From the NCBI GenBank assembly GCA_030668825.1, contig DAOVET010000008.1, forward strand, positions 1-56,316: a stretch of DNA of 56,316 nucleotides, in the 5' to 3' direction. The first letter of the stretch is position 1. Each line of letters begins with the position of its first letter. The translations under genes and the position numbers were made by a program. The notes beneath the pieces are model-generated. The model saw only the letters and a program-made list of their open reading frames with translations, did not search any database and had not been told where the DNA came from. Origin of the DNA: Candidatus Heimdallarchaeota archaeon. Lineage in GTDB: Archaea; Asgardarchaeota; Heimdallarchaeia; Heimdallarchaeales; Heimdallarchaeaceae. Positions 1 through 56,316 of this stretch are shown in pieces.

Positions 1-90
1 TTAAAAAAAATTTGCTTATTGTTAAGAATTATTTGAAACAGTTTTCACTCAAGTGGAAAATTTTATTTCCAGCTTAAAATATGATACTTT

Positions 91-339
91 ATGACCGTCT
101 CAGCGTATATTTTCTTCATTGTGGACTTAGGAAAAACACAAGAAGTAGTGAATGCTCTAAGAGAAATCCCCAATATTGTTAATGTTGCAGTAGTTACTGG
201 GGAATATGATATTGTAGCAAGAATTCTAGTTGAAGATTTAGAAGAATTATTCCATGTAACTACAGAAAAAATACATATGATTGAGGGAATTTCAGATACA
301 CAAACATCTGTAATTGAGAAAGAAGTTCTAAAAGAGTGA
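91..339 (+). CDS. Stand-alone Lrp/AsnC ligand-binding (RAM) domain protein
   Basis: 82 aa. The pattern AYIFFIV...EVVNAL...VAVVTGEYDIVARI...IEGISDTQTSV matches the AsnC/RAM domain, and there is no N-terminal HTH. Confidence 0.9.
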   Translation: MTVSAYIFFIVDLGKTQEVVNALREIPNIVNVAVVTGEYDIVARILVEDLEELFHVTTEKIHMIEGISDTQTSVIEKEVLKE

Positions 340-344
340 AATAA

Positions 345-1634
345 ATGCCAGCTCCAGAAAATCGTCCAGTAAGTAGATTTAGAAAAAAGAGCACTTTCTA
401 TTTACTGTCATTAGCAAGTGGAATAATCACAAGTATCTATGTAGTCTTAGATGATTATGTAAATTTTGAAATGATTACAAACCCATTTGTTTTTGGAGCT
501 TTTGAAATGGTTGTAGGTTTCATTGTCACTTTTTTAGTTGTATTAGCACTCCATATACCTGGAAAAGGTAGAACAAGGCTTGGAAGAAGATTCAACTTAG
601 GATATAAGTTAGATGGAAACTTCCAGAAACTAAAGCTACCAACAGGAAAAATAGCTATTTATACACTGCTTGCAGGAATGTTTGCAACAGGGTCAACTAT
701 TCTCTATTTCTATCTAATGAGTAAAAATGGATCAGCTGTTATAATGCCTTTTAGTCAATTTGTGCTAATATACCTTTTAATAGGAGATGCAATTTCTGAT
801 AGAGAAAAACCGGTTATCGTTGAAATTCAATCAATTGCTATGATAGCTTTTGGTGTGCTAATTGCATCTATTTCAGGAATAGGTGGTGGTGGTTCCTTTA
901 CTGATTTCCTACTAAATATGTTTATGATTATAGGTCCATTTTCATTGTTTTCTGCACTCTATATTTTCTTCCAAAAGAAAGCTTTGACTACAAAGGATAA
1001 GCAAGGTAAATTGTATGATTCCATCAACTTAAGAGTTTGGACTATGTTGATAATAACTATTGGTCAAGTAATATCAGCTGCTCCAGCACTCTCAAAAGGG
1101 GGGTTTTCTGAAGTCAGCAATTCATGGAGAATAGCACTGACTCCAGTAATTTTCTCAATGTTATTGGCTTTTCTATCAATTGTTTTCTACACAAGAGCTC
1201 TTACAATGGGTAAGATGTCTATTGTCAGAGCTTTGAGTAGCGTTAGTGTTGTAACAACATTCCCCATTATTGGTATAGCTAGTATCTGGTTACCGAATAT
1301 CTTTGGTTTTGGAGGAGAAAATCTTGTGCTTGATATTGTGCTGAAACTATCAGGTTCATTTCTAATATTAATCGGAGTTATTGCTTTAGCATTATCAGAA
1401 ACCAAGAGTATACTTTTAGCGAAAGCAAAACAAGGATTTGCAATAAAAGTTGAAGAATTAACCAAAATAAAAGGAATAGAAAGTGTATCATTTATTACAG
1501 GACAATATGATCTGCTAATCAATATTAAGATGCGAAGCATAGGTAAAGCTTTCAGTTTAGTTGAAAAATCAATTGCAAAATTGCCTTGGATTGATGATGT
1601 AATAACATTTCAAATAATGAAAGAATATGAATAA
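345..1634 (+). CDS. DMT/EamA-like membrane transporter with C-terminal Lrp/AsnC (RAM) domain
   Basis: About 10 hydrophobic segments in two EamA-like repeats (LFYLM..AVIMPF..REK; VFYTRALTMGKMSIV). The last ~75 aa contain IKGIESVSFITGQYDLLINI...LPWIDDVITF, a RAM signature. Confidence 0.75.
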   Translation: MPAPENRPVSRFRKKSTFYLLSLASGIITSIYVVLDDYVNFEMITNPFVFGAFEMVVGFIVTFLVVLALHIPGKGRTRLGRRFNLGYKLDGNFQKLKLPTGKIAIYTLLAGMFATGSTILYFYLMSKNGSAVIMPFSQFVLIYLLIGDAISDREKPVIVEIQSIAMIAFGVLIASISGIGGGGSFTDFLLNMFMIIGPFSLFSALYIFFQKKALTTKDKQGKLYDSINLRVWTMLIITIGQVISAAPALSKGGFSEVSNSWRIALTPVIFSMLLAFLSIVFYTRALTMGKMSIVRALSSVSVVTTFPIIGIASIWLPNIFGFGGENLVLDIVLKLSGSFLILIGVIALALSETKSILLAKAKQGFAIKVEELTKIKGIESVSFITGQYDLLINIKMRSIGKAFSLVEKSIAKLPWIDDVITFQIMKEYE

Positions 1635-1727
1635 AAAGAAAAGAGAACTGGATTATATATAACATTCTTTCAATTTCTTATAAGAAAACTCTAAATAGTT
1701 ATTTGATTTGCTAAAAGATGAATTGTA

Positions 1728-2858
1728 ATGGAAGTTTTCGATATTCATAGTAAAAAGGGGGAAAAGGTTTTTGGTTATATTGACATGTTGGAGTATCCAC
1801 ATGGAACAAAAGAGAGATTGCCAATTTGCTTGATTGAAGGCTTAGAAGAAGGTCCTACTTTCCTTTTAACTGGTAATATTCATGGAAATGAACTTCATGG
1901 TTTGGTAACTCTTCAGGAAATAATTCAAGAAGTAGATCCTACACAAGTTAAAGGAACATTAATAATAATACCATCGTTGAATCCTGCTGGGTTGTTGGTA
2001 ATGACTCGAACACCACTTTATGTGAGTACAGATCCTAACAGACTATGGCCTGACCCAAAACCCAAGAAGAAACCTCAGTTAAAGTATGAAGATATTTATG
2101 ATGAAAATCTTGACCCAGAAAAACATCCAAACATCCAAGAGAAGTTTTACACTAAATTTGCAAAAATATTTGATCAAGCAGATTATTTCATTGATCTCCA
2201 TTGTCATGCTATACGTTCTTTACCATACTCATACCTAGACCGAGTATATTACGATGAAAAAGACAAAAATCAGAAGGAAGAATCACAAAAACTATTTGAT
2301 AAGACAAAAAAACTAGTTGAAGCATTTGGTTTTACTTTAGTGTTGGAGAGACCACCTAAATATTATTTCAAGGAAAATCTGCAAAGGTCTACTACTGGTA
2401 GCTTTGTAAATAAGTATCGGAAACCAGGATTTACCGTTGAATTGGGAGCTTCTGGCTATGTAGAGACAGACATTGTAGCCAGTGCCAAAATTGGTATCTG
2501 GAATGTATTAAAATATACTGGTATGATTGAAGGAGATTTAGTGAAAGTAACTGATTTTCCAGTGTTAGATGAAAAAATGTGGCGAGAGATTTTGATTAGA
2601 ACTTCACATTCTGGTTTCTTTATTCCTCTTGTGAAAGCTGGAGAAATCGTTGAAAAAGGAATCCCAATTTTTGAAGTTAGGGATATTTTTGGTAAGATCA
2701 AAGAAACCATTGTAGCACCAGATTATGGAGCAATTATAGGAATGTGGGATGACATCAGATGTTATCCAAATCAGGAAATTGCTGTTTTCTTAGTTGATAA
2801 CACAATAGACCTTATTTTACCTTGGGAATACGAGAAAAAAGAAGAGAAAAAGGAGTAG
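1728..2858 (+). CDS. Succinylglutamate desuccinylase/aspartoacylase family (M14-type Zn hydrolase)
   Basis: GNIHGNE, DPNR, IDLH and TVELG motifs, plus a C-terminal barrel-sandwich hybrid-like segment. Confidence 0.9.
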   Translation: MEVFDIHSKKGEKVFGYIDMLEYPHGTKERLPICLIEGLEEGPTFLLTGNIHGNELHGLVTLQEIIQEVDPTQVKGTLIIIPSLNPAGLLVMTRTPLYVSTDPNRLWPDPKPKKKPQLKYEDIYDENLDPEKHPNIQEKFYTKFAKIFDQADYFIDLHCHAIRSLPYSYLDRVYYDEKDKNQKEESQKLFDKTKKLVEAFGFTLVLERPPKYYFKENLQRSTTGSFVNKYRKPGFTVELGASGYVETDIVASAKIGIWNVLKYTGMIEGDLVKVTDFPVLDEKMWREILIRTSHSGFFIPLVKAGEIVEKGIPIFEVRDIFGKIKETIVAPDYGAIIGMWDDIRCYPNQEIAVFLVDNTIDLILPWEYEKKEEKKE

Positions 2859-2866
2859 AAATATTT

Positions 2867-3547
2867 CTAATCTTCTTCTATTTCCATTTTTATTACTTTA
2901 TAGTCAGGTAATTTACTCTTGAATTCTTCAATGAATGAAAGTTCCCCTATTCCACGCCCTATGTGCATAGGAATGATAATTTCAGCATCTATTGCCTTAG
3001 CTGCTTCAACAGCTTCATCAACATCCATCACATATATTCCTGAAATAGGTACTAAAGCAATAGTTGGTTTTAAACCATCCATCTCAGGAATTTTATCTGC
3101 ATCTCCTGCATGATAAACAGTGATGCCATCAATATCCAAAATTGGACCAATATGTCCAGATTCTTTGGGATGGAAAGGAGTTTTTGTTTCTGGATCTCTA
3201 AACCTATGAATATTATAAGCAGCAATAGCAGAAATCTTAATTCCTTCAATTTCTAGAGAATCACCTGGGTTTAACTCCTTCATTTCTTTCTTCTGAGCAA
3301 TTTTCTCTTCAAATATCTCTTGAACAATTGATGGCCCAAGTAGGATTGTTTCGCCTGTTGAGACTTGGTTGATTGCTTCAGGATTGCAATGATCAAAGTG
3401 TTCATGACTACTAATCACGATATCAGCTTTAGGTAGATCAGTTTTACCTAACATATATGGATCAATATAGATATTTTTCCCCTTTGCTTTAATCAAAAAA
3501 GCATCATGTCCTAACCAATGAATTTTGATTCCTTCATACTCAAACAT
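2867..3547 (-). CDS. MBL-fold metallo-hydrolase (UlaG/UPF0173-like)
   Basis: WLGH, IDPY, SHEHFDH, YHAGD and IPMH motifs. Confidence 0.9.
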   Translation of the reverse strand: MFEYEGIKIHWLGHDAFLIKAKGKNIYIDPYMLGKTDLPKADIVISSHEHFDHCNPEAINQVSTGETILLGPSIVQEIFEEKIAQKKEMKELNPGDSLEIEGIKISAIAAYNIHRFRDPETKTPFHPKESGHIGPILDIDGITVYHAGDADKIPEMDGLKPTIALVPISGIYVMDVDEAVEAAKAIDAEIIIPMHIGRGIGELSFIEEFKSKLPDYKVIKMEIEED

Positions 3548-3615
3548 AGTAATCGATTAAAAGGAAAAATAGACATATATAAAGGTTCTATCAAAAGAAG
3601 AAAAGAAGAAAAATA

Positions 3616-5157
3616 CTAGTATACTCTCTTTTCATCAACAAAGACGAATATTTCTTCAGGAACTATATGAGCTTTAATTTTATCCCCTACAGCCAGTTTA
3701 GCATATTCTTCAGTACGTTCAATAACATCAACCAGAAGAATTGTACCATCGTCTAATAATCCTGTTAATTTTACTTCAGTTCCAAGATATTCGATTGTGT
3801 TGATTTCGATTTCAATAGTATTTTCAGATTCCTTATTCAACAGAATATTCTCGGGTCTAATAACAAGGTCAACTTTTGTACCAGCTGGTAGGGTCTCTTT
3901 AGTAGTAATCAAAAGCTGATCACCACCCTCAAGCTCAACAACATTAGCTTTTGTCACTTTTCCTGAAACTGTACTTGAACTTCCAACAAATTGTGCAACA
4001 AATAATGACTTAGGATCTGTGAAAACATCTAAAGGAGTTCCATATTGTTCAATAAAACCAATATTCATAACTGCAATCCTATCACTAATTGCAAGAGCTT
4101 CTGCTTGGTCATGAGTCACATACACTGCAGTCATACCAATTTTTTTGATGATTGAACGAATTTCAGTTCTTAATTCCTTTCTCAGTTTAGCATCAAGATT
4201 ACTCAAAGGTTCATCACATAAGAGAATAGCAGGTTCTACGACGATACTTCTAGCAAGAGCGATACGTTGTTGTTGTCCTCCAGAAAGCTCTGTTGGATGT
4301 TTTTCAGCTTGATCTGCAAGTTGAACTAAATCTAACACTTCTTCTACTTTTTCCTTTCTGAAGTGGAATGCTGGATCCAAAGCAGCTTTTGCATCTAGAT
4401 AGTTTACTCTTCTGTTAATCCAGAAATAAGGTTTTGTCATCCAGAAGAAATTAAGTAAAGGATTTTTTCTAATCTTAGTTCTTTCATATTTAGTCTTTCT
4501 TCTTGGAATCCACTCTGGAAGCTCTTTGATGATATTTTCATAATGAAATCTAATTGTTGCTTGTAAAGCCCCTAGTAAGAATTTCGATTGTCGGTAGATT
4601 GAATTTAGACTATATTTCAATTTGAATATGGATATATCTTCTGGAATTTTGAAAACTGGAAGAATATCTTCGATGGTAAAGTGCCAAATTTCTTGTGGAT
4701 TTTTACCAACAACAAGCTCCTTCAAGTTTTCTGCAGCCTGAGCTAATTCTTCAGAGGCCCCATAATTATTGAAAGAAACTTCTTCTATGACTCCTTTGGG
4801 ATTGACATCTGCAATATAAACGATTTGCTTTTTTAATCGAAGCTTTAAACCATATTCAACATTCTTAAAAATAGTTAAATGCGGCCACAATGCGTAATTT
4901 TGGAAAATCATGGCAGTATTGCGATTTTGTGGCGGGAGATAAGTTATTTCTTTATCTCCAAGATAAATTTGTCCTTCAAAGGGTTCAACAAAACCAGCGA
5001 GAGCTCTTAGAAGTGTAGATTTTCCACATCCAGAAGGCCCCAACAGGGTAGTTATTTCTCCATCGTGAATGTTCAGAGTTATATTGTCTATAGCAACAAA
5101 ATCATCATAAGCAATACTCACTTTATCATACTTAACAGAAACCATATTTCTCAACAC
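3616..5157 (-). CDS. PotA/MalK-type ABC importer ATPase with C-terminal TOBE domain and a ~150-aa insertion
   Basis: Walker A GPSGCGKST, Q-loop FQNYALWPH, signature LSGGQQQR, Walker B LLCDEPLSNLD, H-loop YVTHDQ. The start may be the downstream ATG (MVSV). Confidence 0.9.
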   Translation of the reverse strand: MLRNMVSVKYDKVSIAYDDFVAIDNITLNIHDGEITTLLGPSGCGKSTLLRALAGFVEPFEGQIYLGDKEITYLPPQNRNTAMIFQNYALWPHLTIFKNVEYGLKLRLKKQIVYIADVNPKGVIEEVSFNNYGASEELAQAAENLKELVVGKNPQEIWHFTIEDILPVFKIPEDISIFKLKYSLNSIYRQSKFLLGALQATIRFHYENIIKELPEWIPRRKTKYERTKIRKNPLLNFFWMTKPYFWINRRVNYLDAKAALDPAFHFRKEKVEEVLDLVQLADQAEKHPTELSGGQQQRIALARSIVVEPAILLCDEPLSNLDAKLRKELRTEIRSIIKKIGMTAVYVTHDQAEALAISDRIAVMNIGFIEQYGTPLDVFTDPKSLFVAQFVGSSSTVSGKVTKANVVELEGGDQLLITTKETLPAGTKVDLVIRPENILLNKESENTIEIEINTIEYLGTEVKLTGLLDDGTILLVDVIERTEEYAKLAVGDKIKAHIVPEEIFVFVDEKRVY

Positions 5158-5279
5158 TTTATGACTTGAGAATGAATAATAGGGATAAATATAAAAAGCT
5201 TTTCTGAACTCCTTTTTTCTCTTGGTTTTTAGAATTCATCCCGAAAGATTTTTGATTTCGGAAAAACTATACTTTTGTC

Positions 5280-6245
5280 ATGGTTTATCTTTCAGAAGAA
5301 ATTTTCTTTCTTAAAGGTAAAAATGCAACAAGCTTTGCAAGGGGAATCGGTGCTCCAAATACAGTTTTTGTGAAGGGAGATTCCGAAACTTTAATTATTG
5401 ACCCAGGCGTCTGGACGTATCAATATAAGAAATTGAGGATGCTCTCAAAGAGAAAAATTGTTGATGTTCAGGATATTAAGAAAGTATGCTTGACACATCA
5501 TCATTGGGATCATTCCAATCTCTCAGCTTTTTTTCAAAAGAAGAATAATGCTGAGATTTATGCTCATGAGCATGCTAAAGCACCTCTTGAAGACAAGAAG
5601 ATAATGTTTGAACATTTCTTCTCAGGATATGAGATTTTGCATAAAGAGATGATGAATTATCCTCTCATTGGAGCTAAAATTGTACTTTATTTAATGTGGG
5701 GTAAATTTGAGAATGTTTGTGTCAATCATATCTTAAAAGAAGGAGATAAACTTGATTTTGACATTCCTATAGAGATTATCGAATTGCCTAGTCACACACC
5801 TTGTTGTGTTGGATACTATTTTCCAAAGGACAAGATGTTAGCCATTGGTGATCTTATGGATTTAGATACTGGAATAGGTATGGATATGAATAATCCCTTT
5901 TCAGATTACGATAATGCTCTAAAATCTGCAAAAAAATTATTAACTTATGATATCGATATTCTTATCCCTGGTCATGGCCCAATAGTAGAGGGGAAGAACA
6001 ACATCCATGAATTGGTTTCTAATAGGATTAATAAATCTGAGGAAATAAGAAGAAACATTGTAGATTTGCTAAAAACTAAGGAATACTCCTTAAGTAAACT
6101 AATCCAAGATTTATTTGGTACAAGAAGTACAATTAATTATCTTCTTAACAAGCATTTAATCTACTGCTATTTGATTAATATCTACAAGAAAGAGGGAATA
6201 GAACTAAGGGAGAGGAGAAGGAAAACCTTCATGAAAATGAGCTAA
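5280..6245 (+). CDS. MBL-fold hydrolase (glyoxalase II/LACTB2-like) with probable C-terminal winged helix
   Basis: IDPG, THHHWDH, PSHT, IGD and PGHG motifs. Confidence 0.85.
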   Translation: MVYLSEEIFFLKGKNATSFARGIGAPNTVFVKGDSETLIIDPGVWTYQYKKLRMLSKRKIVDVQDIKKVCLTHHHWDHSNLSAFFQKKNNAEIYAHEHAKAPLEDKKIMFEHFFSGYEILHKEMMNYPLIGAKIVLYLMWGKFENVCVNHILKEGDKLDFDIPIEIIELPSHTPCCVGYYFPKDKMLAIGDLMDLDTGIGMDMNNPFSDYDNALKSAKKLLTYDIDILIPGHGPIVEGKNNIHELVSNRINKSEEIRRNIVDLLKTKEYSLSKLIQDLFGTRSTINYLLNKHLIYCYLINIYKKEGIELRERRRKTFMKMS

Positions 6246-6311
6246 ATTTGAAGTTTTAGATATCAAAGGGAAAAAATAAAAAGGGAGGGTTAATATGACC
6301 ATTGATAATGA

Positions 6312-6317
6312 GAGGTG
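6312..6317 (+). promoter_or_regulatory. Shine-Dalgarno-like site for the kbl/bioF-family gene
   Basis: GAGGTG lies 5 nt upstream of ATG 6323. Confidence 0.55.
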
Positions 6318-6322
6318 CCAAT

Positions 6323-7558
6323 ATGGCAAAGAGACATCCAACAAAATTTTTGAAAGAAGAATACAAACAAATCCAAAAAGAAGGTCGTGAATGGGTACAC
6401 AGATCATTGGAAACCCCTTCAGAAACTCAAGTTAAGGTAGATGGTAAAGAATTATTGATGCTATGTTCTAATAACTACTTAAATCTAGCAAATCATCCAC
6501 ATTTAAGGAAAAGAGCTATGGAAGCAGTTGAGAAATATGGTGCTGGTTCTGGTTCAGTTAGAGCAATAGCTGGAAATATGGCAATTCATGAAGAATGGGA
6601 GCGAAAACATGCTGATTTCAAAGAACAAGAAGCTTCAATGGTATGGATGAGTGGATTCATAGCAAATGAAGGTGCAATACCAACACTTGTGAGGAAAGGA
6701 GATTTCATTATTTCTGACCAACTAAATCATGGCTCAATTATTGATGGGGTTCGTTTGACTAAAACAGTTAGAACAATTTACGATCATTGTGATATGGGCA
6801 GTTTAGAAGAGAGATTAAAAGAAGCAGATGCAGCAGATCCAAATGGAGAAAAGAGAATCTTAGTTATCACTGATGGTGTGTTTTCAATGGATGGAGACAT
6901 GTCACCATTAGATGAAGTACAGAAACTAAGTGAAGAATATGGTGCCATGATATTCGTTGATGACGCACATGGAGACGGTGTTTTAGGGCGAAATAAAAAA
7001 GGTAAAGGTATCGTTGATCACTTTGATCTTCAAGGTGATGTTCAAGTTGAAATGAATACTTACTCTAAGGCTATGGGTGTTGTTGGTGGAGCTATCGTTG
7101 GTTCTAAAAACTTAGTCAATTTCCTTCGAAACACTGGTCGCTCTTATCTTCTTAGTGGTTCACAACCTCCAGCAGTTGCTGGTGCAGCTCTTGGTTCTTT
7201 AGAAGTTCTAGATCCTAAATCACCTTTCCATGAACCTGTAGTAGAAAAACTCCTAGATAACTGTGATTACTTCAAGAGTAAAATCGTTGACATGGGTTAT
7301 GGACATGACATAACAGTTGCTTCATCTAAATGTCCAACTGCTATTGTGCCTATAATCTGTGGAGAAAATGAAGTTGCTAAAAAGCTAAGTGACAAACTCA
7401 TGGATGAAGGTATATTTGCCTTACCAATAGTCTTTCCAATGGTTCCTCGAGATACAGCTAGAATTCGTGTCATGATGAACGCTGGTCTAACTAAAGAAGA
7501 TTTAGACTTTGCTTTGATGAAATTTGAAGACTTAGGAAGAGAATTGAAAATATTCTAA
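6323..7558 (+). CDS. Glycine C-acetyltransferase / 8-amino-7-oxononanoate synthase family (PLP, class II aminotransferase)
   Basis: CSNNYLNL, LNHGSIIDG, TDGVFSMDGD, VDDAHG and TYSK (PLP Lys). The start was moved from 6302 to ATG 6323 because of the SD. It is probably Kbl, but I cannot separate it from BioF by eye. Confidence 0.9.
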   Translation: MAKRHPTKFLKEEYKQIQKEGREWVHRSLETPSETQVKVDGKELLMLCSNNYLNLANHPHLRKRAMEAVEKYGAGSGSVRAIAGNMAIHEEWERKHADFKEQEASMVWMSGFIANEGAIPTLVRKGDFIISDQLNHGSIIDGVRLTKTVRTIYDHCDMGSLEERLKEADAADPNGEKRILVITDGVFSMDGDMSPLDEVQKLSEEYGAMIFVDDAHGDGVLGRNKKGKGIVDHFDLQGDVQVEMNTYSKAMGVVGGAIVGSKNLVNFLRNTGRSYLLSGSQPPAVAGAALGSLEVLDPKSPFHEPVVEKLLDNCDYFKSKIVDMGYGHDITVASSKCPTAIVPIICGENEVAKKLSDKLMDEGIFALPIVFPMVPRDTARIRVMMNAGLTKEDLDFALMKFEDLGRELKIF

Positions 7559-7620
7559 CATTTTTCTCTTCATTCATTTTTCTTATCTTTTTTTTATTTT
7601 ACTTCCTTCTTCATATTTGA
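7559..7620 (+). terminator. Oligo(T)-rich archaeal-type terminator region
   Basis: Several T runs (for example TTTTTTTTATTTT) directly after the stop codon. Confidence 0.4.
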
Positions 7621-7680
7621 TTCACAATTTTTAAAAGCACCCTATTTCATTCATTTTGTAGTTTAAAGAAGGTCACTACA

Positions 7681-8229
7681 TTGACAAAAGAGAAAGCAGG
7701 ATTTTTCTCTACGGAAAGAGGAAAAAGATTCATTAAATTCGCAATCATAGGAACTATTGGCTGGGGATTGAACTTTCTTCTGTTATATCTCTTTGATATG
7801 CTGTTGGGAATTACTTTTTTAAAGGATATTGACATATCAATATGGGTATTTGCCATTAATCAAGGTGTTGTAGCATCTCTGCTTTCCATGGCTGTTGTTT
7901 TTGTTTTTACTTTCATTATGAACAAAATATGGACTTTTAAAGATCAAGGCAAAGAATTCCAACCAAGTACTCTCTTTCAGTTTTTTCAATTCACCCTAAT
8001 TGGGTTTGTAGGATATGCGATTTATACAGGAATTATGATGGGTCTTCATGGGTCATTGCTCTGGAATAAGTACTTGGTAATGACAATTGCATTTTATGCT
8101 GGTTTAATCAGTAACTTTATCTGGAATGATATCTGGACTTTCAATCCTAAATTTATAGAAAAGAGAATGAAAAGAAGGAAAAACAAAAACAAAAAAAATC
8201 AGGAATTGAATCAGATTAATCTTGAATGA
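7681..8229 (+). CDS. GtrA family membrane protein
   Basis: RFIKFAIIG, FIMNKIWTF and NFIWNDIWTF motifs, with four TM segments. Confidence 0.85.
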   Translation: MTKEKAGFFSTERGKRFIKFAIIGTIGWGLNFLLLYLFDMLLGITFLKDIDISIWVFAINQGVVASLLSMAVVFVFTFIMNKIWTFKDQGKEFQPSTLFQFFQFTLIGFVGYAIYTGIMMGLHGSLLWNKYLVMTIAFYAGLISNFIWNDIWTFNPKFIEKRMKRRKNKNKKNQELNQINLE

Positions 8230-8313
8230 GAATCATGCTTTATTTTCTTCTTTGTGCTTTCTTACCAGTTTTGTTATTCCATTTGTTAGTATCAGAAAAC
8301 AAAATTGGGATAT

Positions 8314-9285
8314 TCAAAATGGAAATTTATTCGTATAGAGAGCTTCTTCTGCATTTCTATTATAATCCCTCTCTCTGGGAACTATTAGGTTTAAAGCATC
8401 CTGAACATATTCAACTGATATTTTTAATCCTTTTTCGTTAAAAACTTCCCCTTCTGCTTCCCAAGCTAAAGATCTTTCTGATGCAACTTCAATCTTTTTT
8501 CCTCTTGTCAACCAAACACCATCCATTTCAGTATGCTTGCCTGAGGAGGTTTTAAGAACCAGAGTTATCCTTTTTAATCTTTTCAAACCTCTAGCAATAA
8601 CTATTCCTATGTCTTTGTTTTTTCTGGAAAAGTGAGCATTTCCAGGAAGCATTCTGAAACCAGCCAATGATTCACTAAAAGCAAAAACAGAAGCTGAGAG
8701 ATCTTCAATTACTAATGGTTCGTTATCATCTATTTTTATGGTCACAGGCGCATTCTTGAATTTGATAACATATTTAAGAGCTAGATAAGCATATTTGAGA
8801 AATCCGTTCTTTATCCACTTAGCTTCTGTTAAGGAAGCAACTCCTGCTTCAGCTACAAATCCACCATCTATGTGATCAAAAGCATAAGATTCTCTATCTC
8901 CCTTACATTTCATTGCAGGGAAATTCTCACTATATCCTTCTGTGATAATTTCTAGGCATTCTTCAGTCTTAGTTGGGATAGAATGTGTTCTCCCCCAATC
9001 ATTCATCGATCCTGCTGAGATACAACCTAGTTTCGTATCAGGATAACTAACCAAAACATCTCCTATATTAGTTGCTGTTCCATCTCCTCCTAAAGAAAGA
9101 ATTGTCTTATATCCTTCTTTTACAGCTTTCTCAGCTATTGTAGCTTCTTCCCTTGGTTTTGTTGTAAGCTCATACTCTATACTTCCCAAATAGTCTTTGA
9201 TAATTTTGAGATATTTTCTAACCCTTTTACCTGTCTTGCCAGACTTAGAATTAGGATTTATGATGAGAAACGAATCTGAACTCAC
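8314..9285 (-). CDS. Diacylglycerol/lipid kinase family protein (YegS/BmrU-like)
   Basis: IINPNS, LGGDGT and AGSMND motifs. The C-terminal motif reads EGE where DGE is usual. Confidence 0.85.
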   Translation of the reverse strand: MSSDSFLIINPNSKSGKTGKRVRKYLKIIKDYLGSIEYELTTKPREEATIAEKAVKEGYKTILSLGGDGTATNIGDVLVSYPDTKLGCISAGSMNDWGRTHSIPTKTEECLEIITEGYSENFPAMKCKGDRESYAFDHIDGGFVAEAGVASLTEAKWIKNGFLKYAYLALKYVIKFKNAPVTIKIDDNEPLVIEDLSASVFAFSESLAGFRMLPGNAHFSRKNKDIGIVIARGLKRLKRITLVLKTSSGKHTEMDGVWLTRGKKIEVASERSLAWEAEGEVFNEKGLKISVEYVQDALNLIVPRERDYNRNAEEALYTNKFPF

Positions 9286-9387
9286 AAGAATATATAAGAA
9301 ATAAACTATAAAAAAGTGTTCGAGAAAACTAAATATATCTCTAAATCGATAATATTTTTAACTCACAAGCATAATTATTTATTTGAT

Positions 9388-10755
9388 ATGAGGAAAACAT
9401 TTACGAGAATCAAACTAATTTTTTTAGTTTTGCTTATTTTTCATAGCTCAATTTTCTTGACTCATATTGTTTCTTCAAATCAAAATGGAATAAAAAATAA
9501 ACAAAACCATCAAACTGAATCATTCAACTTTGATTCTTTAGTTTCGAGTGAACCTATTCTGATTAGTTCTGATGATAATTTTTCAGATTATGGATTTTCT
9601 GGATTAGGAACACCTGATGAGCCATATTTAATTGAAAATCTGAACATTAATACATCTTCAAGCATAGGAATTTCAATAAATTCAACTTCAAAAAGTTTCA
9701 TAATTAGGAATTGTCAGATTGATGCTGAAAACATTGGTATTGGGATTATTAGTATTGTTCAAGGTACAGCTCAAATAGTCAATAATATAGTCAAAAATAA
9801 CAACGCTACAGGAATATTTCTTCTAGATTATTATCCGAGAGTTCCTGCTCCAGAAAATATGACAGGGGAGGAACCTTTACTTGATGAAAAATACGTAGCA
9901 AAAATATCAGCAAATGTAGTTTCAAATAACACTTATGGCATTTATATAGCTATTGGAATTTTTGGAAATAATTCTGCTGTTCTGATAGAGAAAAATACTT
10001 GTGAATTCAATCAACACCGAGCAATTGAGCTTATTGCTTCAGGGAGCGTAATTAAAGAGAATCAAATCAATTTTAATGCTGGAGGCATGTATCTACTTGG
10101 TTCAAACCTTACAATTTCAAACAATATCTGTAGTAACAATGATATTGGAATGGTCATTGGTGCTTACTTTAGTGAGATTTCAAACAATTACTGTGCAAAT
10201 AATAAAATAGGTATTGGAATTAACGGTTATCATTCCATCTTTAGTAATAACACCTGTACTAAAAACTCTTTGTATGGACTTGAAATATATAAGGCTTCAT
10301 CTCACATAAACATCACATATAACGAAATAAGCGAGAATCTGTATGGAATCAAAGCTATAGGATATTTTGTAACATATAATTACAATATTTTCGAGAGGAA
10401 TACACTATATGCAATATTTCTCAATTTAACTATAATTTTCGAAACACAAGAATATCATGCTTTCAATCATACTATTCATCATAATGATTTCATAAAAAAC
10501 AATAAAAATGGTAAGAGTCAAGCTTTTGATGAAGGATTTAACACAACTTGGTATGATAAAACAACACTTGAAGGAAATTATTGGGATGATCTGGGTAGGA
10601 GGACTGAATATCCTCTAGATGGTCCATTCAACACAGTTGATCCATATCCTCTCAAAAATCCAGCTGTATACATCAAAACAAGTTTTCCGGCTATTTGGGT
10701 ACTATTGGTTGCTTTAGTAATACCCATTTTTGTTAGAAGAAAATTAAAAAACTAA
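9388..10755 (+). CDS. Secreted/surface right-handed beta-helix (NosD/CASH-like) glycoprotein with C-terminal membrane anchor
   Basis: Signal-like N-terminus from ATG 9388, G.GT...PYLIENL.I motif, Asn-rich repeats, GNYWDD...D.YPL, many N-x-S/T sequons, and a C-terminal TM followed by RRKLKN. Confidence 0.85.
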   Translation: MRKTFTRIKLIFLVLLIFHSSIFLTHIVSSNQNGIKNKQNHQTESFNFDSLVSSEPILISSDDNFSDYGFSGLGTPDEPYLIENLNINTSSSIGISINSTSKSFIIRNCQIDAENIGIGIISIVQGTAQIVNNIVKNNNATGIFLLDYYPRVPAPENMTGEEPLLDEKYVAKISANVVSNNTYGIYIAIGIFGNNSAVLIEKNTCEFNQHRAIELIASGSVIKENQINFNAGGMYLLGSNLTISNNICSNNDIGMVIGAYFSEISNNYCANNKIGIGINGYHSIFSNNTCTKNSLYGLEIYKASSHINITYNEISENLYGIKAIGYFVTYNYNIFERNTLYAIFLNLTIIFETQEYHAFNHTIHHNDFIKNNKNGKSQAFDEGFNTTWYDKTTLEGNYWDDLGRRTEYPLDGPFNTVDPYPLKNPAVYIKTSFPAIWVLLVALVIPIFVRRKLKN

Positions 10756-10774
10756 TCTTTCCTTTCTTCTTTTT

Positions 10775-12262
10775 TCATATTTGATCAACTTGTTCTAAAT
10801 TACATATCCACAAAGGTTTCCTTTCTATGAATAGAAAAAGATATTCTGCTAAAGAACTATCAGTTTCATAGATTTCTCCTAGCTTTTCATCTGCTCCAAA
10901 AATCTTTAGTTTTTCCTTAATTTCGATTTTAAGGAATGAATCAACATTCAACATGAAAGTATTTTTCTTCACCAAACTTTCAAGAAATTCGAATACATTC
11001 TGACCTTTCTTTGTAAAGTGAATTACCCAGTGCTCATTATCTATAAATGGTCCTGCTACAACATCAACGTGCTTAGTATATTGCTGAAGGAATTTAAGAG
11101 ACTCCTTTGATGTAATTAAGGGTCCTTCTTTTCTAATTGAAATCTGTGGGTTTACATCCAACAATGACAAAAATAACCCATAATACTCATCGGAGACAAA
11201 TGCTTTTGATCTTTCCAAAATATAGTTATTGTTAAATAGCTCTACCTGAAAAGCATTCTTCATTGACATTGCTTTTTGCCAACAAATTTCAGTTTCCTGA
11301 AAATTTCGTTTAGTAGCCAGAATTACAAGTTGTCTGCCTGAAAAGATGATTTTCCGCATAAAGTCGGAATATGATGGAATCTCACAGAGAAAATCTTCAA
11401 AAAAACTAATTTTTGGTTCAAACCTATATGTATTAGCTGCAGCCACTAATGAAGTAAATTGATCAATAGAAACATCAGCTGCTACATTATCTTTAGGATT
11501 TAGAGGATCTGGTACATACAAAGGATAATATTTCAATAACATTTCACTTGTTAGAAGATCTACATCTTCCGACTTCTCAATGTTTTTCTTCAAATCTATA
11601 ATCGTTCTAGGTCTCCATTTTCCAATGTTTTCGATAGTTTTCTGAAATGTCCCATAAAATAAAATGAGTAATTCACAAAGATATCCATTAAAACCAATTG
11701 CACCTACTTCATTTCTGTAAACGCCTATGGTCTTCAGAAATTTCTTCAGTAGAAGGACTTCATTTCTATCTTCTTCTTTCATATGCGTAATCAGGTATTG
11801 AGAATGCATCGGGATTAAATCAAAGATGGATGTTGTTTCTTCTCCTGGTGTTACTTCAAAGCCTACAAAAAGATTAAAGAGTTCATCACCCGCAACAATT
11901 CTAAGATAGGGGATTTTTCCTGTATGTTTTGTGATTGTTATTGGATCCTTTTTTATTCTATCTTTTTTCAATCTTTTTTCCAAAGCATCTAGAATTTGGT
12001 GCATCTTTGGTTTATCTGCTCTTTGCAAGATTAGCATTAGATCGAATGTTTCGTCTTCACTTAGATAGGTTTTTCTGACAAAAGAACCTTGAGTTTCAAC
12101 TCTTCCAATATACCCTAAAGAACCTAAATCCTGCTGTATCTTTTCTCTGAGAATTGAAAGAATCTCTCTTACCCTCTCATGTTGTTCCCATTGGACTTGA
12201 ATTACTTCCAAAACTTTCTTTTCAATTACTTTTGAAGTATCCTTTGGGTCTTTTTTACTCAT
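10775..12262 (-). CDS. cca: Class I (archaeal) CCA tRNA nucleotidyltransferase homolog with degenerate active site
   Basis: GSFVRKTYL, NEVLLLKKFLK..GVY, GF.GYLCELL..FYG.F, DP....NVAA and C-terminal GP motifs are collinear with archaeal CCA enzymes. It sits beside thpR as usual. Catalytic residues are altered (see findings). Confidence 0.85.
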   Translation of the reverse strand: MSKKDPKDTSKVIEKKVLEVIQVQWEQHERVREILSILREKIQQDLGSLGYIGRVETQGSFVRKTYLSEDETFDLMLILQRADKPKMHQILDALEKRLKKDRIKKDPITITKHTGKIPYLRIVAGDELFNLFVGFEVTPGEETTSIFDLIPMHSQYLITHMKEEDRNEVLLLKKFLKTIGVYRNEVGAIGFNGYLCELLILFYGTFQKTIENIGKWRPRTIIDLKKNIEKSEDVDLLTSEMLLKYYPLYVPDPLNPKDNVAADVSIDQFTSLVAAANTYRFEPKISFFEDFLCEIPSYSDFMRKIIFSGRQLVILATKRNFQETEICWQKAMSMKNAFQVELFNNNYILERSKAFVSDEYYGLFLSLLDVNPQISIRKEGPLITSKESLKFLQQYTKHVDVVAGPFIDNEHWVIHFTKKGQNVFEFLESLVKKNTFMLNVDSFLKIEIKEKLKIFGADEKLGEIYETDSSLAEYLFLFIERKPLWICNLEQVDQI

Positions 12263-12265
12263 GAA

Positions 12266-12272
12266 ATCACCT
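12266..12272 (-). promoter_or_regulatory. Shine-Dalgarno site for cca overlapping the thpR stop codon
   Basis: The minus strand reads AGGTGAT-TTC-ATG. Confidence 0.6.
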
Positions 12273-12833
12273 TTTATCTAATGCGTCTACTTTGTAGAGT
12301 ACTGAATATTCTGGTCCTTCTGTTTTTAATATAGATTTTTTGAGTTGTATTGAATTAATTTCTTGAACTCCGCAGCTATATTCTGAAAGGTTCTTTATAA
12401 CCTTAATCAATTCGTCCTTATTTTTGGGAGATTTCACTCTTCCTATTGTTAAATGAGGTCTAAAAGGTCTAGAATCAACTCTGAAACCCTTATTTCTTAA
12501 TTTATTTCTGATTTCCTTTTGAATTTCCTTCAGCTTTTCAATCTCTCCATTTATTTCGCAATAAACAACCCTGACATACTTCTCATTTGGTAACACACCA
12601 GGTCCTTTTACTTTAAGTTTCAGGCTTTCAAATTCTATTTCTGAAAGCATCTCCGATAAGATAGTTATTTGTTCTTCCGATATTTCTCCCAGAAATTCCA
12701 TGGTTATATGCAAGATTTCTGGATTTACTAGTCTTACATTTGCACCTGAATTCTTTATTTGATCCTGAATTTCTTGTACTCCTTTCAAGACATTTTCATC
12801 TTCAAAGTTGATAGATATGAATGCACGAACCAT
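12267..12833 (-). CDS. thpR: RNA 2',3'-cyclic phosphodiesterase (2H phosphoesterase, LigT-like)
   Basis: MVRAFISI N-terminus (start set at 12833) and two HxT motifs, LHITMEFLG and PHLTIGR. Confidence 0.93.
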   Translation of the reverse strand: MVRAFISINFEDENVLKGVQEIQDQIKNSGANVRLVNPEILHITMEFLGEISEEQITILSEMLSEIEFESLKLKVKGPGVLPNEKYVRVVYCEINGEIEKLKEIQKEIRNKLRNKGFRVDSRPFRPHLTIGRVKSPKNKDELIKVIKNLSEYSCGVQEINSIQLKKSILKTEGPEYSVLYKVDALDKR

Positions 12834-12928
12834 TTTCAAATAACAATTTTCTATCATTTTATAAATTTTGACGAGGTTACAATTAATTTTCTTTAACAAC
12901 ATTTTTAATTGCCTTAATTATTCTCACA

Positions 12929-13516
12929 ATGAACCAAATGACTAAACCCAAAGCAACAATCATTGGAGTTACTGGAATGCCTGGTTCTGGTAAGAGTGAA
13001 TTCGCTAGATTTGCTGAAGAACTAGGTTATCAAACCGTTGTAATGGGTGATGTAGTCAGAGCAAAAGTCGTTGAGGAAGGATTCGAACCTACCCCTGAGA
13101 TGAGCAGAAAATACATGATCAAGCTAAGAGAGGATTTTGGTGAGACAGCTGTAGCCCATCTTACTTGTGTAACAATCGAGAAATTGAAACAACAAGGTAT
13201 TCACAAGATTATCATTGATGGAATCAGAAGTCAAGCTGAAGTTACACATTTCAAGAATCAGCTTAATAACGATTTTCTGATTGTTGCGATACATGTAGAT
13301 CCAAGACTAAGATATGATCGACTTAAATTGAGAGGGAGGAAAGATGCTCCCCAAATTGAAAAAGATTTTCGGTTGAGAGATGAAGACGAATTAAAACTTG
13401 GATTAGGAGAGACTATCGCTTTTTCAAATTATGTAATTCCAAATAATTTTGCTCTAAAATCTTTTAGAGAACAGTCATTAAGTCTTCTTGAAGAATTGAA
13501 CAAAAGGGTGAAATAA
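12929..13516 (+). CDS. UPF0200 family P-loop kinase (dephospho-CoA kinase-like)
   Basis: GVTGMPGSGKS, VMGDVVR, IDGIRS and R.R.D.P motifs. Confidence 0.85.
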   Translation: MNQMTKPKATIIGVTGMPGSGKSEFARFAEELGYQTVVMGDVVRAKVVEEGFEPTPEMSRKYMIKLREDFGETAVAHLTCVTIEKLKQQGIHKIIIDGIRSQAEVTHFKNQLNNDFLIVAIHVDPRLRYDRLKLRGRKDAPQIEKDFRLRDEDELKLGLGETIAFSNYVIPNNFALKSFREQSLSLLEELNKRVK

Positions 13517-13965
13517 TGCAAATAAAATTAAGTTTGCGAGTACCTCTTTTTCCTACTGAAGATGAAAGCAAAGTTATGATGTGTATCGAGAATTTACTTG
13601 GTGTTCAACCTGAACTAAAGCGTATTGACAGCACAGAAATCACTTATTTTACTGCTGAAAACCTTCCAATTGATATTTTGAAAAGATTGTTCAATCACAT
13701 AAGGCAAAATTTCATATTAGATTCTGTCAGGCAATGTATAATACGTGATTATTCCTCTAATTCTTTAGTTATCCCTCTACACAAACAAGCACTTTTTGCT
13801 AATAAAATTGCTTTTACTACTGAAGGCACATCTTCACCTTTAGGAGATGTTGAATTAATTATTCAACCTGATAATTTTGACAAATTCATGGAATGGTTTG
13901 TACCTAAAACAGAAGACGGAAAAGAATTGTCCCCTAGAAAATTTTCTGAAATCGCTAATCTTTAA
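13516..13965 (+). CDS. UPF0201/DUF54 archaeal RNA-binding-like protein
   Basis: PTEDESKV, LHKQA, SPLG and P.TEDG motifs. It is translationally coupled to UPF0200. Confidence 0.85.
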   Translation: MQIKLSLRVPLFPTEDESKVMMCIENLLGVQPELKRIDSTEITYFTAENLPIDILKRLFNHIRQNFILDSVRQCIIRDYSSNSLVIPLHKQALFANKIAFTTEGTSSPLGDVELIIQPDNFDKFMEWFVPKTEDGKELSPRKFSEIANL

Positions 13966-14875
13966 GTTTTAATCTAATTCTTAATCCATCCTCTGCAAAC
14001 TCACAGTTCGAGAATATTTTTCTAGAATCATTCAAAGATTCTTCCAAATTCTTGTGAAGTTCAGAGATATGTGTCATTATCAACCGTTTTGCTTTTGCTT
14101 TTTTTGCAACTTGAGCGGCGTCAATACAAGTAGAATGAAGGTATTTTCTCGCTCTTTCTTCTTCATAAGGGGGGTAGGTTGCATCATGAATCAAGAGATC
14201 AACATTTTTTGCAAATTCAATTACTTTCTCATCAAAAGGAGTATCGCCTGTAATGACAATTTTAAGGCTATTTTCCTCCACTTTGTCTAGAACATCGGAA
14301 GGAGAAATAATCTTTCCATCTATTTCTACAGAAATACCATTCTGAAGCTTTTTCCACATTTCTCCACGTGGAACATTCATCTCTGTTGCTTTTTCAACAT
14401 TAAATTTGCTCCTTTTAGGCTTAGTAACTAACCTATAACCAAAACTAGTATCTGAATGAGTAATAGGAAATGAATCTAAAACAAAATCCTTATTCTCTAA
14501 AACATTTCCACCAGAAGTTTCTATTATTTTGACTTCATATTCTGGCTTAAATCTATAAGCTAAAAACAGAAGAGAAACAAAGGTTGATGTCGAAGCTGGC
14601 CCTATTATAGTGATTGGTGTTTTAATATTGCGAAAATTCCTTGTTATAAGTAATCCCATAAGTCCTAGTGTATGATCAGAATGGAGATGAGTAAGAATTA
14701 TCGTTAATTTAGTGAACTTAATTTTTTGATCAATCATCTGGTATTGTGTTGCTTCCCCTAAGTCAAAGAGAAGAGTATGACTTCTGTATTTTACAACTAT
14801 TGCACTCTGTTTTCTGGTTGATTGAGGAGGAGCCGAAGAGGTTCCTAGAAAAATTATGGACATCTCATTTGACAT
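13955..14875 (-). CDS. rnz: Ribonuclease Z (tRNA 3' endonuclease)
   Basis: FLGTS..P, THLHSDH, exosite (VPRG.MW..LQ.G), GDT, HDATY, HST and THIS motifs. Confidence 0.93.
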   Translation of the reverse strand: MSNEMSIIFLGTSSAPPQSTRKQSAIVVKYRSHTLLFDLGEATQYQMIDQKIKFTKLTIILTHLHSDHTLGLMGLLITRNFRNIKTPITIIGPASTSTFVSLLFLAYRFKPEYEVKIIETSGGNVLENKDFVLDSFPITHSDTSFGYRLVTKPKRSKFNVEKATEMNVPRGEMWKKLQNGISVEIDGKIISPSDVLDKVEENSLKIVITGDTPFDEKVIEFAKNVDLLIHDATYPPYEEERARKYLHSTCIDAAQVAKKAKAKRLIMTHISELHKNLEESLNDSRKIFSNCEFAEDGLRIRLKLKD

Positions 14876-14879
14876 TCGA

Positions 14880-15908
14880 TCACTTTAAGACAAGAACTCT
14901 TCTTGTTAACGATTTATGGATGAATGTATCTATTAGTGTTACTATCTGATAATCAGTTTTTTCTACAATTGTTTCAGGTTCGAGAGACGAAGGGGTACAA
15001 TAGACAAGATGCCCGTTTTTCATCAAATACTCTTTTGACTCAATTAAAAAATCATATGTCAATTGTCCAACTTTTTCTCCGTGAGTAGATGATTGTAATG
15101 AATAAGGAGGATCAGTTGCAGCTGCATGAAAGAATTTTATGGGGATGTTTCGAGAATCTCCTTGAAGAAGTTCATAATTTGATTGTTTGAATTGTTTCAT
15201 ATTTCTAACTGATCCCTTGACTGCTTCAGAATCTAAATCTGTACCTATAGCATAAGCGCCCAAATAAGACGCTTCTAAAAGGAAACCTCCTCCTCCACAG
15301 AAAGGATCGAAAAAGATTTCACCTCTTCTTATTCTAGACAGATTAACCAGGGCTCTAGCATAATCAGTTCTCATTGCTCCTGGTCTGAAAAAATCTCTCT
15401 TGCCAGGCTCTCTAATAGAGTATTTTTTGCGATCAATTGACCATATTTCTAAACCTAAGAAGAATCGATTTTTTATTAGAATTGCTCGAAAAGTATAATC
15501 TGGGGACTTCAAATTAACCTCAAGTTTACTTTCTTCAAACTTCTTGTAGATATGATTTCCCAAATCTCTTTCTAAATCCATTGATTTAAGCTTAATTTCC
15601 TTTTTACCAATTCTAGTTACTCTTGAACAAAAAGTAGAATTAGTTTTTAATTCAGATATCTCATATGATTGTTGAAAGATTATTTTTTTATCATCAATCT
15701 CTCCAACATCTGTCAACTCAAGAAGTGAGTGAACAAAAGCACATCTACTTACTGCATAGATAGGATTATCATCTGTTTCAAAAATAACTGTTTGAGAGTT
15801 TACTTCCACTACCTTATACTCAACATTTTCTGCTTCTAATACTGCATATAGCTCTTCATACCCTAAAGGTTGAAAATGACCACAGATATGTGCAAGGTAT
15901 TTTTTCAT
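14880..15908 (-). CDS. trm11: tRNA (guanine(10)-N2)-methyltransferase, THUMP plus methyltransferase domains
   Basis: ARALVNL, DPFCGGGGFLLEA, TDPPY and HKSLTR motifs. Confidence 0.9.
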   Translation of the reverse strand: MKKYLAHICGHFQPLGYEELYAVLEAENVEYKVVEVNSQTVIFETDDNPIYAVSRCAFVHSLLELTDVGEIDDKKIIFQQSYEISELKTNSTFCSRVTRIGKKEIKLKSMDLERDLGNHIYKKFEESKLEVNLKSPDYTFRAILIKNRFFLGLEIWSIDRKKYSIREPGKRDFFRPGAMRTDYARALVNLSRIRRGEIFFDPFCGGGGFLLEASYLGAYAIGTDLDSEAVKGSVRNMKQFKQSNYELLQGDSRNIPIKFFHAAATDPPYSLQSSTHGEKVGQLTYDFLIESKEYLMKNGHLVYCTPSSLEPETIVEKTDYQIVTLIDTFIHKSLTRRVLVLK

Positions 15909-16804
15909 AGAAATTTTTCCCCAATAAAGTTACTAATCAGAGAACTAATATCAATTTGCTCTATATCTTCTCTTGGTACGGTGTTTGTTGATAGAATAGA
16001 ATCGACACCAATATTATACATCTTCTTGAAAACCTCAGAATCAGAGAGACCATGAACAACTATGAACTTAAGACTAGAAGGTCTTTTATCAAGTAGAATC
16101 TTGCTTGCTTTGATAGCTGTACCCCCAGAAGTGATTACATCATCAAAAAGAATGATAGTTTTTGATTCGCAATCAAAATCTGCTTCCTTGAACCGTACTT
16201 CATGACTTTGGGGGTCTCTATATTTTTCCAATATGAAACTCGATAAAGAAAGTTCCTTGGATAATGTATTAATGTCCTCTTGACTACCTTTATCTGGTCC
16301 AACGATAATCCATTCTTCGTTAACTTTATCTTTTAAGAAATCAGAAATTGCTGGAAGAGCACTAAGATCATACTTCTCCAAAGTTTCTGTTGTATTATGA
16401 AATACTTCTCGATTATGAACGTTAATTGTAATAAGTGAATCTAGTCCTGCTTGCCGAAGTAAATCCATAATTATTGTATGGGATACAACCTCTCCATCTA
16501 ATCTTCTTCTATCAGCTCTAGCATAACAGAGATATGGAACTACTGCAATTACTTTGTCAGCTCCTAGTTCTTTTAATGTGTTAGTTAAAAAAATTAGTTC
16601 AAGTAACCTTTTCTCTTGATTAGGGAAGGTTGTTTGAACAATAATTACATCTTCCTTCTCAAGATTTCCCTCAATCTTAAAATAGGTTTCACCATCTGCA
16701 AAGTATTTGTAAGATAAATTTAGCAGTTTCAAATCCAATTGTTCTGCTATTTTTTGAGCAAGTTGTTCTGAGTTGGGACCTGCAAGTATTTTCATATTAC
16801 TCAT
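15905..16804 (-). CDS. prs: Ribose-phosphate pyrophosphokinase (archaeal type)
   Basis: FADGE, PYLCYAR.DR, GPDKG, DDVITSGGT, VHG and STNT motifs. Confidence 0.88.
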   Translation of the reverse strand: MSNMKILAGPNSEQLAQKIAEQLDLKLLNLSYKYFADGETYFKIEGNLEKEDVIIVQTTFPNQEKRLLELIFLTNTLKELGADKVIAVVPYLCYARADRRRLDGEVVSHTIIMDLLRQAGLDSLITINVHNREVFHNTTETLEKYDLSALPAISDFLKDKVNEEWIIVGPDKGSQEDINTLSKELSLSSFILEKYRDPQSHEVRFKEADFDCESKTIILFDDVITSGGTAIKASKILLDKRPSSLKFIVVHGLSDSEVFKKMYNIGVDSILSTNTVPREDIEQIDISSLISNFIGEKFL

Positions 16805-16957
16805 GCAATTATAATCAGTTTGAAATTAAAGCCTTTTCATTTAAATTAAAGTTAGAATTTGTGCATAACTCACAGAATTTTTGACTTAAAACATATCTTT
16901 ATTAACGTCAGTAAACCTTATCAATTGAAAATACGGTTATCTATATTTGTGATATTT

Positions 16958-18901
16958 ATGGCGTCTGGAACTCAATCTAAAGCCAAGAAAAAGGCTAAGC
17001 CTAAAGCTAGAAAAGATGCACTATTGGACATTGAATTTAATGATACTAGTGAAATTTCCGTACCTCCTCGTTTAATTGATCAAGTAATTGGTCAAGAAAA
17101 TGCAACTGAAATAGTTAAAAAAGCTGCTTTACAGAGAAGACATGTTCTTTTGATTGGGGAACCAGGTACAGGTAAGAGCATGCTTGGTCAAGCAATGGCT
17201 GAGCTTCTTCCTAGAGAGGAGCTTGTTGATGTTTTATGTATAGCCAATCCTAAATATCCGAATCAACCACGTGTTGCTACTCTTCCTGCAGGTCATGGTG
17301 CGAGAAAGGTTGAAATGGATGCAGAGCTTGCCAGAAAGAGTGGAAATAAACGATTCATTATTTCTATTGCAATCTTACTAGCAATAATTGGTTATGCTCT
17401 GATAGCTACTGCTGGTAATCCTGCTAGTCAACCCCAGACTCTTTTGATGGCTATGTTTGTAGGATTTTTTATTTTCTTTATGCTTAATCAATCCAGATCT
17501 AAAAGTGAAATGCTTGTACCAAAATTACTAGTAGATAATAGTAAGAAGGATACAGCGCCCTTTAATGATGCTACAGGATCACATGCAGGAGCACTCCTTG
17601 GCGATGTTAGACATGATCCTTTCCAATCTGGAGGATTAGGAACTCCACCTCACGAGCGTGTCGAAAGTGGTTTAATTCACAAATCTCACCTTGGTGTTCT
17701 CTACAGTGATGAGATAGGGACTCTTGAGATGAGAACTCAACAAAAACTACTTACAGCCATGCAAGAAGGTAAATTGCAAATCACTGGTCAATCAGAACTA
17801 AGTAGTGGTGCAATGGTTAGAAGCGAACCTGTTCCGTGTAATTTTGTTTTAATTGCTGCGGGTAATATCGAAACTACTCGTAACATGCATCCTGCGTTGA
17901 GATCAAGGATTCAAGGATCTGGCTATGAGGTTTATATGACTGATACTATGAAAGATACTCCCGAAAACAGACGAAAGCTAGCTCGCTTTTGTGCGCAAGA
18001 GATTGTAAAAGATCGAAAAATTCCTCACTTCAAACATGAAGCAGTCGAAGAAATAATCTATGAAGCTCAACGAAGAGCTGACAAGAAAGACCATCTTACT
18101 TTACGATTACGAGAATTAGGGGGGTTAATTAGAGCTGCAGGAGACCTAGCCAAAGAAAATGGAGAGAATTTAGTATCAGCTGATACACTTAGAAATGCCA
18201 AGATTATTGCGAGAACTTTGGAAAATCAAATGAGTGATTCTTATGCTGATTCAAGAAAACTCTACAAAATCTTTGAAACTGATGATGCCATAATTGGAAG
18301 AGTAAATGGTCTTGCTGTTATCAATCAAAGATCAGGTATTGTAATGCCTATAGAAGCAGAAGTCGTTCCAGCTTTTAGTAGAAGAGAAGGAAAAATCATT
18401 GCGACAGGCCAATTACGAATTATTGCTAGAGAAGCTGTACAGAATGTTTCAGCAATCGTAAAGAAGTATGTCGGTAAAGATATTTCAGACTTTGATTATC
18501 ACATTCAATTTGTTGGTTCTTATTCAGGTGTTGAAGGAGATTCAGCTTCTATTTCAATCGCTGCATCTATCATATCAGCTCTCGAGAAAGCACCAATTAG
18601 GCAGGATACTGCTATGACCGGTAGTTTAACAGTTAGAGGAGTAGTTATTCCAGTTGGTGGAGTTACTGCAAAAATTGAAGCTGCATCTGAAGCTGGAATA
18701 AAGCGAGTCATTGTACCAATTCAAAATATAGATGATGTCAAGTTAGAAGAAAGGTATAAAGGAAAGGTGGAAATCATTCCAGTGTCAAACTTTCACGAAG
18801 TACTTCGAAATGCCCTTCCAAAGGAATTTAGCTATATTGCTAAGAAGTACGAAGCCTTGGCTTTAGAACATTCAGCACTTAACAATGATAAGAAGAAATG
18901 A
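16958..18901 (+). CDS. lonB: Archaeal membrane-anchored ATP-dependent protease LonB
   Basis: LIDQVIGQE, Walker A GEPGTGKS, two TM segments within the AAA domain, LLGDVRHDPFQSGGLGTP, catalytic GDSAS and GGVTAK. The start was set at ATG 16958. Confidence 0.95.
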   Translation: MASGTQSKAKKKAKPKARKDALLDIEFNDTSEISVPPRLIDQVIGQENATEIVKKAALQRRHVLLIGEPGTGKSMLGQAMAELLPREELVDVLCIANPKYPNQPRVATLPAGHGARKVEMDAELARKSGNKRFIISIAILLAIIGYALIATAGNPASQPQTLLMAMFVGFFIFFMLNQSRSKSEMLVPKLLVDNSKKDTAPFNDATGSHAGALLGDVRHDPFQSGGLGTPPHERVESGLIHKSHLGVLYSDEIGTLEMRTQQKLLTAMQEGKLQITGQSELSSGAMVRSEPVPCNFVLIAAGNIETTRNMHPALRSRIQGSGYEVYMTDTMKDTPENRRKLARFCAQEIVKDRKIPHFKHEAVEEIIYEAQRRADKKDHLTLRLRELGGLIRAAGDLAKENGENLVSADTLRNAKIIARTLENQMSDSYADSRKLYKIFETDDAIIGRVNGLAVINQRSGIVMPIEAEVVPAFSRREGKIIATGQLRIIAREAVQNVSAIVKKYVGKDISDFDYHIQFVGSYSGVEGDSASISIAASIISALEKAPIRQDTAMTGSLTVRGVVIPVGGVTAKIEAASEAGIKRVIVPIQNIDDVKLEERYKGKVEIIPVSNFHEVLRNALPKEFSYIAKKYEALALEHSALNNDKKK

Positions 18902-18907
18902 GCCGAA

Positions 18908-19228
18908 ATGACAACTTCAGGTTTTTACCATTATTATTGTGGGATTACTGCACAACCAAATGATGAAGGCCAATATGAAGACTTAGGAGAATTCGATCTT
19001 AATCTAAACATGATACAAAAAGAACTTGCAGAAAAGGAACCTAAGAGACAACCTCGATTAGAAACAACTTTTTTTCACGAAGATTGGATAGAAATTCAAT
19101 TTCTTTTCAGAGCTTCTTATAGAGATGGAACTGAGGATATTCAACGATACATTGACTTGGTAATAGAAGAACTTGAAGGACAATTAAATATCATAATTAT
19201 AGATTTTAATATTGAATCAATTTCCTAA
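18908..19228 (+). CDS. Hypothetical acidic protein
   Basis: 106-aa ORF 6 nt downstream of lonB with no recognised motif. Confidence 0.65.
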   Translation: MTTSGFYHYYCGITAQPNDEGQYEDLGEFDLNLNMIQKELAEKEPKRQPRLETTFFHEDWIEIQFLFRASYRDGTEDIQRYIDLVIEELEGQLNIIIIDFNIESIS

Positions 19229-19241
19229 AAAATTCAATCTT

Positions 19242-20282
19242 TTATTTGAAAACTATATCGAGCTGAGCTTCACATTTATTACAATTTCCTTGTAAAGAGA
19301 TTCTCCTTACTTCTGTAGCTGACGCTCCTCTATAAATAAGTAATTCTCCACATTTTGGACAATAAGTATTTGATGCTTCATGATCAGGTACATCGTTTAA
19401 ATAAACGAAATCTAAGCCTACTTCCTTAGCTATTTGATAACATCTCTCTAATAATTCTGTAGTTGTGGGTTGTAATTCTTTAAGTCTATGAGCAGGGAGC
19501 AATCTAGCTAAGTGCAACGGAACAGATACTGAAAGTTCTTTTCTTATCCATTCGGCTATTTTTCTAGTTTGTTCTTCAGTATTTTCAAGCGCTTCATGGA
19601 TAACGAAATTTAGTTCGAGGAGTTTTTCTTTTTCATAAATCAATTTGATAATCTTCTTAACTTCCTCGAAAGTACCTGCATGACACTTTTGTTGGTACCC
19701 AATATCAGAAACTGATTTTATATCAATAGTAACCGCATCAACACATTCAAGAATTTCCTTAACAGGTTCTTTATTGAAATAAGCATTAGTTCTCAATAAT
19801 ACTTTTAGATTTCTCTGTTGAGCAAGAGTTGCAGTATCACGAACCCACTCAAAAGATATTAGAGGCTCAGCTTCACCAAAAGCTATAATCTTAGAACCTG
19901 ATGCCACCCCAAACATTGCAGCTTGATCAGGAGCATATTTTTTTGCACCAATTTGAGCCGGATCAATACCAATATTATCAGGCATTGCGCAATAATCACA
20001 ATCAAGATTACAATTGTATGTAGAAAATGTTTGTACTCTTGAATTTGGATAAAAATGAAATACATGTTGTTTTTCAATCATATCTATCTTCATATCAGTA
20101 TATCCATAAGTTAGCGAATACATTTTCCCTTCAAGATTTACTCGTGAAAAACATTTACCTTTCTCTCCAACTAACAAAGTACATTCTATAGGACATAAGC
20201 GACACTGAATAACTTGATTTTCTTCATCAATCACATCATAATATTCAGCTTCGTGCAGTGGAGATTGTGACATTGATTTCAT
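19242..20282 (-). CDS. Divergent AmmeMemoRadiSam-type (PflA-like) radical SAM protein
   Basis: N-terminal CRLCP..C...G.C, CNLDCDYC cluster motif, and C-terminal NTYCPKCG...CNKC. Confidence 0.85.
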   Translation of the reverse strand: MKSMSQSPLHEAEYYDVIDEENQVIQCRLCPIECTLLVGEKGKCFSRVNLEGKMYSLTYGYTDMKIDMIEKQHVFHFYPNSRVQTFSTYNCNLDCDYCAMPDNIGIDPAQIGAKKYAPDQAAMFGVASGSKIIAFGEAEPLISFEWVRDTATLAQQRNLKVLLRTNAYFNKEPVKEILECVDAVTIDIKSVSDIGYQQKCHAGTFEEVKKIIKLIYEKEKLLELNFVIHEALENTEEQTRKIAEWIRKELSVSVPLHLARLLPAHRLKELQPTTTELLERCYQIAKEVGLDFVYLNDVPDHEASNTYCPKCGELLIYRGASATEVRRISLQGNCNKCEAQLDIVFK

Positions 20283-20437
20283 GCTAATTTTTGAACTTCA
20301 TTATTAAATCTTATTAAACTAACATCTTTATTGGGAGAATTTCCACCTCAATATTTATCTATAAGTGGATGTTTGGTCTATTTCTTTAATATAATTATAG
20401 CAAAAAGTATTTCAGATACTTCACTAATTTCTTATTA

Positions 20438-21583
20438 ATGTGGACTCTTTTAAAAAGAGATACGATGACTGTTTGGCAACAAGTTGAATTGGAAAATCGT
20501 CTGGTAAATTACAGAGAAATATTTCAGGGAAAACGTATCCCCCGATACAAGCTGGCCAGATTATTTTATGTTCCTTTTAATGGTTATAAGGACAAAGATG
20601 AACTAATGAATATTCATGAACACTACCATCCAAAATTCAAGAAGTGGATAGCAGAGAAACAGCATCTTCCTCTTGAAGAGATTGAGAAAGAAATTGAAGA
20701 GCTACACAAAGCCGAGGATATTACAAGTAATAATTATCTGGAGCTGAAACTAACTATCTTGAAAGATGTTCTTTCTTCATGTGAATTCTGTGAGAACAGA
20801 TGCAGAGCCAATCGTGATGAAGGAGAAGTTGGGAAATGTGGAATTGATGATAAAGCATACGTTAGCTCAGCTTTCATTCATATGGGGGAAGAAAGTCCTA
20901 TTGTCCCTAGCGGTACAATATTCTTTTTGGGTTGTACTATGGATTGTCAGTTTTGTCAAAACTGGGATATAAGTCACGAATTTGGATTTGAGAGAATTAA
21001 GGGGAGAGGAACATCAGCCATTCAACTTGCACAACTTTATTTCACTTTGGTTAAACAGAATGCGAGAAATATCAATTTTGTTGGAGGAGAACCTACACCA
21101 AACTTACATGTTATTTTAGAATCTTTCAAACATTCACAAGTTGATGTCCCAATGTTGTGGAATAGTAATATGTATCTTACTGATATGAGCATGAAACTGA
21201 TTGCAGATCTTTTTGATATTTGGCTACCAGATATGAAATATTCTAACAATGAATGTGCAACCAAGTACTCCAAAGCACCAAAATATTGGAAGGCGCTTCA
21301 AAGAAATATGAGAATGATTGAAGACAGAGGATCTGGTGAGTATATAATTCGCCACCTAGTTATGCCAAACCACACAAAGTGTTGTTCTATTCCTATTTTG
21401 GATTGGATCAATGAAAATCTTAATACACCACTCGTAAACATTATGGGTCAATATCATCCAGATTATATTGTTCTTCAAACTGATAGATTTCCTGAGATTA
21501 AGAGAAGAGTTTCAACTACAGAAATGTATGAAGTTCGAAATCATGCTGATAAAATAGGATTATACTGGAAAAGTGTTTCTTAA
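20438..21583 (+). CDS. PflX-like radical SAM protein
   Basis: CEFCE.RC...R....G.C, HMGEE, SGTIFF.GCTMDCQFCQN, VGGEPTP, RHLVMP and NIMGQY motifs. The start may be ATG 20465. Confidence 0.9.
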   Translation: MWTLLKRDTMTVWQQVELENRLVNYREIFQGKRIPRYKLARLFYVPFNGYKDKDELMNIHEHYHPKFKKWIAEKQHLPLEEIEKEIEELHKAEDITSNNYLELKLTILKDVLSSCEFCENRCRANRDEGEVGKCGIDDKAYVSSAFIHMGEESPIVPSGTIFFLGCTMDCQFCQNWDISHEFGFERIKGRGTSAIQLAQLYFTLVKQNARNINFVGGEPTPNLHVILESFKHSQVDVPMLWNSNMYLTDMSMKLIADLFDIWLPDMKYSNNECATKYSKAPKYWKALQRNMRMIEDRGSGEYIIRHLVMPNHTKCCSIPILDWINENLNTPLVNIMGQYHPDYIVLQTDRFPEIKRRVSTTEMYEVRNHADKIGLYWKSVS

Positions 21584-21591
21584 CCTTCTTT

Positions 21592-22080
21592 TTATTGGAT
21601 GCTCATATCCCATAATAGACGCTTTGTTGTTGATCTTTCCCATTTATTTAAAGCACTTCTTGCAGCTATAGTTTCAGAGAGAAATTTATGTTGGAAATCG
21701 GCTATAAAATCTATGAGTTTCTCAATTTCAGTTATTTTGTCTAGTAATGCTTCAGATATATAAAATGTGATAGAAAATCCTGGTTCTGGTTCCTTTTGAA
21801 CAATTCCTGTAGCTTCATAAAGTGCTACACTTAGTCGTTTGAGTAACATATCGTCGAAAGGATCTCTAAGTTCAAAAATCAGTGAAATCAGACTTGAATT
21901 TCTAGTTTTCTCGATAAACCCATTTTTAAGTGGAAATTGCTTCAAATCCATATCTCTGCAATCTTTACAGATTACACAAGGATAGTTAATTTCTCTATGG
22001 GGGCAGATATACCTTTCAAGTTTCATAGCTTGCCTGATTTTTTCCTTATCTTCTAAAAACTCAGGTGAATGAGAACTCAT
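21592..22080 (-). CDS. Hypothetical protein with a Cys cluster (possible Zn site)
   Basis: CPH...PCVICKDC. ATG 22080 is preferred over TTG 22092. Confidence 0.6.
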   Translation of the reverse strand: MSSHSPEFLEDKEKIRQAMKLERYICPHREINYPCVICKDCRDMDLKQFPLKNGFIEKTRNSSLISLIFELRDPFDDMLLKRLSVALYEATGIVQKEPEPGFSITFYISEALLDKITEIEKLIDFIADFQHKFLSETIAARSALNKWERSTTKRLLWDMSIQ

Positions 22081-22129
22081 ACAAGTAACCAAAAGCGTTT
22101 TACTGTTTTATATTTACTGTTAGATGTAA

Positions 22130-22585
22130 TCATATTTTAAAAACATCCCTAGAAACCTTCTTCATCCCACCATTAGACCACTCAATTTTCTGCACTGGGA
22201 ATGCTGAAAGAATTGAGGAAATAGTCTCTTTTAGTTCCCAAAAATATCGGAAACTCTGTTCAGGTTTCTTTTCAAAAATTGTTTGTATTTCCTGATTGCT
22301 CTTCCTATAGCTTTCCAACATCATTATAGCTTTTTGTTTAGAACTTGTTCCCTTTAGTTCCTCTTTGAATGAAGTTTGCCATCTCTCAGTTCTATTTTCC
22401 TTCTCTAAAACAAATTTAAATTCTATTATCAATAGTTCTAAATCAGCTCTCAATTTCCAAAGGATATCATTTATTTTGCTGTTAGATAAACTTGATAAAT
22501 TGTCCAGTAAATCGTTAAATTTGTTTATAGAATTACTAATATTCTCTTCTAAATTTACTTCCAATTTATCTAGATTATTTGACAT
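22130..22585 (-). CDS. Hypothetical alpha-helical protein
   Basis: 151-aa ORF filling the gap, with no recognised motif. Confidence 0.6.
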   Translation of the reverse strand: MSNNLDKLEVNLEENISNSINKFNDLLDNLSSLSNSKINDILWKLRADLELLIIEFKFVLEKENRTERWQTSFKEELKGTSSKQKAIMMLESYRKSNQEIQTIFEKKPEQSFRYFWELKETISSILSAFPVQKIEWSNGGMKKVSRDVFKI

Positions 22586-22670
22586 AACATGCTTGAAATT
22601 TGAATTACATATAAAAAAATGGTGTTTGGAAACAAACGTTTAAATCAGCCTGATTTCAATCAATTTATTG

Positions 22671-23861
22671 ATGTCTGTCAAAAATCACTTTGGTATAGAT
22701 TTCATCATCAATGAAGATGAAATTTATCTAGATTCTGCAACTGTAGGAAGACTACCTCAGTCCTCAGTTTCAGTTTTAAACGATTTTTATTCCAAATATG
22801 GAGGAGGGATTAGTAGAGGTACGCATAAAATTGCAATCGATGCTAGTCGCTCACTAGAAAAATCCCGTTCAATCATCGGAGATATCTTTTCTATTGACAA
22901 GTCACGTGTATCTTTCCTACCATCAAGAGAAACTGCCTTGCTTAATGCTCTTTTTTCTCAAAGTTTCGATAAGGAAAGTGAAATTATTGCTAGCTCTCTT
23001 GATGATCACTCAGTAATAACACCTCTATTGAAGGTGAATAAATTCTTTGGAACACAGCTAAGCTTTACAGGAATTGAAGAAGAAATCGATTTATTTACTT
23101 CTATTCAAGCAAAGATTAATTCAAACACAAAAGCAATCGTTCTATCATCACTAACTCTTGGAATGGGAGTTCAAAGAGATTGGAAAAGCATATCTCAATT
23201 AGCAATTGACAATGAGTTATTGTTTATCTTGGACATGTCTAATGGCGTAGGGCACGCATCCTATAATTTTGGTGAGATTGCCCCCCATATCATAATTTCA
23301 TCTGGTAGTATAGGAGCTCTTGGTCCTCAAGGATCAGCATTTCAAATTATTTCAAATGAAATAGATAAAGATTTCAATCCTATTTTAGTTGGTGGAGGAT
23401 CTGTTGTTTCCGTAAATGAATCTGACTATAAATTATCATCAATTCCAAATAAATATGAGCCAGGATCACTAAATATTGCTTCTATTTCTGGTTTAGCAAA
23501 TAGTCTGCAACTGCTATCAGATGTTGGTTTTGAAAAAATCAGAAAACATGAACAGGAATTAAGAAAAATCCTTTATGATGGTCTCAAAAAAATTAACAAG
23601 ATAGATATTGTTGAGAAAGATGGTTTATCATATGGTCCTATTTTTTCCTTCTTTAGCGAAGAAATTGATGCTCATGATATAGCAATTATTTTAGAAGACC
23701 TGGCTAACATTTATGTTAGAAGTGGAGCACTGTGTTCTCATCTTTTTATGGATGAATTAAAGCAAGAATCACTAGTTCAAGTTTCCACTCATCTGTATAA
23801 TACAAAAAAGGATATTGTTACTTTTATAGAAACATTAGAAGCAATAATGGCAGAAATATGA
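22671..23861 (+). CDS. Cysteine desulfurase (SufS/CsdA, aminotransferase class V)-like protein lacking the PLP lysine, copy 1
   Basis: IYLDSAT, LVGGG, KYEPGS.N, VRSGALCSH and STHLYNT. The SGHKG motif reads SGSIG. Confidence 0.88.
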   Translation: MSVKNHFGIDFIINEDEIYLDSATVGRLPQSSVSVLNDFYSKYGGGISRGTHKIAIDASRSLEKSRSIIGDIFSIDKSRVSFLPSRETALLNALFSQSFDKESEIIASSLDDHSVITPLLKVNKFFGTQLSFTGIEEEIDLFTSIQAKINSNTKAIVLSSLTLGMGVQRDWKSISQLAIDNELLFILDMSNGVGHASYNFGEIAPHIIISSGSIGALGPQGSAFQIISNEIDKDFNPILVGGGSVVSVNESDYKLSSIPNKYEPGSLNIASISGLANSLQLLSDVGFEKIRKHEQELRKILYDGLKKINKIDIVEKDGLSYGPIFSFFSEEIDAHDIAIILEDLANIYVRSGALCSHLFMDELKQESLVQVSTHLYNTKKDIVTFIETLEAIMAEI

Positions 23862-24038
23862 AAGAGAAAATCATAAGTCACCTTAGCTTCTTTCTGGCAT
23901 CGCTTATGCTTTACCAAATGCCTTACGATCATCCTCTAGATTTTCCCTAATTTCTCATATTCTTAGTAGTATTCAAACTTTTTGATTTCATATCAAGGAA
24001 GATTTTAAAATCTACTATGAATAAATCTAACCGGAACC

Positions 24039-25226
24039 ATGACGACTACTACAAGATTTGGAATTGAATTTAATCTAAAGCCTGACCAAATTTATCTAGA
24101 TTCAGCTACAATTGGTAAAATTCCTGTTTCTTCTATGAAAAAAATACAGGAATATTACAAAAATGGAGGAGGGGCACCTGTTAGAGGAGTGCACAATGAA
24201 ATATCTTCTAGCAATCGTCTTCTGGAAGAAAACAGGAAATCACTTTCGAGAATATTCAATATAGAATCATCCCAAATTTCATTTTTTCCATCAAGAGAAA
24301 CGGTTCTAACAAGTGTCTTTCATTCAATACCGAATATAGGTGAAAAAAAAATTGTTACTAGTATTCTAGAGGAGCATTCTATTTTAGCTCCTGCAATAAA
24401 AGTGAACAATTCTTTTGGTACAGATATTGAATATCTAAATATTGAAGATGAAACAACCCTTCTTGAGAAAATTAGTGAAAAAATACATTCCCCCAAAGAC
24501 ATTGTACTTCTTTCTTCTTTAACAGCTACTAATGGTGTGAAGAGAGAATGGAATAAAATAGCTAAAATCTGTAAAGAAGTGGATGCCACATTCATTCTAG
24601 ATATTAGTTATTCAGTGGGTCATGAAGAGATTATGTTTGATAAAGAAACACCAGATATAGTTGTATCTTCAGGATGCATTGGTGCTTTAGGTCCTGCAGG
24701 TACAGCATTCCAGATTACCAATAATGAAATCTATAATAAAATGGATCCTTTAATTGTTGGAGGTGGCTCAATAATTGCACTTGAAGAATATTCTTATCTC
24801 CTTAATTCTTCAGGTTCGAAGTTTGAAACAGGAATAATTAATGTTGCCAATATAAATGCAATGACTAATAGTTTAGAACTATTATCGAATTTTGGGTTAT
24901 CAAAAATTAAGGAACATGAAAAAAAATTACATTCTAAGCTAAGAACTGGTTTAGAAAACATTCCTTCTATTAAGTTAAACAAAATTGAAGGAGCTGAATA
25001 TGGACCAATTTTATCATTTGGCAGTGAAAAAGTTGAAGCACACGATTTGGCTATGGTTCTAGATGATATGAAAAATATACAAATAAGAAGTGGGGCTTTG
25101 TGTTCTCACTTGTATATGTATGAACTTAAATTCAATGACATAGTAAGAGTATCGACTCATCTTTACAATACTGAGGATGAAATACTTATTTTTCTGGAAA
25201 CAGTTGATTCTTTTATAAGAACATAA
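24039..25226 (+). CDS. Cysteine desulfurase-like protein lacking the PLP lysine, copy 2
   Basis: IYLDSAT, IVGGG, KFETG, IRSGALCSH and RVSTHLYNT. The SGHKG motif reads SGCIG. It is collinear with copy 1. Confidence 0.88.
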   Translation: MTTTTRFGIEFNLKPDQIYLDSATIGKIPVSSMKKIQEYYKNGGGAPVRGVHNEISSSNRLLEENRKSLSRIFNIESSQISFFPSRETVLTSVFHSIPNIGEKKIVTSILEEHSILAPAIKVNNSFGTDIEYLNIEDETTLLEKISEKIHSPKDIVLLSSLTATNGVKREWNKIAKICKEVDATFILDISYSVGHEEIMFDKETPDIVVSSGCIGALGPAGTAFQITNNEIYNKMDPLIVGGGSIIALEEYSYLLNSSGSKFETGIINVANINAMTNSLELLSNFGLSKIKEHEKKLHSKLRTGLENIPSIKLNKIEGAEYGPILSFGSEKVEAHDLAMVLDDMKNIQIRSGALCSHLYMYELKFNDIVRVSTHLYNTEDEILIFLETVDSFIRT

Positions 25227-25297
25227 TTTGTGTGTAAATTAAAAAAGATTACATGGAAAGAATTAAAAGAAAGTTAGATTGTTTTTATCTAACTCTA

Positions 25298-25371
25298 GCA
25301 CGCATAGTCTAGTGGTAGGACTCAGCCCTCCCACGGCTGAAACCCGAGTTCGAATCCCGGTGCGTGCACCA
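25298..25371 (+). tRNA. tRNA-Gly (anticodon CCC), intronless, with encoded 3' CCA
   Basis: Acceptor stem GCACGCA/TGCGTGC, D arm GTCT-AGTGGTA-GGAC, anticodon arm CAGCC-CTCCCAC-GGCTG (CCC at 25330-25332), T loop TTCGAAT, discriminator A, then CCA at 25369-25371. Confidence 0.96.
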
Positions 25372-25473
25372 TGATTTTTTTACAAAGCGTGGATTTGTTA
25401 ATGTTTATTTTGACACAATAGACTAACTTTTAAAAGACAATTTACTATTATTCATTGAACAGAAGGTGTAAAT

Positions 25474-25701
25474 ATGGCGAGATGCCCTGATTGTGGTGGC
25501 GAAGTAAAATATAAGGCTCCTTTTATGGTTTGCTTAGATTGTGGTCTTTCTTTCAAGAGAGGAGAGCTCGATAAAGTTAAAACTACAGTTCGTGATGAAC
25601 AGAAGAAAATTGTTGGGGAAACTACTGAAGAAATAGAAAGAAAAGATAGAGAACGTAAAAGAGCATATCATGACTGGTATATGAAAAAGGAGGAAAAATA
25701 G
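25474..25701 (+). CDS. Small Zn-ribbon protein
   Basis: CPDCGG...VCLDCG with a charged helical tail. AGGTG lies upstream of the ATG. Confidence 0.8.
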   Translation: MARCPDCGGEVKYKAPFMVCLDCGLSFKRGELDKVKTTVRDEQKKIVGETTEEIERKDRERKRAYHDWYMKKEEK

Positions 25702-25959
25702 ATGACTATTATAGCTCAACACATGAAATGCGATTTCAGAGATCGCTGTGCCTCCTGTAGTAAATATTTATGGTCACCTAAACAAACAGGAAGATATTTC
25801 TATTGTAGAGATTGTAAATCTGATATTCTCTGTGACCGTGGTTTAATTCAGAACTTTTCTACAGACAGAGATGGAATTATCAAAAAGAAAAATCTCTGTA
25901 TGAAATGCAACAACGAAGTTGTGGAGAAAATGTGGCCTGAAGAAGCTTTAGAGTTATAA
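25702..25959 (+). CDS. Small Cys-rich Zn-finger protein
   Basis: Eight Cys including three CxxC pairs. It abuts the upstream stop codon. Confidence 0.75.
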   Translation: MTIIAQHMKCDFRDRCASCSKYLWSPKQTGRYFYCRDCKSDILCDRGLIQNFSTDRDGIIKKKNLCMKCNNEVVEKMWPEEALEL

Positions 25960-25981
25960 AAAGAATAAAAGAAAAATGATC

Positions 25982-27364
25982 CTACTCGATAATGACATAT
26001 AAACCAGGATCATCCATTATGTAAATTAGTTCATCTGGATTTTTAGACATATATTTTGAAATTTCTCTTCTTAATGTGTCTACAGGAGATTCTTCTGGTC
26101 TTTTTATAGGATCAACTCGATAGTAATTTCTTAATTGTTCAGCATCCCAATCTGAGATCATTTTCAGATTTCCTTCTCCAATCATCTTTATTATTCTCAT
26201 GGTATCTACAGGTTTCTGGTTTCCTATTTTGAATGTCTCAGTTGTACAGTAATTATCCAAAACATACTCAAGAGCTTCTTGGAGAGGCATATCACCTGTT
26301 TCTTTCATTACTTGTTCGTAATTGGCATTGCCTATACCATCCGGAAGAGGTGCAACCGCTAGAATTTCTCCAGTACCATCTTGTTTAACCGCATGGAATG
26401 CTGCGTGTATTCCCTTACCAGCTTGATAGAGATTAATCCCCCAGCTTTGCATCCCGCTAACAACTATTCCTGCAGCTTTAGGTAATCGTAAAGTTCTCAT
26501 CTTAACAATATGTTGTTTTGCTTCATCATGTAATTCTACCAAATCTCCAGTACAAATATAGACTATTTTTCCTTCTGTTACAATAGTATCAATACCAAAA
26601 ATAGTTACTTTCGCTTTTAGAATGTTGACCATATTTTTAATATCAGTAATTACTGGATTTTCTTTTGTTCCTCCTAGTTTGCAACCAGGTACGAAGCCTA
26701 ATTTTCTGTCAAACATTTTAGGATGGTTTTGCCTTACAGTGTCCCTACTAGCAATCCCTGGACATATTTCTTTAATAGTTCCCGCTACACCAGCGAAATA
26801 GTGTAATTCACTATCAGTTATTGGAACTAATATTGATGCTTCAAAAGCTAATTTATCGAACTCCATGGGAGTTCCAGCATCACTTTCACCAATATAGACT
26901 CCTTCAATATCACAATCATGTGAAACTATTAGTGATCTATATTCTTCATAGATTTGTTCTCCAACTATCTTTGCATATTCAGACTCCTTTGGAAGTCTAT
27001 GAGTACCTGTAGCTATTAGAACTATAATATCCTCTTTCAAAACATCTAGAGAAAGGACTTTTTCAATCATTATAGGTAAAATTATTTTGGTATGAATATT
27101 TGGTCTTGTGTAATCATCAACTACAAAAACAATAGGTTTACCATTTTGGTATTTCTGTTCAACAAGCTTATCAAAGGAGAGATCATATCCCAATGGATCG
27201 GATAATTTTCTCAGTAAAGCTTCCTTAACTGTTCCTTCAAACATTGGGATTTTAGAAAATTCTGGTGGATGTAAAAACTTAGTTTGATCTTTATATTGAC
27301 TTGGTACAAATCCATTAATTATTTCTGAACCCCAAGATATTGGTGTATCCAAATAATCTGTCAT
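25982..27364 (-). CDS. larA: Nickel-pincer-dependent lactate racemase LarA family (2-hydroxyacid racemase/epimerase)
   Basis: D.TRP, ATGTHR, SHD, HYFAG..G..K...PG, NH and NLYQ..KG motifs. The substrate is not assignable from sequence by eye. Confidence 0.85.
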   Translation of the reverse strand: MTDYLDTPISWGSEIINGFVPSQYKDQTKFLHPPEFSKIPMFEGTVKEALLRKLSDPLGYDLSFDKLVEQKYQNGKPIVFVVDDYTRPNIHTKIILPIMIEKVLSLDVLKEDIIVLIATGTHRLPKESEYAKIVGEQIYEEYRSLIVSHDCDIEGVYIGESDAGTPMEFDKLAFEASILVPITDSELHYFAGVAGTIKEICPGIASRDTVRQNHPKMFDRKLGFVPGCKLGGTKENPVITDIKNMVNILKAKVTIFGIDTIVTEGKIVYICTGDLVELHDEAKQHIVKMRTLRLPKAAGIVVSGMQSWGINLYQAGKGIHAAFHAVKQDGTGEILAVAPLPDGIGNANYEQVMKETGDMPLQEALEYVLDNYCTTETFKIGNQKPVDTMRIIKMIGEGNLKMISDWDAEQLRNYYRVDPIKRPEESPVDTLRREISKYMSKNPDELIYIMDDPGLYVIIE

Positions 27365-27461
27365 AAGCTTCCCAACTACAAAGTGTATATAAAATCTATC
27401 CTTTGGACAAAAAAGGAGTATTCATCAATTACTTTTTAACTATCCCTATTATTCGAATTTT

Positions 27462-28973
27462 ATGGTAATCCATGAGGTAAATTTGCATCCATTTAGAAGA
27501 GTAAATATTCGCGTTCTAGTGGTAGCTAATCTTATTTCAGGATTGATTTTTGGCTTCTACAATGTAATTTTACAACCTTTTATTGTTAAATTAATTGAGT
27601 CAACTGGAAAAAATGTTAATCCTGAAGAAACTCTTGGTTTAATCATGACTGCAGCAGCTCTTATCCAAATTTTACCGATGGTTTTTGCATCAAAAATAAG
27701 TGATAAAATAGGCAGAAAAAGAGTAGTTCTTGGAAGTTTTATCTTTCTTCCAGTTTCAATGTTATTATTTGGTACTTCAGGACTTCTTTCTATAAAATAT
27801 CCATTTTCCTACTATTCCTTTGGAGCAAACTTTCCTCTAAAAATAGCTAGTTTTTCTGAAATTGCAACAACTAGTTTTCCTGTAACTTACGCTCTCGCTG
27901 TAGCATTTTTGGGATTATCCTGTGTATCTATTGCATTTGGCTTTGGTGATCCAGCTGTGAGTGCTTTGGTGGCTGAAAGTGCAGAGAAAAAGAAAACAGC
28001 ATCCTCGTTCAGTATTATCAGTTTAGCATTTTACGCAACTGGCTTAATAGGACCTTTAGTTATTCGTGTTTTAACTGATAGAATTGAAATATGGGTATAT
28101 TTCTATGTTCTAGCGGTACTACGACTTATTATGTTTCTTTATCAGCTGTTCGCTTTGAAAGAACCCCACATAATTAAAGACTATACTTCAAGCATATCCA
28201 AACAGTTCTTGCAATCGTTGATAGCAGTTTATCAGATGTTCCTACAAACGTTCAAATCAATGTTTCTCTACATCTCCATTCCCTATTATTTCATAAAAAG
28301 AAGAAAAAAACAACCAGTAAGAAGTGATTACTATAATGAAGTTGAAACAAACCTAACTCTATTTAGAGATATATTTCGTAATCCAGGAGTTCCTTATGCA
28401 ATTGGATTTTTCATCTTAGATGCTTTAACCTGGGGGTTAAGCATTAGCATCTTCTGGGGAAGTTTGGTCACTCAATATGATTTTAATGAAGGCAATATAG
28501 CTGTTCTTCAACTTGCTTTCAGTGTTAGTACATTGTTAATCTTTATCCCAGTTACTAAAATATCGGATAAATTGAAAAAAACAGAACTTTTACTTCTGAG
28601 TCAACTTACAGGAAGTTTATTCTTCACTTCTAATATTATAGCGTATTTCACTCTTCCACAGTATAGATTGTACATAATCATGATTGGGTGGGTAGGAATG
28701 GGTGCAAGTGTTGCATTCTGGATGCCAGGAATAATGTCTATTTTAACTGATTTTGATAAAAATCGAAGAGCTGAAACTTATGGTATGGTTCAAGGTCTTC
28801 ATCTATTGGGTTGGTTTCCAACAGCTATTCTTGCTGGAGTGATTATTTCGAGAGTCAATTTTCTAGCTGTTTTTATTATCAGTATGGTTCTCTTTCCATT
28901 TAACCTTCTAATGGCATGGAAGTTCCCTGCCAAGGAAGATAAAGATGATAAAGAAAAAACAGTTGAAGATTAA
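27462..28973 (+). CDS. MFS transporter
   Basis: About 12 TM segments, motif A SKISDKIGRKR and repeat TKISDKLKK. Confidence 0.88.
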   Translation: MVIHEVNLHPFRRVNIRVLVVANLISGLIFGFYNVILQPFIVKLIESTGKNVNPEETLGLIMTAAALIQILPMVFASKISDKIGRKRVVLGSFIFLPVSMLLFGTSGLLSIKYPFSYYSFGANFPLKIASFSEIATTSFPVTYALAVAFLGLSCVSIAFGFGDPAVSALVAESAEKKKTASSFSIISLAFYATGLIGPLVIRVLTDRIEIWVYFYVLAVLRLIMFLYQLFALKEPHIIKDYTSSISKQFLQSLIAVYQMFLQTFKSMFLYISIPYYFIKRRKKQPVRSDYYNEVETNLTLFRDIFRNPGVPYAIGFFILDALTWGLSISIFWGSLVTQYDFNEGNIAVLQLAFSVSTLLIFIPVTKISDKLKKTELLLLSQLTGSLFFTSNIIAYFTLPQYRLYIIMIGWVGMGASVAFWMPGIMSILTDFDKNRRAETYGMVQGLHLLGWFPTAILAGVIISRVNFLAVFIISMVLFPFNLLMAWKFPAKEDKDDKEKTVED

Positions 28974-28978
28974 TTACT

Positions 28979-29824
28979 TCAGAATGGTCTTTTAAGGTTA
29001 AGTACACTTAATTCTTCTTTTATTTTAATTGTTGTCCAATTCAGATACTGTTTAACTTCCTCCTCCCTTCTCTCATCATAATAGAAGTAGCATACTAACC
29101 AGAAATCACTTTCTTGTTCAGATAGTTGTCTCAAGAACCATCCTTCCATTAACTCATTTGTATCAATATCTAGGTTTTCTAATCCATCCCTTTCCTTTTT
29201 TGAAAGAGACGATTTAACGAATATTTCACTGTCAATCGAGAACGCAGTTAATAATTCTGAAAACAATAAAACACTATCTTTTTCTTGTAATTCAGTGCTT
29301 TCTATAAATGTGAATACTTTCCCTTGATCTATATCACCAATGAAGAAGTCTGCAACATATATGCTTTCGGCTTCTTCAAGGTTCTTCAATTTTCGTTTTA
29401 ATTCATCCAAGAATTGAGGATTTAAAATCTCTGTTGGAAAATTTTGGGTGTACTTTGCTATTGCTTTTGCTCTTCCAATAATTTCAGTTGGAGGATCAAA
29501 GGTTTCAAATGAGATATACTTTGATAGAACACTGAAGATAGCTTGTCCTTTTTTCTCCAGGTACTCATTATTATCGAATAAATCTGTGAAAAAAACAATT
29601 CTAAGTGGATTCGTTTCTCCCAAAGGTGAATATAGGTATATCTTTATGTCTTCTAAAGCTGCATTGACTAGTCCTCTATTACTTGCAGTACATTCAATAA
29701 CAAAATTATTGAGAGCACTAATCATTGGCCAGATTAAAGCTTCACTGACTTGAAGAGTGTTATCTTGATAAATAGTTCGCCCTAGACCTATCTCAATATC
29801 AATGAAAGCAACCAGATGAATCAT
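28979..29824 (-). CDS. Hypothetical protein with probable N-terminal longin-like domain
   Basis: MIHLVAFID...LIWPMISALNNFVIE...LEDIKIYLY...IVFFTD.FDN follows the beta-beta-alpha-beta-beta-beta-alpha pattern of Asgard longin-like proteins (by eye). Confidence 0.55.
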   Translation of the reverse strand: MIHLVAFIDIEIGLGRTIYQDNTLQVSEALIWPMISALNNFVIECTASNRGLVNAALEDIKIYLYSPLGETNPLRIVFFTDLFDNNEYLEKKGQAIFSVLSKYISFETFDPPTEIIGRAKAIAKYTQNFPTEILNPQFLDELKRKLKNLEEAESIYVADFFIGDIDQGKVFTFIESTELQEKDSVLLFSELLTAFSIDSEIFVKSSLSKKERDGLENLDIDTNELMEGWFLRQLSEQESDFWLVCYFYYDERREEEVKQYLNWTTIKIKEELSVLNLKRPF

Positions 29825-29931
29825 TATTCTTTCTACAATTTAATTGTTCATAAAACTATCTCTACTTCTGGACAATTACAATAAGCTTATTAATAAAAAG
29901 TCAAATCTTTAATAAAAACGCCGATGATACT

Positions 29932-30381
29932 ATGCAACTTGAAACCTCTGCGGGCATTGTAATATATAATTCTGGCCGCTATCTACTGCTCAACTATGGA
30001 CGAAGCAGGATAACAGAGAATCGGTATGGGTTGACCAAAGGCAGGATAGAGGGGAAGGAAACAGTTATTCAAGCTGCCCTCAGAGAAGCATTCGAGGAGA
30101 CAGGAATAGAAGATATATCCGTTTTGGAAGAGTTTCAACATAAAATTACTTATTATTTCACAAGAGGTTCTCAGAAAATCAAAAAAACAGTCATTTATAT
30201 AATAGGGATATCATCAACAACTGAAGTAAAAATTTCAAAGGAACATATAGGATTCCTGTGGTGTACCTATGAAGAAGCTTTGAAAACTTTAACTTTTGAA
30301 AACACAAGAAAAGTTATAAGAGCAGCTGAAAGGTATTTACGCGAAAATGAACTTGCAAAAGAACCTTCAGAGGGGATTTAA
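29932..30381 (+). CDS. NUDIX hydrolase, Ap4A hydrolase-like
   Basis: SAG, Nudix box GRIEGKETVIQAALREAFEETG and S.EH..F.W motifs. Confidence 0.9.
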   Translation: MQLETSAGIVIYNSGRYLLLNYGRSRITENRYGLTKGRIEGKETVIQAALREAFEETGIEDISVLEEFQHKITYYFTRGSQKIKKTVIYIIGISSTTEVKISKEHIGFLWCTYEEALKTLTFENTRKVIRAAERYLRENELAKEPSEGI

Positions 30382-30948
30382 GTGGTAATTACTGAAAAAG
30401 ACCTACTAAACAAAGCTCCTGTAATTAAAAAACCAAAAACACTTAATCCATTGGGGGCAATAATTTTAGCTGCGCTTTTAGGAGGAGGACAAGCACTAAT
30501 CCGTAATAGTTTTGTAAGACACAAAATACCTGTAGGTTTGGGGATTTTAGGAGTTATATTGGTAATCATATCAATATTCTTTGTCTTAGCAGCTGTATCT
30601 TTATCTGCAAAAACAGTTCTTTTCACAGCAAAAATTGAATCTTCAAAAACAATTTACACACAAATAGCTCTTCAAATTATGTTTTTCTACATTGGATTTC
30701 TACCAATATATGGTTTTAGTATTGTTTATTTCGATAAGACACTAGCTTTATGGGAAATCCTGAGTATAACACTTTCCATTTTGATAACTTTTGCAGCAAT
30801 TCTATATGTTAACATAAATATTATGCAAAGGGATGAAGCAAAGCTTGGGGACTTAAAGAAACCCTTCTACCAGCCTAAGAAACTAGTCATAATAGTTCTG
30901 AGCTCTTTTATTCCAATAATAGCTACAGTAGTTGTAAGTCTGATATAA
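30382..30948 (+). CDS. Hypothetical membrane protein (~5 TM)
   Basis: Hydrophobic segments. The GTG start directly follows the NUDIX stop. Confidence 0.7.
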   Translation: MVITEKDLLNKAPVIKKPKTLNPLGAIILAALLGGGQALIRNSFVRHKIPVGLGILGVILVIISIFFVLAAVSLSAKTVLFTAKIESSKTIYTQIALQIMFFYIGFLPIYGFSIVYFDKTLALWEILSITLSILITFAAILYVNINIMQRDEAKLGDLKKPFYQPKKLVIIVLSSFIPIIATVVVSLI

Positions 30949-30953
30949 CTAAT

Positions 30954-31331
30954 TCAATCAATCATTTTGAAATTCTGTTTAGTTAAATCATCTTGTAAAC
31001 TCTGAAATGTTTTAACTGCTGTATCAAAGTCTACTCTATTTGACACTGTTTCTACTGATTTAATGGTAGCTCCCTTGAATTTCCATAGTTCAACACTATA
31101 GACATAGGCATCTGGTTCGGGTATATGTAGTCCTGATCGATCATACACATATCCTGATCTTTGACCAAATGATAACATCAGTATAAACCAATACTGAGGC
31201 CTAGGATCATCATCTTCAGATGGTTTAGTTAGTGTAATCGTTTCTTCAATTGTTCCACTTTTAGTCTGAGCTGATAGTTCTAACTTCTTCCTATTTTTAT
31301 ACACATCTGGTGGTGTTCTTCTAGAAGACAT
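30954..31331 (-). CDS. Hypothetical protein (weak WGR-domain-like pattern)
   Basis: 125-aa ORF divergent from polB, with beta strands followed by the helix DTAVKTFQSLQDDLTKQNF. Confidence 0.6.
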   Translation of the reverse strand: MSSRRTPPDVYKNRKKLELSAQTKSGTIEETITLTKPSEDDDPRPQYWFILMLSFGQRSGYVYDRSGLHIPEPDAYVYSVELWKFKGATIKSVETVSNRVDFDTAVKTFQSLQDDLTKQNFKMID

Positions 31332-31389
31332 ATAACAACATAATAAAATGTGACTTAATAGATTAAAAATCTAACGTATACAAACGTGG

Positions 31390-31462
31390 TTTAAATACTG
31401 AAAACATGATTTTTTTTCTAGTTGTTCGTAAATCCCCCTAGTATTTAAAAAGAGTTTAAATA
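31390..31462. promoter_or_regulatory. Divergent promoter region with inverted TTTAAATA (TATA-like) boxes
   Basis: TTTAAATACT at 31390-31399, its exact complement AGTATTTAAA at 31440-31449, and another TTTAAATA ending at 31462, all between divergent genes. Confidence 0.4.
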
Positions 31463-31493
31463 ATACAGAGGGATTAATGTACATCAACAGTGC

Positions 31494-34136
31494 GTGAAAA
31501 GTGTTAGAGAGATGAATGACACTCCCTCTCCTTTGGAATTCTTATTAATAGATTTAGACTTTTTTATTCGCGAAAAGGAAAATGAAACTGAAGAACCTAT
31601 TGTTAGAATAAGAGGGAAGACAAAAGATAATAAGACTCTAATCATCCATGTGACTGGTTTTTATCCATATTTCTATATTGACGACCTTGCAGAGACTACA
31701 AATGCAATTCAGAGTCTTCTTTATACTGAAAAGGAATTTGGAGATTGGATACAGAATCACTACCAAATTACTAAATACAAATATTATCAAAATAAACCAA
31801 TTTTTCTTTACAAAATACTTGGTAGAAATCCTTGGCGTATTTATAAATATAGTAATAAATTAAAAGAAAAAGGGATTGAAAGCTATGAAAAGGATATTTC
31901 TTATGTTTCAAGATTTCTTATAGACACAAATATCAAAAGTCTCAATTGGGTTGAAATATCTAATTATGAAGAGAAAGAATCTCATGAATTTGGAAGAGTT
32001 ATAGAAACTGATTTTCATAATATTAAGAATTTGGAAAAAAGAGAACCTTTTCAATTTACTATTCTTAGTCTAAATATTGTTATCAACTCTTTGACAAAAG
32101 AAGGTAAAAAAATCCAGAATTTTTCCAGTATTCTAGGAGAAAGCAAACAAAGAATTATTACTGCATCTATAAGTTGGAGCCAAGATGGAATCAATATAGA
32201 GTCTAAAAACTTCTTTCTTGAAAAAGAAGACAATGATTGTGAAAGAGAACTTATTAATAATCTAATCAACGAAATTCATTCTATTTCACCAGAAATAATT
32301 GTTACTTTTAACGGAAATCAAGTAACCTTACCTTATCTTATTGCTCGCATGGAAACTCTAGGGTTAGATTCAGAGAGACTGGGACCATTTCAAGATGCTA
32401 AAATCAAACCGCCAGTAGGATATTTAGGCTATAGAATCCCAGGTTATATTTCCTACGATCTAGTTAAAAGTACTCGATGGTTGAGAACAAAATCTGGTAA
32501 GAAAAATCTGACTGAATTCTCCAGAGAACTTCTGAATATTGAAAGAGAAGCCGATTATGATACAATTAATCAATATTGGTCTAATGTTTACTTAAAGAAT
32601 CAGAAGAAGTATGAGAAAAAGCTTGTTGATTCTTGCACTTTAGACTCAAAAATAATTTATCATCTGTTTTTCGAAATGGGTATGCTAGAATGGGTTGAGG
32701 TTATAAAACTTGTAGGTCTTCGCCCTTCTGAGGGAATATACTCAACTCCAAGACACATAGGAGAATTTCAACTTTTTAGAGTTTTGAAACATAAAGATAC
32801 ATTAATACCACCTGAACCAACGAGAAAAGAATTAGCTTATAGAAAGAGCACAAGATCAATGGCAATAGGAGGGTTTGTTTTAGTTCCAAAAGGTACTTTG
32901 CATTCCGCTGTATTAATAGCTGATTTTAGATCAATGTTTCCATCAATCATGGTTGCATTTAACATTGGAGGTGAAAGCTATGAGGGGTCCATGGCATTAC
33001 CTGAGAAAAAGTTTCGTAACGAACCTGATACTGGGATACGAGTGATGATGAGGGATCTTCTGGAGGAGAGAAAGGAAATTAAGAAAGAAATCTCTGATCT
33101 TGAAACATATCTTCGAACTTATTCGGATTCTGAGAAAAAAAGAGGTTTAGAGAAAGAACTCCACAAATTAAAGACTAAATCAGGTGCTCTAAAAGTCACA
33201 GCAAACTCACTTTATGGTAGTCATAATTACGTAGGAAGCCGCTTTTATGATACTGAAATCGCTAATGCAATTACAAGTATTGCAAAGGAATATATTAAGA
33301 AAGTGGATAAATGGACGCAAGAAATATCTGATAATAAATGTCAGGTGATTTATGGAGATACAGATAGTATTTTTGTGAAACTAGCTGACACAGATGCAAT
33401 ATTTAACTTAGCAGAAAGAATTAAGGAAGGACAATCTTTTAAGTTATCAGATGCTCCTGAGGTTCAAGAATTATTGGAGTTTTATGAGTCTAAACTTCCA
33501 AAAGAGATGGAATTAGAATTTGTTGATCTAGCCTTAAGAATTGTTTTTGCTCCTGAAACGAAGAAGAGATACAGTTATATCAGCGTTGTAACTGGTGACC
33601 TTACAATTGTTGGTTTTGAAGCAATCCGCAGTGATACTTCACCATTCGCAAAAGAGGTTCAAAAAGCTGCATTACAATGTGTTTTAGAAGATGGAGATCT
33701 TGAAAAAGCTAGAACAAAAGTGATTGAGTTATGTCTTGAATTTAAGAAAATTTCTGGAGAAGAACTTATCCAAAAAACAACCATTCTTGGTCCCATCAGA
33801 AGGAATCCGAAAGATTACAAATCAAAAACCCCTGCTATCGGTGCTCTCGAAGATTATTCTATGCGAATGGATCTAAATTTAGATGAAATATGGAAGGATT
33901 TTGAAAGATTTCCCTTCATAATTCTTGAAGGAAGCTCTTCCCTATACAAACGAGCTCAACATCCAACTCTCGTTGACGTTCAAAAAATCGACAAAGAGCA
34001 TTATCTAGAAGAAGCTTTAAGGGATGTAAAGCGGATTGGTGTGAAAGTGGAACTTAAAGATATTCAAACACCAAGTCAGAAAACTCTTGATTTCTCTTCA
34101 TCTACATCTAACAACAACAAGGTAAGTAAGAAGTAA
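31494..34136 (+). CDS. polB: Family B DNA polymerase with inactivated 3'-5' exonuclease
   Basis: HVTGFYPYFY, motif A DFRSMFPS, motif B KVTANSLYG, motif C YGDTDS and KKRY. The ExoI and ExoII acidic residues are missing. Alternative start at ATG 31512. Confidence 0.92.
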   Translation: MKSVREMNDTPSPLEFLLIDLDFFIREKENETEEPIVRIRGKTKDNKTLIIHVTGFYPYFYIDDLAETTNAIQSLLYTEKEFGDWIQNHYQITKYKYYQNKPIFLYKILGRNPWRIYKYSNKLKEKGIESYEKDISYVSRFLIDTNIKSLNWVEISNYEEKESHEFGRVIETDFHNIKNLEKREPFQFTILSLNIVINSLTKEGKKIQNFSSILGESKQRIITASISWSQDGINIESKNFFLEKEDNDCERELINNLINEIHSISPEIIVTFNGNQVTLPYLIARMETLGLDSERLGPFQDAKIKPPVGYLGYRIPGYISYDLVKSTRWLRTKSGKKNLTEFSRELLNIEREADYDTINQYWSNVYLKNQKKYEKKLVDSCTLDSKIIYHLFFEMGMLEWVEVIKLVGLRPSEGIYSTPRHIGEFQLFRVLKHKDTLIPPEPTRKELAYRKSTRSMAIGGFVLVPKGTLHSAVLIADFRSMFPSIMVAFNIGGESYEGSMALPEKKFRNEPDTGIRVMMRDLLEERKEIKKEISDLETYLRTYSDSEKKRGLEKELHKLKTKSGALKVTANSLYGSHNYVGSRFYDTEIANAITSIAKEYIKKVDKWTQEISDNKCQVIYGDTDSIFVKLADTDAIFNLAERIKEGQSFKLSDAPEVQELLEFYESKLPKEMELEFVDLALRIVFAPETKKRYSYISVVTGDLTIVGFEAIRSDTSPFAKEVQKAALQCVLEDGDLEKARTKVIELCLEFKKISGEELIQKTTILGPIRRNPKDYKSKTPAIGALEDYSMRMDLNLDEIWKDFERFPFIILEGSSSLYKRAQHPTLVDVQKIDKEHYLEEALRDVKRIGVKVELKDIQTPSQKTLDFSSSTSNNNKVSKK

Positions 34137-34155
34137 GTTTTCTCATTGTTTAACA

Positions 34156-34845
34156 TTACATTTCTTCTATTTCCTCAAATAGCAAGGATAATAATGTATT
34201 AACTTCATTCCTATGTTTTTTATCTTCAGCCATTTTTTTTACTGCATTTAGAACTGAAAGATTAGAAAAAAGCAAAATTAAGTTCCAGAGTTTATCATCT
34301 ATGTCAAATCCATAGTCAGTCTTGAGGGAGTTCATAGATTCATGGGTTAAATCAATCATATTCTTTATTACTGATGTTAGACTTTCAATTTTAAACTCAT
34401 TCAAATCTGTAAAAACCTTATCTGCCATTTTTCTTACAATTCTCTGTACAGGTCTTTCAGGTAAAGGAACCCTTGCTTCTAATTCTGTGGGTTCCAATTC
34501 ATCAAGAGGAGCCCAAAGAAGAAGATTTATTGCATCGGGTTGATAACTTGCGCGATAGTACTTTATGGTTTTTGCCATATTCTTGATTTCTTCTTCTCTG
34601 ATTACATAGATCAATTTTGATTTCTCAAGAATCTGTAAATGATGATAAACGGCTTGAGGAGTACTGTCAATTTTGTTAGCAATTTCAGATAAGTTGAGCT
34701 CTTCCTCAGATAAGTGTTTCAGAATTGTTATACGCCTATTTGACCCTAAAGCTTTGCTTATATCAACAGTTTCTCCTTTTCTCAACTTTATGATATTCAG
34801 ATCTTTACTCTCGGATTCATCCTTTGACATATTACACGTAACCAT
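34156..34845 (-). CDS. ArsR-family winged-helix transcription regulator
   Basis: KALGSNRRITILKHL..EELNLSEIA...STPQAVYHHLQILE...KYYRA. Confidence 0.85.
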   Translation of the reverse strand: MVTCNMSKDESESKDLNIIKLRKGETVDISKALGSNRRITILKHLSEEELNLSEIANKIDSTPQAVYHHLQILEKSKLIYVIREEEIKNMAKTIKYYRASYQPDAINLLLWAPLDELEPTELEARVPLPERPVQRIVRKMADKVFTDLNEFKIESLTSVIKNMIDLTHESMNSLKTDYGFDIDDKLWNLILLFSNLSVLNAVKKMAEDKKHRNEVNTLLSLLFEEIEEM

Positions 34846-35044
34846 GAAAAATTCATTCGCTGCTTTTTTTAGTTTTTGGTATAAGTCATCTAGAATCGAA
34901 TAACAAGCAGTAGAAAATGTGAAACCCTTCCTTTTAAAAATATTTAACTAAAATTTGGAGATGTTCAAACATGTAAATCAATAATCGACAGATTTATAGT
35001 CAAGCTTACTTCACTTAACTCGCTTATCGGCGAATAATTTTTAA

Positions 35045-36070
35045 GTGGTTCAATTGGCATTGTTTGAAGCAGAATTTTATGAGAAAAGAGAGGGAAAGAA
35101 AGTTCAGTGTTTGCTTTGTCCAAGAAACTGTATAATTCAATCTGGAGAACTAGGTAACTGTCAGGCAAGAAAAAATATTGATGGGAATCTATATGCACTT
35201 GGATACAATAGATTTACTTCAGTTCATGCTGATCCTATAGAGAAGAAACCAATTTATCATTACAAACCAGGTTCTTCAACAATGAGTTTTGGAACAGCCG
35301 GATGCAATCTTCATTGTGCTTTTTGTCAGAATTGGAATATCAGCCAAATATCAGCAGAGAGCAATAACTTGATTCAAATTACACCTCAAAATGCTATCGA
35401 TATGACTCGAAAAAACAAATGTGAAACAATTGCTTATACTTACAATGAACCTTTAATCAACTGGGAATGGATACGAGATACAGGTAAGCTAGCTCATGAA
35501 AATCATATAGGAAATGTTCTTGTTTCTAATGGAATGATTAATGAAAAACCACTTGAAGAATTGTTACCAATTATTGATGCAGTTAATTTTGATATCAAAG
35601 CCTTTACTGAGGATTTTTATAAAGAATTAACATCTTTTCCTGCTCTGAAATACGTCAAACAAAATGCCATCAGAATGTGGAAAGAAGGCGTTCATGTTGA
35701 ATTAACTATGTTACTTATACCCGATTACAATGATTCTTCTGACGAAACAAAACAATTTTCACGGTGGGTAATTAATGAAATGGATGAAAATGTTCCCGTT
35801 CATTTTAGTCGATTTTATCCTCATTACAAAATGCAACATGTGTCTCCAACTCCAGTTGATACGGTGATTGAAGCCAAAAGAATCGCAGAAGAAGAAGGTC
35901 TTAACTTCGTTTATACGGGAAACCTTCCTTACTCTGAAATAAATACAACCTTTTGCTTAAATTGCGGTAAAACCTTGGTTGAGAGGTTATCTTACAATGT
36001 CAAAATTAAACAACTCTCAAATGGTGGAACTTGCAAAAACTGCGGAAAACAAACTTCGATAAGAGTATAG
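35045..36070 (+). CDS. amrS: AmmeMemoRadiSam system radical SAM enzyme
   Basis: CLLCPRNC, DPIEKKP, GCNLHCAFCQNW.IS, YTYNEP, HFSRFYP and C-terminal CxxC pairs. Confidence 0.92.
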   Translation: MVQLALFEAEFYEKREGKKVQCLLCPRNCIIQSGELGNCQARKNIDGNLYALGYNRFTSVHADPIEKKPIYHYKPGSSTMSFGTAGCNLHCAFCQNWNISQISAESNNLIQITPQNAIDMTRKNKCETIAYTYNEPLINWEWIRDTGKLAHENHIGNVLVSNGMINEKPLEELLPIIDAVNFDIKAFTEDFYKELTSFPALKYVKQNAIRMWKEGVHVELTMLLIPDYNDSSDETKQFSRWVINEMDENVPVHFSRFYPHYKMQHVSPTPVDTVIEAKRIAEEEGLNFVYTGNLPYSEINTTFCLNCGKTLVERLSYNVKIKQLSNGGTCKNCGKQTSIRV

Positions 36071-36115
36071 TATTAGCTAGTTTTCCCCTTATTGTTTCAC
36101 AATTAAGTTTATATT

Positions 36116-37534
36116 ATGATATTAGAACAGAAAAAACGTATGTTAGACATTTTAGAATATGTAATCAACAAAGTGTCTCTCTCTTCGAAAGATTTCCTTG
36201 ATATTAGATATGCATATGCAATGGGAGAATCTTTCACAGTTAGAAACGGTAGATTTGACAGTGTTAGTAATCAAACTACTGGAGGGATTGCAATTAGAGC
36301 CTTGATTGACAATGCTTGGGGTTTTACAACTATTGTCAAAATAGATAAGGAATCAATATTGCAAGCTGCTGAAAAGGCTGTGAGAATGGCACGAACTGGT
36401 TCAAAATATACCAAACAAGAAAGAAGTATTAGTGACAGTTGGGTATTTGAAGGAAAGGGATCAACAGCTATTGAGATAGATCCTCGAGCGGTAGATAAAG
36501 AGGTCAAGTTTGAGAAAGTTGTTAAAACAGAAAAAGCAGCTAGAGAGTATTCTGATTCAATTGCTGAATCTTCCTCAACTTATCAAGAATCCCATGGAAA
36601 TGAGATTATTATTAATAGTAAAGGAACCAAAGTTGAAAATGAAACTCATGTAATACGACTTATGGAAAACGTCATAGGAAGAGAAGGAACAAAAATGCAA
36701 AGTGTTTTTGATTCCACTGGTGGAGCTGGAGGATGGGAACTAATTGAGAAATGGGATCCTGAAAAAGAAGGGTTAAAAGCTGCAATTATGGCTGAAAAAC
36801 TATTAATTGCTAAGGAACCTCCATCAGGAAAAATGAATGTAGTTATGGATCCATCGTTAACTGGAGTTTTCATTCATGAAGCTTTTGGGCACGCATGTGA
36901 AGCCGATGCCATTATAGCTAAAACATCAGTTCTTGAGGGAAGAATTGGTGAGAAAGTCGGGGTTGAAGAAATTTATGTTTATGATGATCCTACTGTCAAA
37001 GGATTAAGAGGATCTTTTGCTTATGATTCAGAAGGAACCAAAGCTCGAAAACGAGTTCTTGTTGAGGGTGGTATTCTTAGGGAGTACTTCCACACTTTAG
37101 AAACTGCAACAGCTTTAGGAATGGAACCCAATGGTTCCGGTCGAGCGATGAATTTCAATGTGACACCTCAAGCTAGAATGGGTAACACATATGTTGATGG
37201 AGGAGAGATGACAATTGATGAAATTGCTGAAATCGCTAAAGATGGAGTCTATCTGAAGAACTCCTATGGTGGATATGTCATGCCTGCTAAAGGACAATTC
37301 TACTTTTCTTGCCAAATGGGATACTTCATAGAAAACGGTGAAATAACAGATATGATGGGGAACGTTGGTATGTCAGGAATGACATTAGAAGTACTACAGA
37401 ACACCTTTGCAATTGGAAAGCCTTGGGAACCTGCGTTCGAGGGTACTTGCGGAAAGGGAGGCCAATGGGTTCCAGTAACTGGAGGAGGCCCGAATCTGGC
37501 TGTATCTAATCTTGTTGTTGGAGGATCAAAATAA
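36116..37534 (+). CDS. tldD: TldD family metalloprotease
   Basis: GVFIHEAFGHACEAD (HExxxH), YDSEG, RMGNTY and C-terminal CGKGGQ. Confidence 0.93.
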   Translation: MILEQKKRMLDILEYVINKVSLSSKDFLDIRYAYAMGESFTVRNGRFDSVSNQTTGGIAIRALIDNAWGFTTIVKIDKESILQAAEKAVRMARTGSKYTKQERSISDSWVFEGKGSTAIEIDPRAVDKEVKFEKVVKTEKAAREYSDSIAESSSTYQESHGNEIIINSKGTKVENETHVIRLMENVIGREGTKMQSVFDSTGGAGGWELIEKWDPEKEGLKAAIMAEKLLIAKEPPSGKMNVVMDPSLTGVFIHEAFGHACEADAIIAKTSVLEGRIGEKVGVEEIYVYDDPTVKGLRGSFAYDSEGTKARKRVLVEGGILREYFHTLETATALGMEPNGSGRAMNFNVTPQARMGNTYVDGGEMTIDEIAEIAKDGVYLKNSYGGYVMPAKGQFYFSCQMGYFIENGEITDMMGNVGMSGMTLEVLQNTFAIGKPWEPAFEGTCGKGGQWVPVTGGGPNLAVSNLVVGGSK

Positions 37535-38883
37535 TGTCAACTGAAGAAAATCTTCACGATCTAGCTGAATATGTTATCAAATATGGTACATCCCTCGGTG
37601 CAGACCAAGTTGAAGCATACACAATATTTGGGTCTGTAAAAAGTATTCAAATTGAACGTGGTTCTATTAGACGTTTTACAGATACTAGTAATTCTGGTTT
37701 AGGAGTTCGAGTTATAAAGAACAATGCAATAGGGATGGCATCTACAACCATTTTTACAGAAGAATCACTAGAAAAAACTATTAAGGATGCTTATGCTCTT
37801 GCAGAAGTAAGCCCTCCTGATCCAAATTTCAAATCTTTACCTTATGATCCTAGAACAGCTCCTACAATTTCTGGTCGATATGATAAAGCAATAGTAGATA
37901 TTTCAGTTGAAGAATTTACAGATCTAATTCTTGATTCCATTCAAAAAGCATCTGTTAGAGATGATGCAGTTATAAGCGGAAATTTCAATGCGGGAATAGG
38001 GGAAAGATATATTCTAAATTCCGAAGGTGTAGACAGATTTGCATCACAAACTTCCGTAACTGGTTATCTAGGTGTCAAGATTCAAGAAGGTGAAGATATA
38101 GGTAACGCTTATTATTATGATGCTGCAACCCAAATGAAAAACTTTGATCATATCAAAATTGGAATAGAAGCTGGATTACGTTCTCAAAAAATGTTAGGTT
38201 CTCAAAAAATCGAACCAACCTCATTGCCACTCCGACTTGATCCAGATAGTACTTATGGAACAATAAGTCCCATACTTTCTAGTGGAATTAATGCTTTCAG
38301 TGTCTTTAATAAAACAGCTTTCTTTATAGATAAAATTGGTGATGCAATTGCTTCATCAAAGCTGACAATAACTGATGACCCATTTATTCCAGAAGGGACA
38401 GATTCTGCAGGTTTCGATGACGAAGGAGTTGTCCCTAAGAAACTTACTCTAGTTGAAAAAGGTATTCTAAAAACCTACATTACAGATTCTTATACTGCTC
38501 CTTTAGTTGGATTAGAAAACACTGGCCACGCATCAAGGAGTTCATTTGCTTCAAGACCACAACCAGCGCCTTACACAATGAAAATAAAAGCTGGTTCTGT
38601 TTCAAAGGATGATTTACTTGCAGATATGAAAGAAGGGATATATCTGATGTCTTCTTCTATTCATTCACAAGGAGATAATCCACAAGTCTCAGCTCAAATC
38701 AATCAAGGTTTTTATGTAAAGGATGGAGAACTACAATATCCTGTTAAGAATGCAGTCATGGGATGTACAATTTTTGAGATATTTGAGAAAATTGAAAATA
38801 TGAGCAAGGAAACAGAAAATCGTAGCGGACATGAGGCTCCTTGGATGTTACTTTCTCCACTTCGTGTAAGTGGAGGTAAGTAA
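37534..38883 (+). CDS. tldE: TldE/PmbA family protein
   Basis: GADQVE, FDDEG, TGHASR and YPVK motifs, with no HExxxH. It is coupled to tldD. Confidence 0.9.
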   Translation: MSTEENLHDLAEYVIKYGTSLGADQVEAYTIFGSVKSIQIERGSIRRFTDTSNSGLGVRVIKNNAIGMASTTIFTEESLEKTIKDAYALAEVSPPDPNFKSLPYDPRTAPTISGRYDKAIVDISVEEFTDLILDSIQKASVRDDAVISGNFNAGIGERYILNSEGVDRFASQTSVTGYLGVKIQEGEDIGNAYYYDAATQMKNFDHIKIGIEAGLRSQKMLGSQKIEPTSLPLRLDPDSTYGTISPILSSGINAFSVFNKTAFFIDKIGDAIASSKLTITDDPFIPEGTDSAGFDDEGVVPKKLTLVEKGILKTYITDSYTAPLVGLENTGHASRSSFASRPQPAPYTMKIKAGSVSKDDLLADMKEGIYLMSSSIHSQGDNPQVSAQINQGFYVKDGELQYPVKNAVMGCTIFEIFEKIENMSKETENRSGHEAPWMLLSPLRVSGGK

Positions 38884-38932
38884 TTTTATTCAAAACATAA
38901 AATTTATTGAATACATAAGAGTTTATCATCTA

Positions 38933-39817
38933 ATGGTAAGAATAGGACTAGCAGCTACTGCAAATATTCTCTCAATTGGAGGGAATATAATTTTGATGAC
39001 TTTGAAATTGGTAATTGGATCTATTTTTGGATCAATTAGTTTGATAGCTGATGGTTTTGATTCAGTTCTAGATCTTGTTTCTGCATCTATAGCAGGAGTT
39101 GGAGAAAAAAGAAGCAGAAAGCCCGCAGATCAGGACCACCCTTTTGGGCATCATAAATTTCAGATGGTATCAAGCTTAGTTATTGCTTCTACTATGTTTC
39201 TTTCTTCTTATTTTATTGCTGAAAATGCAATATCCAAACTTGCAGAGGGGATACCTTATGATTTAGAAATATTAGTTCTTGTCGCTGCAGTTATTTCTTT
39301 CGTAGGCAAAATACTTCTTTACATTGGTGTCATGACAATTGGAAAGAAGCTAAATTCTGCCGTATACATAGCAAATGCCAAAAACTATAGAACAGATGCA
39401 ATTTCCTCTGTTTTTGTAGGGTTTGCATATCTTGGCGTCAAATATAATGTTTGGTGGTTAGATCCTGCTTTTGCTTTGGTTATAGTATGTTTAATTTTGT
39501 ACACTGGTTATGAAATAACTAAGAGTTCTCTTCCCGAGTTACTAGATAAAGGACCACCACAAGAAATAGTTGATAAACTAAAGGAAAAAGTGCTTTCTTT
39601 TGAACACGTAGAAGAAGTACATATCATTAGATTAAGATCCGTTTTAGGTTCTTATACAGGAGACTTTCATATCCTAGTTAATCCAAAGCTTTCAATTATT
39701 GAAGCTCATGAGATCTCTGAAAAAGTTAAAGCTGAATTAGAAAAGGATAGTGATTTCAAAGATTTGATCATACATATTGAACCAGCTCTCCCAGAAGAGC
39801 TGTTGGAGTCAAAATGA
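38933..39817 (+). CDS. Cation diffusion facilitator transporter (FieF-like)
   Basis: SLIADGFDS..D, PAD.DHPFGH, RTDAISS and EAHEI...IHIEP. The start was set at ATG 38933. Confidence 0.92.
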   Translation: MVRIGLAATANILSIGGNIILMTLKLVIGSIFGSISLIADGFDSVLDLVSASIAGVGEKRSRKPADQDHPFGHHKFQMVSSLVIASTMFLSSYFIAENAISKLAEGIPYDLEILVLVAAVISFVGKILLYIGVMTIGKKLNSAVYIANAKNYRTDAISSVFVGFAYLGVKYNVWWLDPAFALVIVCLILYTGYEITKSSLPELLDKGPPQEIVDKLKEKVLSFEHVEEVHIIRLRSVLGSYTGDFHILVNPKLSIIEAHEISEKVKAELEKDSDFKDLIIHIEPALPEELLESK

Positions 39818-39822
39818 TCACT

Positions 39823-40284
39823 CTATTGTAAAGATCTCTTCTTTCTCTTCCAAGCTGTTAATATTAAGCCAATTTCACCGCTATGATGAATCAAATGATG
39901 AATGTATTCGTATAGCCAATCTTCAACAGAGAGACTAAATTCTTTATACACTCTTGCTTCATTCAGATGTTCTTCTTTGAGATCTACAAATTTCTCTTCA
40001 ATCGCTATAAAAACATCATTATACTTCTCTACAAGTTCATCAAGAGTATATTGATCAATGCTTTCCTCGAAATGATAACCTTCTTCATAATTATTCATTA
40101 TTACATTGGCTATCCACAACTGATCATGTATTACATGTTCTATTATCCATCTTACTGAATTCAAAGATTCATGTATTTGCCATTCAAGAATGTCTTCTGG
40201 TAAATGAACAAGAAATTCGCGGAATGCATCATGGGCTTTTTTGATTATATCCTGGAAAAATAGTTCTTTAGAATTGGATTGCAT
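39823..40284 (-). CDS. DinB family protein
   Basis: NSVRWIIEH and H..HH.GEI motifs. Confidence 0.85.
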   Translation of the reverse strand: MQSNSKELFFQDIIKKAHDAFREFLVHLPEDILEWQIHESLNSVRWIIEHVIHDQLWIANVIMNNYEEGYHFEESIDQYTLDELVEKYNDVFIAIEEKFVDLKEEHLNEARVYKEFSLSVEDWLYEYIHHLIHHSGEIGLILTAWKRKKRSLQ

Positions 40285-40382
40285 TGGTATGATAAGATTC
40301 GCTTTGAATATTTAAGATATCTCCTCTGTAAAATTCAATTGAGATGAAAGATTTTTAATCCCTTGATTTCAATAATATTTCA

Positions 40383-41738
40383 ATGCTGAAACAACACTTT
40401 GAAACTGAAGTACTCATCGTTGGTGCAGGGCCAGCAGGAGTAAGCTTGGCCATTAATCTTGGAAAGAGAAACATTTCAACAATACTGATAGATCAAAAAC
40501 CAAAGAGAGATGTAGGTTATAAGCCATGTGGAGATGCATTGAGTCCAAATTCAACAAGAAGATTATTTGAGCTCTCTGGAATAATGCAACCAAGAGGTGA
40601 AGAAGTTGCTGAGAACCTTGCTTCAGCACATTTTCGTCCTGTTCTGGATTTCGAATTATCTATAGACTTTACTTCACAGACTATTGATAGGTTAAAATAT
40701 GGTCAAAGACTGCTAAAATCTCTTACAGATTATGCAAGTGTAACCTTCAAACCAAATCATAAAGCGATTGAAACAATAATTGATAATAACAAGGTAGTGG
40801 GATGTAAAATCCGACAGTCCAACGGCAAAATTATTAGTATCTATGCAAAGATAGTTGCTGATTGTTCTGGTATCACAGGTATCGTTAGAAGAACCATCCC
40901 TGATTCAGTATGCAATAAGTTCTCAAAAAAACTGCTTAAACAAGAAACTATCGTTTCTTACAGAGAGATTATCGAAACCTCTAAACCACATGATTATCAA
41001 AAGCAAATGAGAATAGAATATCATGAAGAGATGCCACCTCCTGGATATTTCTGGATTTTTTCTAAAGGAGAAAAGCAGTTGAATATTGGAGTTGGTTGGT
41101 TACTGAATGATAATAACAAAGATTCGAATGTTAAAAACATTTTAGAAATACTTCGGAAAAAAATCTTTCCAGATTCTAAAGTTTTAGACGGAGCAGGAGA
41201 CACTCTTCCTGGTCGCTTACCACAATATTCAATGGTTTGTGATGGATTTATCACTTGTGGAGATGCAGCTACTCTTGTTAATCCAATAAGTGGTGAAGGG
41301 CATGGACCAGCGTTATTAAGTGCATACTATGCTTCAGAAATTGTTGAGTTAGCAATAAGAAATCAAGATCTCAGTGAGAGTTTTCTCTGGAAATATAACA
41401 TCAAAATATGGAAGGAGTATGGCTATGATGGAGGGTTAGGTGTAGCTGTTCACAAGCTGCTTAACTCAGTTCCTTTCAGCGATTTTTCTTTTCTTTTTGA
41501 GAAAGGTATTATCTCTCAAAAAGATGTTGACTCCATAATGTATTCAACAGCTGTTAAACTACCTATAGTGCAAAAGGTTTTCAAAGGTTTAAGAAAACCC
41601 AAATTACTCATTAAAGTTGCTAAAGGTTTACTTCTTGCAGAAAAAATAAAGAAACTTTCTCAAAATTATCCAGAAAAACCAGAAAAATTTGATAGATGGG
41701 TTAAGAAAATTAAAAAAATTGAAAGAAAACGAATTTAA
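40383..41738 (+). CDS. Geranylgeranyl reductase family flavoprotein (DGGGPL reductase-like)
   Basis: IVGAGPAG, KPCGDA, GYFWIF, NIGVG and GDAA..VNP.SGEG motifs. Confidence 0.9.
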   Translation: MLKQHFETEVLIVGAGPAGVSLAINLGKRNISTILIDQKPKRDVGYKPCGDALSPNSTRRLFELSGIMQPRGEEVAENLASAHFRPVLDFELSIDFTSQTIDRLKYGQRLLKSLTDYASVTFKPNHKAIETIIDNNKVVGCKIRQSNGKIISIYAKIVADCSGITGIVRRTIPDSVCNKFSKKLLKQETIVSYREIIETSKPHDYQKQMRIEYHEEMPPPGYFWIFSKGEKQLNIGVGWLLNDNNKDSNVKNILEILRKKIFPDSKVLDGAGDTLPGRLPQYSMVCDGFITCGDAATLVNPISGEGHGPALLSAYYASEIVELAIRNQDLSESFLWKYNIKIWKEYGYDGGLGVAVHKLLNSVPFSDFSFLFEKGIISQKDVDSIMYSTAVKLPIVQKVFKGLRKPKLLIKVAKGLLLAEKIKKLSQNYPEKPEKFDRWVKKIKKIERKRI

Positions 41739-43588
41739 TCAAAAACTGCTCTTCCGTCTCCCATCTGGATTATTCGGTCACAAACTTTTGCAATTTCTAA
41801 ATCATGAGTTACCAAAATAACTGCTGTATTCTTTTCCTTAGCAAATCTTCTTATTAAGTCAATAACTACCTGACCCGTTTCTGAATCCAAATCACCTGTT
41901 GGTTCATCTGCAAAAAGGACCGCAGGATCATTTATCATGGCTCTTGCAATGGTAACTCTTTGCATTTGTCCGCCAGACAGCTTAATTGGAAACTGATTCT
42001 GATATCTTTCCAATCCAACTTCTTTTATCAATTCGATTGCCTTTGCTCTTGCTTCTTTCTTTGGTCGATTTATCATCAGAGCAGGTAACATAACATTTTC
42101 GAGAACTGTTAACTGGGGAATTAGATTGTAATATTGGAAAATGAAACCCATATTTCTTCGTCTAAACATCGAGACTTCTGCATCAGTCATTGTATCTATG
42201 TTTCTACCTAAAAGAAACACCGCGCCTCTACTTGGAGAATCTAACCCTGAAAGAAGATTTAGTAAGGTAGTCTTTCCACTCCCACTTGGTCCAACTAAAG
42301 CAGCCATTTCTCCTTTCTTAAGTTCAACATCTATTCCACGTAAAGCATAAACTGTAGACCCAATAAGACGATATGTCTTGAAAAGTGCAACACCTTTCAG
42401 AATTATATCTGTATCTACAGATATTTTTTCTACTTTTTCTAGAGAAACTTCAGTTGGAATAGTTTGGAAATAGGCTAAATCACGAAACTTATCTGAAAAG
42501 AACTTCATTAACTGTATTTCTGACAATGCTTGGATGAATATCAAAGATACATCTTTAACATCTTTAACTTCTCTTTCAGGAACATCTTGGAACCTATTTA
42601 TAATACTAAGTAATGTTTGATAATTATGTTTTACTTTCGTTTGAAGATTATTCAACCGATCAATATGACTAGAACAATCCATAATTGAATCTAGTAACAT
42701 TAAGTAATCTAATAATGGAGGATAATCGAGTTTTTTAACTTCTTCAACTAGTTCATTTCTTACTTCAGCAATTCGGTTAATTTGCTTTAATTGAACAGAA
42801 ATTACTTGTTGTGTTGAAGAAAGCAAACCAAAAATTACTCTCAGTGTTCTCCATAGTTTATTACTCATATTCTCTTCTAAATTCTTAACCTTTTTAGAAT
42901 CTTGTAACAAGTTCTCAAGCATCAGTATTGCTTCTTCTAAGGATTTCAATATAGGTTTGAGATTGTTTGAACAAGCTTTTCCAAATTGCATAATGAGCAA
43001 ATTTTCAGCTATTAATCTGAGAGGAATATTTTGTTTCTTATCACTTATTTCTCGTTTAAGGATCAGATCTGGAAACATAATAATATCTGGATAACCACTA
43101 GGAAAATCCCAAATGGCAATGAAGCTATTTAGCAGTACATCACTTACATGATAGATAACTCGTTCATCTATATCAGCAGCTTTTTCCTCAATATTTTCTA
43201 TCAAAGATTTGTTATTTTCAGATGTTGAACTTTTTACCAATTGAACAATCATTTTTGTTATATCTCGAATCTCAACATTTTTACGAATTTGTTTTGCATA
43301 GAGGCCACATTCTTTTTTACAGTAATCTTGTATTATTTTTTCAACTTGGCTGACAACAGTTTTTCTTTGTTCATCATTTCCAGCTTCTTCAAGAGGAAAA
43401 TTACATGTAAAGAAAAGAAAGGTATTAACCTCAAGTATATCTACTGACACAGCTTTTAGTTTCTGTTTTAGATATCTACGTACTTTTTTTGTCAATTTAT
43501 CAAGTGAATCTCTATTTAATTTGTTAATTAGAACACCTAGTGTAAGTTCCACAGTGCTGTATGTTGGTATCGTTACATTTTCGTTCAT
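41735..43588 (-). CDS. LolD/MacB-type ABC ATPase with a ~390-aa N-terminal extension of unknown function
   Basis: C-terminal GPSGSGKTT, FIFQYYNL, LSGGQMQR, FADEPTGDLD and VTHD. The ABC domain begins near residue 394. Confidence 0.88.
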   Translation of the reverse strand: MNENVTIPTYSTVELTLGVLINKLNRDSLDKLTKKVRRYLKQKLKAVSVDILEVNTFLFFTCNFPLEEAGNDEQRKTVVSQVEKIIQDYCKKECGLYAKQIRKNVEIRDITKMIVQLVKSSTSENNKSLIENIEEKAADIDERVIYHVSDVLLNSFIAIWDFPSGYPDIIMFPDLILKREISDKKQNIPLRLIAENLLIMQFGKACSNNLKPILKSLEEAILMLENLLQDSKKVKNLEENMSNKLWRTLRVIFGLLSSTQQVISVQLKQINRIAEVRNELVEEVKKLDYPPLLDYLMLLDSIMDCSSHIDRLNNLQTKVKHNYQTLLSIINRFQDVPEREVKDVKDVSLIFIQALSEIQLMKFFSDKFRDLAYFQTIPTEVSLEKVEKISVDTDIILKGVALFKTYRLIGSTVYALRGIDVELKKGEMAALVGPSGSGKTTLLNLLSGLDSPSRGAVFLLGRNIDTMTDAEVSMFRRRNMGFIFQYYNLIPQLTVLENVMLPALMINRPKKEARAKAIELIKEVGLERYQNQFPIKLSGGQMQRVTIARAMINDPAVLFADEPTGDLDSETGQVVIDLIRRFAKEKNTAVILVTHDLEIAKVCDRIIQMGDGRAVFD

Positions 43589-44289
43589 TTTTCCACCTGC
43601 TTCCCATCATCAACAATCTCTCCATCTACAATGCGGATAATTCTATGGCAAAATTTCGCTATATGTTCTGAATGAGTAACAACAAGAAATGTTTGTTTGT
43701 AATTTTCATTAATTGAAACAAATAAATTCATAATATCTGTTGAAGTATCTTGGTCTAAATCTCCAGTTGGCTCATCACCAAGAATAATTGCAGGATTCAT
43801 TAAGAGGGCTCTTGATACAGCTACTCTTTGTTGTTCTCCACCACTTAGCTCATTTGGAAGATGAAAAATCTTGTCACCCAGACCCATTTGTCTAAGCATC
43901 ATTTTTGCTTCTTCTTCAGCTTCCAACTTAGTGATGTTAGTCAATAGTAAAGGCAGAACTGTATTGTCTAATGCTGAAAGGAATTCAAACAGATTAAACA
44001 ACTGAAAAATATATCCTATATTATGAAGCCTAAATTCGGTTACTTCAATATCTGTTAATTGATTTATATCTTGATTGTTGATATAGATAGTTCCTTCTGA
44101 AGGTTGGTCAATCCCACCTAGAAGATTTAGAAGAGTGGTTTTTCCACATCCTGAAGGACCCATAATAGCAACCATCTCTCCTTTTTTGATTTCTATATCA
44201 ATACCTCTTAGAGCGTGTACTTCCATTGATGTTCCTTCAGCATATCTTTTATGCAGGTTTTTTGTTTTTAGTATTATTTCATCACTCAT
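43585..44289 (-). CDS. LolD/MacB-type ABC ATPase
   Basis: GPSGCGKTT, LSGGEQQR, DEPTGDLD and VTHS. SD GGTGAT upstream, and an ATGA overlap with the next gene. Confidence 0.93.
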   Translation of the reverse strand: MSDEIILKTKNLHKRYAEGTSMEVHALRGIDIEIKKGEMVAIMGPSGCGKTTLLNLLGGIDQPSEGTIYINNQDINQLTDIEVTEFRLHNIGYIFQLFNLFEFLSALDNTVLPLLLTNITKLEAEEEAKMMLRQMGLGDKIFHLPNELSGGEQQRVAVSRALLMNPAIILGDEPTGDLDQDTSTDIMNLFVSINENYKQTFLVVTHSEHIAKFCHRIIRIVDGEIVDDGKQVEK

Positions 44290-44293
44290 AGTA

Positions 44294-47200
44294 TCACCCT
44301 ACATATCGAATAGCTTCAGCTGGAGTTATTTGACTCGCTCTTATTCCTGGGACTATTGAAGCTATAATAGCAATTCCGATCATAATCCCCGTATAAATCA
44401 ATATTCTCCAGCCTGGGAGAATTAAAGTCCAATCATAGATGTTAGCAAAAGACCACCCTAACATCAAGCTATTTAGGAACCCCATGACTAGACCTAGTAA
44501 AGCTAGGATAAATATTTCGATCATGATTGTACCAATAATTTGTCTTTTTTTGTAACCTATCGCTCTCATCATACCAATTTCTCTTCTCCTCTCCGCTACA
44601 TTTCTAACTGCTATTATTATCATTCCAAGAGCTCCAACAATTAGACCAAATCCTACAAAGTACTGTAGGAAATCAAATGTTTTTACTTGGAAATCTACAA
44701 GTTCTAACATAACTTCCCATACATTATAAGCAGATGCTGCAACAAAATCTTCGTTTTGAACAAGTAAAGATCCATTACCATTGAAAAATTCTTCAATATT
44801 GCTTGCTATTTCTGTGTTTCTTCCAATTCTAAAATCCTCGCTAGTGCTAACCAAATATCTTGTATGTTTTGGATAAAGTGCAAAGTTTGGAATTAGTTTA
44901 GGATAGAAATCAGGGGTTATTAGAAGTGAAGGTAAACCCTGGGATTGACTGAAAGGATATTGTCTAACATTTGCTAAAACAATCACTTCAATTGGGGTTC
45001 CAATAAAACTGGTAATATTAAATATGTTACCTGGAAGAAGAAAGGGACTTGTAGTTAATACAGTAGGTAAACCTTCCACATTATCAATTTCTGTTCCATC
45101 TCTACTAAATTTCGTTCGGTTGTAGTAATAATCCCATATCTGATGACTATATTCTCTTTGATAATTTTCAGAACCTCCTGGTCTGTAATCTTCAAAGAAA
45201 TAAGGTAAAGAAGTATCAAACATGAAGTCAAATATGTAATCATCCCCTTCCTTGAAAGTATCATTATAAATCAAGTGAACATATGATGGAAAGATATCCG
45301 TGGGTATTTCAAGTTCACTTACTTCTTCATCTACTTGTATTAAAGCAATTGTTGAATTAATTCCTTTTACATTGGTAATAGCTTCATCAACTGCATAAAG
45401 GTCTTGTTCAACGTTTACAAGCGTTTCATTTGCAATCGGAGTGTCTAACTCAATAAATATAGGGGCTCCGCCACTTAGAAACTCAACAGATTCTAATGTA
45501 TTGTATGCATAAGTTGATTGATAGACAGCAGCAAAAATATTCATTGTTAAAACGAGAGCAAAGATCCCAAAAGTTAAAGAGCTTCTCATACTTTTAGAAG
45601 TCATATATTTGCTTGAAATCAAAGATACTCCTTTTTTCAAACGTGTTTTATATAAAACTGTTCTGAAGAAATTAGTTACTGATTTTAAATTCACACCCAC
45701 CCAAATAATAGATCCTAAGGCTAGAACAACTGCAAGAGTCACTAGAATCTGACTATTTTCTCGAACATCTTTTAATTGAGTTACACTGAAAATTAACATT
45801 GCTATTGCTATACCAACAAAAGTAAGACCTATACCATTTCCTAAAAATTTCCTCGAAAATAAATATCCGAGTAAAAAACTCACACCTATTAAAAACGCAG
45901 CTGCTGCGCCCATAAACATCCATTGCTCGATTGCAGTATCCCATCCCGCTTTTGTGAAAAACGAACCATAAACAGTATACTGAGCTGCAAAGATACCAAT
46001 TCCACCTAGAAGAAAAGTTAATCCAAACCCCAAAGTAATTTTACCTGTTCTTTTTCTACCTACTTTCTTTATTCCTCTAATAACTTCAATTACATCTATT
46101 CTAGAAGCTCTTATAGCAGGAAATACACCTGCTCCTACAGACAAAATAAGTCCAAGGACAATAGAATAGACAACAGCTCCTATTGTTACAGTAGGTTTTA
46201 AGTCAATTACTCCATCAAAAAAGGTTTGTCCTATACGATTTACTAGGAAAGCTGACATGCCATATCCTCCAGCAACTCCCAGAAATGAACCGATAAATCC
46301 CAAAACTGTTGATTCTACCATAAATAGTCTTACAATTTCTCTCCTTCTAGCTCCAATTGCTCTTAAAATCCCTAATTGTTGAATTCTATCCTCGACTTGA
46401 ATAAGTTGAATATTTACTAGAAGCAAAATTCCTGAAAATATAATCAAAGCACCAAAAAGATTGAAAGCTAGTAGAACATCAGCTAAAACTTCATCTGTTA
46501 TGTCCAGAAGTAAAGCTCTAAATGCTACTATTATCAAGCCAGTATTTTCTGCATCAAGAATCAATTTCAATTGACCTTCTACGAATATTGCGTAGTCATT
46601 ATCTACTGGATTTTCTTTATGATTAGAACTTAATGCTATATTTATATCTGTACACTGATTAGGTGCAAAGCCTACTATAGATCTAATATTATCGATACTT
46701 GTCCAAAGTGCTCTTCCACCAAATTCTTTTCCCTTCCCCTCATCGTTGAGAAAACCTACTACTTTCAAATCATAAGTCTTGTAATCAAATTTAAGTCCAA
46801 TGGGATCAAATTCTCCTATTCTTATTTTGATATTCGATCCAACTGCAACATTCAAATCATCTATCAAGTTAGAACCTAGTAAAACATGTGATTCATTTGA
46901 AAAATGTCTTATTAAATCAAGTTTTCTCATTTCCGTGCCATTTTCATCATAAAACTTGCCAAATACCGGATCCTCGTTTAGTTCTACCCCCGTAAAACTT
47001 ACCCTCTTTTCTAAATCACCAGATTCAAGATTATAAACTGCTACATTTTGCGATATTCTAGCATTAATCGCAGCATAATCAACTACAGAATTATCAATTG
47101 TATCAATGATTGATTCATAATCAGTAATTGGTAAACCAAAACCACTGATTACTATGTCATTCTCTCCTATAGCATCCACAAAGAAATCTACAGCTGTTGA

Positions 47201-47332
47201 TGTAAAACTTGTAATTGTAATTTGCACTCCCACCATTAAAGATACACCAAGAGCAATAGCTATCAAAGTACCTATGTTCTTTCCTAATCGTCTTTTGAAG
47301 GTTTTTTGCATTAAATTGTTAATATAACTCAT
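44294..47332 (-). CDS. FtsX/MacB-like ABC permease with two FtsX repeats
   Basis: DRIQQLGILRAIGA and ERRREIGMMRAIG, each followed by P..RAS. Two large extracytoplasmic domains. Confidence 0.92.
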   Translation of the reverse strand: MSYINNLMQKTFKRRLGKNIGTLIAIALGVSLMVGVQITITSFTSTAVDFFVDAIGENDIVISGFGLPITDYESIIDTIDNSVVDYAAINARISQNVAVYNLESGDLEKRVSFTGVELNEDPVFGKFYDENGTEMRKLDLIRHFSNESHVLLGSNLIDDLNVAVGSNIKIRIGEFDPIGLKFDYKTYDLKVVGFLNDEGKGKEFGGRALWTSIDNIRSIVGFAPNQCTDINIALSSNHKENPVDNDYAIFVEGQLKLILDAENTGLIIVAFRALLLDITDEVLADVLLAFNLFGALIIFSGILLLVNIQLIQVEDRIQQLGILRAIGARRREIVRLFMVESTVLGFIGSFLGVAGGYGMSAFLVNRIGQTFFDGVIDLKPTVTIGAVVYSIVLGLILSVGAGVFPAIRASRIDVIEVIRGIKKVGRKRTGKITLGFGLTFLLGGIGIFAAQYTVYGSFFTKAGWDTAIEQWMFMGAAAAFLIGVSFLLGYLFSRKFLGNGIGLTFVGIAIAMLIFSVTQLKDVRENSQILVTLAVVLALGSIIWVGVNLKSVTNFFRTVLYKTRLKKGVSLISSKYMTSKSMRSSLTFGIFALVLTMNIFAAVYQSTYAYNTLESVEFLSGGAPIFIELDTPIANETLVNVEQDLYAVDEAITNVKGINSTIALIQVDEEVSELEIPTDIFPSYVHLIYNDTFKEGDDYIFDFMFDTSLPYFFEDYRPGGSENYQREYSHQIWDYYYNRTKFSRDGTEIDNVEGLPTVLTTSPFLLPGNIFNITSFIGTPIEVIVLANVRQYPFSQSQGLPSLLITPDFYPKLIPNFALYPKHTRYLVSTSEDFRIGRNTEIASNIEEFFNGNGSLLVQNEDFVAASAYNVWEVMLELVDFQVKTFDFLQYFVGFGLIVGALGMIIIAVRNVAERRREIGMMRAIGYKKRQIIGTIMIEIFILALLGLVMGFLNSLMLGWSFANIYDWTLILPGWRILIYTGIMIGIAIIASIVPGIRASQITPAEAIRYVG

Positions 47333-47480
47333 GAGTATTCTTTGCCTTGGGTTCTTAATTATGCGTTGTATAGTCTAATTCAGATATATAAATCATCTTT
47401 TATATAAAAGAAAATCGACCTCTTTACATTACTATTATGTTAACTAAACATTCTTAAAATGTTATATTGAACAAAAGATT

Positions 47481-48053
47481 ATGACAGACATTAATCAAAC
47501 AAACTCACCTTTTGAAGGAGAAAAAGTTAGATTAAGATCTCTAGAAAAAAGTGATTTAGACGATATTATGAAACACTGGAATACTTATGAATCACGTGTC
47601 GGTTTAGGAACAGTTATTCCTATGTCTACCATGATGGAGGAAGAATTCATTCAAAACTCTCATGAAAAAGCCAAATCAGGAAGAGGTTATAATTTCGCAA
47701 TAGAAACACTAGAAACTAAGGAATTCTTAGGTACATGTGGTATCGAAGATATCATGCAAGTAAACAGATCAGCTGCTATTGGTATTTCAATTCATAATCC
47801 AGAAAATCATAACAAAGGTTATGATACAGACGCAATGATTTGTTTACTTAAAGTTGGTTTTCTGGTATTGAATTTTCACAGATTAGAATTGATGGTAATG
47901 GATTACAATAAAAGTGCAATCCATGTTTACGAGAAGATTGGTTTCAAAGAAGTAGGTTTGAAAAGAGAAGCACATTTTCTTCAAGGAAAATATCATGATG
48001 TCTATATGATGGACATCCTAGCCAAGGAGTTTAAGAAACTATATCCAAATTAA
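47481..48053 (+). CDS. GNAT N-acetyltransferase, RimJ/RimL family
   Basis: VRLRSLE..D, LNFHRLEL.V...N..AI.VYEKIGF..VG..RE motifs. Confidence 0.9.
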   Translation: MTDINQTNSPFEGEKVRLRSLEKSDLDDIMKHWNTYESRVGLGTVIPMSTMMEEEFIQNSHEKAKSGRGYNFAIETLETKEFLGTCGIEDIMQVNRSAAIGISIHNPENHNKGYDTDAMICLLKVGFLVLNFHRLELMVMDYNKSAIHVYEKIGFKEVGLKREAHFLQGKYHDVYMMDILAKEFKKLYPN

Positions 48054-48117
48054 CTCTTTTTTCACTTCCTATGGCACAAGTTTTTTAATCAAGTATGGAA
48101 ACCAAACTTTGTTCTTT

Positions 48118-49671
48118 ATGGAATCAGTAACTGGAAATAACAACAGTTCTAAACCTCAAATTAAAATTTGGGTTCTAGTTTCAGCTACTGGTTTAGGAGC
48201 TTTTCTTGCATCACTAGATGGAACAATTGTATTTATAGGCTTGAAAACTATTAGAGATAGTCTAGGAGTTTCACAAAACGCAGTCCAATGGGTTATCTTA
48301 AGCTATTTATTAACCATGATAGCTTTTTCAACTATTGCAGGAGATTTAGGTGACAGGTTTTCCAATAAACTGATTTTTCAAATAGGGATGGCTATATTTT
48401 CATTGGCTTCTCTTCTCTGTTTCTTTGCCAAAACGCTTCTTGCTTTGATTATTTTCAGAGTATTACAAGGAATAGGTGCTACTGGTTTAGTAGCTAATGG
48501 TATGGCCATAATTACTAGATTTACAACAAAACAGAATAGAGGGTTAGCAATCGGTTTGAATTCCTTAATTATTGCTTTAGCTCTATCTATAGGACCAATT
48601 CTAGGAGGTGTTATCACTGTTTATCTTCGTTGGGGATGGATATTTTTAATTAACGTTCCAATAGGCATAGCAGGATTATTCTGGGTTCAAGTTATTATAC
48701 CTAAAACACCTCCAATTGAAGAAAAAAGAAGAAAAGCAGATGTTCTAGGTTCTACATTTTTAGCATTATTTCTCTTTTTAATGGTTTTTAGTTTCAGTAT
48801 CTTTGCTAGTATTTTTGACGAAGTGAGTCTTTTTGGTAGTTATACAGCCACGTGGAGTGTAATATGTTTAGGAATGAGCATATTATGTCTTATAGCATTT
48901 GTTTTATGGGAAAGAAAAACGGAGAATCCTTTAGTAGATCTATCTATGTTTAAGAATAGAAGATTCGCGGTAGGTATTTTCTCAGCCATATTTGCTTATC
49001 TAGGATTGTGTGTTATCATCTTTCAACTTCCATTATTTGTTCAAGATGTTCTAGGTTTATCTCAGATAGAAACGGGTTTAATCATTCTAGGAACCCCAAT
49101 AGCTATGGCAATAACTGCTGTTATTTCCGGATATTTATCTGGTAGAATTGATGCTAAATATATTACTACACTTGGAATTGGTATCATGACCCTTTCTCTA
49201 GTGTTCGGTGCTGTTTTTACAAGAGCTAATGTAAAGAACTGGGTTCTTGTGATTATAGCAATTATTATTGGTATTGCGCTAGGAGCCTTTATTGCACCTA
49301 ATAACACTTCGGTAATGTCATCATCTCCAGAAAATAAACTAGGGGTTGCAAATGGTATGCTAAGTCTATCAACTAATTTTGGATTCAGTTTGGGTACGGC
49401 ATTAGCAACTTCTGTATTCATCTACAGTCAAAACTTCTTTAAAAGGAAAATTGGAGTCATTTTTGAAGATCCAGCTAATTTATTTGTTTTCAGTCAAAAT
49501 TCCTTCCAAAGGAGAATTGGAATCATTATTGAAAATCCAGTTACTTATGTAGCCGCTATGAAAGTACTATTTGCAGTGTTTGCAGTTTTCATGTTCTTCT
49601 CAACAATATTCTCATACTTTAGAGGTCCTGACCCATTTAAAAGGAGAGAAAAGATGAAAAAGAGGAATTAA
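48118..49671 (+). CDS. MFS transporter, DHA2 (EmrB/QacA) family
   Basis: LDGTIV, QWV..SYLL, GDLGDRF, FRVLQGIG, WGWIFLINVPIG and P.VDL.MF motifs. Confidence 0.92.
   Translation: MESVTGNNNSSKPQIKIWVLVSATGLGAFLASLDGTIVFIGLKTIRDSLGVSQNAVQWVILSYLLTMIAFSTIAGDLGDRFSNKLIFQIGMAIFSLASLLCFFAKTLLALIIFRVLQGIGATGLVANGMAIITRFTTKQNRGLAIGLNSLIIALALSIGPILGGVITVYLRWGWIFLINVPIGIAGLFWVQVIIPKTPPIEEKRRKADVLGSTFLALFLFLMVFSFSIFASIFDEVSLFGSYTATWSVICLGMSILCLIAFVLWERKTENPLVDLSMFKNRRFAVGIFSAIFAYLGLCVIIFQLPLFVQDVLGLSQIETGLIILGTPIAMAITAVISGYLSGRIDAKYITTLGIGIMTLSLVFGAVFTRANVKNWVLVIIAIIIGIALGAFIAPNNTSVMSSSPENKLGVANGMLSLSTNFGFSLGTALATSVFIYSQNFFKRKIGVIFEDPANLFVFSQNSFQRRIGIIIENPVTYVAAMKVLFAVFAVFMFFSTIFSYFRGPDPFKRREKMKKRN
49417..49548 (+). 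repeat. Imperfect 66-nt in-frame tandem duplication inside the DHA2 gene
   Basis: CAGTCAAAA recurs at 49425 and 49491. The peptides are FIYSQNFFKRKIGVIFEDPANL and FVFSQNSFQRRIGIIIENPVTY. Confidence 0.85.
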
Positions 49672-50726
49672 ATCTTGCAAAAATTAACTACCAACTTTAT
49701 TGTTTCTATAATATCATCTACTTGTAGTAAACCAGCATTTGCATGAATATACCTACAGGGTACAGAAATTACGCCTGAAGGAACGCCTGATCTTGTAATA
49801 GATATCTTACCCGCATCGGTTCCTCCATATATTGGTTTCTTATATTGCCACGTAATTCCATTCTTGTCGGCTGCTGTTTTAATTCTATCAAGAATCTTCT
49901 TTGGTACAATTAATGATTTATCTGCTACTGTTACAGCAGGTCCACTTCCTAGTTTTGTAATCATTTTTGCTGGAGGAACACCAGGAACATCGCTAGCAAT
50001 GGTGTTCTCAAGAGCCAAAGCAATACTTGGGTCCAATGTAAAACCTGCTACTGTAGCTCCCCTACCTCCAACTTCTTCTTGCACTGCAAAAGTAATCATA
50101 AGTGTATTTGGGATTTCGATATCCTTTAGCTGTTCCAGTACTTGTAACAAAACATTACATGCTGTACGATCATCAAATGCTTTTCCTAGTAGAACATTGT
50201 CATTAAGTTGTTTACATTCAGTGTAGAATGTTCCTACTGAACCTATATCTAAATCCATATCTCTTACTTCTTGATATGATTTACACCCTATATCTACAAA
50301 CATTTCATTTATGGGTGGAACTTTTTCTCTATCTTCTGGTCTGGTAATGTGAGGTGGAAATGTCCCTACAACACCGATAATTCTTTTTCTTTCTGTAGTG
50401 TAAAATTGAATTAAAGCTCCCAACATCAAGCGTTTGTCGATTCCTCCAAGCGTTTCAATTGTGATAAAGCCGAGATCATCAATATGTGAAATCATAAATC
50501 CTACTTCATCAACATGCGCATCGAGCATTATTCTTAACCCGTTGGGGTCAGAACCTTCTTTGATTGCCAATACATTTCCTAGAGGATCAATCCAGGCTCT
50601 ATCTACAGCTAATTTTTCCAGTTTCACTAGAATGTAGTCAGTTACTTCAGCTTCATGCCCAGGACACCCAATTAGATTGCTAAGTTCGATTTGGGTTTCG
50701 ATGACTTTTTTTCTGTCAATAGTCAT
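49668..50726 (-). CDS. M42 family (TET) aminopeptidase
   Basis: AHVDEVG, GGID, KAFDDR, VQEEVG, GGTDAG and PCRYIH motifs. Confidence 0.93.
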   Translation of the reverse strand: MTIDRKKVIETQIELSNLIGCPGHEAEVTDYILVKLEKLAVDRAWIDPLGNVLAIKEGSDPNGLRIMLDAHVDEVGFMISHIDDLGFITIETLGGIDKRLMLGALIQFYTTERKRIIGVVGTFPPHITRPEDREKVPPINEMFVDIGCKSYQEVRDMDLDIGSVGTFYTECKQLNDNVLLGKAFDDRTACNVLLQVLEQLKDIEIPNTLMITFAVQEEVGGRGATVAGFTLDPSIALALENTIASDVPGVPPAKMITKLGSGPAVTVADKSLIVPKKILDRIKTAADKNGITWQYKKPIYGGTDAGKISITRSGVPSGVISVPCRYIHANAGLLQVDDIIETIKLVVNFCKI

Positions 50727-50859
50727 GGTATCTCAAATTTATTGAGGTTTTACATTTTCTTAAGATTTTCTCTTTGGAATAAGTCTCTTTTCCCTATCTA
50801 TGAATATTTGATATGTAGTAATATTTATTTAACATCTTTATTCAATTTTGTTGATTATT

Positions 50860-51660
50860 ATGAAGATTATTGTGTTTATAGAACAAATAGTAAGCACACA
50901 GGTTAAGCTTCAAGGAGTGGATTATTTTGATCCCTCACGCGTTAGTGAAGATGATTTAATCATTAACCCTTCGAGTAAAAACGCTCTGGAAGGAGCTCTA
51001 AAACTTAAAGATCAACTTGGAGCAGAAGTTACAGTTGTGTGTGTGAGAGGTTTAAAACCCAACAAAGCTTTGAGAGAAGCAATAGCAATGGGTTGTACTG
51101 ACGCTATCGAGATAGCAGATGAAACCATATACACTGATGATCCTCTTCTGTTAGCTAAAGTATATGTTGAAACTTTAGAAAAAATAGGAGAGTTTGATTT
51201 AGTCTTTCTAGAAGCTGAAGAACAAGCAACTGGTTCATATGCAATAGGAGCCATGTTATCGGAGAAACTTGGTTTACCAAGTGTTCTCTATGCTGAAGAA
51301 CTTGAAGTTATAGATTCAGGATATAAAGTTGGACATGTGTTAGAAGGGGGTAGAAAGATTGTAGCAATGCCCAGTAAAGGAATTATTAGCTGTAGCGACA
51401 GCCAATATTTCACCCCAAGATATACTTCCATGAGAGGAATTCTAACTGCTAAAAGAGCTGTAATTCCTACTTGGACAGCAGCTGATTTAGGTCTCAGTTC
51501 TAGTGTTGTAGGAAAGGAAGCAACTTCGTTGATTGAAGTGTCATTGTCAAATATTATCCTTGAGAAAGAAAGTTACATAATCAAGGAAGGTGAACCTGAG
51601 GAAAAAGTTGAAAATCTTCTTGCTAAGCTGAAAGAAGATGAAGTTAAATTAGGAGCGTGA
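50860..51660 (+). CDS. etfB: Electron transfer flavoprotein beta subunit (FixA-like), divergent
   Basis: INP...NALE.AL, LREAIAMG and recognition loop PRYTSMRGILTAKRA. The start was set at ATG 50860. Confidence 0.88.
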   Translation: MKIIVFIEQIVSTQVKLQGVDYFDPSRVSEDDLIINPSSKNALEGALKLKDQLGAEVTVVCVRGLKPNKALREAIAMGCTDAIEIADETIYTDDPLLLAKVYVETLEKIGEFDLVFLEAEEQATGSYAIGAMLSEKLGLPSVLYAEELEVIDSGYKVGHVLEGGRKIVAMPSKGIISCSDSQYFTPRYTSMRGILTAKRAVIPTWTAADLGLSSSVVGKEATSLIEVSLSNIILEKESYIIKEGEPEEKVENLLAKLKEDEVKLGA

Positions 51661-52625
51661 TTATGGTGAAATCATTAGTATTTGGTCAGATTAGAGAAGA
51701 TAACATTGAGGAAAATACTCTTGGTGTCTTAAACAAATTGACAGAGATATCTGAAATTAGTGAAATTGTAGTTGCACTGCTAGGGCATGAAATAAAAGAT
51801 GAATGGATAGAAAAACTTGGGAAGCATGGTGCTTCTAAAGTCATTACTGTTAAAGCTCCTGAATTAGAAGTTTATCTCAGTAGACCTTATGTTAAAGCAG
51901 TACTAGAAATTATTAAAATAACTGAACCCAAGCTAGTTATAGCTGCTGGAACTGTATATGGAGAGGATCTAATTCCAAGACTTGCAGTTCATCATGGAGT
52001 TTCTTGTGCTCAACGAATAAATGATATTTCATCAGTTGGTGTTGAACTACATTTCCATACTCCAGTTAGAGATGATCAAGCAATGAAAGTTACCAAAATT
52101 GAAGGTACTATTAAGTTCGCAACTTCTAGAGCAGGTGCATTCTTTGTGAATGAAAATCCAACTGGTGGTTCGCCAAATGTTGAATCTCTTGATGTTACTT
52201 TCAGTGAAGATGATTTTCTTGTAAAACATATAGAAATCAAGAAAGCTGAGAGAACTGTTAATTTGAAAGACGCAAAGGTTATAGTTGCAGGTGGAAGAGG
52301 AGTTGGTGGAAAGGCACAATTCCAGATTATTAGAGAACTTGCTGAGATTTTGGGTGGTGAAATTGGAGCTACTCGAGCATGTACAGATGTTCATTGGATT
52401 GAAGAAACATATGAGATTGGACAAACAGGACAATCAGTTTCACCAGATCTCTATATTGCCGCAGGTATAAGTGGAGCCCCACAACATGTGAGTGGCATCA
52501 AAGCAAAAACTCTGATAGCAATAAACACTGATGAGGGAGCTGCAATCTTTAACTTTGCTGATTATGGTATTGTTGGAGATCTTCATGTAATTCTTCCTAT
52601 CCTTAAGCAAAAGCTCCAAGGATAA
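51657..52625 (+). CDS. etfA: Electron transfer flavoprotein alpha subunit (FixB-like)
   Basis: VAGGRGVG, GATRA, IGQTG, LYIAAGISGAPQH and AINTD..A.IF motifs. Confidence 0.93.
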   Translation: MIMVKSLVFGQIREDNIEENTLGVLNKLTEISEISEIVVALLGHEIKDEWIEKLGKHGASKVITVKAPELEVYLSRPYVKAVLEIIKITEPKLVIAAGTVYGEDLIPRLAVHHGVSCAQRINDISSVGVELHFHTPVRDDQAMKVTKIEGTIKFATSRAGAFFVNENPTGGSPNVESLDVTFSEDDFLVKHIEIKKAERTVNLKDAKVIVAGGRGVGGKAQFQIIRELAEILGGEIGATRACTDVHWIEETYEIGQTGQSVSPDLYIAAGISGAPQHVSGIKAKTLIAINTDEGAAIFNFADYGIVGDLHVILPILKQKLQG

Positions 52626-52666
52626 TCTTTTTTTCTTTTTTAAACAAACTTTAAATAAAAAATTGA

Positions 52667-53365
52667 GTGGTTATTCTCGTGAAAAGCTTATTCAGAAATG
52701 AACGAATAAATGAACTGAAAAACAATAGAGCTCCTATTAAGATTCTTGAAACAGCAAAGATAGTACTACATCTTATTGCAGAAGAATCTTCAACTATCGA
52801 TAAAAATTACAATATTGAAATAATCTCGCGAAATCCAAAGTATCTGAAACCTATCAAATACATTGGGATGGAAGTGAGTCACACATTCGATGGTTTTCTT
52901 ACATATACAACTGATTTATCCGGAGGAGCAAGATCTTACGCTCATTTATATCGAAGAGGAATAATAGAAGCTGTTGAAGGAAGCCTACTCAAGCCAATTG
53001 TAGAGAAAAAAGAGATCCCCAGTATAGATTTTGAGAAGGAAATAATTACAGCAATTCCAGATTATGTAGAAGTTTTCAAACGAATAGATGTTAAACCCCC
53101 TTTTAGTATGTTTCTTTCTCTTGTTGGTGTTGAAGGATATTTAATGAAATTGAACAAAGAGATACTGGGAGCTATTCCAACGCAGATACAAGAAGATGTA
53201 ATAAAACTAGATGAAATTTACATTGAAGATTATGGCGAAACAGAAGATATTCCTAGGTTAATCCAAACTTGGTTTGATGACATTTGGAATGCTTGTGGTA
53301 TGTTCAAATCCTTCAACTATGATGAAAATAGAAATTGGGGATATGGCTTAAATTCGTCTGAATAG
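52667..53365 (+). CDS. Hypothetical protein resembling the C-terminal region of Schlafen/AlbA_2-domain proteins
   Basis: FRNERI...AKIVLHLI, FDGFL, Y..LYR.GIIEAV, PP....LSL.GV.GY and FD.IWNA.G (recalled family pattern, unverified). Confidence 0.6.
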   Translation: MVILVKSLFRNERINELKNNRAPIKILETAKIVLHLIAEESSTIDKNYNIEIISRNPKYLKPIKYIGMEVSHTFDGFLTYTTDLSGGARSYAHLYRRGIIEAVEGSLLKPIVEKKEIPSIDFEKEIITAIPDYVEVFKRIDVKPPFSMFLSLVGVEGYLMKLNKEILGAIPTQIQEDVIKLDEIYIEDYGETEDIPRLIQTWFDDIWNACGMFKSFNYDENRNWGYGLNSSE

Positions 53366-53420
53366 TACTAATTTGACAATTAATATAGTTTATAAATAAA
53401 TAATTAGAAATCAAATCATA

Positions 53421-54716
53421 ATGTCAGAAGAATTTGATTTTGATGTGGCTATAGTTGGTGCAGGACCCGCTGGTATTTCAGCAGCATTAATACTTGCTAA
53501 AGCTGGTATCGAAACAGTTGTTTTAGAAAGAGGACAATATTCTGGTGCTAAGAACGTTAGTGGTGCAGCTTTATATGGTCCTATCCTAAATGAATTAATC
53601 CCGAATTACTGGGAAGATGAGAATTCATTTGAAAGATATCTTACAACCAAAAAAATAACACTACTTTCTGAGTCTAAAAGCGTAACAATTGATGCAGATC
53701 TTAGGAATTTCAATCAAGTTCCATACAATGGTGTTACAGTTATAAGACCTAAGTTCGACCGATGGTTAGCCGATAAAGCAGAAGAAGCTGGAGCTATGAT
53801 ATTACCAGATACAATGGTAGAAGACTTAGTGTGGAATGATAAACAGATTATTGGTGTAAAATCAGGAGATGAAGTTCTCAAAGCGAATCTAGTAATTATT
53901 GCAGAAGGTGCAAATAGTATGCTGGTTGAGAAAGCAAAACTAGCTAAAAAACCAAAACCTCGTCATTATGCTCTTGGTATGAAAGAGACCTATAAACTAC
54001 CTAAGAAAAAAATCGAAGAGAGATTTCATTTAGATGATAACGAAGGTATGAGCAACGAAATTATAGGGTATTCAAAAGGTATTCCTGGTGGTGGATTCTA
54101 CTATACAAATCAGGATACAGTTTCTTTCGGGCTCATCCTTAATATGGCTGTTTTAACCAAGAAAAAACTTAAAGCACCTGAAGTTTTTGAGGAGTTCAAG
54201 GAACATTCTTATATCAAAAAACTGCTCAAAGATGCCGAAATGATAGAATATTCGGCTCATACAATTCCAAAGGGTGGTTTCAAGCATATGCCAAAATTAT
54301 ATGGTAATGGTGTTTTAGTCGTCGGTGATGCAGCTGGTATGGTTCTGAATGCAGGTTTATACATAGAAGGGATAAATTTCGCCTTAGAATCAGGCAAAGT
54401 AGCCGGAGAAGCAGCAATAGAAATATTACAAACAAACAATTATACTAAAAAACAAACTAAAATATACAAGAAGAAACTTAAAGAGAGCTTCGCTTACAAA
54501 GACCTTAAAACATTCAAAAGAGCTTCACACTTTCTAGATAATAGAATGATGTTTACTTATGTTCCTGATTTATTGACAGGATTGTTCGAAAAACTATTAC
54601 GAAATAATGGATATCCGAGGAAGAGAATAGTTACATCAGCCATAGGATATGTTTTCAAGAAGGGAAACTTGTTTGGATTATTAAAACTTCTAATTGGAGC
54701 GGTGAGATCATTATGA
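53421..54716 (+). CDS. fixC: ETF-quinone oxidoreductase, FixC family
   Basis: VGAGPAG, ERG..SGAKNVSG, R.KFDRWL, EYSAH.IP.GG and VGDAAG motifs. Confidence 0.92.
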   Translation: MSEEFDFDVAIVGAGPAGISAALILAKAGIETVVLERGQYSGAKNVSGAALYGPILNELIPNYWEDENSFERYLTTKKITLLSESKSVTIDADLRNFNQVPYNGVTVIRPKFDRWLADKAEEAGAMILPDTMVEDLVWNDKQIIGVKSGDEVLKANLVIIAEGANSMLVEKAKLAKKPKPRHYALGMKETYKLPKKKIEERFHLDDNEGMSNEIIGYSKGIPGGGFYYTNQDTVSFGLILNMAVLTKKKLKAPEVFEEFKEHSYIKKLLKDAEMIEYSAHTIPKGGFKHMPKLYGNGVLVVGDAAGMVLNAGLYIEGINFALESGKVAGEAAIEILQTNNYTKKQTKIYKKKLKESFAYKDLKTFKRASHFLDNRMMFTYVPDLLTGLFEKLLRNNGYPRKRIVTSAIGYVFKKGNLFGLLKLLIGAVRSL

Positions 54717-55024
54717 GCAAATCAAACAAACCCAAAACACTAGAGGAAAAATTAGATCTAACAAAAATTACAACCGATCATAATTATGCACATATTGAGA
54801 TAAATCCAGAAATCTGTAAAGCAAAGTGTACAACTTATGATTGTGTTTATGGATGCCCAGCAGATTGTTATAAATTTACAGAAGGAGAGGAAGCAGAAGG
54901 ACCAGTTGTCTTTGATTATGTAGCATGTCTTGAGTGTTCCGCATGTCGTCTTGTTTGTCCTCATGGTAGTGTTGATTGGAAATATCCTAAAGGTGGATTT
55001 GGAGTAGAATTCAAACACAGTTAA
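54713..55024 (+). CDS. fixX: Ferredoxin-like protein FixX
   Basis: HIEI, CPADCY, CLECSACRLVC and W.YP.GGFGV. ATGA overlap with fixC. Confidence 0.92.
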   Translation: MSKSNKPKTLEEKLDLTKITTDHNYAHIEINPEICKAKCTTYDCVYGCPADCYKFTEGEEAEGPVVFDYVACLECSACRLVCPHGSVDWKYPKGGFGVEFKHS

Positions 55025-55101
55025 ATTTATCCTATTTCCTCATTTTCTCCTTTAAATATTCAAATGTGGTTATTTTCTTAGTAATTCCTTGGTAAATTGG
55101 T

Positions 55102-56316
55102 ATGATTATTGAAAAATATCAAGCAAAATCACTTATTCGGACATCTAGGAGAAGTCCTCACCATATTCATTTGAATATTTATCAAGGATGCTTTCACAAC
55201 TGTTCTTACTGTGATGGAAAATCTGATGAATATTTTATGCATGATGATTATAGCAATACGATTAGAGCTAAGATTAATGCACCAGAATTACTTGAAGAAT
55301 ATCTGAAGAACAAAGGTTTTCTACCAATCAATAGAGAAAAAACAAATACTCTGTTGGATTTCATTCCTCAATCATCGAGAAAAAAAATGGCAAGTGATAA
55401 TCCAAAATTCATCATTAATATTTTTGGCAATATTTGTGATGTTTATCAACCTGCTGAAGCAGAATTAGAAATAACTAGAAAAATTCTTCAGGTAGCTTAT
55501 GGTTATGGTTTTCCAGTTAGAATATTAACTAAAAATGCTTTAGTCCTACGAGATATTGATTTGATAAAGAAAATCAATCAAGATACATTTGCTAGGGTCG
55601 CATTTACGATTACCCTCTCTAACCCACAAGAGCAACTTATTTTTGAACCCAATGCAAGTTCAACAAATGAAAGGCTTACAGCACTCAAAAAACTTAGAGA
55701 AGAAGGCATTCCTGCGGGGGTTTATATTACTCCTGTCATTCCGTGGATAGGAGATAAAGATGCAAATCTGATTGAGCTTTTTCAACAACTGAAAGATGTT
55801 AAAGCAGAATTTGTCATAACTGGAGGATTAACATTAAAACCTGGAAGAAACAAAGAAGATTTCTTGAAAACAATTGATGAACATCACCCAGAGTTACTGG
55901 TTCTGTATGATGAGCTGTATAGAAACAACTCTATTTATGGTCAACCAGATATGGAAATTTGGAAAAAATACAAATTACAGAATCCAATAAAACAAGGCTA
56001 TCAAATGAGTAGGGAATTTGGTATAAATTTCTATGAACCACGTTATATTCCAGAGGGGACAATAAGGATAAATCTTGAAATAGCAACTATACTGTCTAGG
56101 ATAGCTTTTCTCATGGCGGAGATTTATGAAGAATCTTGGCACAAAGCATACGAACTTCGGGAAGCAGCTATTGAATTGGAGAATTATCCTTCAGATATTA
56201 GTCTGATGAAATTTGAGGAAATCCTTACTTTGCCTTTTGAAAAACATGTTTTTCGACACATAATTGAAATGCTTCAAACAGGAAAAAGCAGCTATCTAGT
56301 AAAAAAAGAAGATAAT
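55102..56316 (+). CDS. Radical SAM protein, SplB/Rv2578c-like (3'-truncated by the window; absent from the ORF track)
   Basis: Manual translation from ATG 55102 gives MIIEKYQAKSLI...NIYQGCFHNCSYC...DVYQPAE...TR.IL...ILTKN.LV.RD.D...FEPNASS...RL. I saw no in-frame stop before the window end. Confidence 0.88.
   Translation, partial: MIIEKYQAKSLIRTSRRSPHHIHLNIYQGCFHNCSYCDGKSDEYFMHDDYSNTIRAKINAPELLEEYLKNKGFLPINREKTNTLLDFIPQSSRKKMASDNPKFIINIFGNICDVYQPAEAELEITRKILQVAYGYGFPVRILTKNALVLRDIDLIKKINQDTFARVAFTITLSNPQEQLIFEPNASSTNERLTALKKLREEGIPAGVYITPVIPWIGDKDANLIELFQQLKDVKAEFVITGGLTLKPGRNKEDFLKTIDEHHPELLVLYDELYRNNSIYGQPDMEIWKKYKLQNPIKQGYQMSREFGINFYEPRYIPEGTIRINLEIATILSRIAFLMAEIYEESWHKAYELREAAIELENYPSDISLMKFEEILTLPFEKHVFRHIIEMLQTGKSSYLVKKEDN

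Follow-up and report, generated by a model that had tools for sequence, protein, structure and literature searches.

The route by which sulfur reaches Fe-S clusters and thio-cofactors in the archaea of sulfide-rich sediments is a standing question. Two tandem genes of a Candidatus Heimdallarchaeota genome, here called A and B, encode proteins of the cysteine desulfurase fold that lack the lysine to which PLP is bound, and the question they pose is what such a fold is capable of with its cysteine loop alone. The window, meaning the whole stretch of DNA analysed, comprises 56,316 nucleotides of contig DAOVET010000008.1 (assembly GCA_030668825.1). So far, the type I IscS from A. fulgidus is the only desulfurase to have been described as 'dead'. 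The clade of A and B represents a second, independent case, in the type II branch, which is older, more stripped of its cofactor site, and present across many Asgard families.

A full-length SufS-like gene pair

The pair and its spacer are arranged as follows.

22671..23861, forward strand: SufS-like paralog A, 396 aa from the ATG at 22671 (Aminotran_5 and SufS profiles, 5b7s alignment)
23862..24038, forward strand: A-B spacer, 177 bp
24039..25226, forward strand: SufS-like paralog B, 395 aa (Aminotran_5 and SufS profiles, 5b7s alignment)

The reading frame of A as listed (22668-23861, 397 aa) has a TTG start, from which the residue numbers of A are counted. The next codon is the ATG at 22671, giving 396 aa, the length of most homologs. 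Both proteins match Pfam Aminotran_5 (PF00266; 188.7 bits for A, 203.6 for B) over profile positions 1-369 of 371. The best NCBIfam for A is SufS, TIGR01979, with 190.8 bits (B, 190.5 bits), and both are far under its cut-off of 475.1 bits. Compared by HMMER with the Thermococcus onnurineus desulfurase 5b7s, A gives an E-value of 4.5e-45 and B of 8.9e-41, and each of them matches 45 PDB desulfurase sequences. Their nearest solved relatives are type II; among the matches listed, the only type I structure is 1ecx (E 4.9e-5 and 2.6e-6). The two paralogs are 45% identical over 393 residues. No gap interrupts their alignment with 5b7s between the Lys site and the FExG motif, hairpin region included, and the class II insertion, a beta-hairpin after the Lys site described in passages of PMC8300815 and PMC8918507, is present in both. 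Judged by these profiles and alignments, A and B have the class-V aminotransferase fold of type II (SufS-like) over their full length.

A TTTTAAAA stretch in the spacer, ~30 bp 5' of the B ATG, and a TTTAAAT at 22638-22646, ~25-30 bp 5' of the A ATG, may be archaeal TATA boxes; they were picked out by eye, and the genome is AT-rich.

Loss of the Schiff-base lysine

The motif around the lysine site reads SGSIGALGP in A and SGCIGALGP in B, and in the alignment with 5b7s the Ile of each lies under the Lys of 'sgHKgpmgp'.

23310..23312, forward strand: Ile215 of A (ATA), in the column of the PLP Schiff-base Lys
24678..24680, forward strand: Ile214 of B (ATT), in the same column

The placement of both rests on the HMMER alignment, and the positions given in the initial annotation, which first pointed to Ile for Lys in both copies, are exact to the base. 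Its view that a sequencing error is not responsible is borne out by three other studies: in the contigs of their DNA runs both codons are identical. One such contig (X3 record 12, covering 21500-24025) differs from the window at 22492, 23636 and 23953 only, another (X3 record 19, 24189-25400) at 24881 and 25297 only, and a third (X9 record 22, 22979-23430) shows zero differences. Separately, none of the runs listed is an RNA one; run X20, labelled RNA-Seq, was flagged as probably DNA and provides three short contigs.

In the homolog survey proposed at the outset, Lys is present at this column in none of the 100 closest homologs (P0001-P0100) and the loop Cys in 99, the one Cys-less row being a fragment, so that loss of the Lys with the Cys kept is not a matter of chance. 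Lys is likewise absent from all 48 rows of the Heimdall clade; the residues at this column are I13/S5/N3 for the A clade, I12/M4/S2/V1 for the B clade and V5/I2/L1 for the single-copy lineages. In B, the His of HK is replaced by Cys213, just before Ile214, and 17 of the 19 B-clade rows have Cys there. A migrated Lys was looked for by sequence, and no column of the 48 rows has a strictly conserved one; the best is that of Lys262 of A (44/48), a position that canonical enzymes also fill with Lys or Arg.

The remainder of the PLP pocket

A site-by-site table compares the 48 Heimdall-clade rows with 122 canonical rows, and includes 24 wider Lys-less rows. The roles given to the contact columns of A and B are those of the E. 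coli and B. subtilis SufS structures. The phosphate-binding Thr (113/122 canonical rows) is Glu in 48/48 Heimdall-clade rows, and the middle His of EHH (122/122) is Asp or Glu, also in 48/48. EHH is represented by LDDHS in A and LEEHS in B, and DxAQ by LDMSN and LDISY; aligned to the EHH and DAAQ of 5b7s, these agree with the DDH/EEH and DMSN/DISY reported earlier. The Asn of S-N-x-x-G (119/122) is Leu in all 21 A rows, and Asn does not appear in the lists of commonest residues for the B and single-copy rows. The Gln of DxAQ (120/122) becomes N/Y/H/Q/K/R, and the His of HK is variable. The Arg that binds the substrate carboxylate is kept in B (19/19) and is Gln in A (21/21). Two residues of the old site persist in both paralogs, the Asp whose canonical counterpart pairs with the PLP ring nitrogen (47/48) and the Ser of SGHK (43/48), which leaves room for a small ligand. 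All other PLP and substrate contacts scored are replaced in A, while B keeps the Arg only.

Neither protein can form a Lys-PLP aldimine, in support of the initial annotation, and the rest of the pocket is dismantled too. Given the replacement of the Lys, the stacking/catalytic His, the phosphate Thr, the Asn and the Gln, A and B are predicted to be unable to make persulfide from free cysteine.

The cysteine loop

The class II Cys-loop consensus is RxGHHCA, a short loop without the class I insertion. The corresponding segments of A and B are identical, as had been noticed from the start, and can be seen in both translations.

23718..23744, forward strand: Cys loop of A, RSGALCSHL, Arg351-Leu359, with Cys356 at 23733-23735
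25086..25112, forward strand: Cys loop of B, RSGALCSHL, Arg350-Leu358, with Cys355 at 25101-25103

GALC of both paralogs is aligned under GHHC of 5b7s. Relative to the class II loop, the Arg, Gly and Cys and their spacing are kept, while His-His is replaced by Ala-Leu. Passages of PMC8300815 treat the loop consensus as a class identifier of cysteine desulfurases. The Arg, Gly and Cys of Arg-x-Gly-x-x-Cys are invariant in 72/72 Lys-less rows. The His before the loop Cys, found in 101/122 canonical rows, is Leu in 45/48 rows of the Heimdall clade. The clade also has a His two residues after the Cys (45/48) and Thr-His after an Arg/Gln-x-Ser motif (48/48); a His after RxS occurs in 12/122 canonical rows and in 5b7s as well. 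A further His, 19-20 residues before the Cys, is present in 21/21 A rows, 18/19 B rows and 87/122 canonical rows, and the active SufS of the same genome has Asn at that position.

Phylogeny, spread and selection

In the tree, 25 canonical and 72 Lys-less rows are split by one branch with an SH-aLRT support of 100. The Heimdall clade (support 99) contains the A clade (21 rows) and the B clade (19 rows) nested within it. Read from this topology, the duplication occurred inside Heimdallarchaeia and is later than the loss of the Lys. The initial annotation had dated the change before the duplication; this holds for the loss of the Lys, while the Ile itself need not be ancestral, since the column varies. 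A and B belong to a Lys-less clade represented in many Asgard families, and are no local oddity of one genome.

Identity of A to the Heimdall loci is 40-91%, with 62 invariant columns in 22 sequences, and to the wider Lys-less members 22-34%. The latter lie on the same side of the fully supported branch, and like A and B they have lost His-Lys and carry an RSGx[LMI]C[SAT] loop and a Q-x-S-x-H tail. They differ in that the EHH His is kept in 14/24 rows, and in having Arg at the Gln of DxAQ in 16/24. Their phosphate-Thr column holds D9/S6/T3 and others, so the Glu of the Heimdall clade is not shared, and one of the 24 rows (P0143) has Lys at the aligned Schiff-base column.

Both genes are under purifying selection. 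Against the orthologs of loci L011-L017, seven pairs put the dN/dS of A at 0.105-0.223 and six pairs put that of B at 0.109-0.191, or 0.10-0.22 overall; for comparison, the neighbouring radical-SAM gene has 0.02-0.08 and LonB 0.03-0.12. The reading frames of A and B are intact, and just a few matches are flagged for a single in-frame stop. It is extremely improbable, then, that the two genes are decaying relics without function. The absence of the catalytic residues, and a dN/dS somewhat above that of the neighbours, would fit decay, but all 13 comparisons show constraint, the two paralogs are still 45% identical, 62 columns are invariant in the 22 sequences, and relatives occur in many Asgard families.

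The profile bit score fails to separate Lys-less proteins from canonical SufS, as high scorers carry canonical motifs: L119-L121, L123, L125 and L126 score highly, yet have the canonical Cys loop RSG[LR]HCA and the Arg tail RASxY. The 34 bacterial loci L043-L076 are not members of the family, and none has its Cys-loop signature. The HK dipeptide occurs in 17 of them and RxGxxC in only seven, six with RAGNVCF and no HK, and L043 with RTGAHCV and HK.

A literature search found no published description or name for the family, in keeping with the earlier suggestion that it might be undescribed. What the analysis adds is the tree with its single dividing branch, the site-by-site table, the machinery that coexists with the pair and the link, limited to one family, with an ARPC4-like gene.

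Genomic neighbourhood and coexisting sulfur machinery

The A and B genes are directly adjacent in 19 of 33 Heimdall loci. In some genomes the copies lie apart (L030/L035, L031/L037), basal lineages and some other genomes are single-copy, and in the loci seen the wider Lys-less Asgard members have one copy each. Neither the 33 Heimdall loci nor the 13 loci with a Lys-less copy from other Asgard families show a conserved neighbour gene for a sulfur acceptor or scaffold, and a Pfam scan of seven ORFs flanking A and B detected no NifU_N. The single NifU_N match of the genome is on contig C90.

An intact SufS (EHH, DEAQ, HK, RxGxxC, RxS) is encoded elsewhere in the genome, on contig C16, and the same is true of 5/5 other Asgard genomes checked, three of them single-contig. 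The pair is therefore no substitute for the enzyme. A SufC-SufB gene pair is also present, again away from A and B, on contig C74, and SufE was not found in this genome (90.6% complete). Contig C90 encodes a separate Lys-less IscS with IscU adjoining. Its best PDB matches are 4r5f and 4eb5 (E about 1e-80), and it has Arg aligned to the Asp199/Lys site of A. fulgidus IscS, which is its nearest solved relative. One genome thus combines A and B with an intact SufS, a minimal SufC-SufB pair and an IscS-IscU pair of the A. fulgidus type.

Among the other neighbours, an ARPC4-like gene accompanies the pair in one family. A predicted complex of A, B and the ARPC4-like protein scored 0.00, which is evidence neither for nor against binding. 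The neighbour p151 has no Pfam match, no Foldseek match at E <= 0.001 and no Atlas match, and VIA-align returned generic helical-bundle matches only (best Z 8.4). Outside family f1 there are no informative conserved neighbours. In four loci there, what we take from its motif to be an endonuclease V-like gene lies 3' of the Lys-less gene, and a GlmS-like gene and others are present.

Comparison with known desulfurases

A and B share with the SufS/CsdA enzymes (5b7s; B. subtilis SufS, 5xt5; E. coli SufS, 1jf9) the full-length fold, the short Arg-x-Gly-x-x-Cys loop, the ungapped region after the Lys site and the C-terminal S-x-x-x-Y-N motif. They differ in lacking the Schiff-base Lys, in having other residues where these enzymes have the phosphate Thr, the stacking His, the Asn, the Gln and the His-His ahead of the Cys, in scoring far below the NCBIfam cut-off, and in their setting, with no SufE found in the genome and SufC-SufB not adjoining. 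The 'inactive cysteine desulfurase paralog' of A. fulgidus, IscS (4hvk, 4eb5, 4r5f), resembles them in having lost the Lys and kept the Cys. According to passages of PMC8918507, this protein has Asp at the Lys site and no activity, still holds PMP, and is proposed to be a Cys ligand for a [2Fe-2S] cluster with sulfide as sulfur source. It belongs to type I, with an SSGSAC loop, can bind PMP or PLP, and has IscU as partner. A and B belong to type II and are present as duplicates; most of their cofactor pocket is gone, their sequences argue against binding of PMP or PLP, and IscU is not encoded beside them.

Possible function

With the PLP site lost and the Cys loop kept under selection, A and B are best read as non-catalytic sulfur handlers, whose probable task is to relay or keep sulfur and not to excise it from cysteine. 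The reading that we favour, tentatively and at a little less than an even chance, is that these proteins, which descend from a type II (SufS-type) cysteine desulfurase but are free of PLP, act as a sulfur relay or Fe-S helper, probably as an A:B heterodimer. Selection maintains the fold and the dimer-type architecture, and the Cys loop RSGALCSH most strictly of all. The loop Cys would accept sulfane sulfur, from the intact SufS of the genome or from environmental sulfide or polysulfide, and hand it on. Alternatively, it may supply a ligand to an Fe-S cluster that is forming on a scaffold, as proposed for A. fulgidus IscS, although IscU adjoins the Lys-less IscS on C90, and that role thus already has a dedicated gene pair. 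The loss of the PLP site, the kept Cys, the purifying selection, the age and spread of the clade and the presence of an intact SufS in the genome are shown; the handling of sulfur or Fe-S, the heterodimer and the partner are inferred.

In a heterodimer the two pockets may be unequal. In canonical dimers a Thr, which we take to be Thr278 of E. coli SufS, reaches into the pocket of the partner subunit. The equivalent column is Ser/Thr in 16/21 A rows and Ile/Leu in 19/19 B rows. Since A keeps this Ser/Thr and B keeps the Arg, only an A:B dimer would have one pocket with both. These two columns, the presumed structural role and the adjacency of the genes in 19/33 loci give a hint of a heterodimer, but a homodimer must be viable too, as the copies are single or separated in some genomes.

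Other explanations place the emphasis on the pocket. It is unlikely that the old PLP pocket has been rebuilt as an acidic cation or metal site, the pair being a chaperone or sensor of iron, zinc or another metal, or holding a cluster itself, and not a pure sulfur relay. The site would comprise Glu88, Asp/Glu113, Asp189, His114, His196, His358, His375 and Cys356, and in B also Cys213, residues that presumably surround one pocket by homology to the PLP contacts of canonical SufS. The change of two neutral PLP-contact positions to carboxylates throughout the Heimdall clade argues for such a site, as do the Asp that is kept, the His after the Cys, the Thr-His and the Cys of the B clade. However, the His after RxS is not specific, given its canonical occurrences, the Glu is not a feature of the wider Lys-less clade, and a metal site placed by homology overlaps with the sulfur-relay or Fe-S-helper reading, neither excluding the other. 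That PLP, PMP or a related ligand is still bound non-covalently, for catalysis with another base or for metabolite sensing, is decidedly unlikely. The ring-nitrogen Asp, the Ser and the Arg of B favour it, and a Lys-less protein that holds PMP is known from A. fulgidus (passages of PMC8918507). Against it, the Glu in place of the phosphate Thr should repel phosphate, the stacking His has become acidic, the Asn and the Gln are gone along with the His of HK, no column has a conserved Lys, and a score of ~190 bits stands against the 475-bit cut-off for SufS.

Regulation of the active SufS, by mixed dimers or by competition for a sulfur acceptor that would throttle sulfur mobilisation, is very unlikely. 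An intact SufS coexists with Lys-less copies in 6/6 genomes looked at. In B. subtilis, His342 of SufS swaps into the zinc site of SufU, according to passages of PMC8918507; the His 19-20 residues before the Cys in A and B matches it by spacing, and the genome's own active SufS has Asn there. Nevertheless, the same His is common in canonical rows, the intact SufS is encoded on another contig, and it lies across the fully supported branch from A and B, making mixed dimers unlikely.

Returning to the relay or helper reading, a joint form of it with the metal site is unlikely as a whole. It would have Asgard-wide, cofactor-less SufS descendants with an acidic, His/Cys-lined metal or cluster site, from which an asymmetric A:B heterodimer arose after the duplication in Heimdallarchaeia. 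A re-specialised composite pocket, formed by Arg370 and Cys213 of B and Ser/Thr267 of A, would receive a carboxylate-bearing ligand. If true, this would be a new kind of iron-sulfur or sulfur chaperone, using sulfide and not cysteine, in the closest archaeal relatives of eukaryotes. As functional labels for the Lys-less clade, the source names listed for its members, 'aminotransferase class V-fold PLP-dependent enzyme' and 'cysteine desulfurase/selenocysteine lyase', are wrong.

Two SufS-like genes without the Schiff-base lysine

The window has a G+C content of about 33% and, by its gene content, comes from a Heimdall-group Asgard archaeon: the nearest homologs of its two SufS-like genes, A and B, are labelled Heimdallarchaeota, and the related loci include complete Ca. 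Heimdallarchaeum genomes. In the ORF listing the genes lie at:

22668 (TTG) or 22671 (ATG) to 23861, + strand, ORF A (residues numbered from 22668)
24039-25226, + strand, ORF B

They share 45% identity. Both match the Pfam Aminotran_5 model over its full length (A 188.7 bits, B 203.6 bits), and the top NCBIfam model for each is SufS, at about 190 bits (cut-off 475). Their nearest solved relatives are type II desulfurases, headed by that of Thermococcus onnurineus (5b7s; E 4.5e-45 for A, 8.9e-41 for B). In the HMMER alignments, Ile215 of A and Ile214 of B fall under the PLP-binding Lys of 5b7s (sgHKgpmgp), while its EHH is aligned to DDH (A) or EEH (B), its DAAQ to DMSN or DISY, and its GHHC to GALC in both. 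The initial annotation had reported these motifs with their coordinates, and all were correct when the sequence was read again. Both Ile codons are identical in DNA contigs from three other studies; among the contigs of DNA runs X3 and X9, record 12 of X3 has three differences from the window, none near 23310, record 19 of X3 has two, none near 24678, and record 22 of X9 has none.

The pairing of a lost Lys with a retained mobile-loop Cys, first noted for A and B, extends to their homologs. Among the 100 nearest proteins (P0001-P0100), Lys is present in none and Cys in 99, the sole Cys-less protein being a fragment. The residue at the Lys site is I, V, S, N, L, H, A, M, F or, once, R. Loss of the Lys characterises the family and is no accident of one genome. 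In two genomes of the same genus, matches to the family are interrupted by single in-frame stops, TAA or TGA (G030:C157:2605-3786 and G020:C82:3-881), which could reflect either faulty assembly or genuine breaks.

The cofactor site

Columns were compared between 48 Heimdall-clade rows plus 24 wider Lys-less rows and 122 canonical rows, the latter chosen by HK and RxGxxC, so that Lys is present in 122/122 by construction, unlike the other columns. The roles of the PLP- and substrate-contact columns follow the E. coli and B. subtilis SufS structures.

Residues of the cofactor site in canonical rows and in the Heimdall clade
Phosphate-binding Thr: canonical 113/122; Heimdall clade Glu 48/48
Middle His of EHH: canonical 122/122; Heimdall clade Asp or Glu 48/48
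Asn of S-N-x-x-G: canonical 119/122; A Leu 21/21, B and single-copy rows other residues
Gln of DxAQ: canonical 120/122; Heimdall clade N, Y, H, Q, K or R
His of HK: canonical 121/122; Heimdall clade variable, B Cys 17/19
His preceding Cys: canonical 101/122; Heimdall clade Leu 45/48
Substrate Arg: canonical 122/122; A Gln 21/21, B Arg kept 19/19

The Heimdall clade retains the Asp (47/48), the Ser of SGHK (43/48) and Arg-x-Gly-x-x-Cys, and the Cys is found in all 72 Lys-less rows. The initial annotation had named a migrated Lys as one finding that would overturn its reading; the sequences lend this no support, since no column of the 48 Heimdall-clade rows holds a strictly conserved Lys. The most conserved Lys column, Lys262 of A (44/48), has Lys or Arg in canonical enzymes also. 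Only P0143, of the 24 wider rows, has Lys at the aligned site. Judged by sequence, A and B have a SufS fold that cannot bind PLP covalently, and very probably bind no PLP at all.

Phylogeny and distribution

The 97 rows of an unrooted tree, built with a quick IQ-TREE run, comprised 46 Heimdall ORFs with a length of 330 residues or more, the genome's own SufS, 24 canonical representatives hand-picked from about 130, and 26 distant Lys-less representatives. As the groups were selected by the trait, it is the single branch that is informative, not the counts. The 25 canonical rows are set apart by one such branch (SH-aLRT 100), so one state change accounts for the loss of Lys. Within the Heimdall clade (support 99) are an A clade of 21 rows (support 98), a B clade of 19 (support 99) and, outside both, the single-copy Lys-less lineages, Heimdallarchaeum included. 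The duplication is therefore later than the loss, the order that the initial annotation had proposed. Being unrooted, the tree does not fix the order of the basal lines.

Distant relatives, found by an exhaustive search of representatives with B followed by alignment, are 22-34% identical to A; they too lack His-Lys, their common loop is RSGx[LMI]C, and the substrate Arg is replaced by Gln. Many Asgard families give strong matches to the Lys-less profile. Because canonical SufS also scores highly with it, 20 loci were fetched and read individually. Thirteen hold Lys-less copies (coded families f2, f3, f4, f5, f15, f27, f30, f31 and f33) and six canonical SufS, while L118 (f20), with RSGFLCA and an Arg tail, was assigned to neither group. 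At least 49% identity to one of these Asgard proteins is shown by 9 of 25 distant representatives. The two that carry a source name are labelled Promethearchaeota and Candidatus Ranarchaeia, the latter placed by NCBI within the Asgard kingdom; no member outside Asgard was seen among the representatives, most of which lack a source name.

Other sulfur machinery of the genome

A search of the window's own genome (90.6% complete) found:

Contig C16, intact SufS with motifs EHH, DEAQ, HK, RSGNMC and RAS
Contig C74, one SufB-like gene, with an ABC-ATPase gene before it
Contig C90, L004 905-1417, - strand, one IscU gene, directly after the IscS-like gene
Contig C90, L004 1432-2643, - strand, Lys-less IscS-like gene

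SufE was not found in this 90.6% complete genome. Intact SufS is present in five of five other Asgard genomes checked as well, indicating that the Lys-less pair supplements a working desulfurase and does not replace it. The IscS-like protein has its best solved relatives in A. fulgidus IscS (4r5f, 4eb5; E ~1e-80); its SSGSAC loop is intact, and the residue aligned with Asp199/Lys is Arg. Alongside A and B it represents another kind of Lys-less desulfurase in this genome. The same column in four further Heimdall genomes holds K, R, K and K, and the His before it is lost in every case.

A. fulgidus IscS, described as an "inactive cysteine desulfurase paralog" (PMC8918507), is the nearest known counterpart; class features of desulfurases are described in PMC8300815. 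A and B differ from that protein in being type II, in having lost most of the cofactor pocket, in being duplicated, in lacking an IscU neighbour and in belonging to a clade that spans many Asgard families. For the A. fulgidus-type role with IscU the genome already has a separate gene, the IscS-like one. No description of proteins like A and B was found in the full-text literature outside subscription journals.

Genomic neighbourhood

The comparison of neighbourhoods covered the window and 32 public Heimdall loci, 33 in all. In 19 of these A and B lie side by side. Only L018, a Heimdall MAG, has five ORFs between the two, the copies lie apart in two genomes (L030/L035 and L031/L037), four loci have a single copy (L038, L040, L041, L042), and the rest are truncated by contig ends. 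Lon protease, two radical-SAM genes, a LarA-like gene and an MFS transporter are syntenic in most loci, the order being broken in L038 and L040-L042. Neighbours in the window include:

19242-20282, - strand, radical-SAM gene, with a C-terminal match to a small zinc finger that stays under the Pfam cut-off
20438-21583, + strand, radical-SAM gene, divergent from the former
21592-22092, - strand, ARPC4-like gene (Pfam ARPC4, E 1e-7)
22130-22585, - strand, p151, a 151-residue helical protein, upstream of the ARPC4-like gene and divergent from A
25474-25701, + strand, 75-residue ORF
25702-25959, + strand, 85-residue Cys-rich protein
25982-27364, - strand, LarA-like gene downstream of B (lactate racemase N-terminal domain, E 1.2e-36)

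The two small ORFs accompany the LarA-like gene in about 20 loci. Only the pair of p151 and the ARPC4-like gene, upstream of the SufS-like gene and divergent from it, is retained in all 26 loci with upstream DNA; of the other seven, five are cut by contig ends and two are displaced B copies. This link is restricted to family f1, neither gene being present in any of the 13 non-f1 loci with a Lys-less copy. Among 71 Asgard genomes sampled, 33 have ARPC4-like genes, distant from the SufS-like gene where both can be placed. As evidence the link is weak. The modelled ARPC4-like protein resembles Arp2/3 complex chain F (2p9p_F; E 4.5e-6, TM 0.60) and has an extra N-terminal invariant motif, CP-x7-C-x2-C-x2-C, which could hold zinc or a cluster; the gene is very strongly conserved (dN/dS 0.02-0.09). 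The p151 model is confident (pLDDT 88) and resembles only generic helical bundles, with no Pfam, Foldseek or Atlas match.

Possible function

The most constrained element of A and B is the Cys loop. Our tentative preference, held at somewhat less than even confidence, is that they would serve as a non-catalytic sulfur relay or Fe-S helper acting through the loop Cys, with an A:B heterodimer as the working form in the window's lineage. The heterodimer is suggested by the adjacency of the genes and by a complementary residue pattern: the Arg survives in B, and a Ser or Thr at a position entering the partner's pocket survives in A, so that one pocket with both would arise only in a mixed dimer. 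The pocket, being acidic and lined by His and Cys, might bind a metal or cluster, a rather improbable proposal that is compatible with the sulfur relay.

Non-covalent binding of PLP or PMP is distinctly unlikely; the Asp and Ser of the site persist, and most of the remaining pocket is gone. That A and B regulate the active SufS, which the genome does encode, seems a shade less likely again. Least credible by far is that they are decaying genes: compared with orthologs in L011-L017, dN/dS ranges from 0.105 to 0.223 for A and from 0.109 to 0.191 for B, and both are alive and under purifying selection. Selection on the neighbouring genes is somewhat stronger (0.02-0.14), with the exception of p151 (0.14-0.29).
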